The notes beneath the pieces are model-generated. The model had not been told where the DNA came from. It made no database searches and worked only from the letters and a program-made list of their open reading frames with translations. A DNA stretch of 47,899 nucleotides from a virus (Duplodnaviria; Caudoviricetes), in the IMG/VR virus record IMGVR_UViG_3300048599_000741, positions 1-47,899 of that record; one strand, written 5' to 3'. This document shows positions 1 through 47,899 of the stretch, in pieces (positions within the stretch are counted from its first letter, which is position 1; the number at the start of each line of letters is the position of its first letter). A program made the position numbers and the translations under genes.

Positions 1-127
1 GTGACCGTCTGGCCGGGCGGCAAACCGGGCACCGTGACGATCGAGATTGCGGGACGCCTTAGCCGGTTGCTCGGTGCCGATGTGTTCCCCTCGGCCCGCG
101 CATCGGGGGGATCGTTGGTAGCGGGGG
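1..127 (+). repeat. 127-bp exact direct repeat, copy 1 (3' part of the integrase up to the att crossover)
   Basis: 1-127 is identical to 47741-47867; the copies diverge at 128 (G) versus 47868 (A). Confidence 0.97.
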
Positions 128-189
128 GGCGCTTCCGCCAATCCCCCCGACCCGATTCCGGCCTGTTCCGGCTGCACCGGACGGGCTAG
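1..189 (+). CDS. C-terminal fragment of the serine integrase in its attP form (...LVAGGRFRQSPRPDSGLFRLHRTG*)
   Basis: First 42 codons are identical and in frame with the end of 46280..47899; not an independent gene. Confidence 0.85.
   Translation: MTVWPGGKPGTVTIEIAGRLSRLLGADVFPSARASGGSLVAGGRFRQSPRPDSGLFRLHRTG
103..150. other. attP site of the large serine integrase; crossover at or near GG 126-127
   Basis: Perfect 10-bp inverted repeat TCGGGGGGAT (103-112) / ATCCCCCCGA (141-150) centred on 126/127, where identity with the tRNA junction ends; carries the last 12 nt of the tRNA (116-127). Confidence 0.85.
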
Positions 190-222
190 ACGGCCCCAAA
201 TTCCGGCTGTAGGACGCCGGAC

Positions 223-456
223 ATGCGATATACGGCGCCGCCCCTGTCCGACTTCCCGTTCGATATGGTTCGGCTGGCCTGCACCCGCTGCCAGCGGCGC
301 GGCCAGTACCGCAAGGCGACCCTGATCGACCGGTTCGGTCCCGATATCGTCGGGCCGGACCTTCTGACCAAGATCGCCAATTGCACCGGCGGCATCACCT
401 CCGGGCAATGGAGCGCTTGCGGCATCTATTACCTCGATCTGGCGAAACCGAAATGA
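223..456 (+). CDS. Small Cys-rich (putative Zn-binding) hypothetical protein, 77 aa
   Basis: CxxC (CTRC) plus two distal Cys; ATGA overlap with the next gene. Confidence 0.75.
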   Translation: MRYTAPPLSDFPFDMVRLACTRCQRRGQYRKATLIDRFGPDIVGPDLLTKIANCTGGITSGQWSACGIYYLDLAKPK

Positions 457-722
457 CGGTCCGGCTCAAGCGCAAATCCGAGAACTGGCGCCGCCGGCTA
501 CCGCGGCCCGTCCGGCTGCGATCCGGCAAGACCTTGGCGACCCTCGCCGACTGCCGGGCCTATTGCCTCGACCTCGACGACTACGAAGCCGCGCGTCCGG
601 CCTGGCAGCGGACGGCGGCCATGCTGATCGAGGCCGCCGAGGGCGGCGATCTCGATCGGGTCAACCGCCAATTCGAGGCGATCCTGTTGCATCAGAACAA
701 GATCGCCCTGCCGCCGGACTAG
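453..722 (+). CDS. Hypothetical protein, 89 aa (MTVRLKRK...)
   Basis: ATG 453 overlaps the upstream TGA; PVRLRSGKTLATLADCRAY...WQ pattern resembles small Rhizobiales proteins. Confidence 0.7.
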   Translation: MTVRLKRKSENWRRRLPRPVRLRSGKTLATLADCRAYCLDLDDYEAARPAWQRTAAMLIEAAEGGDLDRVNRQFEAILLHQNKIALPPD

Positions 723-1201
723 GCCCGCCGTCGGGCCTTGCGCTTGCGGCGCGCTTCCTCGGCGCGGACCTGATCGAGCGTGCGCGCCGGCGTCTGTGTC
801 AGCTTCTTAGCCGCAGCGTGATAATCGCCGGCGGTGAAGGCCGCCAGCAGGTCCGCCGCCTTGTCCAGTTCATACCGGTCATCGATCAGGCAACCGGCCT
901 CCTTGGCGTCGAGCATGATCGCGGCGCAGGCCATCAGCTTGGCCTCATGCGGCAAGCCGCTGTCGGGATCGATGTCCTCGCCGGCATTGAGCGCGATCGC
1001 ATGGCGCAGGATCGCCTCGATATAAACCGAGCGCCGCACCTTTTTGCGGCGCCAGTTGAACGCGCCATATTTGCGCGCGCCTTCGGCGAAAGCCATCGCC
1101 ATCTGAATCAGCGCCACGAAGGGCACCAAGCACAGCGGCACCTTTTTGATGCCGAGCCGGTCTTTGGGATTGGTGTCGTCTTTGCGCGCGCGAGCGGGCA
1201 T
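719..1201 (-). CDS. dATP/dGTP diphosphohydrolase-domain protein (DUF5664-like)
   Basis: NPKD..G.KK.PL.LVP, GA.KYG..NWR, Y..A..RH and GED.DPDSGLPH motifs. Confidence 0.85.
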   Translation of the reverse strand: MPARARKDDTNPKDRLGIKKVPLCLVPFVALIQMAMAFAEGARKYGAFNWRRKKVRRSVYIEAILRHAIALNAGEDIDPDSGLPHEAKLMACAAIMLDAKEAGCLIDDRYELDKAADLLAAFTAGDYHAAAKKLTQTPARTLDQVRAEEARRKRKARRRA

Positions 1202-1234
1202 CGTGGATCTCCGATTTTTGCAGGAATAAAAGGA

Positions 1235-2479
1235 TCAGGCCGCACGGAAGGCCGGCGGCAGAATGTTGACGCGGTGCCGGCCGGTCTCGCCGGCGCGCCG
1301 ATGCAGCGTGATCGCGGTCAGAGATTGGCCGGACAGATAGGCCGAGCCGACCGCATGCGCATCCTTGGCGGCGAGCGTCTGGAATGACTCGACCTTGACG
1401 CCGCCGATTTCCTTGGCGGTTTCATGATGAATGTGGCCGGTGTAGAAATAGCGGAAGGCGCTGGCGCCCCAATCAGTCGGCCGCACGGCCGCCATTGTCG
1501 CGGCGAGCCGATCGGCCTTGGCGCGGTGGCCGTGATGCGCGCCGATCATCACGGCGCCGAAGCGATGAAAGAAAAACTCGCCGGGATCGTCATCGATCGT
1601 CACGCGCCGGTCGCGCGCATAGAACATCTTGAGCGCGATGGTCAGGGCGATCGCGGCATGCGGATCGTGATTGCCGGGAATATTGCGCACGATGACCTGC
1701 GCATGCCGGCGCTTCGCCGTCTCGATGCACTCAATCATGAGATCGACGCCGGCCGACAAAATCTTGAAATAGCGGCTGTCGACATCGAGCAGATTGCCGG
1801 ACCGCGGCGTCATGTTGCGCTGGTCGTCGGTATGCTGCCAGTCGCCGAGATTGAGAATGAGCGCGCGCCGCGACGGTTTCGACTGCGCGACCAGCGACGC
1901 CATGCTTTCGCGCAGCCGCTTGATGCCGATGGCGAGATCGTAAGCCTCGCCGGTTTCACGGCCCCAAGCCAAAAGGCCGTTATGCTGATCGGCGATCGGA
2001 TAGACCGTCAGATAATCGGCCAGCGATCGCCGCGGCGCCGGCGCCGGCCGCGCCTTGCCCTTGTACGCCTTGAACGTGGCCTCGAGCGCGGCGACCAGAT
2101 CGGGCGTCGCCGTATCGGTGCGCGTCTTGTGCCAGGTCAGGCGGGCGCGACCTTCGGCATCGGTCAGGACCGAGACACCTTTATAGACCTGGCCCGCCGG
2201 CATCTGGAAAGCCGGGCCGCTTTCCTGTTGCTGCTTGATCCATTCCTTTGTGAGGTTGCCGCCGGCGTCATATTCGGCGGTCGTCTGCTTGATCTCGAAA
2301 CCGGGCATCACCGGCTCGGTCGGCATCATGCCGCGTTCGGCCGCGCGCTTGAGCCGGTTGCGAAAGGTCGCGCGGCGAACGCCGGCCTCTTTCGCCGCGG
2401 GGCGGATTTTGCCGCCGTGTTTCTTGTAGAGCGCCGCGGCCTGCGCCGCGACCTCATCCGAGATTTGCGGAAATGACAT
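1235..2479 (-). CDS. N-terminal HTH + calcineurin-like metallophosphoesterase
   Basis: Motifs DQH, LGD, GNHD, HHGH and GHIHH; N-terminal IRPAAKEAGVRRATFRNRL helix-turn-helix. Confidence 0.85.
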   Translation of the reverse strand: MSFPQISDEVAAQAAALYKKHGGKIRPAAKEAGVRRATFRNRLKRAAERGMMPTEPVMPGFEIKQTTAEYDAGGNLTKEWIKQQQESGPAFQMPAGQVYKGVSVLTDAEGRARLTWHKTRTDTATPDLVAALEATFKAYKGKARPAPAPRRSLADYLTVYPIADQHNGLLAWGRETGEAYDLAIGIKRLRESMASLVAQSKPSRRALILNLGDWQHTDDQRNMTPRSGNLLDVDSRYFKILSAGVDLMIECIETAKRRHAQVIVRNIPGNHDPHAAIALTIALKMFYARDRRVTIDDDPGEFFFHRFGAVMIGAHHGHRAKADRLAATMAAVRPTDWGASAFRYFYTGHIHHETAKEIGGVKVESFQTLAAKDAHAVGSAYLSGQSLTAITLHRRAGETGRHRVNILPPAFRAA

Positions 2480-2722
2480 TTAATGCGGCTTCCAGCTTCC
2501 GGCGAGACGGATCAGCCCGTCAATGAACTGCACCACGACGATCAGCGCCGCGATCAGCGAGAGAACGATCCAGCGGTTGACGCGGCACCAGCCCTGCACC
2601 GTGCGATAAAGCTTGATGACGCGATCGAGCGTCGCGATGTCGTCGGCATCAAGCTTGGCGATAAACTTGCGCTGATCGTCCGACAGTTCGGTGAAGCGCC
2701 GCGGCGTTTTGGAGTCCGTCAT
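2480..2722 (-). CDS. Small membrane protein with one C-terminal TM helix, lysis region
   Basis: Hydrophobic WIVLSLIAALIVVVQFI; coupled to neighbours. Confidence 0.7.
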   Translation of the reverse strand: MTDSKTPRRFTELSDDQRKFIAKLDADDIATLDRVIKLYRTVQGWCRVNRWIVLSLIAALIVVVQFIDGLIRLAGSWKPH

Positions 2723-3024
2723 TGCGCGGCGCCTTTCACCACAAGACCGGCGGCATCGAGTTGCCGGCCGACCGAGCCGAGCCGCGCACGGCAGACGCGA
2801 TCGGAAGCGCGTAGGCCTGCCTCATAGCGCGCCGCGGCCGAGCCGGCGCGCTTCCCGGCCGCCACAGGATCGGGCGGCAACGGCGGCGGCGGCAGATCGA
2901 AGGTCGCCGGCGCGAACACCGGACCGGTCACAGTGACCGGCGGCAACGGCCGCGGTGAAGGCTTGTGCGCGCAGGCGCCGAGCGCCAGCGCGGCCGGCAG
3001 GATCAGGAACAAGCGTTTCGTCAT
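2719..3024 (-). CDS. Putative o-spanin (Rz1-like lipoprotein)
   Basis: MTKRLFLILPAALALGAC lipobox, Pro-rich mature part, follows the i-spanin candidate. Confidence 0.75.
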   Translation of the reverse strand: MTKRLFLILPAALALGACAHKPSPRPLPPVTVTGPVFAPATFDLPPPPLPPDPVAAGKRAGSAAARYEAGLRASDRVCRARLGSVGRQLDAAGLVVKGAAQ

Positions 3025-3560
3025 TTCACCCCTCGCGCCTTGCGCTCGCGCGCCCATGAGTCGAGCAGAACCTGCGGCACCGCGCCGTCATCGCCAGCCG
3101 AGGCGCCGGCGATCGCCGCCTCCTCGGCCTCGATCTGCGCACGCAACGCGGCGTCCTCGGCCGCCTGGCGCTGATATTCGGCGATCGCCATCGCCCGCTG
3201 TCGGCCGATTTCCGTCGCGCGAGCCTGCGCGTTCTCGGCCTCGATCGCGGCAAGGCACGCCGGCAAGGGCCGCTCATGGGCCGGACGGTCGCCGCAGCTG
3301 TAGCGATCGCCGATCGAGGCGACCTGCGCCGACAGATCGCGATAGGCATCGGCATCGCGCTTGATGTTGTGCAGGTGAACCGTCACGGCGACGATCGACA
3401 CAATGACGATCAGCGCGCCGATCAGGATCGCGACAAGGCGCACCGTGCCGCTGGCGAAGCGATCGCCGAGCCAGGCGACCGCCATGCCGATCGGCCCGCC
3501 GGCGAGAGCAGCCGAACCGACCGAGGCCGCAAGTGCGGCGAGTGAACTTAAGGTAAGCAT
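3021..3560 (-). CDS. Putative i-spanin (Rz-like)
   Basis: N-terminal TM segments followed by an Ala/Glu-rich coiled coil; directly after the endolysin. Confidence 0.7.
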   Translation of the reverse strand: MLTLSSLAALAASVGSAALAGGPIGMAVAWLGDRFASGTVRLVAILIGALIVIVSIVAVTVHLHNIKRDADAYRDLSAQVASIGDRYSCGDRPAHERPLPACLAAIEAENAQARATEIGRQRAMAIAEYQRQAAEDAALRAQIEAEEAAIAGASAGDDGAVPQVLLDSWARERKARGVK

Positions 3561-3568
3561 CGGCGCCC

Positions 3569-4093
3569 TCAGTCGTTACGCTTGCACCAGGCGATTTCGC
3601 CCCATTTCGGGTCGTAGCGCCGGTTCTGCAGGCCCTTGAGCACCTTGCCGTTGGCACGCACATATTGGCCAAGGGCTTCGCAGCCGGCTGCCACATTGCC
3701 GGCATTGAAATGCCGAGCGACCGCGCCGCAGATGCGGCCAGGGCCGAGGTTGTAGGACGCCGAGACCAAGGCGACCTGCCGATGCGGCGGCATATCCTTG
3801 AAAGACGGCATGCAGCGCGCCAGAGGCTCGACGTATTTCGGCAGCACCTTGGCGAACGCTTCCGCGCATTGCGCCTCGGTGAAAGTCATGCCGGGCCTGA
3901 TCCATTTGTAATCGGGATCAAGGTTCGTGATGCCGTGGCAGACCGTATAGACGCCGAGCGGGTCGATCTTTTGCTGCCGTACCGTCATATCCATGCGTCC
4001 GCCACTTTCCCAATGCGGGATAAAGACGAAGGCGAGTGCGGCGGCGGCAGCGCTCAAGCCGCCGACAGCGACTTGTTTTTTCGTAACGGCCAT
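3569..4093 (-). CDS. Endolysin, GH24 lysozyme with SAR-like N-terminus
   Basis: WE...D..GVYTVCHGIT catalytic triad region, YNLG, GKVLKGLQNRR; Ala/Gly-rich N-terminal helix; GAGG RBS before ATG 4093. Confidence 0.92.
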   Translation of the reverse strand: MAVTKKQVAVGGLSAAAAALAFVFIPHWESGGRMDMTVRQQKIDPLGVYTVCHGITNLDPDYKWIRPGMTFTEAQCAEAFAKVLPKYVEPLARCMPSFKDMPPHRQVALVSASYNLGPGRICGAVARHFNAGNVAAGCEALGQYVRANGKVLKGLQNRRYDPKWGEIAWCKRND

Positions 4094-4098
4094 GTTGG

Positions 4099-4536
4099 TC
4101 AATCCTCGGCGTCAAACTGTTTCTGCGCCAGCAGGCGCGCGACAAAGGCGGCGCCGGTCGCGAGACCGGACACCGCGCCGAACCATCCGGCCGACAACGG
4201 CAGCACGGATTGCAGATAGGGCAGCGCGACTTCGGCCGCGGAAAACGCGAAGGCGAGGCCGAGCAGGCGCACGCTCCACGAATGCCGCAGCACCTTGCGC
4301 CAGTTGCGGACAAGCCGCCGCTCGATCGCGGTCCGCAGGCGGGACAAAGCGGCGATCATGAGCCCCGGCCGCGGCGGCTTCGGCTTGCGACGTGATGACT
4401 TCGCCGCTCGGCGCTTCGCCTTGCCCCGCTTCGGAGCGGGCGGCTTCACTGCATGGCGCGCCGCAGCCTTGCGGCGGCACCAGCGCACAAAGAAAAAGGC
4501 CGCCACAAGGGCGGCCAGCAGAACAAGCCAGTGCAT
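4099..4536 (-). CDS. Putative holin with N-terminal TM and basic extension
   Basis: LVRNWRKVLRHSWSVRL followed by two TMs, immediately upstream of the lysozyme. Confidence 0.65.
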   Translation of the reverse strand: MHWLVLLAALVAAFFFVRWCRRKAAARHAVKPPAPKRGKAKRRAAKSSRRKPKPPRPGLMIAALSRLRTAIERRLVRNWRKVLRHSWSVRLLGLAFAFSAAEVALPYLQSVLPLSAGWFGAVSGLATGAAFVARLLAQKQFDAED

Positions 4537-4582
4537 CGAATTTACCGTCCGGTTTTGAGGAGCCTTTCGCGCGGCGATGATC

Positions 4583-4843
4583 TCAGGTCGGGTAGGTCAG
4601 AACATCCTCCGGCTGCAGCGTGATGCCGGCGATCAACGCCGCATTGGTCGAGACGTTCGACGTGCCGATCGGCGCGTTCGAAAAGTCGCAGGCGATGAAG
4701 CCGGGCGGAATGGCATTCCAGCAAAAGAAAGGTTTGCCGACACACTTGACCTTGACGAATGTCGCTTCGCCGCCTTCCGCAGCGGTGAACGGTCCTTTGA
4801 GAGTGCCATTGTCCTCATAGATGATTTTCATTTCAGTTCCCAT
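4583..4843 (-). CDS. Hypothetical protein, 86 aa
   Basis: GAAGGAG RBS before ATG 4843. Confidence 0.6.
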   Translation of the reverse strand: MGTEMKIIYEDNGTLKGPFTAAEGGEATFVKVKCVGKPFFCWNAIPPGFIACDFSNAPIGTSNVSTNAALIAGITLQPEDVLTYPT

Positions 4844-4853
4844 ATGGGCTCCT

Positions 4854-5456
4854 TCAGGTGCGATAGACATTGATGCCAAAACGAAGCGGATCGAAGCGGG
4901 AGCCATTCGCATCGAGGGCTTCCACGGTCACGTAGTCGACTTGCTTGTCGGTCTCGCGCAGGACGACGCCAGCGCCATGCACAAAGTATTGGGTATCCGG
5001 CTGCTCATTGATGAAATAGAGCGTGTAGAGGCCCATTTCCTCGTAGAACATGCCGATGGCGTTGAACGCTCCCTTGACTTGCTGCACGTCGCCATCTGCG
5101 ACGGATATGCTGAGAATTTGGGCGCTGAGCCGTGGCGGAACGCTGCCGAACTCAGGCTCGATATCTTCGGGGATCGGCGCGTTTTCGCGGACAGACTTCG
5201 CCACGATGATGTTCGAGAGATCGGCTATTACATCGTCGCCAAACGTCCACGGCATGTCGCCGCCGGCCAGCACATCGCCGGAGGTCGACAGCGGGTGACG
5301 GACACCCGGCTCGTACAGCCGTTCGCCGATGCCTTCCGGCAGCGATGGCGCAGCCTGCCCGTAATCGGCGGCGAAATTGTCCGGCGTGTCGACATAGACG
5401 CTGGAGCCCGATTGCACGCGAATGATCGAGGCGGCCTGCAGAAGCTGCGTGGTCAT
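4854..5456 (-). CDS. Hypothetical acidic protein, possible tail-fibre assembly/accessory protein
   Basis: ATGA-coupled to the tail fibre; protein-like composition. Confidence 0.6.
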   Translation of the reverse strand: MTTQLLQAASIIRVQSGSSVYVDTPDNFAADYGQAAPSLPEGIGERLYEPGVRHPLSTSGDVLAGGDMPWTFGDDVIADLSNIIVAKSVRENAPIPEDIEPEFGSVPPRLSAQILSISVADGDVQQVKGAFNAIGMFYEEMGLYTLYFINEQPDTQYFVHGAGVVLRETDKQVDYVTVEALDANGSRFDPLRFGINVYRT

Positions 5457-6667
5457 TTTTTCACCATCGCGTTGCCGATGAACGCGGTCGGCTGCATGTT
5501 GTTATGGGAGCCGTTGCTGCCCGATGCGGTGCCACTAATGGAGCCGGATGCAGAGACAGATGCGGACTGTGAAAAGGTTACGTTAGAGCCAGTGTTGCCA
5601 TTGGACGTGACGACGCTCTCGCCCTGAGGCGGGTCGGAAGACACATCGTTCGCGCGCGTCTTCGATATACTCACCGATGCCGTGCCCGTGACCGAGGCCG
5701 TGCCGGACACACTCATACTCGCCTGTTCGCCAGATGACAGCGTGTGCGTTTCCGCACCAACCGCCTTGCCCAAGGCGCGCGATGTCAAGCCGGCGCCGGC
5801 GCCGGCAATGGCAAGCGCGCGGCCGAGCGCCTTCGGCATCGACATACGGCAACCGGCCACCCATGCGTCGGCGGCCGAGCCTTGCGCGGCGCGAGTCGTC
5901 GCGCCGCCCGCCGATGTCAGCAGCGGGCATTCGGCATCGCCATAAGCGTAAAGATCGGTGAAGGTCGCCTGCGCATCAGCGTTTTCATAAGCCGCGCCGC
6001 TCCCGGTATTGCCGATGGTCTGATCGAGGAACATCAGCCAGCCGGCGGGCGCCGTCTGCTTGATGGTCAGTACAACGGTTCCTTGCGGGATGCCGCCAGC
6101 CAGCGCCGCGATCGCCTGGGCGACGCGCAATGCGGTCATGCCTTTGGTGTTTTCCGTGCCGGCTTCCGCCTCGGCCTGACTGGCGATAGCCGAGAAGATG
6201 CCATCGGCACCGGCGGCGCCGGTATCGCCGCGCGGAATGATGAAATTGAGAATGGCCGCAAGCGCCGTCCCGACATTCTCGACCTCGGCCTCTCTGCCCG
6301 GCGCGCCGGTCGTCACGTCGCCGATCGTGATCGTCGCCGCCGCGCCGGGATTGCCGCGCGGGATCGTGATGTCGAGCACGGCGGCGTTTTCAGTGCCGGC
6401 ATTGACGACCGCGGCATCGCTGCCCGCCGCGCCGGTCGTCACGTCGCCGATCGCGACCGTCGCCGCGACGCCGGGATTGCCGCGCGGGATGGTGATGTCG
6501 AGAACCGCCTGTTGCAGCGTTCCGACATTCACGACCTCGGCATCGCTGCCCGCCGCGCCGGTCGTCACGTCGCCGATCGCGATCGTGCCGGCCGGGCCGC
6601 GCGGCCCCTGATCGGGGACCTCGATCTCGATCGGCTGATCGTCGACAATGATTTCAAAGTCGCTCAT
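5453..6667 (-). CDS. Tail fibre protein with three 40-aa repeats and a collar-like C-terminal region
   Basis: Start MSDFEIIVDD overlaps the upstream stop; APAGWL, GRAL..AGAG.GLTSR.LG..GAETHTL and HNNMQPT motifs. Confidence 0.85.
   Translation of the reverse strand: MSDFEIIVDDQPIEIEVPDQGPRGPAGTIAIGDVTTGAAGSDAEVVNVGTLQQAVLDITIPRGNPGVAATVAIGDVTTGAAGSDAAVVNAGTENAAVLDITIPRGNPGAAATITIGDVTTGAPGREAEVENVGTALAAILNFIIPRGDTGAAGADGIFSAIASQAEAEAGTENTKGMTALRVAQAIAALAGGIPQGTVVLTIKQTAPAGWLMFLDQTIGNTGSGAAYENADAQATFTDLYAYGDAECPLLTSAGGATTRAAQGSAADAWVAGCRMSMPKALGRALAIAGAGAGLTSRALGKAVGAETHTLSSGEQASMSVSGTASVTGTASVSISKTRANDVSSDPPQGESVVTSNGNTGSNVTFSQSASVSASGSISGTASGSNGSHNNMQPTAFIGNAMVKK
6225..6590 (-). repeat. Three ~120-bp tandem repeats encoding IGDVTTGAAG...V.N.GT...A.L...IPRG
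   Basis: gcgccggtcgtcacgtcgccgatcg recurs with a 120-bp period (~6303, 6430 region, 6556 region); visible in the translation. Confidence 0.85.
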
Positions 6668-7149
6668 CGCGTCGGCCCGATGCTGTGAATGAGTTTGCCG
6701 GCCATCACCGGCAAATGCTCGCCGGTCGCCGTGATTTCGATCATGGACACGTCGTAGGAGCCGGCGGACATGACCGCGAGTTGCGCCTTGGGCAGCTTGA
6801 GCGTCACGGCGCCGGTTGCGGCGTCCGTGATCTCGATATCGCCGCCCTCCTCGCTGGTGACGGACAGCGGCGCGTAAACATTCACCGCCGGCGCGCGCGC
6901 CATAAGCTTGAGCGTCGAGCCGGTCAGGTCCCGGCCCGGCGCCGGCGCGGCTTCCCATTTGGTGCCGTCGCTGCCCGGCGTGACACCGGTCGAGGGCGCG
7001 AGCGCTTTCCAGACCCGCTTGCCGGAATGTGAGTATTCATCGGCGAGATAGGCGCGCTCGGCATCATAGGGCGGGACCGGCTGCGTAAAGCGCAGTGCCG
7101 TGATCCAATCCGCATCGCTGCGCGTGCGGATCGTGACTTGCATCGTCAT
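6664..7149 (-). CDS. Tail/baseplate-associated protein with an inserted CBM5/12-like motif
   Basis: YDAERAY...HSGKRVWKAL....G..PGSD..KWE inside a DLTG...ITDAATG...YDV scaffold. Confidence 0.6.
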   Translation of the reverse strand: MTMQVTIRTRSDADWITALRFTQPVPPYDAERAYLADEYSHSGKRVWKALAPSTGVTPGSDGTKWEAAPAPGRDLTGSTLKLMARAPAVNVYAPLSVTSEEGGDIEITDAATGAVTLKLPKAQLAVMSAGSYDVSMIEITATGEHLPVMAGKLIHSIGPTR

Positions 7150-7164
7150 GGCAGCGGCCTCGGA

Positions 7165-8283
7165 TCAGTAGCCGATGACCGGCAGGGCGTTGAAGTTGCG
7201 CGGCCTCGTTTCGGTCGAGCCGACATTCGCCGCAAAGCTGATCGCGCCTGCCAATTTGGCGACGGACCCGACAAGCTGATTGAAGACCTTGAGGCCGACG
7301 CCAGGCGTACCGGCTTCGCCACCATCCTGACCACGTTTCAGCGTGGCATAGCCGCTGCCGTCGCCGAGATCGACGGTCGGGCCAATGATCTCGAAGTTCT
7401 CGCCAGAAATCGAAATTGCGCCGGCCGCGCTGACCTGTTTGGTACCAACCTTGTCGCCGATCTGGCCGTCGCCGCGATTGGTGCGGCTTGCGCGATCGGG
7501 GTCTCGGTTCGCGCCGCCATCGAGGAAGCGCATGAACTCGCCGCCGACAGACGGAATGTTAAAGGTCGTCGTGCCGTCGCCGGGGCCGTACATCGTGCCG
7601 ATGCGGTTGAACAGCCGGCTATAGCCGGTCCGGCTCACGGCGGCGCCGTTCATCACAAGCCCGTTGACGCCATCCGGCACGGTCTCGGTCATGAAACCGT
7701 AGAGACAGCCCGGCACCAGCGCGAGCGCGCCGCCGCTGCCCGTTCCCGAACCGCCGTTGACGCGCGACAACAATTGCCATTTCGTGCTGTCATAAACGAC
7801 CAGCAGGATCGCGCCGGCGGCATAATCTCCCGTCGAAATGTCGTCACCGCCGCCCCATTTGAGCGCCTTGGTCACGTCGCTGCCATTGACCGGCACCGTG
7901 ATATTGGCGGCGCCGCTCGGTGCGGCATTGGCCTTGATCAGCAGGGTCAGACCGAAGAACAGCGAGCCGATCGGGATCGCCGGGTTGATCACGATGTCGC
8001 TCGCCGTGCCGGTATCAGCGACGGCGCGGATGCCGATCGACTGCATCGCCTTCCACAGCATGTCGTCGGCATTGTCCTGCACCACGCCGGCCGAACGGAT
8101 GGCGACGCGCAGCTGTGCCAGCAGGTCATTGATCACATCGGCCTGATTGGCGGTGCCGTCGTCGCTGTCGGGGCTTGAGCAGTTCTGCGCCCAGGTGTCG
8201 CTTGTCCCGCGCGTGATCGAGCGCGCCGGACGCGCCGTGACTGCATTGTCGGTATTGCCGAAGCCGAGGAGATCGATTGACAT
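7165..8283 (-). CDS. Tail fibre protein with phage tail-collar domain
   Basis: NGAAVSRTGYSRLFNRIGTMYGPGDGTTTFNIP..GEF.R and C-terminal ETRPRN. Confidence 0.9.
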   Translation of the reverse strand: MSIDLLGFGNTDNAVTARPARSITRGTSDTWAQNCSSPDSDDGTANQADVINDLLAQLRVAIRSAGVVQDNADDMLWKAMQSIGIRAVADTGTASDIVINPAIPIGSLFFGLTLLIKANAAPSGAANITVPVNGSDVTKALKWGGGDDISTGDYAAGAILLVVYDSTKWQLLSRVNGGSGTGSGGALALVPGCLYGFMTETVPDGVNGLVMNGAAVSRTGYSRLFNRIGTMYGPGDGTTTFNIPSVGGEFMRFLDGGANRDPDRASRTNRGDGQIGDKVGTKQVSAAGAISISGENFEIIGPTVDLGDGSGYATLKRGQDGGEAGTPGVGLKVFNQLVGSVAKLAGAISFAANVGSTETRPRNFNALPVIGY

Positions 8284-8301
8284 TCGCTGTCTCTCTTGAT
8301 G

Positions 8302-9033
8302 TTAGGCGACGTACTGAATTTGGACATGCGCCGGCGCGATGCGCTCCATCAGGCAGCGCACCGGTTGAATGCTCGGATGCTCGATCGTGTCGCAGGACGG
8401 CCGCTGGCCGAAGCGGATGGCGCCATACCGGTTGCGGCGATAACGGGTCGCCACGGTCGGCACCACGACGGGCGGGCCGACGTGAACCTTGACGACAAGG
8501 CCGAGCGCGCGCGAGCCGCCGAAGGTCGAGCCGCGGGCGCCGAACTTTCCCTTGCCGTAGCGCGAGCCGCAGAAATCGCTCGCTTCGAAACATTCGGCAC
8601 GCCAGCCGAGGCGCGCGATGATCGAATTGAAGTAATCGCATCGCGAGCCGCCGCGCGCAGCGGCTTTGGTGCAAAGATCGGGAAACGGGTCGCAATCGTC
8701 CGGCAGCCCGTATTCATTCATCCATTCGGCGCGCGTTTCGGATTGCGTCGCGCACCAGAACTCTTGCAGCAAGGCGCAGACGCGGCTTTCAATGAAATGC
8801 CGGGCCGCGCCGATGACCGACAACAGCCCGGCTTGCACGTAGCCCGCCGGCCAGGCATCGCGCGAAGGCACAGCGGCCAGGGCGGCGAGCCAGGCGCGAT
8901 AGCGCGCCAGCAGGCCACCGCCGTCATTGACAGGCCAGGCGCGGCCGGACGGCAACAGGGCAACGGTCGCGCCGATCGACTCGTCGAGCGTCGGACAGCG
9001 CAGCGGCGCCGGCCGCGCATCGGTGCAGGTCAT
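8302..9033 (-). CDS. Baseplate wedge protein, Mu gp48/YmfQ (DUF2313)-like
   Basis: LLPSGRAW, EW..EYGLPD.C and C..ERIAPAH motifs. Confidence 0.85.
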   Translation of the reverse strand: MTCTDARPAPLRCPTLDESIGATVALLPSGRAWPVNDGGGLLARYRAWLAALAAVPSRDAWPAGYVQAGLLSVIGAARHFIESRVCALLQEFWCATQSETRAEWMNEYGLPDDCDPFPDLCTKAAARGGSRCDYFNSIIARLGWRAECFEASDFCGSRYGKGKFGARGSTFGGSRALGLVVKVHVGPPVVVPTVATRYRRNRYGAIRFGQRPSCDTIEHPSIQPVRCLMERIAPAHVQIQYVA

Positions 9034-9051
9034 GATCGAATAGTCCGGCTG

Positions 9052-10161
9052 TCAGGGAACGAATGTCACGGTGCCGAGAACGGCGATCTCGCCGGGCGAC
9101 AACTGCACGTCGACCAGCGGCAGATTGAGCCGGTGGCTTTCCTCGCCGGACGCATTGGCGATGGTCTGCCAAATCCACGACCGCGAGAACACGGACGGCC
9201 GCGCCAGATAGGGCATGCTGGCCGTCGCGACATCCTGCCCGGCGACGCGCGACAGGCGGGCGAAGGCCGCGCGCAGCCCCGCGACGATCGCCTCGCGTGT
9301 CGCCAGATTGTCCGGCGTCAATCCGGCGATCTGGATATCGATGACGCGCGGGCGCGGCGCGGCGACGGTGACGATCGCACCGGCCGGACGCACCGCCTCG
9401 ATGTAATCGGCGACGCGCTCGATCTCGGCGACCGGCGCGATGCCGTTCGGATAAAGCGTGTCCATCAGGACGAACACGCGCACAGTGCCGGCGCCGGCAT
9501 GCAGGCGCTCGACGAAAGCGCGCGTCACGCCGGACACAGACGTCGCCCACATCACATAATCGGCGGCCGAGCCGCCATGCGGCGGGTTGCGCTTGCGGAA
9601 CAGGATGCGCGCGCGAAAGCTTTCGTCATCCTCGACATCGGCACCGGCGACGATGCCGCCGGCGGCGACCGTGACCGCGGTCACATCGCCGGTGACGCCG
9701 GACACGACCGATAAGGCCGTGCCGCCTTCGCTGTTCGATGCCGTGCCATCCGCGACGGCGACCACCTCAAGCGACAGATCGCCGGTCCCGGCGATCGAGG
9801 CATCGGACAGGGCGCGATACTGAACGCCGTCGAGGCGGGACAACACCGCGCCGGCGGCGACCGTCACGGCACCGGCGCAGGTCAGGTCGACATAACCGGC
9901 CGATGGCGCCGCCGGGCGGCGGGCAAGGCCGATCTCGGCGCCGTGCCGGTCGAGAAATTCGCTGTCGGCCGTCGCGGCAAAAATCTGCCGCGCAACATAA
10001 GCGATAAAATGAAACACCTCGGCATTGACGCCGGCCAGCACCTTGGCAATGACATAGGCATTGTTCTGCGCGATCTGCGCATCGGTGCCGGGCAGATAGG
10101 AGCGGAAGGCGAGACGCGCGCGGCGCGTCAGGTCCTGCAGCGACGGAATTGCGAAAGCCAT
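9052..10161 (-). CDS. Baseplate J / Mu gp47-like protein
   Basis: TADSEFLDRHG, GADVEDDESFRARI, PPHGG..ADY..WA, GAGTV.V. Confidence 0.93.
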   Translation of the reverse strand: MAFAIPSLQDLTRRARLAFRSYLPGTDAQIAQNNAYVIAKVLAGVNAEVFHFIAYVARQIFAATADSEFLDRHGAEIGLARRPAAPSAGYVDLTCAGAVTVAAGAVLSRLDGVQYRALSDASIAGTGDLSLEVVAVADGTASNSEGGTALSVVSGVTGDVTAVTVAAGGIVAGADVEDDESFRARILFRKRNPPHGGSAADYVMWATSVSGVTRAFVERLHAGAGTVRVFVLMDTLYPNGIAPVAEIERVADYIEAVRPAGAIVTVAAPRPRVIDIQIAGLTPDNLATREAIVAGLRAAFARLSRVAGQDVATASMPYLARPSVFSRSWIWQTIANASGEESHRLNLPLVDVQLSPGEIAVLGTVTFVP

Positions 10162-10712
10162 CAGCGCGCCACCTGATTCCAGAGAACGTCATATTTGCGA
10201 TCGAAGATCATCGCGCCGACGCGGCCGTAAAGCGCGACCGTCAGTTCAAGGCGATTGGCGATCTCATCCGCCGCGGCGGAAATATCAATGCGCACGGCGA
10301 CGCCCTGCGCGATCAATGGCGCCAGCGCCTCGCCGGCGAAAGCCTCGGCCCATCGCGTCGCCGGCATGCCGGCGATCGTGAGCGGCGCGCGTTCCAGAAG
10401 CCACAGCAGCGAGCCGAGTGGCGCCTCGCCGTCCTGTTCGCGCACGTCGATGCCATCGCCCCACCATCCGCGCGGGTTGCCGTCGTCGGCCAGATAGGAA
10501 AGCGGATGGCCGTCCGGCAGCCGCCGATCGGTGAACAGGCACAGGTTGACCGCGGTCTCGATGGCAGCGGTTGCCGAAAGGCCGCCGACATTGCCGGCCT
10601 CATCCGGCGCGGCAAGGCGATAGTCGGCGCATGACGCGCCCGGCAGCCATCGCAAATCCCACAGCAGATAGAGATCGGAGGCGCAGGCGGCGCTCACGGA
10701 TGCGTCGGGCAT
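10161..10712 (-). CDS. Mu gp46-like baseplate protein
   Basis: ETAV..CLFTDRR, RGWWGD and LGSLLWLLER motifs. Confidence 0.9.
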   Translation of the reverse strand: MPDASVSAACASDLYLLWDLRWLPGASCADYRLAAPDEAGNVGGLSATAAIETAVNLCLFTDRRLPDGHPLSYLADDGNPRGWWGDGIDVREQDGEAPLGSLLWLLERAPLTIAGMPATRWAEAFAGEALAPLIAQGVAVRIDISAAADEIANRLELTVALYGRVGAMIFDRKYDVLWNQVAR

Positions 10713-10717
10713 GAGAC

Positions 10718-11209
10718 CTAACCGATTCTGGCATAGACGTTGATGGACGGCCCCGCCAAGGTCACGACCTGCGCAAATGCACCGTTCTCGCCATCGCCGC
10801 CGAGAAACACTTTTTCCCCGTCCGCCGGTGTCACCGTCACCTTGCCGGCCTTGGCGCGAACCTCGATACCGTTCGCGCCTTTAACAAAGACGATGTTGCC
10901 CTTGTCGTCATAGAGAACAGTCGTGCCCGGTTTCGAACCGACCGGGCGATGATCCTTGTGCTCGAAGCCAAGACCGAGCAGGCGGTCGGACCGGCCGCCG
11001 AGACCGATGACCAGACCTTCCGAACCGACCGGCGGCACAGACGACAAGCCGAAGCCTTGCAGGCGATAAACGTTCTCAGGTTCATCGCCGGCCATGCCGC
11101 GCAGCCGCGTGATGAATTGCTGCGCCTTGGCATCATCGAAGCCCAATGCAACGGCCCGACGCACCACGCCGAGCAGGCTGTCGTGGTTCTCGGGATAACG
11201 GTCAAACAT
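10718..11209 (-). CDS. Mu gp45-like baseplate spike protein
   Basis: Q.FGLSSVPP.GSEG, GGRSD, HRP....PG.TVLYD. Confidence 0.85.
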   Translation of the reverse strand: MFDRYPENHDSLLGVVRRAVALGFDDAKAQQFITRLRGMAGDEPENVYRLQGFGLSSVPPVGSEGLVIGLGGRSDRLLGLGFEHKDHRPVGSKPGTTVLYDDKGNIVFVKGANGIEVRAKAGKVTVTPADGEKVFLGGDGENGAFAQVVTLAGPSINVYARIG

Positions 11210-11215
11210 CGCCCG

Positions 11216-12277
11216 TCACTCCCCATCGTCGCCGGCGTCGGTTTGCCATGCCTTGCCGACCTGGCCGCCCTTACGGCCCTTGCCCTTACCGCCCAGCGCG
11301 CGCGGATCGCACAGGGCGATATCGGCCTCGCTGCCGTTGCGGCGATCCTGCGAAAACGTCACGTTGTCGATCGCCATATCCTGCGACACGTTAAGGAACG
11401 GGCTTTGTAGAAAAGAGAGAAAGCCGGGCGTCCACAGCTTGCCGGCATCGTCACGAAAACCCTGCCCCCTGACCGTCGCCTTGAGGCTGTTGCCGGCCTC
11501 GGTATCGCGGCGATGCGCCGCGCGCGCCTTGGCGTCATCCTTGCTGGTGTCGTCGTCCTGAATGACGATGACGGGGCGATTGCGCGTCACTGCGGCGTCG
11601 CGCGCGACGCCCTCGATTTCCAACGCATCGGCGCCGTGGCCCCACGGCCTTTGCCCGCGCACGATGACCTTGCTGTGCCGGCCGCTCCAATTGTGATCGG
11701 CCTCAAGCCCGGTGCAGTTGACGCCTTCGATCAGCGGGCCGTTGCGCCCGCCGCCGGCGACCGTGATCTTGATTGAGCCGTCGCGCTGGCCGGACGGCCA
11801 AACACGGTGCTTGCGCGCCAGCTTTTCGATGACGCGAAAGGCACCCTCGCCGGGCGTCAACTGATAGTCAATTTTCGGCAGTTGCTGATCTGTCGAAATC
11901 GTCACGCCGTCATGAATAGCCTTGGCGATATCGACAAGCGTCATCTTGCGAAACCGACCCGCCTTGTGCAGAGCCGACGAATCGATGAAATCCTGCGATT
12001 TCGATCGCCCTGCGACCATGATCTCGGCCTGCCGATGCTCGCTCAAGCGCGGACGGTAGCGATCGACATAGCCGTGACACAGAAGATCGGCGTTGGCGTA
12101 AATCTCGACCTCGGCACCGGCGTAAAAGATCGCAGCCGTGGCCTGCGGCCCGTGATCGGCGGCAATGTCGAGTTGAAAGGACAGCGCCGCATCGCGGAAG
12201 GCATGGCGCACCATGACACGGCGAAACGCCGTCCAGAGCCGACCGTCGACCAGGACGGTAATGATCTCGGGACCCAT
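11216..12277 (-). CDS. Mu gp44/gpP-like baseplate hub protein
   Basis: GYVD, GRSK..D.IDSS, PGE.AF..IEKLAR, G.LW.PG; synteny. Confidence 0.88.
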   Translation of the reverse strand: MGPEIITVLVDGRLWTAFRRVMVRHAFRDAALSFQLDIAADHGPQATAAIFYAGAEVEIYANADLLCHGYVDRYRPRLSEHRQAEIMVAGRSKSQDFIDSSALHKAGRFRKMTLVDIAKAIHDGVTISTDQQLPKIDYQLTPGEGAFRVIEKLARKHRVWPSGQRDGSIKITVAGGGRNGPLIEGVNCTGLEADHNWSGRHSKVIVRGQRPWGHGADALEIEGVARDAAVTRNRPVIVIQDDDTSKDDAKARAAHRRDTEAGNSLKATVRGQGFRDDAGKLWTPGFLSFLQSPFLNVSQDMAIDNVTFSQDRRNGSEADIALCDPRALGGKGKGRKGGQVGKAWQTDAGDDGE

Positions 12278-12292
12278 GAGAACGTGCGTCCT

Positions 12293-12706
12293 TTAGCGGG
12301 CCAGCGCCGCGAACGATGCCGGCATGAATGACGGGTGCCGCACGCGGTTGCGGTCTGTCAGTTCGCCGGCGCGGCCAGGATCGGCATAAAGCCGCCACGC
12401 CCAATAGAGCGACGGCAGCGGTGACGGCGCAGAGACCGTCACGACCGGCGCCAGATCGGCGATAGTGCGGGACAGATAGTCGACGGCCGCGCCGCGCGCC
12501 TCGACCAGCGCAATGTAAAGATCGGCCTGCGCCGGCGCGGCTGCCGCCTCGATCTCGCGATCGTAAAGCGCGGACAGCGCGGCGCGTGCAGCAACGCCAT
12601 CCGGGCGCGAGCGATAGTTCCGGCGCAGCACCGCCTCGGTCACGGCCGCCAGCGCCGCCAGGCGCACCAACTGCGCCGAAGCCACCGTATTGCTCGTTTC
12701 AGTCAT
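12293..12706 (-). CDS. C-terminal part of the Mu N-like (DNA circularisation) tail protein
   Basis: LPSL..AWRLYADP.RA.EL..RN.V.HPSFMP LysM-like end; in frame with 12722..13486. Confidence 0.75.
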   Translation of the reverse strand: MTETSNTVASAQLVRLAALAAVTEAVLRRNYRSRPDGVAARAALSALYDREIEAAAAPAQADLYIALVEARGAAVDYLSRTIADLAPVVTVSAPSPLPSLYWAWRLYADPGRAGELTDRNRVRHPSFMPASFAALAR

Positions 12707-12721
12707 GGCTTTACAGCACCG

Positions 12722-13486
12722 CTAGAAGGTTTCCGCAAAGGCTTCGATCGTGTCGGACATCGCGGCGATCGCGCTTTCCGGCGCCATGCCGTCGCCGAGA
12801 GCCCGCGCCGCGGCGAACAGATCGGCGCCGATCGCACCGATGTCACCGTCCTGATCGGTTTGCGCGACGACACCGGCCAGCGCATTGCGCACCGAAGCCG
12901 AGACCGCTACATCAACGGCGTTGCTTGAGCGCACCAGATCGAGCGCCGCGGCACCATCGGCCAAACCGTTGAAGGCGGCCCGCGCCACGAAGTCTGGAAC
13001 GTTGGTCACATTGACCGCGCCGCGGAAGGCCGCGACCGATGCGCTCTGCAACGCATCGACAGCGCCGAAGGCGACATTCAGCAGCGACGGCAGTGAGACG
13101 ATCGCCGCCGGTGCGCCGTCGCGAATGAACTTGCATTCGAAGGCGATGTAACCGAGTTGATCCTTGTCCTCGCGCCGCTTGAAAGGTTGCGCATGCACCA
13201 TCACGGCGCCGCGGACGGGCAGCATCAGCAAGCCGGGACCGGGCGACGCCAGCGCGTTCGTCAACGCCAACGCCGCTGCATCAGCCTCGTTGCCGTGAAC
13301 ATAGGCCATCACACCGAAAGTGCGCGGCTCCTCGCCCAAGTCCTCGATGTAAGGATGATCGCGGTGCGGCAAAACATGGACAACCGGATTGCGCCCGCCT
13401 TCCTCGGCCGAGTCTTGCCAGAAGAACGGCACGCCCTTGAAGGAAGCCGGATGCAGCGTGCGAACCCAATCGCGCAGATCGGCCAT
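12722..13486 (-). CDS. N-terminal part of the Mu N-like (DNA circularisation) tail protein
   Basis: W...L.PASFKGVPF, GGR...H..P.RD.PY.EDLG, GPG.L.LP..G. Confidence 0.88.
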   Translation of the reverse strand: MADLRDWVRTLHPASFKGVPFFWQDSAEEGGRNPVVHVLPHRDHPYIEDLGEEPRTFGVMAYVHGNEADAAALALTNALASPGPGLLMLPVRGAVMVHAQPFKRREDKDQLGYIAFECKFIRDGAPAAIVSLPSLLNVAFGAVDALQSASVAAFRGAVNVTNVPDFVARAAFNGLADGAAALDLVRSSNAVDVAVSASVRNALAGVVAQTDQDGDIGAIGADLFAAARALGDGMAPESAIAAMSDTIEAFAETF

Positions 13487-13509
13487 GTGATCTTTCCAGC
13501 CTTCGAATA

Positions 13510-15732
13510 TCAGGGACTAAAGGGCGACGCTTCCGGCATCGACGTGCCGGTCGGGCCGGTGGTGCCTTCGCTGCGCACGCCATTGCCGAAGAATGACGAC
13601 ACTTTCGACGTGATGCGCGTCAAGAAATCCGGCGTCGGCTCGACTGTCACGCGGCTTTCAACTTGCACCCTGCCGTCCAGTTCGACCTTGCGGCCGGCCG
13701 CGGCGACATCGGCCTCGGCGCGGCGCATGATTTCGTCGCGCGTCGCTTCGCTCAAGCGGCCGGTCGAATGCGCGAACTGATCATAACCGGTCTGGATTCG
13801 GTTGCGCAGGTCCTGCGCCTGACTGTCGAACGGTGCCGCCAGCGTATCGCCGAGGCCCGGCACTTTCGAACCGCGCCTTGCATTGGCCGCCCGGCGATCG
13901 GCCTCGGCCAGGTCCTGTTCCAGCAGCTTGATCGCCGCGGCATCGCGCGGCGTCCAGTTCAACCCTTTGGCGGCATCTGCAAACGGCTTTGCCGCCTCGC
14001 GCGCCGCAAGGCCAGCGCCGACACCGGCGAGCGCGCCCGCAGCCACGCCAGCACCCGGCACCGCCGCGACTGCGCCAGCGACGCGAACGATCGTGCCAGC
14101 GGCGGCGACCAGCTTGCCAACCGCCCAGGTCAGCGGACCAATAACAGCCGCCGCGGCGATCGCATAGGTCGACCATTTGAGAATTTCAGGATTGGTCGCA
14201 CTGATCGCCCGAAACGCGCCGGCGACCGCATACATCGAGTCGGCCGCCGCATCGGTCACGCCGGATTGGCCGAGCGACTGGATCATGTCACCGTAGCCGC
14301 CGCGGAAGCGGTTTTCGGCGTCGATCAGGCCGCTATTAACATCGGCCGCCTGCTTGCGCGAAACGCTCACGCCCTTTTCGCGCGCGTTCGTAAGTTCATT
14401 TTCCATCTTGGTCAGCATCGCCAGGACGCGCGCCTGATCGAGGTTCGATAACCGAACGCCCTGACGCTGATCCATGAACAGCGACATAAACGACGCGAGG
14501 TTGGGCGCCTTCTCGGCGGCGTCCTTAAGGAACTTCATCACGTCGATTTTTTCGACAGCGGTGCCGACAATGCGCTGCGCCAGATCGCCAGCGACCTTTG
14601 TATCAGCCAGCGCGCCGCCGGTGGTCTTGGAAATGACGGCGGTCAAGCCCTTGACGTAATCCTCCCCCTCAAGACCTTCCAAAGCGGCCAGACGCTTCAT
14701 AAAAAGATCGCGCGCCGCATCCGGCGCTTTGCCGATGCCGACCTTGCGCTTGTTCTTTCCCTTGCCGATCGTGCCGGTGTAATTCTCGACCGCGGAGAGG
14801 ATGGCTTCCGGCTTCAACAGATCGGCATTGACCTTGACGTAATCGTCAAGCCGCATGCCAACCGCATTCATCGCGGCAAGCGCACCACGCGACGGCTTGA
14901 GAAACCGCACCATCATCGAGCGCAGCGCGACGCCGGCCTCGGGGCCGAGAATGCCTGCCTGATTGAGCACGGCCGTCATGGCGCCGAGTTGTTCCGGCGT
15001 CACACCAAGCTTGGACGCCGCCGGCGCCGAATACTTGAACGTTTCCGAAATGCCGGCGATCGAGCCGGGCGCGATCTTGTTAAGGATGGCGAACAGGTCG
15101 ACCATTTCGCGCAAGTTCTTGTTGATCTGCGCATCGTCGAGCATGTCGCCGGTCTTGTCGTACATCTTTCCGAATGACGCCAGCGCATAGATCGCCAGTT
15201 CGGCCGCCTTCGGCACCTCGATTTCGGCAAGCGTCGCAAAATCGAGCAACGGCTCCTGAATAGCCTCAAGATGGCGTGGCTCGAAACCGGCCTTGATTTC
15301 CTCGACCATGCCCTGCAGCACGCCGGTCGGGCCGAAGGCATATTTGGAGCCGTATTTCTGCGCCACGTCGCGAGCGCGCTTGACCTCCGCCTCGCTCAGA
15401 TCGCCGAACGCCTTGAGCTTGTTCGACGCCAGTTCGAAATCGTGCAGATTGCTTAGCATCGACCGTGCGGCAAAGGCAGCCGGCAACGTGACGCCATAAG
15501 TCATGTTACGGCCGAAGCGCGCTGCGCGATCGCCGACGCGATCGAGGCGCGACGCCAGCACGTCGATCGAACTCGCTTTGCCGGCCGCCATCATGTGCCG
15601 GTCGATGTCGCGCGACAGCGCCTGCACGGCGCGCGTCACGCGATTGACCTTGTTGGCAACGCTGTCGAACGCACCGCCGCTCAGATCGCGGGCGGTGATG
15701 CGTGCTTCGGCGTCGAGAATGCGGCTGGCCAT
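13510..15732 (-). CDS. Tail tape measure protein (TP901-family-like), 740 aa
   Basis: Ala-rich helical; ETFKYSAPAA..LG..PEQ..A...VL.QAGI.G.EAG.ALRS; position after chaperones. Confidence 0.92.
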   Translation of the reverse strand: MASRILDAEARITARDLSGGAFDSVANKVNRVTRAVQALSRDIDRHMMAAGKASSIDVLASRLDRVGDRAARFGRNMTYGVTLPAAFAARSMLSNLHDFELASNKLKAFGDLSEAEVKRARDVAQKYGSKYAFGPTGVLQGMVEEIKAGFEPRHLEAIQEPLLDFATLAEIEVPKAAELAIYALASFGKMYDKTGDMLDDAQINKNLREMVDLFAILNKIAPGSIAGISETFKYSAPAASKLGVTPEQLGAMTAVLNQAGILGPEAGVALRSMMVRFLKPSRGALAAMNAVGMRLDDYVKVNADLLKPEAILSAVENYTGTIGKGKNKRKVGIGKAPDAARDLFMKRLAALEGLEGEDYVKGLTAVISKTTGGALADTKVAGDLAQRIVGTAVEKIDVMKFLKDAAEKAPNLASFMSLFMDQRQGVRLSNLDQARVLAMLTKMENELTNAREKGVSVSRKQAADVNSGLIDAENRFRGGYGDMIQSLGQSGVTDAAADSMYAVAGAFRAISATNPEILKWSTYAIAAAAVIGPLTWAVGKLVAAAGTIVRVAGAVAAVPGAGVAAGALAGVGAGLAAREAAKPFADAAKGLNWTPRDAAAIKLLEQDLAEADRRAANARRGSKVPGLGDTLAAPFDSQAQDLRNRIQTGYDQFAHSTGRLSEATRDEIMRRAEADVAAAGRKVELDGRVQVESRVTVEPTPDFLTRITSKVSSFFGNGVRSEGTTGPTGTSMPEASPFSP

Positions 15733-15733
15733 G

Positions 15734-15928
15734 CTATCCGGTTTTCTTGCGCTGCGCCCAATCGGCCGCGCGCATGAACCAAAGGTCGATGTCCGAAGCC
15801 GTTAGGGCGGCGGCTTCGGCGAGACTGACAACCTTGAGATCAAAGATCAGGATGTCGGCCCGGCGGTGCAGACCGGCAACGTCTAGGACGTTTTCGGTTC
15901 CGTCCCGGCTCGGGCCGCGGCGAAAAAA
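15734..15928 (-). CDS. -1 frameshift extension of the tail assembly chaperone (P2 gpE+E'/lambda gpGT-like)
   Basis: Slippery T TTT TTC at 15922-15928; the -1 frame reads FRRGPS...ADILIFDLK...LTASDIDLWFMRAADWAQRKKTG* and stops 1 nt before the tape-measure ATG. Confidence 0.8.
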   Translation of the reverse strand, partial: FFRRGPSRDGTENVLDVAGLHRRADILIFDLKVVSLAEAAALTASDIDLWFMRAADWAQRKKTG

Positions 15929-16206
15929 CCGATGACCGCCTCTTGCAAGGCCAGTGTGTCTCGCATGCCGAGTAGATGCAGCACCGGCGCGGCATCATGA
16001 TCGACCATCCGTTCGGCATATTGCCGGATGATCTCGGCATCCTGTGTCTGATAGATCGCACCTTCCTTGGTGCGGATCGTCGTCACCGGCGGGCCGAGCG
16101 ACATCACGACCGGATATTTCGGTTCGTGAAGCGTGATGGTCTTGATCGGACCCTTGTGCCCCTCGATCGGGTCCGACAGCGTGATCGTGACGTTCGGCAG
16201 CGGCAT
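15883..16206 (-). CDS. Tail assembly chaperone
   Basis: ITL.DPI......ITL.EP pattern, ends ...VIGFF; between tube and tape measure. Confidence 0.85.
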   Translation of the reverse strand: MPLPNVTITLSDPIEGHKGPIKTITLHEPKYPVVMSLGPPVTTIRTKEGAIYQTQDAEIIRQYAERMVDHDAAPVLHLLGMRDTLALQEAVIGFFAAARAGTEPKTS

Positions 16207-16212
16207 GGCGGC

Positions 16213-16584
16213 TTAATCCACCAACTTGCGATAGGTGCCGCCTTCGATGCGAAGGCCGTCGACCTCACCGCTCGAAAGGTTGTCTTTGGGCGTGCCGACC
16301 AGTTGCGTGCCGGTGAAAAAATGCGTGCGGCCGGTCGTCTCCTCGACGATGGTCGCGTCGCCCTGCTTGAGGATCAGCGCATTCCAGTCGATATTGCCGA
16401 CGTTGCGGGGCTTGATGTCGCAGCCCGGCAGCTTCGGCTTGAGCATATAGGCCGCCGAGCCGTCGTGATTGGCCTTCGACTCCTTGTTGTACAGCGCGGG
16501 ATCGATAACGAAATCGGCCTCGCACTGCACCAGCGGGACGCCGGCGAAAACCAGCATGATACGGCCGCCGAACTGATTGTCCAT
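16213..16584 (-). CDS. Tail tube protein (Mu gpM-like)
   Basis: 123 aa directly after the sheath; GGAG RBS. Confidence 0.8.
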   Translation of the reverse strand: MDNQFGGRIMLVFAGVPLVQCEADFVIDPALYNKESKANHDGSAAYMLKPKLPGCDIKPRNVGNIDWNALILKQGDATIVEETTGRTHFFTGTQLVGTPKDNLSSGEVDGLRIEGGTYRKLVD

Positions 16585-16676
16585 TGCGGATCACTCCAAA
16601 GATGATCGGGGAAGGATGAAAGATGCGTGCCGCCGCGCGGTATGAGCCGCGCGGCCGGCGAAGGTCGCGCCGGCGA

Positions 16677-18188
16677 TCAGCCGGCGATCTGCGCCTGACC
16701 GCTCGCGGTGCGGTATTCCAGATAGGCCGTGATATTGGCCGCGAACACGCGCAGCTGATTGACCATATCGAGCGGCAGATAGGCGTTGACGCGCGTCGCA
16801 TTGAGCGGGTCGCGCTCGACCTTGACATATTGCGCGAACAGTTCCGGCTTTTCGCAGACGCCGAGCGACACCAGGTCCTGATAGGCATGGATCAGTGTGT
16901 TGCGAATGTCGCGCACGGTCACGATCGCGGCGACGTTGGTCGGGTTTTCGTCGGCGAGCGCCTTGCGGCCGTGCGCGTTCGAAACCGCGGTGCGCAGATA
17001 GCGCGACACGAACATGCCTTGCGCCATCGTTTCGATATCGCGGAAGGTGGCGTCGGCAACGCCGGCGCCGTTGGTCTTGTAGGTGGTGACAAAGCGATCG
17101 GCCTGCACCGTGCCGTCGCCGGCGACCTTGTAACCGCCGATGCCGGCGGCATAGAGCGCCTGGCGATCGTCGGTATCGAACCAGGTCGAGCGATCGGCGG
17201 GCGGCAGGATGGCGACCGCCGGCAAGGTCTGCACCGGCCGCGACAGTTCCGGCGGCGTCGACAGATGACTGATCGCCAGCGCGCCGAGCCAGGCGGCCCA
17301 TTCCCAAACCGGAGTCGGCGACACCTGGCCGCCGACGATGGTCACATGCTGGTCATTGCGCCCGGCGCCGAGCGTCGTCTGCGCCGACAGGTTACCGAAA
17401 TTCTTGGTCAGGTAGTGACCGAACAGCATCTTGGACGGCGACCAGCGGCCGGACACATCGCCGAGAAAATCCTTGACCGAATTGAGCGACGTGGAGTCGG
17501 CATAAGGGCCGGCAATCCAGTCGAACTCCTCGTCGCCGAGATTGGCGAGCGGCGTATCGAGCGACGGCGTACCGGTGCCGCCGGACAGAGCCGTGATGTC
17601 CGCATTCGTCGTCGTGAAGGCGTTCGGTTCATCGGTCGCGACCGAGACCTGAATGCCATTGCCGAGCAGGCCGACATGCCGCGCGGTCAGATCGGCGACC
17701 GCTGTGTCAACGCCGTTGACCGCGGCGACGATCGGCAGATTCATCGCATTGATCGCGGCGACAACCTTGGCACAGACCGCGGCGGCATTGTCGCCGGCAT
17801 TGATCTGCACCACCATGCGGCGGCCCATGACCTTGAGAATGCCGGCACCGGTAACGCCGGGCGCGGTGAACTCGATCGATCCCGCGGCGGCGTTACCGGC
17901 GGGATCGGCGAGCGGCAGCACCCACAGCGGCTGCAGCGGCGCGTTGCGTTTGAACATGTTGAACACCGCATGCAGCATCGAGCCGGCGCCGAACTTCGCG
18001 ATTGCCTCTTGTTCGGACTGCACCGGACCATAGAGGACGCCGGCCGGCGCGGCGCCGGCGCTGGTTTTCTGGCCGACGATCAGCGGCCGGGCATTGCCGG
18101 CGTAAGGCGTGCCACCGGAATTGAACTCCGAGTAATAGAACGGCACCAGCAGATTGCCGGGAATGTTGGCGAACGTGACCTGCGACAT
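16677..18188 (-). CDS. Tail sheath protein (Mu gpL-like)
   Basis: F.NIP.NL.VP.YY.EF, FG.GSML, SRP.QTL, V.VERD.....RVN..LP.D.VNQLRVFA. Confidence 0.95.
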   Translation of the reverse strand: MSQVTFANIPGNLLVPFYYSEFNSGGTPYAGNARPLIVGQKTSAGAAPAGVLYGPVQSEQEAIAKFGAGSMLHAVFNMFKRNAPLQPLWVLPLADPAGNAAAGSIEFTAPGVTGAGILKVMGRRMVVQINAGDNAAAVCAKVVAAINAMNLPIVAAVNGVDTAVADLTARHVGLLGNGIQVSVATDEPNAFTTTNADITALSGGTGTPSLDTPLANLGDEEFDWIAGPYADSTSLNSVKDFLGDVSGRWSPSKMLFGHYLTKNFGNLSAQTTLGAGRNDQHVTIVGGQVSPTPVWEWAAWLGALAISHLSTPPELSRPVQTLPAVAILPPADRSTWFDTDDRQALYAAGIGGYKVAGDGTVQADRFVTTYKTNGAGVADATFRDIETMAQGMFVSRYLRTAVSNAHGRKALADENPTNVAAIVTVRDIRNTLIHAYQDLVSLGVCEKPELFAQYVKVERDPLNATRVNAYLPLDMVNQLRVFAANITAYLEYRTASGQAQIAG

Positions 18189-18242
18189 CGCGTGAGGCTC
18201 CTACAGGCGAACGGGTTGACGGTCAGGATTTGACGAAATCCG

Positions 18243-18506
18243 TCAGGATTTGACGGATCGCGCCGGCGCTTCCTTGGCGGCGGCGGGCTTGGATTGCGCC
18301 GAGGGCATCGGCGACGGCGGTGGCGAGGCGGGCGCGGCTGCGACCGGTTTGCCCTCGATCACGTCTTTCTGCGCGACGCGGCGCAGCCAGAAGGCAGTGC
18401 GCGGCTTCCATTCGCCGTCCGCGGCGAGCGGCACGCCGCTCTGCGGATCGGGCAGCACGGCGGGCTGCCCGTCGATCAGACGCGGGCGAACGAAAAGATT
18501 GTCCAT
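18243..18506 (-). CDS. DUF2635 / Mu gp38-like small protein
   Basis: FV.P......PDP..G.PL..DGE......FWLRR....DV; precedes the sheath. Confidence 0.85.
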   Translation of the reverse strand: MDNLFVRPRLIDGQPAVLPDPQSGVPLAADGEWKPRTAFWLRRVAQKDVIEGKPVAAAPASPPPSPMPSAQSKPAAAKEAPARSVKS

Positions 18507-18510
18507 GATG

Positions 18511-19302
18511 TCACTCGCTGGTTTTGACGACGACTTGCGTGTCGACGATCGGCTGATCGTCCTCACCGAGCGGCAAGCTGCCATCGGCAGCGGCCGTCGA
18601 CAGATTGAGCGTGACGCGATCGAGCGGCGCCACCAAAGGCATGACCGGCGCGAGGCCGGCGAGGCCGGCACCAAGCTTGGCGCCATAACCGTTCTCGACC
18701 AGGCCGGCGACGACGGTGCGCAGCGGCTCGGGCAATCGCGCGATGCCTTCCGGCGTCGCGAGCGGCGCAGGATCATAGGCATCATCCGCGATCTGCACCT
18801 TGAGTTTTACGGTGCGCCGCGCCAAGCGAATGCGCTCCTCGCCGGTGAAATGCGGCGTCGAGGAATAGGAAAGAACACGGCGCGCTGTCATCTTGCGCCA
18901 TAGTTTGCCGCTCGGCCCGTTGAACAGCGCGAACAGCAGCTGCGCCTCCAACAGATCGAGCGACGCGGCCAGTTCGCCATCCTCTTGCGGACAGGCCGGC
19001 TCATACTCGGCCGCGCCCTCCTCTTTGTGCATGACCACGACCGAAACGTCGAAGCACAGATCCACGGTCGATAGGAACGGCGGCCCATAGCCGCCCGGCC
19101 CTTTCGCGTCGGCATCATCATCGTCTGTCATGACGACGACGATCGGATGCGCATTGCGCGGATCGAGATCGTCGATCGGATCGAAGGCCGAGTCGTAAAT
19201 CATGTTGCCGGCCAGCGTCGGCAGCGGATCGTCATCGGCGCGCGCGCCAGGATTGAGCGCCTCGATCGAGGCAAGGCGCAATGCGAGCCGGCCGAGTGCC
19301 AT
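18511..19302 (-). CDS. Putative tail completion/terminator protein
   Basis: 263-aa ORF between the head-tail joining and sheath genes; function inferred from position. Confidence 0.65.
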   Translation of the reverse strand: MALGRLALRLASIEALNPGARADDDPLPTLAGNMIYDSAFDPIDDLDPRNAHPIVVVMTDDDDADAKGPGGYGPPFLSTVDLCFDVSVVVMHKEEGAAEYEPACPQEDGELAASLDLLEAQLLFALFNGPSGKLWRKMTARRVLSYSSTPHFTGEERIRLARRTVKLKVQIADDAYDPAPLATPEGIARLPEPLRTVVAGLVENGYGAKLGAGLAGLAPVMPLVAPLDRVTLNLSTAAADGSLPLGEDDQPIVDTQVVVKTSE

Positions 19303-19312
19303 TGATCAGCCT

Positions 19313-19720
19313 TTAGCCGTTACGGGCGATCTGATTGAGATCGAGCCGGGCGAAGCCGGGAACCGAAGGGACAATCTCGGCGATGCGGAACAGGTCGCCA
19401 TTGTCGGCGCGCAGCCGATCATGCTTGCGCGGCGCATAGGGCAACAGCGACAGATCGAGCGACACGAACGGCCGATCGGACGCATGGCCGGGCTTTTCCG
19501 GCCGCACCGCGGGCGTCGGCGTCGGGCCGGTGCCGGCGCGATTGCCTTGCGCGGAGAACGGAAGTCGCAGGCCGGTGACGACGGCGCGATCGGGATCAGC
19601 GACCGGGCGCGCGTTGACATCGCCGGTCGATGCCATCGGCAGATAGTCAAAGGTGTCGCCGAACACGCGGTCGACAGTCGCCGCCGCAACTTTCATTGCG
19701 GCGGCGAAGGGTGCGGGCAT
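19313..19720 (-). CDS. Putative head-tail joining protein
   Basis: Start MPAPF; VDRVFG...PRKHDRL...FRI.EI.P...G.RL.L resembles lambda gpFII-type proteins; synteny. Confidence 0.65.
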   Translation of the reverse strand: MPAPFAAAMKVAAATVDRVFGDTFDYLPMASTGDVNARPVADPDRAVVTGLRLPFSAQGNRAGTGPTPTPAVRPEKPGHASDRPFVSLDLSLLPYAPRKHDRLRADNGDLFRIAEIVPSVPGFARLDLNQIARNG

Positions 19721-19734
19721 GGTGGTGAGCGACC

Positions 19735-20184
19735 TTAGCGAACGCCGGCGGCGATTTCGTTGATCTTGGCGACCAAAGTCGCGATCGCCGCGTCGATCGA
19801 CGCTTTCGTGTTGTCGGCGACGACGGTCGTGCCGAGCGCGGCGACCGTGATGCCGGCGGACGGGATGATGACGGCCGTACAGGTCGTGTCGGCCGAGGCC
19901 GCGGCGGCCGTTGCGATGGCAACGCGGCGCAGAGAGCCCGCCACATTGGTCAGCTTGCCGGTGGCCGGGTTGAAATAGAGCGGATCGCCTTCGGCGTATT
20001 CCTGCGAAGTGGTCTTGTCGAAAGTGAACACGCCCTTGCGAACCAGGTTGAACTTTTCGGCTTCGGCGGCAGAAAACACGGCGACGCCGAACAGGCCGCC
20101 GATCAGATAAGCGCCGCCACTGACGACGCCGCCGGACGGCGCGGTCAGTTCGACCGTTTCGCCGGGCTGCAGAAAGTTTTTCAT
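19735..20184 (-). CDS. DUF2190 family capsid cement/decoration protein
   Basis: MKNF.Q.G....LTAP.GGVVSG....IG.LFGVA...GVF..K. Confidence 0.88.
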   Translation of the reverse strand: MKNFLQPGETVELTAPSGGVVSGGAYLIGGLFGVAVFSAAEAEKFNLVRKGVFTFDKTTSQEYAEGDPLYFNPATGKLTNVAGSLRRVAIATAAAASADTTCTAVIIPSAGITVAALGTTVVADNTKASIDAAIATLVAKINEIAAGVR

Positions 20185-20288
20185 CTTGGATTGCTCCAAT
20201 GGAAGGAAAGAACCGTTGAGACGACTGCGCCGCGCCATTGAAGGCGCGGCGTCGCAAGCATTGCGCCGCTAAGGCGGCTCTCTGCGGC

Positions 20289-21998
20289 TTAGTTGCCGAT
20301 GTTCTTGTAGAACGCCTTGAAGTCGATCGCCTTGGCGCCGAAGTCGAGACGGCCCTTGATCTCGACACCATCGACCTCGAAGCCGATGCGCTCCTCGGTG
20401 AAGAGACCTTCCTCGCCTTCGAGGTAGGCATATTCGATGGTGTCCCACTGCGCCGGATCGCCGATCAGAAGCCACGGCGAGATATTGCCGGCGCCGGCCT
20501 TGTAGAGACGATCCTCGACGATCAGGTCCATGCTGTTGGCATAGACGTTCACATCGCCGGTCTTGGTCGAACCGACAGCCGTGAGCAGCTTCTTTGCCGC
20601 CGTCTTGTGCTTGCGCGACACGGCGAGGAACTTGGGCTGCAGGTTCATCGGCTTGCCGGCCGCGTCGACCTGCGCGCCCATCGCGATTTCCGCGGCATCG
20701 AGCGTCGTCTCGGACGGATCGGCGCCGGCAGCCGACAGGTTGCCGTGCGCCGCGGCGAACAACGCAACGTTATCGCCCATCGTTGGGTTGGACGTGATGA
20801 TGCCCCACACCGTGTCCGATTCGAACTCGGCCGCGGCGCGGCCGAACAAGACCGGCAGACGGTCGAAGGCGCCGAGATCGTCATTGATCAGGGTTTGCCG
20901 GGTGATGGGGATCACGCGGCCATAGGTCGCGATCGAATATTTCTCGACCGATTCCGCCAGCGCCGCGCGCTGGTATTCGCCGCCTTCGCGCACCTTGCGG
21001 AACTCGGGCATGCCGGAAAGCTGCACGATCGCGCGTTCCTTGAAGTCCGGCGCGTTGTTCTGCCGGCAGAACGGCCGCCAGGTCTGAACCGCCGTCTTGT
21101 AGCTGTCGCGCAGGCGCTTGGAAGCGACATTCGCCAGGATGTTCGGGAAGTCGGACGTCGACATCATGCCGCCCGCCCGCTTCATGCCCAGCAGCACCGC
21201 CGCGACCTCGCGCTTATCGAGACCGCGCAGACGCACGCCCTGATGATCCTCGACGAAGGCGCGGCCGATCTCAATCAGCGACATGCCGCGGAACTGGCGC
21301 GCCGCCTCGACGCGGGTCCGGTCGGCCTCGGTGGCGCGACCGATGGCCTGCGGATTGGCGCGCAGGATGATCGCATCGGACACAGCCGCGCGAACCGTGT
21401 CGCCCTCATCGGTGATGACGGTCACGCGCGAGTTGATGGCCGTCTTTTCCTGCGCCTTGGCGACGTGATCGAGGACAAGCTTACGCACCTCCTCGATTGA
21501 CGTGCCGGCGGCGATATGATCAGACGCGAAATTGTCCGGCAGCGCCGACAGGTGACGTTGCGACAACCGGTTGATCTCGCCGGCGCGGGCACGCTCGACA
21601 GCGACAGCGCCTTCGCCTTGCGGCGCCTGGCGCGGTTCGGGCGTCGAACGCTTTTCCTCGGCCGCGATGGCATCGGCAACCGTGCGCACGTCGGCCAGCA
21701 ACGCCGCATGCTCGGTCTCGATCGTGCGGACCTGATCCTCGCTCATGCCATCCTTGATCTCGGCGCGCTTGTCGGCGGCACGCTTGATCAGTTCGCCATG
21801 CTGCGCGCGCAGGTTTTCGACGCCGGTCGCGAGCACCAGCTGCGCGGCCATGATGCCGATATCGCCGTAATACGCCGAAGCCGATTTGAACGCCGAAGCG
21901 ACAGGCGCGGCGTGCGCCTCGATCGGCGAACCGATCAGAACGATGGCGGCGGCGAGCAGGCACAGGCCGGCGACGGCCGCCAGATTGCGGTAAGTCAT
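20289..21998 (-). CDS. Major capsid protein with N-terminal hydrophobic leader and scaffold-like region
   Basis: STSDFP.IL.NVA.K.L, DFK, V.EGGEY, TYGR...ITRQ..INDDL.AF, GF.VDG...K.RLDFGA..ID; GGAG RBS before ATG 21998. Confidence 0.92.
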   Translation of the reverse strand: MTYRNLAAVAGLCLLAAAIVLIGSPIEAHAAPVASAFKSASAYYGDIGIMAAQLVLATGVENLRAQHGELIKRAADKRAEIKDGMSEDQVRTIETEHAALLADVRTVADAIAAEEKRSTPEPRQAPQGEGAVAVERARAGEINRLSQRHLSALPDNFASDHIAAGTSIEEVRKLVLDHVAKAQEKTAINSRVTVITDEGDTVRAAVSDAIILRANPQAIGRATEADRTRVEAARQFRGMSLIEIGRAFVEDHQGVRLRGLDKREVAAVLLGMKRAGGMMSTSDFPNILANVASKRLRDSYKTAVQTWRPFCRQNNAPDFKERAIVQLSGMPEFRKVREGGEYQRAALAESVEKYSIATYGRVIPITRQTLINDDLGAFDRLPVLFGRAAAEFESDTVWGIITSNPTMGDNVALFAAAHGNLSAAGADPSETTLDAAEIAMGAQVDAAGKPMNLQPKFLAVSRKHKTAAKKLLTAVGSTKTGDVNVYANSMDLIVEDRLYKAGAGNISPWLLIGDPAQWDTIEYAYLEGEEGLFTEERIGFEVDGVEIKGRLDFGAKAIDFKAFYKNIGN

Positions 21999-22081
21999 CT
22001 TTCGATGCTCCATTGATGAAAGCCGAGCGAAAGCAGCTACGGCCTGCGGCTCGGCGAGCGCAGGCGGCCGTAAATGAAAGA

Positions 22082-22726
22082 TCAGTTCAGTTCGGCGAGC
22101 CGCATGCGGCACCGTGCCGCCGCCGCCGGCGAAATGCCGATGCGAACGAAGGCACAAGGGAAAGTCGCGAGATCATCCTGCGAACGCACCTGCGCGCCCT
22201 TGTCGGCGGGAACGGTTACGAATGAAATTTCGTGCGGCGTCCATCGCGTAACGATGCGCTTTTCGATCGCGCCGGCCTTTTCGGCTTGTTCGATGCGGAC
22301 CTCGTCGATCGTGTAGCCGACCGAAATGTTGCGGATGATGCCTTCCGACACCAACGCGAACATGCGATCGGCAGCATCATCGACGCCCTTTGACGGGAAG
22401 CGGATGCGGGCATAACCCTTGCCACCCTCGATCCAAGCCTTTTCGACGACGCCGACTTGCGAATATGTCGAATAGATCGAATGGCTGTCGAGCGCCGGCC
22501 CACCGGCATTGAGGCGATCGAGATTGACGGCCTCGCGCGACACGGTGAGGATTTCGTCGAAAGGAACGCTGCTATCCCATCCGACCCACCGGCGACGGCG
22601 CACGGCCGCGCCGGTCGTGAAAACGACATCGACCGTGCGCGCTTCGGCATTGACGGACTCGACCGGGGCCGCGCGCGTTTGCAGCGGCAGGGCAAGCGGA
22701 TCAGTCGGCGTTTGCGGTTTTGCCAT
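22082..22726 (-). CDS. Prohead (HK97-type) maturation protease
   Basis: RTV.VVF.TG..V.R, L.RLN.G.P.LDSH, GIIRNISVGY, W.P.EISFV.VPAD. Confidence 0.92.
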   Translation of the reverse strand: MAKPQTPTDPLALPLQTRAAPVESVNAEARTVDVVFTTGAAVRRRRWVGWDSSVPFDEILTVSREAVNLDRLNAGGPALDSHSIYSTYSQVGVVEKAWIEGGKGYARIRFPSKGVDDAADRMFALVSEGIIRNISVGYTIDEVRIEQAEKAGAIEKRIVTRWTPHEISFVTVPADKGAQVRSQDDLATFPCAFVRIGISPAAAARCRMRLAELN

Positions 22727-24206
22727 TGCTTTCCTCGTTTGCGTCCGCGGCGTCGCTCTTGGGCGCGCCCTTGATGCCAGGCGCCGCGCGGCGCGGATCG
22801 GTATCGAGAACGATCTTGCGCTTGTCGATCGTCTCAAACCATTTTTGGATTTCGTCGAGTTGAGCCTCGGGATCGAAGCCCCACGCGGCGACGAACTGCG
22901 GCCAGGTCAGACGGCCGGCGCGGACGGCAAGAATATCCGCCTGCAGTTCCTTGAGCGGATCGATCGGCTCCCATGCCGGCATGATCCACTCGACGGGCCA
23001 GACCAGTCGCCGCGCGTCGAGCAATCCGACATCCTGCGCGCGCAGCATGACGGCATTCCAGATCGGCTTGAGCAGCATCGGCACCAGCATCAGCCACTGA
23101 TCCTGTTCGATCAGCCGCTTATAGATGCGATCACCGGCCTTGAGAGACGAAAAGTTAGCCTGCGACAGATCGCCAGACAAAAGGTCATAAGTGAAGCCGG
23201 CGCCGGCGGCGATCGTCATCCAGTTTTGCCGCAGCACGCTTTCGAACTGCAGCGACGACGATGGCTGAATGGCATTCGCTTCCTCGCCGGGCTGGCCATA
23301 CATGATCAGGCCCGGCGACAGCGTTTCGATGCGCCGCGTCTTGCCGTCCGCGGTCTTTTCATTCGCGACCGCCTGGCCGATCGTGCGCGAAGCGTCCGTC
23401 GTCTTGACGAACATCGACAGGCAAGCCTCGATGCGCGCCTTGACGACAATCGCCTCCTCTAGATCGGCAAGATCACGGCCCTTGAGCATGACCGGTGCAA
23501 TGTCCGGCACGCCGCGGCCCTGACCGATGCGATCCTTGCGATAAAGGTGCAGAATATCGGATGCGGGCACAAGATGCGACGTGCCGCGCACCATCATGCC
23601 GCGGTTGCCGGGATGTTCTGGCAACAGCCAATAGCCAGTGCGTTTGCCGCGTAGATCGTATTGGATGCCCTGATCAATGATCGCCGATCGGTTCGCGGAG
23701 TCGCGCGAACTGTCGAGGTGATCGGGTTCGATCAACTGCAATTCGAGACCGAGACGATTGCGCCGCGATGGCGCAGAAGTGACAAATCTCGCCAGAGTCT
23801 CGCCAGACTCGACCTTGCACTCGATAGCCAGCTTGATCAGGCCGGGCAGATCGAGTTGGCCTTCGAAATCGCAGGCATCGCAAAACGCCTGCCAGACATC
23901 GAGCGCCTTCTTGTTCGCCTTGGTCGGCGTGATGCCGGTGCCGACCATATGCGCACCATAGACGCGCTTGATGCGCGCGCCCCACCAAGTATTGCGCATG
24001 GTGTCGCGCGAACGGGCGCGCAGCCGATTGAGCGCGCCCTTGATCTCGCCATTGGCAGAATTGTTCGACGCGCGCCAACCGGCCGTGCGGCGCCCGACCA
24101 TGGCGGCGTCATAAGCGCGAACTTGATCGAGAACCGTGCGGGCATAGGCCCGGCGCAGGCCGGCAGAAGGCGAAAAAACCTCAATGGCGCGATCGAGAAT
24201 ATTCAT
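22701..24206 (-). CDS. Portal protein, lambda family
   Basis: LRARSRD..RN, LQLIE.DHL, R.GQ.RGVP, GDLS..NFSS, IDPLKE..A. Confidence 0.95.
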   Translation of the reverse strand: MNILDRAIEVFSPSAGLRRAYARTVLDQVRAYDAAMVGRRTAGWRASNNSANGEIKGALNRLRARSRDTMRNTWWGARIKRVYGAHMVGTGITPTKANKKALDVWQAFCDACDFEGQLDLPGLIKLAIECKVESGETLARFVTSAPSRRNRLGLELQLIEPDHLDSSRDSANRSAIIDQGIQYDLRGKRTGYWLLPEHPGNRGMMVRGTSHLVPASDILHLYRKDRIGQGRGVPDIAPVMLKGRDLADLEEAIVVKARIEACLSMFVKTTDASRTIGQAVANEKTADGKTRRIETLSPGLIMYGQPGEEANAIQPSSSLQFESVLRQNWMTIAAGAGFTYDLLSGDLSQANFSSLKAGDRIYKRLIEQDQWLMLVPMLLKPIWNAVMLRAQDVGLLDARRLVWPVEWIMPAWEPIDPLKELQADILAVRAGRLTWPQFVAAWGFDPEAQLDEIQKWFETIDKRKIVLDTDPRRAAPGIKGAPKSDAADANEESNGKTANAD

Positions 24207-24209
24207 GAA

Positions 24210-24419
24210 TCAATCGCGGCTGTGTTGAATGAAACTGATGCGCGCCGGCGCACTGGCGGGCGCCACCTCGGCGAGCATGTCGGCGAGGACCGAACGCATT
24301 TCGGCCAGCGAGCGATATTTGATCCGCCGGCGTTCGGTGCCGGTGCCGAACTCGATCTCGAGCGCACCGGTCGCGATCGCTTCCTTGAGCGCGTCGATGT
24401 GCGATTGCGTATAGGCCAC
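24210..24419 (-). CDS. Head-tail connector, gpW-like
   Basis: YTQ..IDALKEAIATG...I.YRSLAEM; GTG start with GAGG RBS; precedes the portal. Confidence 0.85.
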   Translation of the reverse strand: MAYTQSHIDALKEAIATGALEIEFGTGTERRRIKYRSLAEMRSVLADMLAEVAPASAPARISFIQHSRD

Positions 24420-24642
24420 GGCGGAAACCTCGCTAGGAATGAATGGCGCGCGGCGCCGAGCTACCAACAGAGCGACGCGCGCCTGGCCGATGTCGCCCAT
24501 CGGCAGAACGCACCGGGCCGTGCGGCCTCGGGTATGGTCCGGCGCCGGTACGAAAGCGGCGCATCACGAAACCCGGTGCGGGAGTGCCGGCGCCTTGCGC
24601 CAGCCTTGTCGCGCGGCGGTCGACATTGCCGCGCGGAAACGA

Positions 24643-24870
24643 TTAGGCCGGCTGGCCGGCGGGAACGCACTTGCCGGTGACGCGGATGATCTCAGCGTCC
24701 CAGCCGAGGCGGGCCGCGCCCCTGATCCAATCAGGTGCCCTATTGCGGTGCTGACCGATCGAGGATTCACATCCAGCGAGCGTATTAGTTGCCGCCTCCT
24801 CGATCTCAATAACGCCATGCGGCATGCCGTTGAGAATGACGACCGCAGTCCAGACAGCCTTGAACAGCAT
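24643..24870 (-). CDS. Hypothetical protein, 75 aa
   Basis: AGGAG RBS, directly after the terminase. Confidence 0.6.
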   Translation of the reverse strand: MLFKAVWTAVVILNGMPHGVIEIEEAATNTLAGCESSIGQHRNRAPDWIRGAARLGWDAEIIRVTGKCVPAGQPA

Positions 24871-24878
24871 GCGCGCTC

Positions 24879-27008
24879 CTATCGGTTGAGCCAGCCGCCG
24901 GTATCGCGGCCGAGCCAGTCCGAACCGCTCTGCCCGCCGCTCACCTCAGCGGCCGGTGACGGTTTCGTTGCCGTCACCGGCCCCTGCGCAGCTTCGCTCG
25001 GGGGTGCATCGGTGGATTGCTTGTCCTGTTCGCGCTGCCACTGCGGCGTAAACAGATCGGGCGTCGAAAGATCATCCGGCAGACCGCGATGCCGTGCCAG
25101 CGCAGCCCATTGCGCCGGTGTCATGGTCGACAGACCGAGATATTCGGCCAGCGCCATATTGCCGACGCGGCAGTCGAGCCAGTGGTTATTGCCGGTGTCG
25201 ACCCATTTGCGATTGGTGACGCGGCCCTTGACCTTTACGTCCTCAAGCCGTTCATCGGTCAATTGCTTGAAATAGTTTTCGCTAACCCAATCGCCGAAAT
25301 GGCAATAGCCGTCAGGGTCCGATTTCTCGCCAGACCGTATGCCAAGCTTGTGCAGGTCCGAATAGAACCCGGCCTTAAGCGGCCAAGTGCCAAGCGGCCA
25401 CAGCTTGCAGCCTTGTTTGACCTTGTTGCCGGCGAGATCGATATCGACCAGCGTCGGCAAACCGATCGCCGGTTTCGACCAGCCATCGTCACCCTTGGTC
25501 GCGAGGATCAGATCGAGGCCAGTGTCGGGGTGCAGGCGTTGATGCTTGCGGACCCATGAATAAACGTAGTGCGACCGATAACCGGAGTCGATGCCGAGCG
25601 CATCGAGACGGCGCATGCGGCCGAAGGCATCGGGATATTCCGCTTCAAGCACCCGGCGTCGCAGACCGTTATAAGCCGGTCCATTGAGATCGGACGTATC
25701 GCCGTCGATATAGTCGGCATCGACCGTCCAAGTCTCGCGGTTCGGCGCGACCGCGATAACCTCGTACCAGATGCCGCGCATCTGCACGTCGGCGAAGGCG
25801 ACCAACATCAAGCCGCGCGGCGGTACATGACCGCGCTTGAGCGGCTCGCGCCGTTCCATCAATCGCTTGTAGTCCGGCGCATCGCCGCGATACTTGAACG
25901 GCAGGCCGAGAACAACGTTCGAAAAGTCTTTCTTGTCGCTTTCGGACTTGGCTTTCAGAAAGTCGTCGGCGATATCGCCGTAACTCATCATCAGCGAAAT
26001 GAAAGCGTCGATATGAAAGCCCGGCTGACGGCCGGCGCGCAACTCATCGCCGAGGATCGAATGCCACTCGCCGCCGCGCACTGCGACGACGCGCTCGGCC
26101 TCGCTGATGTGATGGCCGCAATGCTCGCACTCATAAGCCGACTTGTGCGGGTGCTTGGCGTCGATCTTGAACCGATCGAAATTGTGATATTGCCGCGGCA
26201 CCAGCAGTTCGCCGGTCTCGCAATTGAAGGTGTTGGCCTTGGCGACGCATTCCGGGCAGGCGATGTGCCAATACCGCTGATCGGACGCCTTGAACAGGCG
26301 ATCGATGCGGCAATGACCATCGCCGCTGCCATCTTCGGCGCCGGTGTCGACCTCGGGCGTCGAGATCGAAAATATCTTGTAGAGTTTCAGCCGGCGAAAG
26401 GCGGTGAAGCGGCCGAAAAACAGGTTCTCAGGATCGGCATCGTTCGGCAGTTTCTGCCATTTCGACACCTCATCCTTGACGCCGAAACGCGGCGTGACCA
26501 TCGACAGGTCCATGACCGCATTTGCGTTCGCCAGCGAGAGGAAGCCGCCGGGATATTTTTTTTCGTAGGTCGTCGAGCCGGCGCCGGAACGCGATGTCGA
26601 CGGCAGAATGACCTCGCGGCCGATGTGTTTGTGCCAGGCGTCGATCAGCGGCTGCAGTTTCTGCGAATTGAGCGTGCGCAGCGCGTCGAGGCCCGGAATG
26701 CCGTACAGCGTCGAGGCGCGGACCTTGTCGGCGGTGTAGAGGCACCACGCCAGCGCCAGGATCGAGGCGCCCGTCTGTTGCGACTTGCGGACCGAAACCT
26801 CGGTGCAGGGGTGCTCTATCGATAGACACTGCGCGATTTCGACCAAATACGGCGCGCCGGCGGGCGACCATAGTTCGCCGGCATTCGCGCCGTCGATCAG
26901 CTTAATGTTGCGCGAAATCCAGTCGGCGAATGACACCTTTTCCGGCGGCTCGACTCGATCGGCCAGACCGTTGCCGACCAGGGCGAAGGCGTCGGGATGA
27001 TCGTTCAC
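24879..27008 (-). CDS. Terminase large subunit, lambda GpA family
   Basis: PYL.EI, KSQQTG (Walker A), DEV, ISTP, SDQR....CP.C, ADVQ, IDSG, NHWLDC.V. Confidence 0.96.
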   Translation of the reverse strand: MNDHPDAFALVGNGLADRVEPPEKVSFADWISRNIKLIDGANAGELWSPAGAPYLVEIAQCLSIEHPCTEVSVRKSQQTGASILALAWCLYTADKVRASTLYGIPGLDALRTLNSQKLQPLIDAWHKHIGREVILPSTSRSGAGSTTYEKKYPGGFLSLANANAVMDLSMVTPRFGVKDEVSKWQKLPNDADPENLFFGRFTAFRRLKLYKIFSISTPEVDTGAEDGSGDGHCRIDRLFKASDQRYWHIACPECVAKANTFNCETGELLVPRQYHNFDRFKIDAKHPHKSAYECEHCGHHISEAERVVAVRGGEWHSILGDELRAGRQPGFHIDAFISLMMSYGDIADDFLKAKSESDKKDFSNVVLGLPFKYRGDAPDYKRLMERREPLKRGHVPPRGLMLVAFADVQMRGIWYEVIAVAPNRETWTVDADYIDGDTSDLNGPAYNGLRRRVLEAEYPDAFGRMRRLDALGIDSGYRSHYVYSWVRKHQRLHPDTGLDLILATKGDDGWSKPAIGLPTLVDIDLAGNKVKQGCKLWPLGTWPLKAGFYSDLHKLGIRSGEKSDPDGYCHFGDWVSENYFKQLTDERLEDVKVKGRVTNRKWVDTGNNHWLDCRVGNMALAEYLGLSTMTPAQWAALARHRGLPDDLSTPDLFTPQWQREQDKQSTDAPPSEAAQGPVTATKPSPAAEVSGGQSGSDWLGRDTGGWLNR

Positions 27009-27622
27009 GTTGGCACCGGTTCGGCGGGGGCGACCTCCTGTTCGGCAGGCGCGGTGCCTGTGACCGCTCTAAGGGCATTGGCGATTTCGGCGCGCAGGCG
27101 GTGCGCCTCGCCGCCGAGCGCCTGGCGCAAGCCGTGGCTGCCGTCGCGGGCCACAGCTGCGGCCAGATCGTCGGCGACGTTCGGCAGGCGATCGAGAATT
27201 TCGGCGATCTTGTCGCCGCAGGTCGCGACCGCATCGGCGACTGCGGCGACGCGCACAAGTTTGCCGGTCAACTCATCGAGACTGAGGCGCGCGCGCTCGG
27301 CCTCGATCCACGCTTGCCGCCGCATCGCCTCATCGCGCGAGTCTGCGGCTGGCATTGGAGCCGCGGCCTTCGGCTTCGGCGCTTTGGCCTTTGCCGCATC
27401 GCCGAAGCGTTGCCGCAAGGAATCGTATTGAACAACGTTTAGTCGCGTGATCCGGCCGCGCGAGTCCGTCTCGACGTAGAGGCCGCTTTCAGCCATCAAG
27501 CGACGCGCGCGAGACGAAACCGCCTGCTTACTGATCTGATCGCGCTCGGCGATCTGTTGAACAGTCCACAGCACTGCATCGGGCGGCGCTTCGGCGGCGG
27601 CAAGCAGATCGGGTTCGGTCAT
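27005..27622 (-). CDS. Terminase small subunit
   Basis: N-terminal HTH (QQIAERDQISKQAVS), G.LV motif, ATGA overlap with the large subunit. Confidence 0.85.
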   Translation of the reverse strand: MTEPDLLAAAEAPPDAVLWTVQQIAERDQISKQAVSSRARRLMAESGLYVETDSRGRITRLNVVQYDSLRQRFGDAAKAKAPKPKAAAPMPAADSRDEAMRRQAWIEAERARLSLDELTGKLVRVAAVADAVATCGDKIAEILDRLPNVADDLAAAVARDGSHGLRQALGGEAHRLRAEIANALRAVTGTAPAEQEVAPAEPVPT

Positions 27623-27634
27623 GCCACCGCTGCG

Positions 27635-27755
27635 CCTGTCAATGCGGAGTTGACAAGTCTGTCAACGCTGTCAACGAAAGTTTTTGAACTGGTCAACTGG
27701 AAAGATTTGGGGGCGCTTTATGGCCGCAGGGGGCGGGGGCGTGGGAAGGACCCGC
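27635..27755 (-). other. Putative cos packaging region (cosQ-like GGGTCCT, candidate cosN, GTCAAC repeats)
   Basis: GGGTCCT on the minus strand at 27747-27753 matches lambda cosQ; about five GTCAA(C)/TTGAC copies at 27638-27697 upstream of the small terminase. Confidence 0.6.
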
Positions 27756-27800
27756 GACCTTGATCGCAGGCGCTTCCGCTGCGATCGCCGAGGCGCGCGG

Positions 27801-28358
27801 TCAGATCAGCCGCGAGAACTCATGTTGCAGCCGGACCGGCAGCATCGTGCGCACCGTCGTCAGGAACGCCCGAGCCGTCGCGCCGCTCACCATTTCCTTG
27901 GGAATGAACAGCCCCGACTTAAGCTTGAAGATCGGCAGCCGTCGACCGGCCGCCATGAATACCTGCCCGCCCATGTTCAAGGTGACGCGCTTCGGAAAGC
28001 GCCCGCCCTTGATCCATGAGTGCGGATAAAGCCGCCGCTTTCCCCACGGTGCTGCGCTGACGCCCTTGGCGGTCTCGCGTGCGCCGAAGTAGCCGAGCCC
28101 GACATCGCCGCCGGCCGACTGCAACCGATAGACCAGACCGCCGGCACCGGCGCGCCGGCGCTTGACCGCCTTGCGGATGGTCTTGCGCTTGAGGCCGGTT
28201 TGCGCCGTCAGCATGCGCACGACTTGCGTGTCGGCCATGTCGCCGGTGCGGTTGACCGCCAGGCGGATCGCCATCGGCGCCTTGACGCCGGCGCGGCGCA
28301 TCGCGCTTTCGAGCGACACGAAATCCGAAACATCGACATGCAGCGAAGCGACCGCCAT
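27801..28358 (-). CDS. Lambda gpZ-like minor tail/neck protein
   Basis: AI..AVNRT, basic composition, F....GRRLPI, RL.HE..R. Confidence 0.65.
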   Translation of the reverse strand: MAVASLHVDVSDFVSLESAMRRAGVKAPMAIRLAVNRTGDMADTQVVRMLTAQTGLKRKTIRKAVKRRRAGAGGLVYRLQSAGGDVGLGYFGARETAKGVSAAPWGKRRLYPHSWIKGGRFPKRVTLNMGGQVFMAAGRRLPIFKLKSGLFIPKEMVSGATARAFLTTVRTMLPVRLQHEFSRLI

Positions 28359-28546
28359 CACCGCCCCCGGCGCATCGCGGCGAGCCGTTGACCGATCGCG
28401 CGCTTGACCTCGCCGGCCTTGGCGTCCTCGACAAAGGTGCGCCCGGCATGCGCGACATCCTTGGCAGCGTCGCGAACGCGACCGGCCGTCAGATTCTTGA
28501 TCGCGCGATTGAGATCGGCGGCGCGCTCGGTGCAGCGGCAACCCAT
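28358..28546 (-). CDS. Hypothetical protein, 62 aa
   Basis: TGATG coupling to the next gene; AAGGA RBS. Confidence 0.55.
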   Translation of the reverse strand: MGCRCTERAADLNRAIKNLTAGRVRDAAKDVAHAGRTFVEDAKAGEVKRAIGQRLAAMRRGR

Positions 28547-28651
28547 GATCTCGATCCTTGAAAGAACACCACACCGAACGCGCTCGCGTCGGCTTTGCTA
28601 CTACTGTGTGCGAAAGGTCTGGCGACCGGCTCGCGCGATGTGGTGAACAGA

Positions 28652-28939
28652 TCAGGCCGCGATCTTGCGGCCCATTTCGCTGCACAGCGGCGCGATCACA
28701 TCGTCGATCTGCGCCGCGGCTTCGGCGGGGTGCAGTACGCCGATGATTTCCTTGATCGGCGCCCACAAGATACCGCCGCCTGCGATCTCGATCTGCACAT
28801 GATCGCCGGCATTGCCGCCCTCGCCGCGCGGCAGAACTTTCGCCCGCACCAGCGCAACGTCGTGCGGCTTCATGGCGGCGAATTGTTCTGGCGTCATCTG
28901 CGACCTGTTTGATTGTTGCCGGTTGCGGTGCCGGCTCAC
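28652..28939 (-). CDS. Hypothetical protein, 95 aa
   Basis: Protein-like composition, in operon orientation. Confidence 0.55.
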   Translation of the reverse strand: MSRHRNRQQSNRSQMTPEQFAAMKPHDVALVRAKVLPRGEGGNAGDHVQIEIAGGGILWAPIKEIIGVLHPAEAAAQIDDVIAPLCSEMGRKIAA

Positions 28940-29007
28940 CTATGACCGATATTTACGGCGTCGGTTGCAATAGCGCGGGGCCGTTCTAAGGCCGTTTATG
29001 GATTGAA

Positions 29008-29088
29008 TTACCGGATCGCGTAAGCGTATGCGACGACCAGCAACGCAAGGAACAGCGGGTCGCGACAGATGGCAGCGGCAATCCGCAT
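29008..29088 (-). CDS. 26-aa hydrophobic micro-protein MRIAAAICRDPLFLALLVVAYAYAIR
   Basis: TAGGAGG Shine-Dalgarno 5 nt before the ATG; single TM-like helix; not in the ORF track. Confidence 0.55.
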   Translation of the reverse strand: MRIAAAICRDPLFLALLVVAYAYAIR

Positions 29089-29109
29089 AGCAACCTCCTA
29101 TGAAAGCCG

Positions 29110-29142
29110 CGAGGCCCGCACCGCGTCGGCGGCCGGGCCTCG
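29110..29142 (-). terminator. GC-rich hairpin, possible terminator/attenuator ahead of the late genes
   Basis: CGAGGCCCG...CGGGCCTCG stem, followed on the minus strand by a short CTTTC. Confidence 0.4.
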
Positions 29143-29227
29143 TTTCACCCCTTTTGGGACGGTTCGGGTGTATGTCAAACGACAGGCAGGGTGCAAGGGG
29201 GTGTGACAGCCCGCAGCACCAAACCAC

Positions 29228-30124
29228 TCAGAAACGCCCGCCGGACAAGGCGATTTCACCTTCCGCCGCCTTACGGCCCTTGCGCCCAGCCCGCGCCGCT
29301 GTGCGGCTTTCCCGCGCCTGGCGCTCGATCTCCGATTCATGCGGGCGCGGCGTGCGCCCGCGCGCCGGCTTGAGCGGCAGCCGTACCATCGTCGGCGCAT
29401 CCGCCGCGACATGCACCACGGCCGGCGCTTCGCCGCTCGACCACGGCGCCGCCGATGCCTTCGGCCCTGTCACGACATGATCGGCAAGCTTGCCGGCCAG
29501 CTTCGTCACCAGCAACGCCAGCGCGCGATGCCAGATCGTGTATTCGACGCGCGCCTCGATCAGTTCGCCGACCGATGGCTCGCAGTATTGAATGAATGCA
29601 CGCGGCCGATCAGCAAAACGATAGCTGTTGTCCTTTGCAGGCCGCAATCGCATCACGCCGCCGGCGTCATCGTCGCCGAACACGATCGCATTGTTATTCG
29701 AATGCCGCAGCACGCGCACGCGCGGCAAACCGATATCCCAGGCCGGCCGCGCGCGGTTGCCGGCGCAGCCGATGATCAGCATCACGGGATTGAATGATGC
29801 GCGCGCCACGGCCGACACCGCCGCGCGATCGAGCCGCGCATAGTGCCCGACCAGCGCCTCGCATTCATCGGCCGACAGCGACATGCCGGACGGCAGATCG
29901 CCGACTGCGCGCGCGATCGTCACCGCGTCGGGGTGCGGCTCGCCGTCGATGAAGCCGAGGCCGCCGCCGCCGCCGTGACTGACATCGACGCGCGCGCCGA
30001 GCCGCGAATAGCTGATAACGGTATCCCAAACCGACGCCTCGACCGGACGGCCTTTCGGCATTTCATCGCGCATCGTCCATTGCAGCGCCGTTTCGATATC
30101 GATCGTTCTCTTGTCGGTTCGCAT
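29228..30124 (-). CDS. Phage protein, candidate late-gene regulator
   Basis: IE..LQW...DE.PK and PHPDA motifs; last gene before the late operon; function inferred from position only. Confidence 0.6.
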   Translation of the reverse strand: MRTDKRTIDIETALQWTMRDEMPKGRPVEASVWDTVISYSRLGARVDVSHGGGGGLGFIDGEPHPDAVTIARAVGDLPSGMSLSADECEALVGHYARLDRAAVSAVARASFNPVMLIIGCAGNRARPAWDIGLPRVRVLRHSNNNAIVFGDDDAGGVMRLRPAKDNSYRFADRPRAFIQYCEPSVGELIEARVEYTIWHRALALLVTKLAGKLADHVVTGPKASAAPWSSGEAPAVVHVAADAPTMVRLPLKPARGRTPRPHESEIERQARESRTAARAGRKGRKAAEGEIALSGGRF

Positions 30125-30148
30125 CTGGTAGCCCTCTGTTTTTCCGAA

Positions 30149-30426
30149 ATGACGCAATGACGGATCAATGACGCATTGATTTTCGATGTGTCATTGAATT
30201 TTGTTTTGTCAGATCAAGACGTTCCTTGTTTTCATGACGCAATGACGGATCAACTGACATCTATACATAAGAGATTTTTTCAGACGCCCCCTACCCCGCT
30301 TGCTTATAGACGCGCGCGCGAAAGAAGCGTCATTGCGTCATGGATCGCGTCAACCTGTTGCGCCGCCTTCCCTTTCACCCATGACGCATGAAAATCGGAT
30401 GCGTCATTGATGCGTCATTGCGTCAT
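30149..30426. repeat. Iteron array (ATGACGCA consensus), putative replication origin
   Basis: At least 12 copies, e.g. + at 30149, 30157, 30168, 30234, 30242, 30381 and - at 30187, 30326, 30334, 30400, 30411, 30419; AT-rich; directly downstream of the helicase. Confidence 0.85.
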
Positions 30427-30438
30427 GAATTGCGCCGC

Positions 30439-32346
30439 TCAATCCGGTATCTCCTCGGTGCTGTCGGCCGGATGCGGCGCTTGCTCGCGGCGATTGCCGT
30501 GCGGCTTGGCGGCCGGCACGTCATGCAGTTGCACCCACAGATAGCGGCGCAGCGTTGACTTGCGATCCCTAACAAAGCCTTTCGTCGTCAGGGCCTGACC
30601 GAACGCGCGCTGCTTCCATGCGCGGTGTCCGTTGGCGCCGCACCAGCGTTCGAAGGCTTCGAACATGTCCTGCGCCGGCACGCCGGGCGGATCGGCCGCC
30701 TTGTCATCCGGCGGCAGCATCGTGACGCATGCGCGCAGGAATTGGCCGACGACATCCTGTTCCTCGCGATACTCCTCGGTCTCGTCGAGAATTTCCTGCG
30801 GCGGCACCAGCCCGTCATTGAGATATTTAAGCGCGCCGTCGACCAGCCAGGCGAGAATGCCATCGCGTTCGGCCCACAGTTCGGCCATCACATCGTCCAT
30901 GTCGCGCCGCTCATCATCGGCGATCGTCACCGGCCAGATCATGAAACGGATGCGCCGCCAGATGCCGTGATCGACGCCGCCGATCTCGGGCTTGGTGTTG
31001 CCCGACAGCGCGAATTTAAAACTCGGATAGAACGAAAAGAAATTGCCGAAGTTGTGCCGCGTCAGCCACGGCTCGCCGCTGGTCAGCGACTTGATCAGCC
31101 CTTCATTGAGGCCGAGGCCGCGCTGCGCTTCGGTGACACGCACCAGGCGCACACCGGGCAGCCGCGCGAAATCGGGATTGGCCTGCGCGCCCGTCGTCTG
31201 TCCGACCTCGGCGAGTGATTCGAATTTCAGCACCTCGGCATAGTCGCCCATGATGCGCGACACGATTTCGATAAAGGTCGATTTCCAGTTAGAGCCGCCG
31301 CCATAGGAGAACAGCAGGCATTGCTCGCCGTTGAGTCCGGTCAGCGCATAGCCGGCATATTTCTGCAGGAACTCGCGTTTCGCCGCGTTCGGCTGAAACC
31401 GCGCGATCGATTGAAGAAAGATCGGGCAGCGCGCATCGGGCTTGTAGTCGACCGGCGACAGTTTCGTGATCAGGTCGCCGGCATCGTGCGCGTCGAGCCG
31501 CGCGGCCCAAAACGGCTTCCTGCGGTCGACCGCGGGATCGGGACAATCGAGATCGGGCACGTCGTAGCATTCGAAGCGCAGCGTGCCGTTGGCGCAGTTG
31601 AAGGCGTAAGGGTCCTTGTCCATGTCGGCGGTCGCGGCCGTGCGGTGCGGCAGCATCGCTTTCAGCATTTCGCGCAGCTTCGAACCGTTGCCCGACGACA
31701 CGGCAAACTTGCGCCGGTTGATCTGGCGCTTTTGCAGCGCCGCCTCGGCTTCCTTGCCGGCATCGATCAGGTTGTCGAGCGTCCAGAGCCGCTTCTTGTC
31801 GGCATCAGTGCGGTCCGCAGCGGGCTTACGATCGATGCGCTCTTTCTCGGCGGCGGCGTCGATCGCGCGCTCGATGGCGCGCGCTTCGGCCGGCGTCGCC
31901 GTCAGGAAATCGGCCTCAAGCTGAATACGCGGCGCCGCGCGCTGCGCGCACAGCATGGCGCGCTCATTGCCGCCCTCGCGCTGCCAGCGTTGCCCGTCAT
32001 AGTAGTGCCAGCCGGGTTCGCGATCGCTCGACAGTTCGCGCACGTTCAGCAGTTCGCCGCCGAAATAGCGCAACAGGCGCTGTCCATTGCCGGTGTCATT
32101 CTGCGGCTCGGCGGCATTGGCCGCGATGGTCTCGGCAGCGATCGTGCTGCGCTCGACCGGATCGAAATCGGCCGGCGGCGCATCGTCGTCGTAAAATCCG
32201 CCCTCATCCTCGCCTTGCCAATCTTCGGGGGCCGCCCCCATGCCGGGGGACGGGGGCGGCGAATGATCATCAAGAGAATCGACGGTGCCGGATGCAAGGG
32301 CGGCGATCTCCTCGATCGCAGTGTCGGGCTTGTTGTCGGCAGTCAC
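30439..32346 (-). CDS. P4-family primase-associated / D5-like SF3 helicase
   Basis: NDTGN.QRL, FNC.NGT, G.G.N.KSTF (Walker A), EG.IK.LTSGE...R, N.KP.I...D.GIWRR. Confidence 0.92.
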   Translation of the reverse strand: MTADNKPDTAIEEIAALASGTVDSLDDHSPPPSPGMGAAPEDWQGEDEGGFYDDDAPPADFDPVERSTIAAETIAANAAEPQNDTGNGQRLLRYFGGELLNVRELSSDREPGWHYYDGQRWQREGGNERAMLCAQRAAPRIQLEADFLTATPAEARAIERAIDAAAEKERIDRKPAADRTDADKKRLWTLDNLIDAGKEAEAALQKRQINRRKFAVSSGNGSKLREMLKAMLPHRTAATADMDKDPYAFNCANGTLRFECYDVPDLDCPDPAVDRRKPFWAARLDAHDAGDLITKLSPVDYKPDARCPIFLQSIARFQPNAAKREFLQKYAGYALTGLNGEQCLLFSYGGGSNWKSTFIEIVSRIMGDYAEVLKFESLAEVGQTTGAQANPDFARLPGVRLVRVTEAQRGLGLNEGLIKSLTSGEPWLTRHNFGNFFSFYPSFKFALSGNTKPEIGGVDHGIWRRIRFMIWPVTIADDERRDMDDVMAELWAERDGILAWLVDGALKYLNDGLVPPQEILDETEEYREEQDVVGQFLRACVTMLPPDDKAADPPGVPAQDMFEAFERWCGANGHRAWKQRAFGQALTTKGFVRDRKSTLRRYLWVQLHDVPAAKPHGNRREQAPHPADSTEEIPD

Positions 32347-33761
32347 TTGGTCGCGTCCTTACCCTGCAGCATGTCGTTAAAGTCGAGGCCGGGCCGCGGC
32401 CAGATCACCCGCACCCTTCGCGCGCATGACGCATCGGCCGAAAAATTTTCGGCGCCGCCCGCGGCGGGGGACGGGGGCGGCGAAGAAAGTGAAGCGGAGG
32501 AAGCAAAGGAAGGATGTTCGGCCGCGCCTGTCGGCGCGACTTTGCTGCGCATGATGGCGCGCTGGTGCCGCTTCGCGGCGCGCGCCATCGCGCAGCGCGT
32601 CGAGAACGGATCGCTATCGCCGTCACCGAGCAACACCAATTCATCGACCGTCGCCGGCACCGGCATGATGTCGGACTCGAGATCAGCCTCGACGCCCGGC
32701 ACCATCAGCGTGCGGCGCGCCTTGATCTCGCCGGTCACCTTGTCGACGACATCGATTTTCTGTGTCGGATGCGGCAGCCGATCGAGCGCGCGGCCGGCGA
32801 GATTGCCCAGATCCACAGCGGAGCGGAATAAATCCAGCGCGCGCAATTTCCCACTGCGCCGCAGCGCCGTATAGACGGCCAGCACCGATTCGATGCCCTC
32901 GCCGGCGAACATGCGGACCGTCGCTGCGCCTGGCGCATCGGGCGCGCCGCCGCCATCGCCGAGATCGATAAAGCCGCCGGCCTTGTGGCCGCGCACCTTT
33001 TTGCTCGGCACCGCCTCGCCGGTCTCGGGATCGACGATCGCCAGCTTCCCCTTGTTGCCGGCCGACAAAACGCCGCCGCCCATGACGCGGCCGACGTTCG
33101 GGTCAAGCCATGTAATATGCAGACCGGAAAAGCGCGGCACGCCATCGGGACCGGGCGCCATGATCGCGGCCAGCATCGCCGGGCCGTGGTGAATCAGCCG
33201 CGGCTCATCCTCGCGGCCATCGGCGAAATAGGGCATGTCGGGATGAAAGCGCAGCCGCGCCCGCTGCGGCACGTCGAGACCACGGCCGCGCAGATAGGTC
33301 TCGACCGGCGTACCAGGCCACGGCCGCGCATTACACCAGAACACGCTATAGAGCCGCTTGCGCTCGCGTTCGCGATAACGCGCGGTCGATTCCTCTTGCC
33401 GCCGGCGCTTCGCCTCGGCCGCCGCGCGCCGCCGTTCGGCCTCGGCTGGATCGATCGGCTGCGCGCCGCCGAGCAGGTCGACGATGCGGGCAAAGTCGCG
33501 CGCGGGATCGAGCCGGTTGATCTTGGCGACCAGTGCGATCACGTCGCCGCCGTCCTGACAACTGCCGCACACCCACCGCTCGGCATTGCATTCGAACCGG
33601 CCGGCGGTGCGCGATTCCGTCTTGGCCGAGCAGATCGGGCAAGGCCCGCGATGCGTCCATTTCCCGCGCGCCGCACGCAAGCGCACCAGGGCGCCGGCGA
33701 CATCGGGCACCGGATGGCGCGCCTTGAGATCGTCGATCTGTTCTGGCGTGAGGCGCGTCAT
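32343..33761 (-). CDS. DNA primase (CHC2-type Zn finger + Toprim)
   Basis: GPCPIC...CGSC..GGDVI, YL.GRG, LRFHP, GEGIES, LLGDGD and DFND; ATG 33761 overlaps the upstream stop. Confidence 0.88.
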   Translation of the reverse strand: MTRLTPEQIDDLKARHPVPDVAGALVRLRAARGKWTHRGPCPICSAKTESRTAGRFECNAERWVCGSCQDGGDVIALVAKINRLDPARDFARIVDLLGGAQPIDPAEAERRRAAAEAKRRRQEESTARYRERERKRLYSVFWCNARPWPGTPVETYLRGRGLDVPQRARLRFHPDMPYFADGREDEPRLIHHGPAMLAAIMAPGPDGVPRFSGLHITWLDPNVGRVMGGGVLSAGNKGKLAIVDPETGEAVPSKKVRGHKAGGFIDLGDGGGAPDAPGAATVRMFAGEGIESVLAVYTALRRSGKLRALDLFRSAVDLGNLAGRALDRLPHPTQKIDVVDKVTGEIKARRTLMVPGVEADLESDIMPVPATVDELVLLGDGDSDPFSTRCAMARAAKRHQRAIMRSKVAPTGAAEHPSFASSASLSSPPPSPAAGGAENFSADASCARRVRVIWPRPGLDFNDMLQGKDATK

Positions 33762-34621
33762 GCGAACAGCACCCCTTGCCGCGTCTCGGCATCGAGCGCA
33801 GATGCGCCCGCCGGATTGATCCAAAGAACCTCGGTCCGCTCGCGCGCGCCATCGGCCAGCGCCGAGGTGGTGACGCGCCGCCAATCGCCGAGCGCGTCGT
33901 CATAGAGCGCGGACGGATAACCGGACAAAACGACGTAACCGGTCAGCCGGCGCAGCGCATCGAGCAACGCCCGATGATCGTCATCGGTCATTTCATGGGC
34001 ATAGGCGTGATAGAGGGTCCCGCCCTTGCGCGACCGATCGGAGCGCGTCGCCGGCACATAGGGCGGATCGACATAATGCAACGTCTCGGCCGAGTCGGCC
34101 GCGGTCATGACATCGGGTGCCGGTCGATTTTCGATCACGACGCCCTTAAGGCGCTCGATGATCGCGACCAGACACTCGGGATAACCGCCCCACTCGGCAG
34201 CGGTATTGTGCGCGCCGGATGCGTTGGCGTTGGCTCGGAAGCCGGTCGGCCGGCAGAACACCGCGCCGCTACCGTGCCCCATAAATGACCGGGCGATCAT
34301 CCGCCTGGCGCGCTCTACCGGATCGGTCGAGGGCGCATAGCACGCCTTGAACTCATCCCGGCCGAACGGCGTTAGACGTAATGCGGTCAGCAATGCGTCA
34401 GCTGCGGCCGGCGAGCGCAGGACGCGGAACAGGTTGATCAGATCGGCATCGAGATCGTTATAAACCTCGGCATAACACCGAGGCTTTTGCAGTAGCACCG
34501 AGGCCGCGCCGCCGAACGGCTCGACATAGATGCGATGGCGCGGGAAATGCGAAATGATCCATGGCGCCAGCTTCCACTTGCCGCCATGCCAGCGCAGAAC
34601 GGGGCGCGTCGGTGCCGTCAT
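33758..34621 (-). CDS. DNA adenine methyltransferase (Dam/D12 class)
   Basis: LRWHGGK, YVEPFGG.ASV, EVYNDLD and YVDPPY. Confidence 0.94.
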   Translation of the reverse strand: MTAPTRPVLRWHGGKWKLAPWIISHFPRHRIYVEPFGGAASVLLQKPRCYAEVYNDLDADLINLFRVLRSPAAADALLTALRLTPFGRDEFKACYAPSTDPVERARRMIARSFMGHGSGAVFCRPTGFRANANASGAHNTAAEWGGYPECLVAIIERLKGVVIENRPAPDVMTAADSAETLHYVDPPYVPATRSDRSRKGGTLYHAYAHEMTDDDHRALLDALRRLTGYVVLSGYPSALYDDALGDWRRVTTSALADGARERTEVLWINPAGASALDAETRQGVLFA

Positions 34622-35232
34622 GCCGCGATCGCCTCCACATCACCCCACTGATCAGCCATCGCCTCGGCGATGCCGGTAAAGAACCGGCTGCGCTCTTTCC
34701 AGCGATTAGGGCCAGGCGGCATGCGATGCACGCGCGGCGTCCGGCCGGCGACGATGTTGGTCGGTTTGAGCGGCGGCAGGTTCTTGAGCCAGAAGCAGGT
34801 GCGCTTGACCTCGCCATGACCGAACTGCCACGGCTGCACCGATTGCGCCGGCTCGGCATAGTTGCGAATGAGTGCCTTGGCGTGCCGGTGCATCACCGGG
34901 TTTTCGACGCATATGCGCTCGATCGGTGCATTCCAGAATGCCGAAAACAGGTCAGCGGCCTCGCGCAGATCATGCCGCATTTGTTCGATCGTCTTGCCGG
35001 CAGGCGGCGCCGACAGCCAGCGCACGCCGGAATTACAAAGCCGCGTGCAAGGCGGATGCGCGACCATCAGCAAATCCCATCCGTCACCGAGATAGTCCCG
35101 CGCGTCGCCGATGATGTGCTTGTTGCTGCGATCCTCGGACGGCAACAGATCACACGACCACGCATCATGCCCGCGCATCGCGAAGGCGCGCCGCACCACA
35201 CCCGAAAATTCGCAGGCGACAAGGACGCGCAT
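34618..35232 (-). CDS. Short C5-cytosine DNA methyltransferase-like protein
   Basis: VLVACEFSG (motif I variant), HPPC (catalytic), ENP and QPWQFGH. Confidence 0.82.
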   Translation of the reverse strand: MRVLVACEFSGVVRRAFAMRGHDAWSCDLLPSEDRSNKHIIGDARDYLGDGWDLLMVAHPPCTRLCNSGVRWLSAPPAGKTIEQMRHDLREAADLFSAFWNAPIERICVENPVMHRHAKALIRNYAEPAQSVQPWQFGHGEVKRTCFWLKNLPPLKPTNIVAGRTPRVHRMPPGPNRWKERSRFFTGIAEAMADQWGDVEAIAA

Positions 35233-36863
35233 CACTTGACCTCGCCACCGAACAGCGGCCCGGCGTCGACCGGCTTGTCCTTCAGCTTTTCCTTGATGGT
35301 GGCGCGGGCGCGCTCCTCGGGGCCGGCGAGGCACAGCGCCATGCGCCGCGCGATGTCGGCCTGATATTCGGCTTCGCGCTCGATCAGCACCGCGCGCCGG
35401 CCTTCGCGCCAGGCGGCTTCGCCGGTGGTGCCGGTGCCAGCGAACAGATCGAGGACCGTCTGCCCCGGCCGCGTGACCAGCCGGACAAGGTATCGCATCA
35501 GATCGACCGGCTTGACGGTCGGATGCTTGGAACCGAGGCGATCGTCGTCGTCTGCCTTGGCACTATAGAAGAAACGCGCGGCCGAGCCGACGGCATCGCT
35601 GTGACCAAGACGGTCGGCATCGTCGCCTACAAATTCGCCATAGACACCTGTCGTTTTTGGAGCGTTTCTTTTGCCCTCCCGAGCAGGCGCCGTGTCAGGG
35701 AACGTCGACACGGCCGCGGCCGAGCCATCATGCAGCACGTTGGCCGGAAAGCGTCCGTCAATCCGGCAGCCATCGATATTGAGCGCGCCGGTGCCCCACT
35801 TGCGGCAATTCTCGGCGATGGTCAGGCCCGCCTCGATCGGCTTGCGCGCCAGCACGATCGGTTCAAATGCCGGTTTCAGCGCCGTGCCGTAGCCGGCCCA
35901 TTGCTGCGCCTCGAGCGACAGTTCGCGCACCGCCTTATCACGCACGGTGAAGCGATGATCGCCGAAGCCGCCGGGCATGCCGTCATGCTCGCCGACGACC
36001 GGCGCCGCCTTCCAATCGTCGGACGGTTCGCCCTTGCGCGCATTGAGCCGCGCGACCTCGGCATCGAGATCGGGCGCCAGATCGAGGAGATCGCGCAGCT
36101 GCCGCCATTGCGCCATTGTCGGCAGCGCCGGTTGGCTGTCGGTATCGCGCGCGGCCCAATGATCGACCAGGCGCGGATGGCAGTTGCCGAACTTCGGCGC
36201 CAGGTCGCGGGATCTCAAATTCTTGGCGTCCATCGCCGCGCGGATGGCACGGCAGATCGCGCGCACCGCCGGTTCATCCTCATCGCGCGCCTTGTCGATC
36301 GCCTTGGCGATATCGTGCGATTTCGGAAAGCCGGACCCGAATACCCAGGCCAGAAGCCCGCCGGCATCCGCCTCATCGAGCAGCCGGAAAAACGCGGCGC
36401 GCTGCGCATCATTGAGCGAACCGACAAAGCGCGACAGCATCGGATCGAGATCGATCAGGTCGAGCAGGCAATCGCGCGTTTCGAAACCGGCGGCCTCGAT
36501 CGCGACCTGCAGATGCCCGACATTCTTCGGCGCCGCGAACGCGACCAGGTGCGCGCCGGGTTTGAGAACGCGCAGCACCTTGGCCCATGTTTCCGGCCGG
36601 AAGGCGACATCGCCGCCATCCCATTCCTTGCCCATGAACCCGCGCGACGACCGGGCAAAGGCGCCGGTCGCGTTCGGCCGCTCGCCGCTGTAATCCTTGG
36701 CGCCGGCAGCGCCTTTCTTGCCGAACCTTTTGACGATCGACGCCAGATGATAGGGCGGATCGGTCACGCAGCCATCGCTCGTGTTGTCCGGCAGGCGATC
36801 GAGAACATCGAGGCAATCGCCGCCGTGCAGCACCACCTTGCCGCCGAAGAATTCGCGCATCAT
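35232..36863 (-). CDS. N6-adenine/N4-cytosine DNA methyltransferase (beta class) with internal HTH-like insertion
   Basis: GDCL, VTDPPY, GSGFPKS, GTALKPA.EPI..ARKP, HPTVKP and VLD.FAG.GTTG. Confidence 0.92.
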   Translation of the reverse strand: MMREFFGGKVVLHGGDCLDVLDRLPDNTSDGCVTDPPYHLASIVKRFGKKGAAGAKDYSGERPNATGAFARSSRGFMGKEWDGGDVAFRPETWAKVLRVLKPGAHLVAFAAPKNVGHLQVAIEAAGFETRDCLLDLIDLDPMLSRFVGSLNDAQRAAFFRLLDEADAGGLLAWVFGSGFPKSHDIAKAIDKARDEDEPAVRAICRAIRAAMDAKNLRSRDLAPKFGNCHPRLVDHWAARDTDSQPALPTMAQWRQLRDLLDLAPDLDAEVARLNARKGEPSDDWKAAPVVGEHDGMPGGFGDHRFTVRDKAVRELSLEAQQWAGYGTALKPAFEPIVLARKPIEAGLTIAENCRKWGTGALNIDGCRIDGRFPANVLHDGSAAAVSTFPDTAPAREGKRNAPKTTGVYGEFVGDDADRLGHSDAVGSAARFFYSAKADDDDRLGSKHPTVKPVDLMRYLVRLVTRPGQTVLDLFAGTGTTGEAAWREGRRAVLIEREAEYQADIARRMALCLAGPEERARATIKEKLKDKPVDAGPLFGGEVK

Positions 36864-37447
36864 GGCGCCACCTCGCCGAGCAGGTCGCCGCGATGGTCCG
36901 CAAGCGTGCTGCGCATGCCCATCACCGCGCCGATGCCGCCGTCGAAACGGAAGGCCAGGACGTGACCGGGATCGTGCTTGTCGAAGTCAGTGCCGGCCGC
37001 GGCGCTGGCGATCTCGACCCGCGGCAGCGACGCAATCAAGCCGAGATAATGCGTATCGAACGGAGCGCCGGCGATCGAGATCGAGGCGGGCGGGCGCGTA
37101 AAGCCCAGCCCCTCGCAACCGTCGCACTCGACATCGGCGCGGCCATCGCGGACCTTGCCGGCGCCGCCGCAGTCGAGGCAGGTCCGCGGTTCAAGCCGCG
37201 GCAGGCGCGGGCGCAAGGCGTCGGTGAACGGGACGAACCGTGCCTGATGATGCGCGACATCGAGCGGCCGATCGACCTGCATCGTCTGGCGCACTTTTTT
37301 GGGAAGCCGCGGAAAGCCGGCCCGCAACGGCACGCGCACCATGATATGCCCGTTCGTCGCATAAGTGTGCCGGTGCCATTGAAACGGCCGGTCGAGATAA
37401 GCGCGGATGCCGTGACCGCCGCAGAACTGTTCGATCTCGACACTCAT
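36860..37447 (-). CDS. Phage protein with DnaJ-like Zn finger (CxxCxGxG x2)
   Basis: YATNGH, CLDCGGAG...CDGCEGLG and FRFDGG.G..M.MR. Confidence 0.75.
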   Translation of the reverse strand: MSVEIEQFCGGHGIRAYLDRPFQWHRHTYATNGHIMVRVPLRAGFPRLPKKVRQTMQVDRPLDVAHHQARFVPFTDALRPRLPRLEPRTCLDCGGAGKVRDGRADVECDGCEGLGFTRPPASISIAGAPFDTHYLGLIASLPRVEIASAAAGTDFDKHDPGHVLAFRFDGGIGAVMGMRSTLADHRGDLLGEVAP

Positions 37448-37791
37448 TCCGCCTGATCCTCATCACCCGATGGCATGACCTCGGCCGTCACAGCGCCGTC
37501 GCGCGACGCCCGATCGGCCTCGGCCATCTTTTTGATTTCCGCCTTGATCGCGTCGCTGCGCTCGTATCGCTCGACCAGCCGGGCCAGCGCGACGAAGCGC
37601 GCCTCGGTCTGGCGCAGCGCCACGATGCGCCGGCGATAGAAATCAGCGCTATCCGGCGCCGGCGCCGGCGACGCCGAAAGGTCGCGTTCGTAAGCCTCGG
37701 CCAGCACAACAGCGTTGAGCCGTTCGGCATCGCAGAATGTCCACAGATCGCCATAGGTGGGGACATAAGCCCCGGAGGCTTTGCCGGTCAT
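37444..37791 (-). CDS. Hypothetical protein, 115 aa
   Basis: ATGA-coupled on both sides. Confidence 0.6.
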   Translation of the reverse strand: MTGKASGAYVPTYGDLWTFCDAERLNAVVLAEAYERDLSASPAPAPDSADFYRRRIVALRQTEARFVALARLVERYERSDAIKAEIKKMAEADRASRDGAVTAEVMPSGDEDQAE

Positions 37792-38168
37792 GCGCGCCAC
37801 CCCTCGACAGGACGGCCGGCGCGCTTCGGCCGCGACACCAGCCCGGCAGTCTGGCACCAATCCTCGACCGAGACGCGCATCGCGTCTTTCGCCTTGTCGA
37901 GTGTTTCCGCGAATTGCGGCGTGCGGCGCTGGTCGGGCAGATAGCAGAGCCAGGTGAAGCCCGGCCGACGGCCTTCGCTATGCGTGCAGATCACACCGAC
38001 ATCGGCGCGCGCCAGGCGCACATAATGGCAACCGTCGCTGCGCAGTTCGAATTGAATCAGGATGCGGCCGGCGGCATCGAGCCGCACGCCGTCGCCGGCG
38101 CGACCTTGCCTGATCCTGTCGCCGGCTTTGCTGGCGCCGCGCTTCGGCTGGCGCTCGATGATGGTCAT
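37788..38168 (-). CDS. Hypothetical protein, 126 aa
   Basis: GAGG RBS; overlapping operon structure. Confidence 0.6.
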   Translation of the reverse strand: MTIIERQPKRGASKAGDRIRQGRAGDGVRLDAAGRILIQFELRSDGCHYVRLARADVGVICTHSEGRRPGFTWLCYLPDQRRTPQFAETLDKAKDAMRVSVEDWCQTAGLVSRPKRAGRPVEGWRA

Positions 38169-38179
38169 CGGCGCGCCCC

Positions 38180-38341
38180 TCAGATCGTCACAAGGAAGGT
38201 GATCGCGGCAACGGCAAGCCAGTAGCCAGCCACCTGATCGCCGGCAGAGAAATATGACGACGATGCACTGAGACAGATAAGGAACATCGTGACACCAAAA
38301 GCGCCGCCGCGCTTGCGCTTGCGTTCGACGATGAAGGACAT
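38180..38341 (-). CDS. 53-aa two-TM membrane protein (MSFIVERKRKRGG...)
   Basis: Fills the gap in the operon; GAGG RBS; not in the ORF track. Confidence 0.55.
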   Translation of the reverse strand: MSFIVERKRKRGGAFGVTMFLICLSASSSYFSAGDQVAGYWLAVAAITFLVTI

Positions 38342-38353
38342 GGCGGGCGGCCC

Positions 38354-38497
38354 TCAGACGATTGCAAAAAAGGTGACGAACGCGCCGGACAGGAAATATC
38401 CGGCGCGACGCCAGTCGCCGGCGACGCCATAAGTGACGGCCGCGCCGACCGACAGAACGATGATCGCGATCGGAAAGATTTTATCGATGGCCTGCAT
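38354..38497 (-). CDS. 47-aa two-TM membrane protein (MQAIDKIFP...)
   Basis: TGATG coupling; hydrophobic. Confidence 0.6.
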   Translation of the reverse strand: MQAIDKIFPIAIIVLSVGAAVTYGVAGDWRRAGYFLSGAFVTFFAIV

Positions 38498-39168
38498 CAG
38501 ATCAGCCCCTCGACCGCCGCCGCGTTCAGAAACCGCAGCATCGCCACATCGCCGGGCCAGCACTCGATGCGCACGCCGAGCGGCCCGCCGGCGAGCATGC
38601 GAACAGGCGCCGGCGGCGGCGCCATGTTCTGCGCGAACTCATCGTTAAGGATCGCGTTATCCAGTTCCTTGACTTCGGGCGTGATCGGCCAATCGAAATC
38701 GAAACGGACCGCGCCCGCGGTCATGATGCGATCCTCGATCTCGGTATAGTTCGCGAGATCGCGCTTGATCGGCCGCGGCACGTCGACCAGATAGGACTCG
38801 CTCATGTCGTGCATCAGCGCCGTGCGGCGCTGCCGCGGCGTATATCCGCGGGCGCATGCGACTTGCCACATCAGCACCGAATGCTCGGCAACCGTCTCGA
38901 TGCCGATCGACTGCGACGAATAACGCGCATTGCGCAAACCGGCAGCGATGTCGAGAATGTGGAAATCGTCAGGCCGCGGATCGCAGGCAAAGAACTGCCG
39001 GCCTGTCCAGGTCTGAATCCAGTCGCCCTTGCGCCCGCTCGCCTCCTGAAAGGCACACTCCGCAAGTTCGTGCAATCTGTCGGCAGACGCGGGCAGCCAG
39101 TGAACCCAGCGCCCCCGATCAAACTCGCGCGGCAGATTGTCGACGCAATGTGGGCATCGCATCAGCAT
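38497..39168 (-). CDS. HD-domain phosphohydrolase (YfbR-like 5'-deoxynucleotidase family)
   Basis: WIQT.TGR.F, DIA..L, VAEHSV and ALMHD.SE.Y..D.P.P.K. Confidence 0.85.
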   Translation of the reverse strand: MLMRCPHCVDNLPREFDRGRWVHWLPASADRLHELAECAFQEASGRKGDWIQTWTGRQFFACDPRPDDFHILDIAAGLRNARYSSQSIGIETVAEHSVLMWQVACARGYTPRQRRTALMHDMSESYLVDVPRPIKRDLANYTEIEDRIMTAGAVRFDFDWPITPEVKELDNAILNDEFAQNMAPPPAPVRMLAGGPLGVRIECWPGDVAMLRFLNAAAVEGLI

Positions 39169-39389
39169 GATAACTCCTCGATGGCCGCCGGCGGCGGACA
39201 GAATTGCGAAAGAATGTCGAACGGCAGGCCGGCATACCGTCCCGGCAGCGGATACGCGGCGACAATGCGCCCGGCCCAATAGCCTCCGATATCGGTCATC
39301 GGCTCATGCCAGACCTGCGGCGACACACAGCCATTGGTCCGCACATAAACCAGCGCCGGCGTCGCGATGGATTGCGCAGCGATCGTCAT
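39162..39389 (-). CDS. Hypothetical protein, 75 aa
   Basis: ATGA coupling in the operon. Confidence 0.5.
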   Translation of the reverse strand: MTIAAQSIATPALVYVRTNGCVSPQVWHEPMTDIGGYWAGRIVAAYPLPGRYAGLPFDILSQFCPPPAAIEELSC

Positions 39390-39679
39390 GCCGGCACCGT
39401 CGCGCTGTCGACCGGCACATCCGGCGCCCGCATGGCCTTGACCAGTTCGACCAGATCGTTGCCGATCACGGTCGCCAGATCGATCGCGTCGGTGTCGGTC
39501 GTCGAGTTGACCGAGCAGATCGCGGCGAGCATGCGCACCAGGGCGTCGGTGCAGTTGACGACATCGGCGCCGGCGAGCATCGCGGTCAGCCGCTCGGTCA
39601 GGGCCGTGGCCGGATGCTTGTCGGGCGCGTCGCCGCGATCGATACGCACCACCGGCAGAATGACGACCTTGGCGCTCAT
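39386..39679 (-). CDS. Hypothetical protein, 97 aa (MSAKVVILPVVRI...)
   Basis: GGAGG RBS, ATGA coupling. Confidence 0.6.
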   Translation of the reverse strand: MSAKVVILPVVRIDRGDAPDKHPATALTERLTAMLAGADVVNCTDALVRMLAAICSVNSTTDTDAIDLATVIGNDLVELVKAMRAPDVPVDSATVPA

Positions 39680-40113
39680 GCGACCTCCCCGGCCATGATG
39701 GCTTTCGCCTTGGCCTTGCCATCGGCGTTGATGCGATAGACGGTGACGCCATAGGCGTTGCGGTCGCCGAGAACCGTCTCGATCTCGATCGCGTCGCCGC
39801 GCAGGCGGCGCCGCAGCCGCGACATCATCACCTTGAACACGTTGTCGGGATCGTTCGGCATGTCGGCGCCGTTGCGGCCGGCATAGATCGCCTGCATCAA
39901 CTGGTCTTTGCTCGCGCTGGCGCGGCGCAACAGGACGCCGAACAGCTTGCGCTCGCACGGCGACATTTGCCGCGGATAAAGCGCGGCATCGTTCATGCCG
40001 AGCGCGTCCTCAAGATCGGCGATCTTGGTCTGCAGCGCCGCGATCTCGGCGATCTGCGCCGCATTGCCGGACGCGACGGCGCGGATGGCGGCGGCGGTCA
40101 CGGACACCCTCAC
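39676..40113 (-). CDS. Winged-helix DNA-binding protein (OmpR/PhoB C-terminal-like)
   Basis: SP.E.KL..VL, SKDQL...IY, V.MSRLRRRL...IEIETV. Confidence 0.82.
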   Translation of the reverse strand: MRVSVTAAAIRAVASGNAAQIAEIAALQTKIADLEDALGMNDAALYPRQMSPCERKLFGVLLRRASASKDQLMQAIYAGRNGADMPNDPDNVFKVMMSRLRRRLRGDAIEIETVLGDRNAYGVTVYRINADGKAKAKAIMAGEVA

Positions 40114-40391
40114 GATTCACCCGCCACGCGCCGGGCGAAGGCGCGGCCGATCGCCTCGGCGATCAGCCATGCCGCCGTCGCCAGCAGGATCGCGCCGCTG
40201 GCCCATGAGAACAGCGAGGCCAGCGCCAGAGCGATGGCGATATCGGCGGCCAGTTGCGCGCCTTTGTGACCGAGCGAGGCGACATAGAGGATGCCGCCGG
40301 ACAGCGCGCAGAACACCATCACGGCGCCGGCGGCGACGACGATCGACAAGGCGCCGACGCGGATCGCGATCATGAACAGGCGCGGCGTCAT
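40110..40391 (-). CDS. Small membrane protein
   Basis: Two long hydrophobic segments; GAGG RBS. Confidence 0.6.
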   Translation of the reverse strand: MTPRLFMIAIRVGALSIVVAAGAVMVFCALSGGILYVASLGHKGAQLAADIAIALALASLFSWASGAILLATAAWLIAEAIGRAFARRVAGES

Positions 40392-40690
40392 GACTGCGCC
40401 CTCATCCTGTCGACCGTGGCGCAAACCTCGGCGAACAGCGCGGGATGCGTTTCGGAATAGTCGCCGGCGAGAACGGCGACGGCGCGCAAAGCCGCGGCAG
40501 CGCGCCAGAAGCGCTCGCGCCCGGCGAGATTGAGGTTCATTTCGGTTTCGGCGAAATCCTCCAATTCCCGTGCGTGCGCGATCAGCACATCGGGCGAAAC
40601 ATTCAGCGACAGCAAAGCCATCGGCGGTTTCGGTAGCGCAGCGACCGGCGGCGATGCCGGCTGCGTCGAAACCCTACTCCGAACGCTCAT
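40388..40690 (-). CDS. Hypothetical protein, 100 aa
   Basis: GGAGG RBS, coupled. Confidence 0.6.
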   Translation of the reverse strand: MSVRSRVSTQPASPPVAALPKPPMALLSLNVSPDVLIAHARELEDFAETEMNLNLAGRERFWRAAAALRAVAVLAGDYSETHPALFAEVCATVDRMRAQS

Positions 40691-41112
40691 ACGCTCGACC
40701 CTCCCTGTTCGGATGCCGTCTTGCCGTGTGCGAAATAGGGAACCGGCGGCGCCAAGTGCGCGAGGTGGCCGGGAAAACTGGAAATGCCGAAGCGCTGCCA
40801 GCCGGGAAACGCCAGCAGATCGCCGCGGGCAAAGGTCGCCGGCAGCCAGCCGGGAAAGCCGCGAATGCCATCGGCGGCCGTCAGACCGCCGCGGAAAATG
40901 CCGCGCACCAGATGGCCGCCGCGGCTCGGCGAAACCGAATGAACGTCGATGGCGCAGCGGATGCAGCCATAGGCGACGACATAGAGAAAATCACCAGCGG
41001 CCAGCGGCGGCCGGTCGCCATAGATCAGGTGCGCGGTTTCGGCACCCTCGCGCTGCGCCGCGACGAAACTTGACCAGCGATCCTTGGGGACGGTGACGAT
41101 GATATCGGTCAT
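40687..41112 (-). CDS. Hypothetical protein, possible ASCH/PUA-like fold
   Basis: [12 protein letters not shown]....GD.LYVV..G.IR and IRGF.GW. Confidence 0.6.
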
Positions 41113-41414
41113 CGCAGCATGCCGAGCGCGTGCATGTAGGTGTCGAGAATTTCCTCTTGCTCGCGTCGCTCGTTCGCATCCTGCTTGCGCAGGCGGACGA
41201 TGGTGCGCAGCGCCTTGGCGTCGAAGCCGTTGCTTTTCGCCTCGGCATAGACATCCTTGATGTCGTCGGCGGTGGCCTTTTTTTCTTCTTCGAGTCGCTC
41301 GATGCGCTCGATGATCGCTTTCAGTTGATCCTTGGCGAAGCGGATCGACCCTTCCGGCGCATCGGGCGCCGTGGCACGGTCGAGGACTTCGGCGGTTGCA
41401 GCCTGCATGGTCAC
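41109..41414 (-). CDS. gapR: GapR-like nucleoid-associated protein (DUF2312/UPF0335)
   Basis: [20 protein letters not shown]...[24 protein letters not shown]...E..LDTYM.ALGM. Confidence 0.92.
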
Positions 41415-41420
41415 GACCTC

Positions 41421-41882
41421 TCAGAACGGGATTTCGTCGGCGATATCTGGCTTGCCCGCGCCGGCGTCGCCGCCGCGCGTCGTCTCGCGGCCATAGTCGG
41501 CTTCGCTGTCGGGCAGACCGGGGCCGCCCTGGCGCCGGTCGAGCATGGTCAGTTGCGCGTGATAGGAATTGAGGACGACCTCGGTCGTGTAGCGATCGGC
41601 GCCCGCCTGATCGGTCCACTTGCGCGTTTGCAGCTGCGCCTCGATGTAAACCTTGGCGCCCTTTTTCAGATATTGTTCGGCGACCTTGACCAGCGCCTCA
41701 TTGAAGATGACGACGCGATGCCACTCGGTTTTTTCCTTGCGCTCGCCGGTCGCCTTGTCGCGCCAGCTTTCCGATGTCGCGATCGACAGAAGCCCGATCT
41801 TGCGCCCGTCGGCATTGGCCTTGATCTCGGGGTCCTTGCCGAGATTGCCGATCAGAATGACCTTGTTGACGCTGCCGCTCAT
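41421..41882 (-). CDS. ssb: Single-stranded DNA-binding protein
   Basis: [38 protein letters not shown] and C-terminal DEIPF. Confidence 0.97.
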
Positions 41883-42397
41883 AGTGCGCTCACTCCGAAA
41901 GCGGCCTTGAACCGGGCCGGGTTCTTGTCGATCATCGTCATCACGCGGTCGCGATAACGCCGCTGCGCTCGGCAATGCTTCGCGCTCGGTTCGGTCAGAC
42001 GATCGTCGAAGATGTGATCGTCGCAGTGCCGGCGCAGATCGGCGCCGTGTGCGCGCTCAAGCGCGGCGAGCAAGGGATCGCCATCGGCAACGGCGCAACC
42101 GACAAGACCGGCAGACACCGCCTCGCTATGTGCAATCTCGCGATCGAGCACGAGATCGGCCGCGGCATCGATCGACGAACCGAGATCGACGACGGGATCG
42201 CACTCGGCGACGGCCGATGCCGTGCAATGACGAAAGTGCGGGCGCGCGCCGGATGGCAGGCGGCCGGCATCCTGTTCGGCTTTCCAGAACCGTTGAACCG
42301 TGCGCGCGCTGCCCTGATGGAATTTCTTGGCAACGGCCGCCGCCGTCTTCGGCCCGCGCCAGGCATCGCGCAGATTTTGTTGCGTGCGCGGCGTCAT
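41879..42397 (-). CDS. Hypothetical protein with N-terminal HTH-like segment
   Basis: [10 protein letters not shown]...SARTVQRFW; ATGA-coupled. Confidence 0.55.
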
Positions 42398-42804
42398 GCG
42401 TCGACATCCGTCACGAACGAACGGCTCTCGACCGCGCGCGTCGCGTAGCTGTCGAACGGGTCGCACAGCTTGGATTCGTCCTGCACCGGTCCCCTGACGA
42501 CGGGCGACGCCATCGGCCGCTGCGCATCCGCCGGGGTGGCAAGGATGGCAGCGGCCGGACCGGCGACGCGGGCAGCGTGCGGCGATGGCGGATAAAGACC
42601 GGCAAGGGCTTGATCGAGCGTCGCCTGCTCGGCCTCGGTCAACGGCGCATTGAGATCGGGCAGCCCGTTCGCGCGACGGTCTGCGCACATCGGACAAGGG
42701 CAGGCATCGCCCTGTGCATCCGCGGGCACGCCGCGATTGTGCTGCGCGATGGCGTCGGGACCACGATTGAGACCGATATAACGGCCGCGGCTGTCGGCAG
42801 ACAT
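42394..42804 (-). CDS. Hypothetical protein (CPCPMC motif), first gene of the leftward operon
   Basis: GGGGG RBS-like sequence before ATG 42804; coupled to the next gene. Confidence 0.55.
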   Translation of the reverse strand: MSADSRGRYIGLNRGPDAIAQHNRGVPADAQGDACPCPMCADRRANGLPDLNAPLTEAEQATLDQALAGLYPPSPHAARVAGPAAAILATPADAQRPMASPVVRGPVQDESKLCDPFDSYATRAVESRSFVTDVDA

Positions 42805-42848
42805 GAAACCCCCGTTCGCGGAAACGGTGTTTCCGCGCCCTGCCCGTT

Positions 42849-42863
42849 GAACTGTTGAGGAAC
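42849..42863. promoter_or_regulatory. Alphaproteobacterial LexA (SOS) box GAAC-N7-GAAC
   Basis: GAACTGTTGAGGAAC, 45 bp upstream of the leftward operon. Confidence 0.55.
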
Positions 42864-43045
42864 GCAAGCCCGACTTAGGGAACTCTCCCCGCTGTTCTGC
42901 CCGGTAAAGCCGTCCGGCGAATCAACGGGAACCTAGTTGCCCGTAAGTTGCCAAAATGGCATCATTCGTCAAGACGATGTTGCCGGCTGAAAGTGCGTTA
43001 ATGGAAATAGCAATTTCGCATCAAAGGTTTATTCCTGTGGCCACC

Positions 43046-43735
43046 ATGACAAGGCGGCCGCACAAAGTTTCCTTTGAGGCATCGCACGGTGACGACGGCG
43101 CGGCCGACTCGCCGCGCGCGCTGCAGCAATTCGTGCAAAATAAATTGAAAATTTTACCGCGTGGCACCGCCAAAGAACTGGCGAAGGCGCTACACTTACA
43201 ACCTACGGATATCTCGAAGATCGTCAGCGGTCGTCGCAAGGTCCAAGGCCATGAAGTGATGCCCATTCGCGAATTTTTCCAGCGCCTTGAGGGGGCTTAC
43301 GGGGCATCGTCGGCACGGCAGAATCAGAACGGCCTTGTTCCTGTCATCGGCTATGTGGGCGCGGGCGATCGCCAGCGCATTTATGATGTCGATGCGGGGT
43401 TTATCGAGGAAGTCGAGGCGCCGGGCCAGATGGCAGACGACACCATTGCCCTTGAGATTCGCGGCAACAGTCTCGGCCCAGCCTTCAATGGCGGCTATGT
43501 GTTCTACAGCGAGCAACCGCACGGCGACATCGCGCAGGTTGTCGGTGATCTTTGCGTCGTGCGCACGTCTGACGGCGCCACCTATGTCAAGACGGTTGAG
43601 CCTGGCGCTACCCCCGAAACCTTTACCCTGATTTCAATTCAGGGCGAGCCGATCGAGAATGTCGCCCTCGAATGGGCAGTTCCGGTGCTGGCCGTAACAC
43701 CGCGGCGCCGGCGTTTTTCCGTGCGTGCATCCTGA
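43046..43735 (+). CDS. CI-like repressor (HTH + S24 autopeptidase); start uncertain (42956/43001/43046)
   Basis: AKELAKAL.LQPTDISKIVSGRRK HTH; VGAG cleavage-site region; IRGNS (Ser) and YVK (Lys). Confidence 0.9.
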   Translation: MTRRPHKVSFEASHGDDGAADSPRALQQFVQNKLKILPRGTAKELAKALHLQPTDISKIVSGRRKVQGHEVMPIREFFQRLEGAYGASSARQNQNGLVPVIGYVGAGDRQRIYDVDAGFIEEVEAPGQMADDTIALEIRGNSLGPAFNGGYVFYSEQPHGDIAQVVGDLCVVRTSDGATYVKTVEPGATPETFTLISIQGEPIENVALEWAVPVLAVTPRRRRFSVRAS

Positions 43736-43775
43736 CGATTGGATTCGCAGGGCGTCCAGCCGCGCCGATGCCCTC

Positions 43776-43826
43776 TTGACAAATACTTGCCAAAATAGAA
43801 ACTTCGATTGTTGCCACTTCGGGAAC
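43776..43826 (+). promoter_or_regulatory. Putative sigma70 promoter overlapped by operator-like TTGCC-N5-GGCAA sites
   Basis: TTGACA at 43776; TTGCCAAAATAGAAA (43787) and TTGCCACTTCGGGAA (43811) resemble TTGCCAAAATGGCAT (42948). Confidence 0.5.
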
Positions 43827-43849
43827 AGTCGATGTCTAGATCAGCAACT

Positions 43850-44221
43850 TTATTGCCACCAGGGCCGTGCCTCCAAAAGCACCCGATCCTTGGCCGCGCC
43901 ATCCCATCGCAGGCTGTAATCGACGGCGCGCCGGCCGATGTTGCTCATCAGGTCGGCCCGGCAAGCAACGTCATTGCGGGTATCGGCAACCAGCACAGCC
44001 CCGGAAACCTCGGACGCCTTGAGACCGAGGGTCCGCGCCGCCGGCGAGTCATTGATCGTCTTGAGCAGCAAGGCCGTCGTGAACGGCGCGTCGCAGCGCG
44101 GCATGACGCCGGGCGCGAAGCCGTAACCGAGTCGGACCGCAATCGCCGGCCAGACCCAAAAATAGACGGCGGCAACCGTGACTGCCGCGATGATAGTCCA
44201 CTGTCCGAAGGCGCGTTTCAT
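43850..44221 (-). CDS. Membrane-anchored/exported moron protein, 123 aa
   Basis: N-terminal TM, paired Cys (PRCD...ACRA); opposite orientation to its neighbours. Confidence 0.7.
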   Translation of the reverse strand: MKRAFGQWTIIAAVTVAAVYFWVWPAIAVRLGYGFAPGVMPRCDAPFTTALLLKTINDSPAARTLGLKASEVSGAVLVADTRNDVACRADLMSNIGRRAVDYSLRWDGAAKDRVLLEARPWWQ

Positions 44222-44245
44222 CTTCTGTCATCCTTGGGATTGATC

Positions 44246-44329
44246 TCAGCCTTCCGGTCGCCGATCCCCTCCAAACTCACCGGCGGCCCAACTGGCGAGC
44301 GCCAGGGCGGCAACAATAACAACACGCAT
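44246..44329 (-). CDS. 27-aa signal-peptide-like micro-ORF (MRVVIVAALALASWAAG...), possibly a gene remnant
   Basis: GAGGAG RBS upstream. Confidence 0.35.
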   Translation of the reverse strand: MRVVIVAALALASWAAGEFGGDRRPEG

Positions 44330-44368
44330 GGCGCTCGCTCCTCTCTTGACGACGGCGCAGCCGTTGAT

Positions 44369-44653
44369 TCTGCCACGAAACCGGCCGCGATCAAAATTCC
44401 GGGCTCGGCGGTTCACGCCGCCAATCCGGCAACAGCGCCGCTGGTCGAGGCGGCGCTTCCGGCGGCCAATGCCGAGCCGATGACCGCGCGCGAGATCGCG
44501 ACCGCGATCGGCGGCGGCGCGATCAGCACCGTGCGTACCGTCTTGCGCGGCATCGTCGCCGAAGGCCGCGCCATCGCTTCGACGCATGCAATCAAGCACG
44601 GCAACAGCGTCAACCGCTATCGCCGTGCGGCAGCCCATGAGGCACGACCATGA
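44369..44653 (+). CDS. Winged-helix DNA-binding domain; start codon unresolved (43832 or 44480)
   Basis: PLVEAAL...PMTAREIA.AIG...STVR.VLR.IV.EG...N.YRR; stop overlaps the next ATG. Confidence 0.6.
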   Translation, partial: SATKPAAIKIPGSAVHAANPATAPLVEAALPAANAEPMTAREIATAIGGGAISTVRTVLRGIVAEGRAIASTHAIKHGNSVNRYRRAAAHEARP

Positions 44654-44907
44654 TGGCGGAAACGCATAACTTTGCCGAATACACGCCCGTCACGGTGACG
44701 CATCACACCATCGAGGCGATCTTTCATAGCGACGACAGAGGCGAAACAACGATCGCCGGTTTCGCTGTCGTGAAGGTCACGCGCGGACTGCACAGTAACG
44801 GCGATGTTGCATTCGTCGATCGCAAGATTGTTGCAGGGTCCGTGATTGATCCGCTGACCGCCGCCGAAGCGCGCCGCGCACTGGCCGGGATAGGAGCAAA
44901 CACATGA
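44650..44907 (+). CDS. Hypothetical protein, 85 aa
   Basis: GAGG RBS, ATGA coupling. Confidence 0.6.
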   Translation: MMAETHNFAEYTPVTVTHHTIEAIFHSDDRGETTIAGFAVVKVTRGLHSNGDVAFVDRKIVAGSVIDPLTAAEARRALAGIGANT

Positions 44908-45230
44908 CCGCTCGCGACCGCGTGACCGTCATGCGCGACCTCGATGCCGCGCGCCGCCGGCTGGCATCGAACCGCAAGACCGCCGAACTCACCGACAAGC
45001 CGGCGACCGCAGTCCTGTGCGACAAACTCGCCGCAAGCCTGCGCCGGCAGATCGCCGATCTTGAGACCGAACTTTTGACGGCGCCGGAACCGCCAACGCG
45101 CGCGCAGCGCCAAGGCTTCACCATCCCGGAAGGTTGCACGCTCGATCGCGGCTTTGCCTACGCGCCGAGCATCACCGCGGCGCAGTGCGCCGAACTGGAA
45201 ATCCCCGCCTTCCTGCGGAGGGCGTCATGA
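44904..45230 (+). CDS. 108-aa protein ending in an FtsZ-like C-terminal peptide (LEIPAFLRR)
   Basis: AGGAG RBS; ATGA coupling; C-terminus AELEIPAFLRRAS*. Confidence 0.75.
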   Translation: MTARDRVTVMRDLDAARRRLASNRKTAELTDKPATAVLCDKLAASLRRQIADLETELLTAPEPPTRAQRQGFTIPEGCTLDRGFAYAPSITAAQCAELEIPAFLRRAS

Positions 45231-45343
45231 CACCTTACGAAAAGCTTTTTCTGGTCGCGTTCCTCGCCTTCGCCGCTTTCGTCATCGCGGCGATCGTGAT
45301 CGAGGCGAACAACCCGATGCCAAAGGACGGCGATCGCCAATGA
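45227..45343 (+). CDS. 38-aa single-TM membrane peptide
   Basis: GGAGG RBS; LFLVAFLAFAAFVIAAIVI. Confidence 0.65.
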   Translation: MTPYEKLFLVAFLAFAAFVIAAIVIEANNPMPKDGDRQ

Positions 45344-45513
45344 TCCGCAGCGCCGCACGCTCCACATCAATGGAAGCCGCCGGCGAGCGTCCCGTCGATC
45401 CCGCTGTGCTGGCGTTGGCGCGCGCGATGGCGCGCCTTGCCGCGCGCGAAGATCATGCCGCCGAACAGGCGGCCATCAATCGCAACCGTCACAGCACAGG
45501 AGGCAAACCGTGA
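45340..45513 (+). CDS. 57-aa helical protein (DPAVLALARAMARLAAREDH)
   Basis: Coupled on both sides. Confidence 0.6.
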   Translation: MIRSAARSTSMEAAGERPVDPAVLALARAMARLAAREDHAAEQAAINRNRHSTGGKP

Positions 45514-45929
45514 CGAAAACCCCGAACCCGATCGACCAGCACATCGGCCGCCGCATTCGCATGCGGCGCATGCAACTCTCGACGAGTCAGGAAAAACTCG
45601 GCGACGCGCTCGGCCTGACATTCCAGCAGGTGCAGAAATACGAAAAGGGCACCAACCGCGTCGGCGGCAGCCGCATGGTGCAGATCGCCGCGGCGCTGGA
45701 AACGACGCCGGCTTTCTTTTTCGAAGGCGCACCGGGCAAGACGGCGGCGGGCGGGCGCCATGCGCAGGTCGCGCTCGAAACGCAGTTCATGTCACTGCCC
45801 GGCGCGGCCGATCTCGCCGCGCATTTCGTCGCGATCAGCGACCCGATCGCCCGCCGGCGCATCGTCGAAATGGCCGAGACCATGACGCGCATTCCGCAGG
45901 CGGCAATGAAACTGCGGAAGGCGAGTTGA
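45510..45929 (+). CDS. XRE-family HTH transcriptional regulator
   Basis: PNPID.HIG.RIR.RR...SQEKLG.ALGLTFQQVQKYEKGTNRV..SR. Confidence 0.92.
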   Translation: MTKTPNPIDQHIGRRIRMRRMQLSTSQEKLGDALGLTFQQVQKYEKGTNRVGGSRMVQIAAALETTPAFFFEGAPGKTAAGGRHAQVALETQFMSLPGAADLAAHFVAISDPIARRRIVEMAETMTRIPQAAMKLRKAS

Positions 45930-45952
45930 CGCCAGATCGACAAGGGGAGAGG

Positions 45953-46204
45953 ATGGCTATGACAACTTCATCGCGCGCCGCAATCCGGGAATCGCTTCGG
46001 GAGGAAGCCAAAGAGGGACATCGCGTGGAAATCGCCAACTTGGCCAAGCAAACCATCGCAGAGCAACACGCTAAAATCGAAGCGCTCGAACGACAGAATG
46101 TGGCACTCCGCGAGGAAACCGAACGACAACGTATTGTGATAGCCGACCTTCACCGCGAGTTGGCTGACGAAAAGGCGATTGTTGATGCGATGGCACAGCG
46201 CTGA
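45953..46204 (+). CDS. Coiled-coil hypothetical protein, 83 aa
   Basis: GGAGAGG RBS; heptad pattern; visibly lower GC. Confidence 0.6.
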   Translation: MAMTTSSRAAIRESLREEAKEGHRVEIANLAKQTIAEQHAKIEALERQNVALREETERQRIVIADLHRELADEKAIVDAMAQR

Positions 46205-46232
46205 ACACGTAAACAGCGCTGTTGAAAACGCG

Positions 46233-46258
46233 AACGCCGGGCCATAGCCCGGCGTTTT
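46233..46258 (+). terminator. Rho-independent terminator-like hairpin upstream of the integrase
   Basis: AACGCCGGG-CCATAG-CCCGGCGTT followed by TTG. Confidence 0.6.
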
Positions 46259-46279
46259 GCTTCCCGCTATAGTGAGCCC

Positions 46280-47899
46280 ATGCGCGCCGCCATCTACGCC
46301 CGATTTTCCAGCGACCGGCAGAACGATCGATCGAACGCCGATCAGATCGCGCTTGTCACCGACTATTGCGCGCGCCAAGGCTGGCAGGTCGTCGCCGTCT
46401 ATCAGGATCACGCTCTGTCCGGCGCCTCGATCATCGGCCGTGCCGATATGCAGCGGCTGTTGACGGATGCACGCGAGCGGCGCTTCGATATCGTCGTCGC
46501 CGATTCCTTGAGCCGCATCGGCCGCGACGAAGAAGATCGCGCCGGCATCCGCAAGCGCCTCGCCTTCAATGACGTGCAGATCGCGACGCCGGTCGACGGC
46601 ATCGTGACGCGGCTGGTCGACGGCATCCGCGCCGTCATGGACGGCAATTATCTGGAGGATTTGAAGCACGCGACGCGGCGCGGCATGGCCGGGCGTGTGC
46701 GCGACGGCTTGAGCGCCGGCGGACAGGCTTACGGTTATCGCGCGGTGCCGGGAGCGCCGGGCACGCGGACGATCGAGGCGCAGGAAGCCGAGATCGTGCG
46801 CGAGATTTTCGCGCGCTACGTCGCCGGCGAAACGCCGCGGACGATCGCGGCCGATCTCAATCGCCGCAGCATCGCGCCGCCGCGCGGGCGGCAGTGGAAT
46901 GCGTCGACCATCAACGGCAGCCGCCAGCGGTCGACCGGCATTCTGGAAAACGAACTCTATGCCGGCCGCATTGTCTGGAACAAAGTACGGATGGTCAAAG
47001 ACCCCGACACCGGCAAGCGCATTTCGCGGCCGAACCCATCCGGCGAGTGGCATGTCAAGGAAGCGGCCGACCTGGCGATCGTCGATCGCGCGACATTCGA
47101 CAAGGCGCAGGCGATCAAGGCCGGCAGGCGCGCCTATCCGCCGCACGTCACGCGGCAGCCGAAACGCATCCTGTCCGGCCTCTTGCGCTGCGGCGCCTGC
47201 GGCGGCGGACTGTCGATCAAGGGCCGCGATCATGACGGCACGATCCGCGTGCGCTGTTCAAGCCATCACGAAGGCCGCAGATGCCCGCAACCGCATTCAT
47301 TCAAACTGGAAACGATCGAGGCGCAGACCTTGGCCGGGCTGCGCGCGGAATTTGAGCGTCCGGCGGTGCTGGCCGAGTATGTCCGCGAGTATCACGCCGA
47401 GCGCAAGCGCCTCGCCGGCGATACATCGAAGCGGCGCGGCGAGATCGAACGGCGCATCGGCGAGATCGAGCGCGCCATCGCGCGCGCGACCGATGCACTG
47501 TTGAACGGCATCGGCGACCGCATCGAGATCGACGCGCGGTGCAAGGCGCTGCGCGCCGAGCATACCGATCTTGGCGCCGAACTGGCGGCGCTGCCGGACA
47601 CGCAACAGGTTGTCGCGCTACACCCGGCCGCGGTCGATCGCTATCTGCGCCAGGTCGCCATCCTTGAAACGCGGCTGCCGCAGGTCGTCACCGCCGGCGA
47701 TCAGGAAGCGATCGCGGCGATCCGTGACCTTGTGGAAAGCGTGACCGTCTGGCCGGGCGGCAAACCGGGCACCGTGACGATCGAGATTGCGGGACGCCTT
47801 AGCCGGTTGCTCGGTGCCGATGTGTTCCCCTCGGCCCGCGCATCGGGGGGATCGTTGGTAGCGGGGGAGGGACTTGAACCCCCGACCTACGGATTATGA
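46280..47899 (+). CDS. Large serine integrase (resolvase + recombinase + Zn-ribbon/coiled-coil), integrated-state form
   Basis: YARFSS catalytic Ser, D.ALSG....R, SRIGRD, YGY, IL.NELY.G, LSGLLRCG.CGG. Confidence 0.96.
   Translation: MRAAIYARFSSDRQNDRSNADQIALVTDYCARQGWQVVAVYQDHALSGASIIGRADMQRLLTDARERRFDIVVADSLSRIGRDEEDRAGIRKRLAFNDVQIATPVDGIVTRLVDGIRAVMDGNYLEDLKHATRRGMAGRVRDGLSAGGQAYGYRAVPGAPGTRTIEAQEAEIVREIFARYVAGETPRTIAADLNRRSIAPPRGRQWNASTINGSRQRSTGILENELYAGRIVWNKVRMVKDPDTGKRISRPNPSGEWHVKEAADLAIVDRATFDKAQAIKAGRRAYPPHVTRQPKRILSGLLRCGACGGGLSIKGRDHDGTIRVRCSSHHEGRRCPQPHSFKLETIEAQTLAGLRAEFERPAVLAEYVREYHAERKRLAGDTSKRRGEIERRIGEIERAIARATDALLNGIGDRIEIDARCKALRAEHTDLGAELAALPDTQQVVALHPAAVDRYLRQVAILETRLPQVVTAGDQEAIAAIRDLVESVTVWPGGKPGTVTIEIAGRLSRLLGADVFPSARASGGSLVAGEGLEPPTYGL
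47741..47867 (+). repeat. 127-bp exact direct repeat, copy 2, ending at the phage-host crossover
   Basis: Identical to 1-127. Confidence 0.97.
47856..47899 (-). tRNA. 3' half of a host tRNA with CAU anticodon (probably tRNA-Met; Ile2 not excluded), truncated by the window edge; integration target
   Basis: Reverse complement TCATAATCCGTAGGTCGGGGGTTCAAGTCCCTCCCCCGCTACCA: CAT at canonical 34-36, T-loop TTCAAGT, CCA end. Confidence 0.9.

What the first reader, a model, noticed from the sequence alone, without database searches (positions are those of the whole stretch)
1..189. attP lies inside the integrase gene, so integration swaps the integrase C-terminus
Seen: the same integrase frame ends ...GGSLVAG-GRFRQSPRPDSGLFRLHRTG* at the left (attP, 549 aa in total). 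It ends ...GGSLVAG-EGLEPPTYGL* at the right (47868-47899, 539 aa), where the last 10 residues and the stop are read from the antisense strand of the host tRNA. Known: in some mycobacteriophages an attP inside the repressor gene changes a C-terminal degron. Inference: the two tails could differ in stability or directionality, giving a self-rewriting integration/excision switch.
Basis: partly seen in the sequence, partly recalled or inferred. Interest (0 to 1): 0.8.

Follow-up and report, generated by a model that had tools for sequence, protein, structure and literature searches.

The report
Integrase cuts off its own clamp
A bacterial virus carries its DNA insertion site inside the end of its own integrase gene, so inserting into a host tRNA gene replaces the enzyme's last 20 residues with 10 read off the tRNA, and the lost piece is predicted to clamp the hinge that sets whether the enzyme inserts or excises, which would make insertion itself the switch.

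Summary
Observation confirmed. The window is a temperate myophage genome. Its large serine integrase (46280-47899) runs through its own att site at the 3' end of tRNA-Met(CAT). The crossover maps to GG 126-127 / 47866-47867, giving 549-aa (attP) and 539-aa (integrated) forms. The design is family-wide in Alphaproteobacteria: 158 of 233 full-length related loci end in tRNA-antisense tails.

The free-form tail is conserved as protein: about 24 residues, a hydrophobic end, synonymous bias even when stranded at attL, and often Ala-ending (31 of 63 versus 0 of 67 integrated forms). This phage's own tail ends TG.

Two structure models place the tail's last residues as an extra beta-strand at the zinc-domain/coiled-coil hinge, where the SPbeta directionality factor (RDF) binds (complex score 0.70, best control 0.02). 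A small unannotated gene abutting these integrases is a candidate RDF. Best reading, untested: the attP form is clamped for integration and integration removes the clamp. A ClpXP degron is the main rival.

att-in-integrase is published (Mx8, DsiB, rumA ICEs), and this scan noted it on other DNA. The hinge-strand reading was not found in my searches.

The parts
46280..47899 (+). Large serine integrase gene, integrated (attR-type) form, 539 aa: Resolvase + Recombinase + zinc-ribbon domains with coiled coil
   Evidence: fold matches SPbeta, phiC31, Bxb1 and LI integrases
47866..47867 (+). Crossover dinucleotide GG of the integrated junction (phage arm | tRNA arm)
   Evidence: last two bases of identity with 1-127
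47868..47899 (+). Host-derived arm: encodes the last 10 residues and the stop of the integrated form
47856..47899 (-). 3' 44 nt of tRNA-Met(CAT), anticodon loop to CCA; the last 12 nt (47856-47867) are the phage-carried copy that restores the tRNA
   Evidence: up to 42 of 44 identical to tRNA-Met genes of relatives; ARAGORN tRNA-Met at the same offset in relatives
101..152 (+). attP-type site: imperfect inverted repeat centred on GG 126-127, with the 12-nt tRNA 3'-end copy at 116-127
   Evidence: 17 of 25 symmetric matches, neighbouring centres 7-8
128..189 (+). attP-form tail, 20 residues plus stop; its LFRL segment corresponds to the predicted docking beta-strand
   Evidence: strand predicted on the 84%-identical natural attP-form relative P0003
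1..127 (+). Exact duplicate of 47741-47867 (integrase codons before the crossover), likely a k=127 assembly overlap at the att branch point
   Evidence: 5 of 27 near-end viral att hits also end their dinucleotide at base 127
45370..45513 (+). 47-aa ORF with a conserved ARALAR-x-AAREDH-type motif; candidate recombination directionality factor (inferred from co-location only)
   Evidence: no Pfam, PHROG or NCBIfam hit

Best explanation
This phage's large serine integrase gene contains its own attP, so integration at the 3' end of tRNA-Met swaps a conserved 20-residue tail for 10 tRNA-antisense residues, and the lost tail is predicted to add a beta-strand at the zinc-domain/coiled-coil hinge that likely holds the free-phage enzyme in the integrating state, while the tail-less prophage enzyme would leave that hinge open to a small candidate RDF and so be able to excise. 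Shown: the two junctions, the crossover position, the family-wide swap and protein-level conservation of the tail. Predicted by models: the strand and its docking place. Inferred: that the docking biases direction, and that the 47-aa gene is the RDF. The frequent Ala end may add a ClpXP handle in many relatives. The arrangement would also let an RDF gene overlap the integrase start, as in most related loci, without blocking integration.
For: Swap. Tail type is unclustered on a tree of integrase bodies (43 changes, shuffled mean 43.6), as expected of a state and not a lineage. Free-phage records RR1-A and Mae-JY30 carry the non-tRNA tail. Conservation: 40 of 43 attL-stranded tails are 17-32 residues, median 24 as in the window. 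Codons 14-24, outside the 25-bp att arm, show 801 synonymous to 705 non-synonymous single-base differences, against 168:1111 and 266:966 in shifted frames (pairs not independent). Hydrophobic residues at -10..-3 average 3.06 against 2.07 background and 1.57 in integrated tails. Structure: AlphaFold2 with 53 attP-type rows gives strand 543-549, last-block pLDDT 73, after a low-confidence linker. Complex of body 283-515 with tail 519-550 scores 0.70, best control 0.02; the mark was reached by 116 of 157 solved and 2 of 215 mismatched pairs; contacts agree at least 65%; partner pLDDT 49-52. Tail 542-550 runs antiparallel on strand 499-509 and touches 350-358, 364-365, 368-369 and 372. By the alignment these are about SPbeta L374, D379 (hinge 1), L385/I389, M392/L393 and Y396, the inter-hinge segment that the RDF displaces (bioRxiv 10.1101/2025.01.03.631226, passages). 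The window keeps LFRL although it lacks the Ala end. Candidate RDF: 125 of 138 hits end within -60..+130 nt of the integrase start; 23 of 27 genome-wide matches abut such an integrase.
Against: No experiment. The docking was modelled on relative P0003, not on the window's own attP form, and the integrated tail was not modelled the same way. With a mixed 25-row alignment (12 attP-type, 13 tRNA-type) the tail had pLDDT 24 and no strand. The complex used two parts of one protein with the same alignment, and the partner's fold is uncertain overall. A model cannot give the sign of the effect: in SPbeta the C-terminal F532 helps excision. The RDF assignment rests on co-location from a profile seeded at integrase-upstream regions. 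In the window that gene lies about 770 nt upstream, not overlapping. Many non-tRNA tails in the family are shorter, longer or divergent.
Confidence: 0.5

Rival explanations
1. The attP tail is mainly a ClpXP-type degron. The free-phage integrase is short-lived, which ties lysogeny to host protease state and limits re-integration after excision, and integration removes the tag and stabilises the enzyme.
For: Among 130 full-length representatives at 50% identity, 31 of 63 non-tRNA tails end in Ala and 17 in Ala-Ala, against 0 of 67 tRNA-type tails. Backgrounds: 59 and 24 of 455 long ORFs, 48 and 18 of 177 viral ORFs, 7 and 2 of 47 window ORFs; p from 0.003 to 3e-10. All four Ala codons and all three stops are used. 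Ala ends also occur in the other reading frame. Hydrophobic residues before terminal Ala-Ala make strong E. coli ClpXP tags (PMC10862746, passages). BPs integrase carries such a tag (PMC3694055, passages).
Against: The window's tail ends HRTG. Among attL-stranded tails the enrichment falls with de-duplication: 31 of 43 per genome, 13 of 31 at 70%, 5 of 20 at 50%, the last not above the other open frame (7 of 20) or background (p = 0.17). About half of non-tRNA tails do not end in Ala. Small terminal residues could serve packing against the hinge helix. Not exclusive with the best explanation.
Confidence: 0.22
2. Reverse polarity, as in Mx8: the tail completes the RDF pocket or raises overall activity, so the integrated form is a weak enzyme that stabilises the prophage, and the first excision restores the full enzyme.
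For: Same docking result. In SPbeta, C-terminal F532/F534 contact the RDF and F532 is needed for excision (passage). The Mx8 integrated form is less active (PMC4701971, passage). A full-function-only-when-circular idea was raised for DsiB (PMC3146451, passage).
Against: SPbeta 532-534 map to about residues 508-510, inside the shared body (model 1-513 aligns with chain 11-537; range only). A prophage must excise with the integrated form, and phiPam-6, a serine-recombinase prophage at tRNA-Met, is inducible (PMC3925955, passage; its integrase was not compared here).
Confidence: 0.17
3. The overlap is a compact-genome accident: the tail is neutral and both isoforms behave alike.
For: The first half of the tail is dictated by the att dyad. 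The integrated tail is dictated by the tRNA and occurs in more than one frame (146 versus 12 loci). The known LSR fold ends before the crossover.
Against: Synonymous bias, fixed length, hydrophobic and Ala enrichment beyond the att arm, and a confident docking model.
Confidence: 0.09
4. The left junction is an assembly artefact and no attP form exists.
For: The repeat is exactly 127 nt, a common k-mer length; no reads covered the junction.
Against: Dyad symmetry centred on the break. An 84%-identical natural protein, P0003, has nearly the same tail. Free-phage records carry such tails.
Confidence: 0.02

Closest known systems
Myxococcus phage Mx8 integrase (PMC6070905 and PMC4701971, passages)
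   Same: attP inside int; integration rewrites the C-terminus; the two forms differ in activity.
   Different: Tyrosine recombinase; 112 residues replaced by 13. Here a serine integrase swaps 20 for 10, and the lost part is predicted to sit at the serine-integrase RDF hinge.
Dehalococcoides DsiB (PMC3146451, passages) and streptococcal rumA-ICE serine integrases (PMC4701971, passages)
   Same: Large serine recombinase genes that overlap their own att site at the 3' end; the authors suggested a functional or regulatory difference.
   Different: Targets are tmRNA and rumA. DsiB tails were described as divergent. The passages read give no conserved tail, degron or hinge mechanism. I did not compare their sequences with this integrase.
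SPbeta SprA with its RDF, and other phage large serine integrases (bioRxiv 10.1101/2025.01.03.631226, passages; PDB 9dxh, 9dxd)
   Same: Same fold (Z 18.6, rmsd 22.5, 477 aligned); direction set by an RDF at the DBD2/coiled-coil hinge; the integrase C-terminus is called part of a toggle.
   Different: As far as I recall, their C-terminus is not changed by integration. The swapped tail here lies beyond the part aligned to SPbeta.
Mycobacteriophage BPs integration-dependent immunity (PMC3694055, passages)
   Same: Integration removes a C-terminal tail encoded across attP; proteolysis tags on Rep and Int.
   Different: attP is in the repressor gene and no RDF is used. Here attP is in int, a separate CI-like gene exists (42956-43735), and a degron is only suggested.
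Paracoccus phage phiPam-6 (PMC3925955, PMC6536676, passages) and Rhizobium phage RR1-A
   Same: phiPam-6: inducible serine-recombinase prophage at tRNA-Met with a 17-bp repeat of the tRNA 3' end. RR1-A: 44% identical integrase with a non-tRNA, Ala-ending tail.
   Different: The passages read do not mention att inside the gene or a tail swap.

Membership tests
Phage large serine integrase | Resolvase, Recombinase and zinc-ribbon domains in order | tested here: met
   fold matches
Phage large serine integrase | Short att site with inverted repeat around a central dinucleotide shared by partner sites | tested here: met
   41 of 43 attL/attR pairs share the dinucleotide (pairs were chosen for symmetry at this centre and the search pattern fixed part of it)
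Phage large serine integrase | RDF needed for excision | tested here: inconclusive
   candidate gene by co-location only; binding not modelled
Phage large serine integrase | Recombination activity in vitro or in vivo | not testable with these tools
   both junction types are in the record, which implies past activity
att-inside-integrase systems (Mx8, DsiB, rumA ICE type) | Crossover inside the integrase coding sequence; C-terminus differs between free and integrated states | tested here: met
att-inside-integrase systems (Mx8, DsiB, rumA ICE type) | The two isoforms differ in activity | not testable with these tools
   only models
Mx8 integrase family proper | Tyrosine recombinase | tested here: not met
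   serine recombinase domains
Integration-dependent immunity (BPs type) | attP inside the repressor gene | tested here: not met
   attP is in int; the CI-like gene is at 42956-43735
ssrA-like ClpXP degron | Terminal Ala-Ala after hydrophobic residues | tested here: not met
   the window tail ends HRTG; 17 of 63 family tails do end in Ala-Ala
ssrA-like ClpXP degron | ClpXP-dependent degradation | not testable with these tools
   needs half-life assays

The most novel reading that the evidence does not exclude
A widespread family of tRNA-Met serine integrases encodes its own anti-RDF as a terminal beta-strand across attP. The free element makes an integration-locked, RDF-proof and often short-lived enzyme, and integration deletes the clamp and creates the excisionase-ready form. 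Direction is thus written in the DNA state, and integrase and a new 50-residue RDF can be made from one operon.
Probability: 0.4. Interest if true: 0.85.

Novelty: new variant of a known kind. Interest (0 to 1): 0.7.

Why it matters
How serine integrases control direction is an active structural question. A natural isoform pair that differs only by a strand predicted at the RDF hinge gives a direct test, with hundreds of family members and a candidate new RDF family. It also matters for tool mining: most database entries of this family are the integrated form (158 of 233 loci here), so an enzyme cloned from a prophage annotation would lack the tail that the infecting phage uses. The family also shows serine integrases targeting tRNA genes at scale, which the 2014 Islander paper (PMC4383910, passage) said was not known, though phiPam-6 was one reported case.

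Tried and rejected
Reads: two small-share runs were listed and laid; neither covered the junction, and no RNA holder was listed. This is no evidence either way. A homologue search with the C-terminal region 455-550 of P0003 returned only itself. attL search in 10-kb flanks found one convincing site, L151, so whole-genome pattern search was used instead. The 'other frames' control is weak because one frame stops at once (TAG); I rely on ORF backgrounds and the remaining frame. The promoter/terminator scan near int was at chance level. Atlas hits for the 47-aa ORF were all under 0.9, leads only. Other neighbouring window ORFs had no relatives in the loci, apart from 4 HTH hits. The first tree did not finish and was redone with FastTree. 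Binding of the candidate RDF was not modelled. Three papers could not be read because they are not held: two look-ups, by ids I recalled, for the 2020 regulated-gene-integrity paper, and Magrini 1999 on Mx8. They, and supplements I did not open, may already describe this family. I rejected the 127-nt repeat as a biological att core and a specific function for the tRNA-derived tail.

Full report
What the window is. The record is one 47,899-base virus contig. PHROG hits give terminase, portal, capsid/protease, tail sheath, tape measure, baseplate, endolysin, primases, a methylase and a CI-like repressor, so it is a temperate myophage. Named relatives of its integrase are almost all Alphaproteobacteria. 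ORF 46280-47899 is a large serine integrase.

Observation. Bases 1-127 equal 47741-47867 and then diverge. The right copy continues into 10 residues and a stop. The minus strand of 47856-47899 is the 3' half of tRNA-Met(CAT), up to 42 of 44 identical to relatives' genes. The left copy continues for 20 residues, 549 aa in all. The left junction has a dyad (17 of 25) centred on GG 126-127, the last shared bases; 3 of about 47,800 centres reach 17. This is the anatomy of a serine-integrase attP. The 127-nt length is most likely the assembler's k-mer at the branch point (inference): 5 of 27 viral att hits near contig ends also end their dinucleotide at base 127. Reads did not cover the junction, so circle versus tandem prophage is open.

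The family. Of 249 loci, 233 reached the C-terminal region. Of these, 158 continue into tRNA antisense (146 in the xVA frame, 12 in the GSG frame), 44 carry the core without the tRNA, and 31 had no core by my pattern. Free-phage records RR1-A and Mae-JY30 have non-tRNA tails. The best homologue, P0003 (84% identical), is a natural attP form with nearly the window's tail. On a FastTree of 132 integrase bodies with tails removed, the tRNA-type label needs 43 changes against a shuffled mean of 43.6, so it records a state and not a lineage.

Hidden tails. A pattern for core plus start of the P' arm matched 82 places in 44 of 50 genomes, against 13 for the reversed control. I examined 80; two were scar sites already held. 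Sixty-one mirror the phage arm of the same genome's integrase at 15 or more of 25. Taking the best per genome (43), 40 tails are 17-32 residues, median 24 from xVA as in the window, and 31 end in Ala. Codons 14-24 of the 27 tails of 24 residues show 801 synonymous to 705 non-synonymous single-base differences, against 168:1111 and 266:966 in shifted frames. These pairs are not independent, but the tail is evidently read as protein although it is separated from its gene in the chromosome.

Ala ends. Among 150 representatives at 50% identity, 130 were 505-600 aa. By rules I wrote after viewing the tails, 63 are non-tRNA (31 end in Ala, 17 in Ala-Ala) and 67 are tRNA-type (none ends in Ala). Backgrounds are 59 of 455, 48 of 177 (may include integrase fragments) and 7 of 47, all lower. 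For DNA-defined attP genes, 44 were selected, 4 scars dropped, 26 remained at 50% de-duplication and 2 were open-ended: 11 of 24 end in Ala. Against: attL tails fall to 13 of 31 and 5 of 20 on de-duplication, the last not significant, and the window's tail ends TG. Ala-Ala after hydrophobic residues is the strong ClpXP tag in E. coli (PMC10862746, passages). I found no passage for Gly ends in Caulobacter; I recall such substrates but did not verify them.

Structure. With a mixed alignment AlphaFold2 left 508-550 of P0003 disordered. With 53 attP-type rows it kept 514-540 disordered but built strand 543-549, last-block pLDDT 73. A two-chain prediction of body 283-515 with tail 519-550 scored 0.70 against a best control of 0.02. 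The mark was reached by 116 of 157 solved and 2 of 215 mismatched pairs, contacts agreed at 65% or more, and partner pLDDT was 49-52. F544 and L546 pair antiparallel with strand 499-509 and touch 350-358, 364-365, 368-369 and 372. Reading the profile alignment to SPbeta integrase, these correspond to about L374, D379, L385/I389, M392/L393 and Y396. The cryo-EM preprint (10.1101/2025.01.03.631226, passages) places hinge 1 at 379-380 and says the 381-397 helix packs on DBD2 without RDF and is displaced by the RDF. SPbeta aligns only to model residue 513, so the strand is extra to that structure; two phiC31 rows run to 541, which I could not inspect. The pass is a model of two parts of one protein with my own alignment. 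It supports docking and does not show it, nor the direction of any effect. The window's body is near-identical at these positions and keeps LFRL.

Candidate RDF. A profile seeded from integrase-upstream ORFs hit 138 loci plus the window at 45370-45513 (230 loci had over 600 nt upstream). Of the 138, 125 end within -60..+130 nt of the integrase start and 106 overlap it. In 20 whole genomes, 23 of 27 matches abut an integrase of this family by my reading of the coordinates. The genomes were chosen for holding the integrase, so the useful control is the rarity elsewhere. It has no library hit. That it is the RDF is inference from size and position.

Mechanism. Most likely (0.5): on infection or after excision the gene is read through attP and the tail strand staples the inter-hinge helix to the zinc domain, favouring integration and excluding the RDF. 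Crossover at GG restores the tRNA's 3' end, strands the tail at attL, and ends the gene at the TGA opposite the anticodon loop. The tail-less enzyme can then take the RDF and excise. Rivals: degron removal (0.22, compatible with the first), reverse polarity with a weakened prophage enzyme (0.17), neutral overlap (0.09), artefact (0.02).

Known systems. att inside the integrase gene is published for Mx8 (PMC6070905, PMC4383910, PMC4701971; passages), streptococcal rumA ICEs and Dehalococcoides DsiB (PMC3146451; passages). A serine-recombinase phage at tRNA-Met is published (PMC3925955, PMC6536676; passages). Degron removal by integration is published for the BPs repressor (PMC3694055; passages). 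PMC8627217 and PMC12884075 (passages) added nothing on tails. This scan noted the serine/tRNA-Met architecture on other genomes (8 notes shown); word searches for degron or hinge-strand readings gave none. Ten literature searches (listings only) showed no title or abstract on a swapped tail acting at the RDF hinge. The library lacks most subscription papers, three look-ups failed, and I opened no supplements.

Verdict. Real, family-wide, and a known architecture, with a new, testable mechanism suggested by conservation and two models. New variant of a known kind; interest 0.7.

Noticed in passing
L124 11579-11670, L160, L166, L169 (also seen in the tails of L144, L153, L155): Two att cores only 57 nt apart at the integrase end (phage arm, GG, short P' and P arms, GG, tRNA): apparently a second element collapsed to its att arms, giving a doubled C-terminal tail.
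   Followed up: partly
L496, L537, L237, L242: Integrase ends joined to P'-type arms of low self-symmetry inside chromosomes or contigs, likely tandem arrays in which an inner element's integrase regains a tail from its neighbour.
   Followed up: no
L198, L200: Related integrases end just before a tRNA-Thr(TGT) instead of tRNA-Met: a target switch within the family.
   Followed up: no
L005, L006, L009: Shorter related integrases with no att core in their gene end also finish in basic residues plus Ala, which fits a general degron on free-form integrases.
   Followed up: no
window 30149-30426: 46-nt inverted repeat (83%) with repeated ATGACGCA motifs just past the primase/helicase gene, a possible replication origin.
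   Followed up: no
window 6213-6599: Three 126-nt-spaced repeats inside tail gene 5453-6958.
   Followed up: no
window 719-1201 (-) and 1235-2479 (-): dATP/dGTP diphosphohydrolase-domain gene and exonuclease-family gene beside attP; both products end in basic residues plus Ala.
   Followed up: no
window 223-456 and 453-722 (+): Two small ORFs without library hits directly after the attP tail, the first Cys-rich; no relatives in the fetched loci.
   Followed up: partly
L008, L009: Two phages deposited with a cyanobacterial host label carry integrases of this mostly alphaproteobacterial family (47% and 33% identity), which questions the host label.
   Followed up: no
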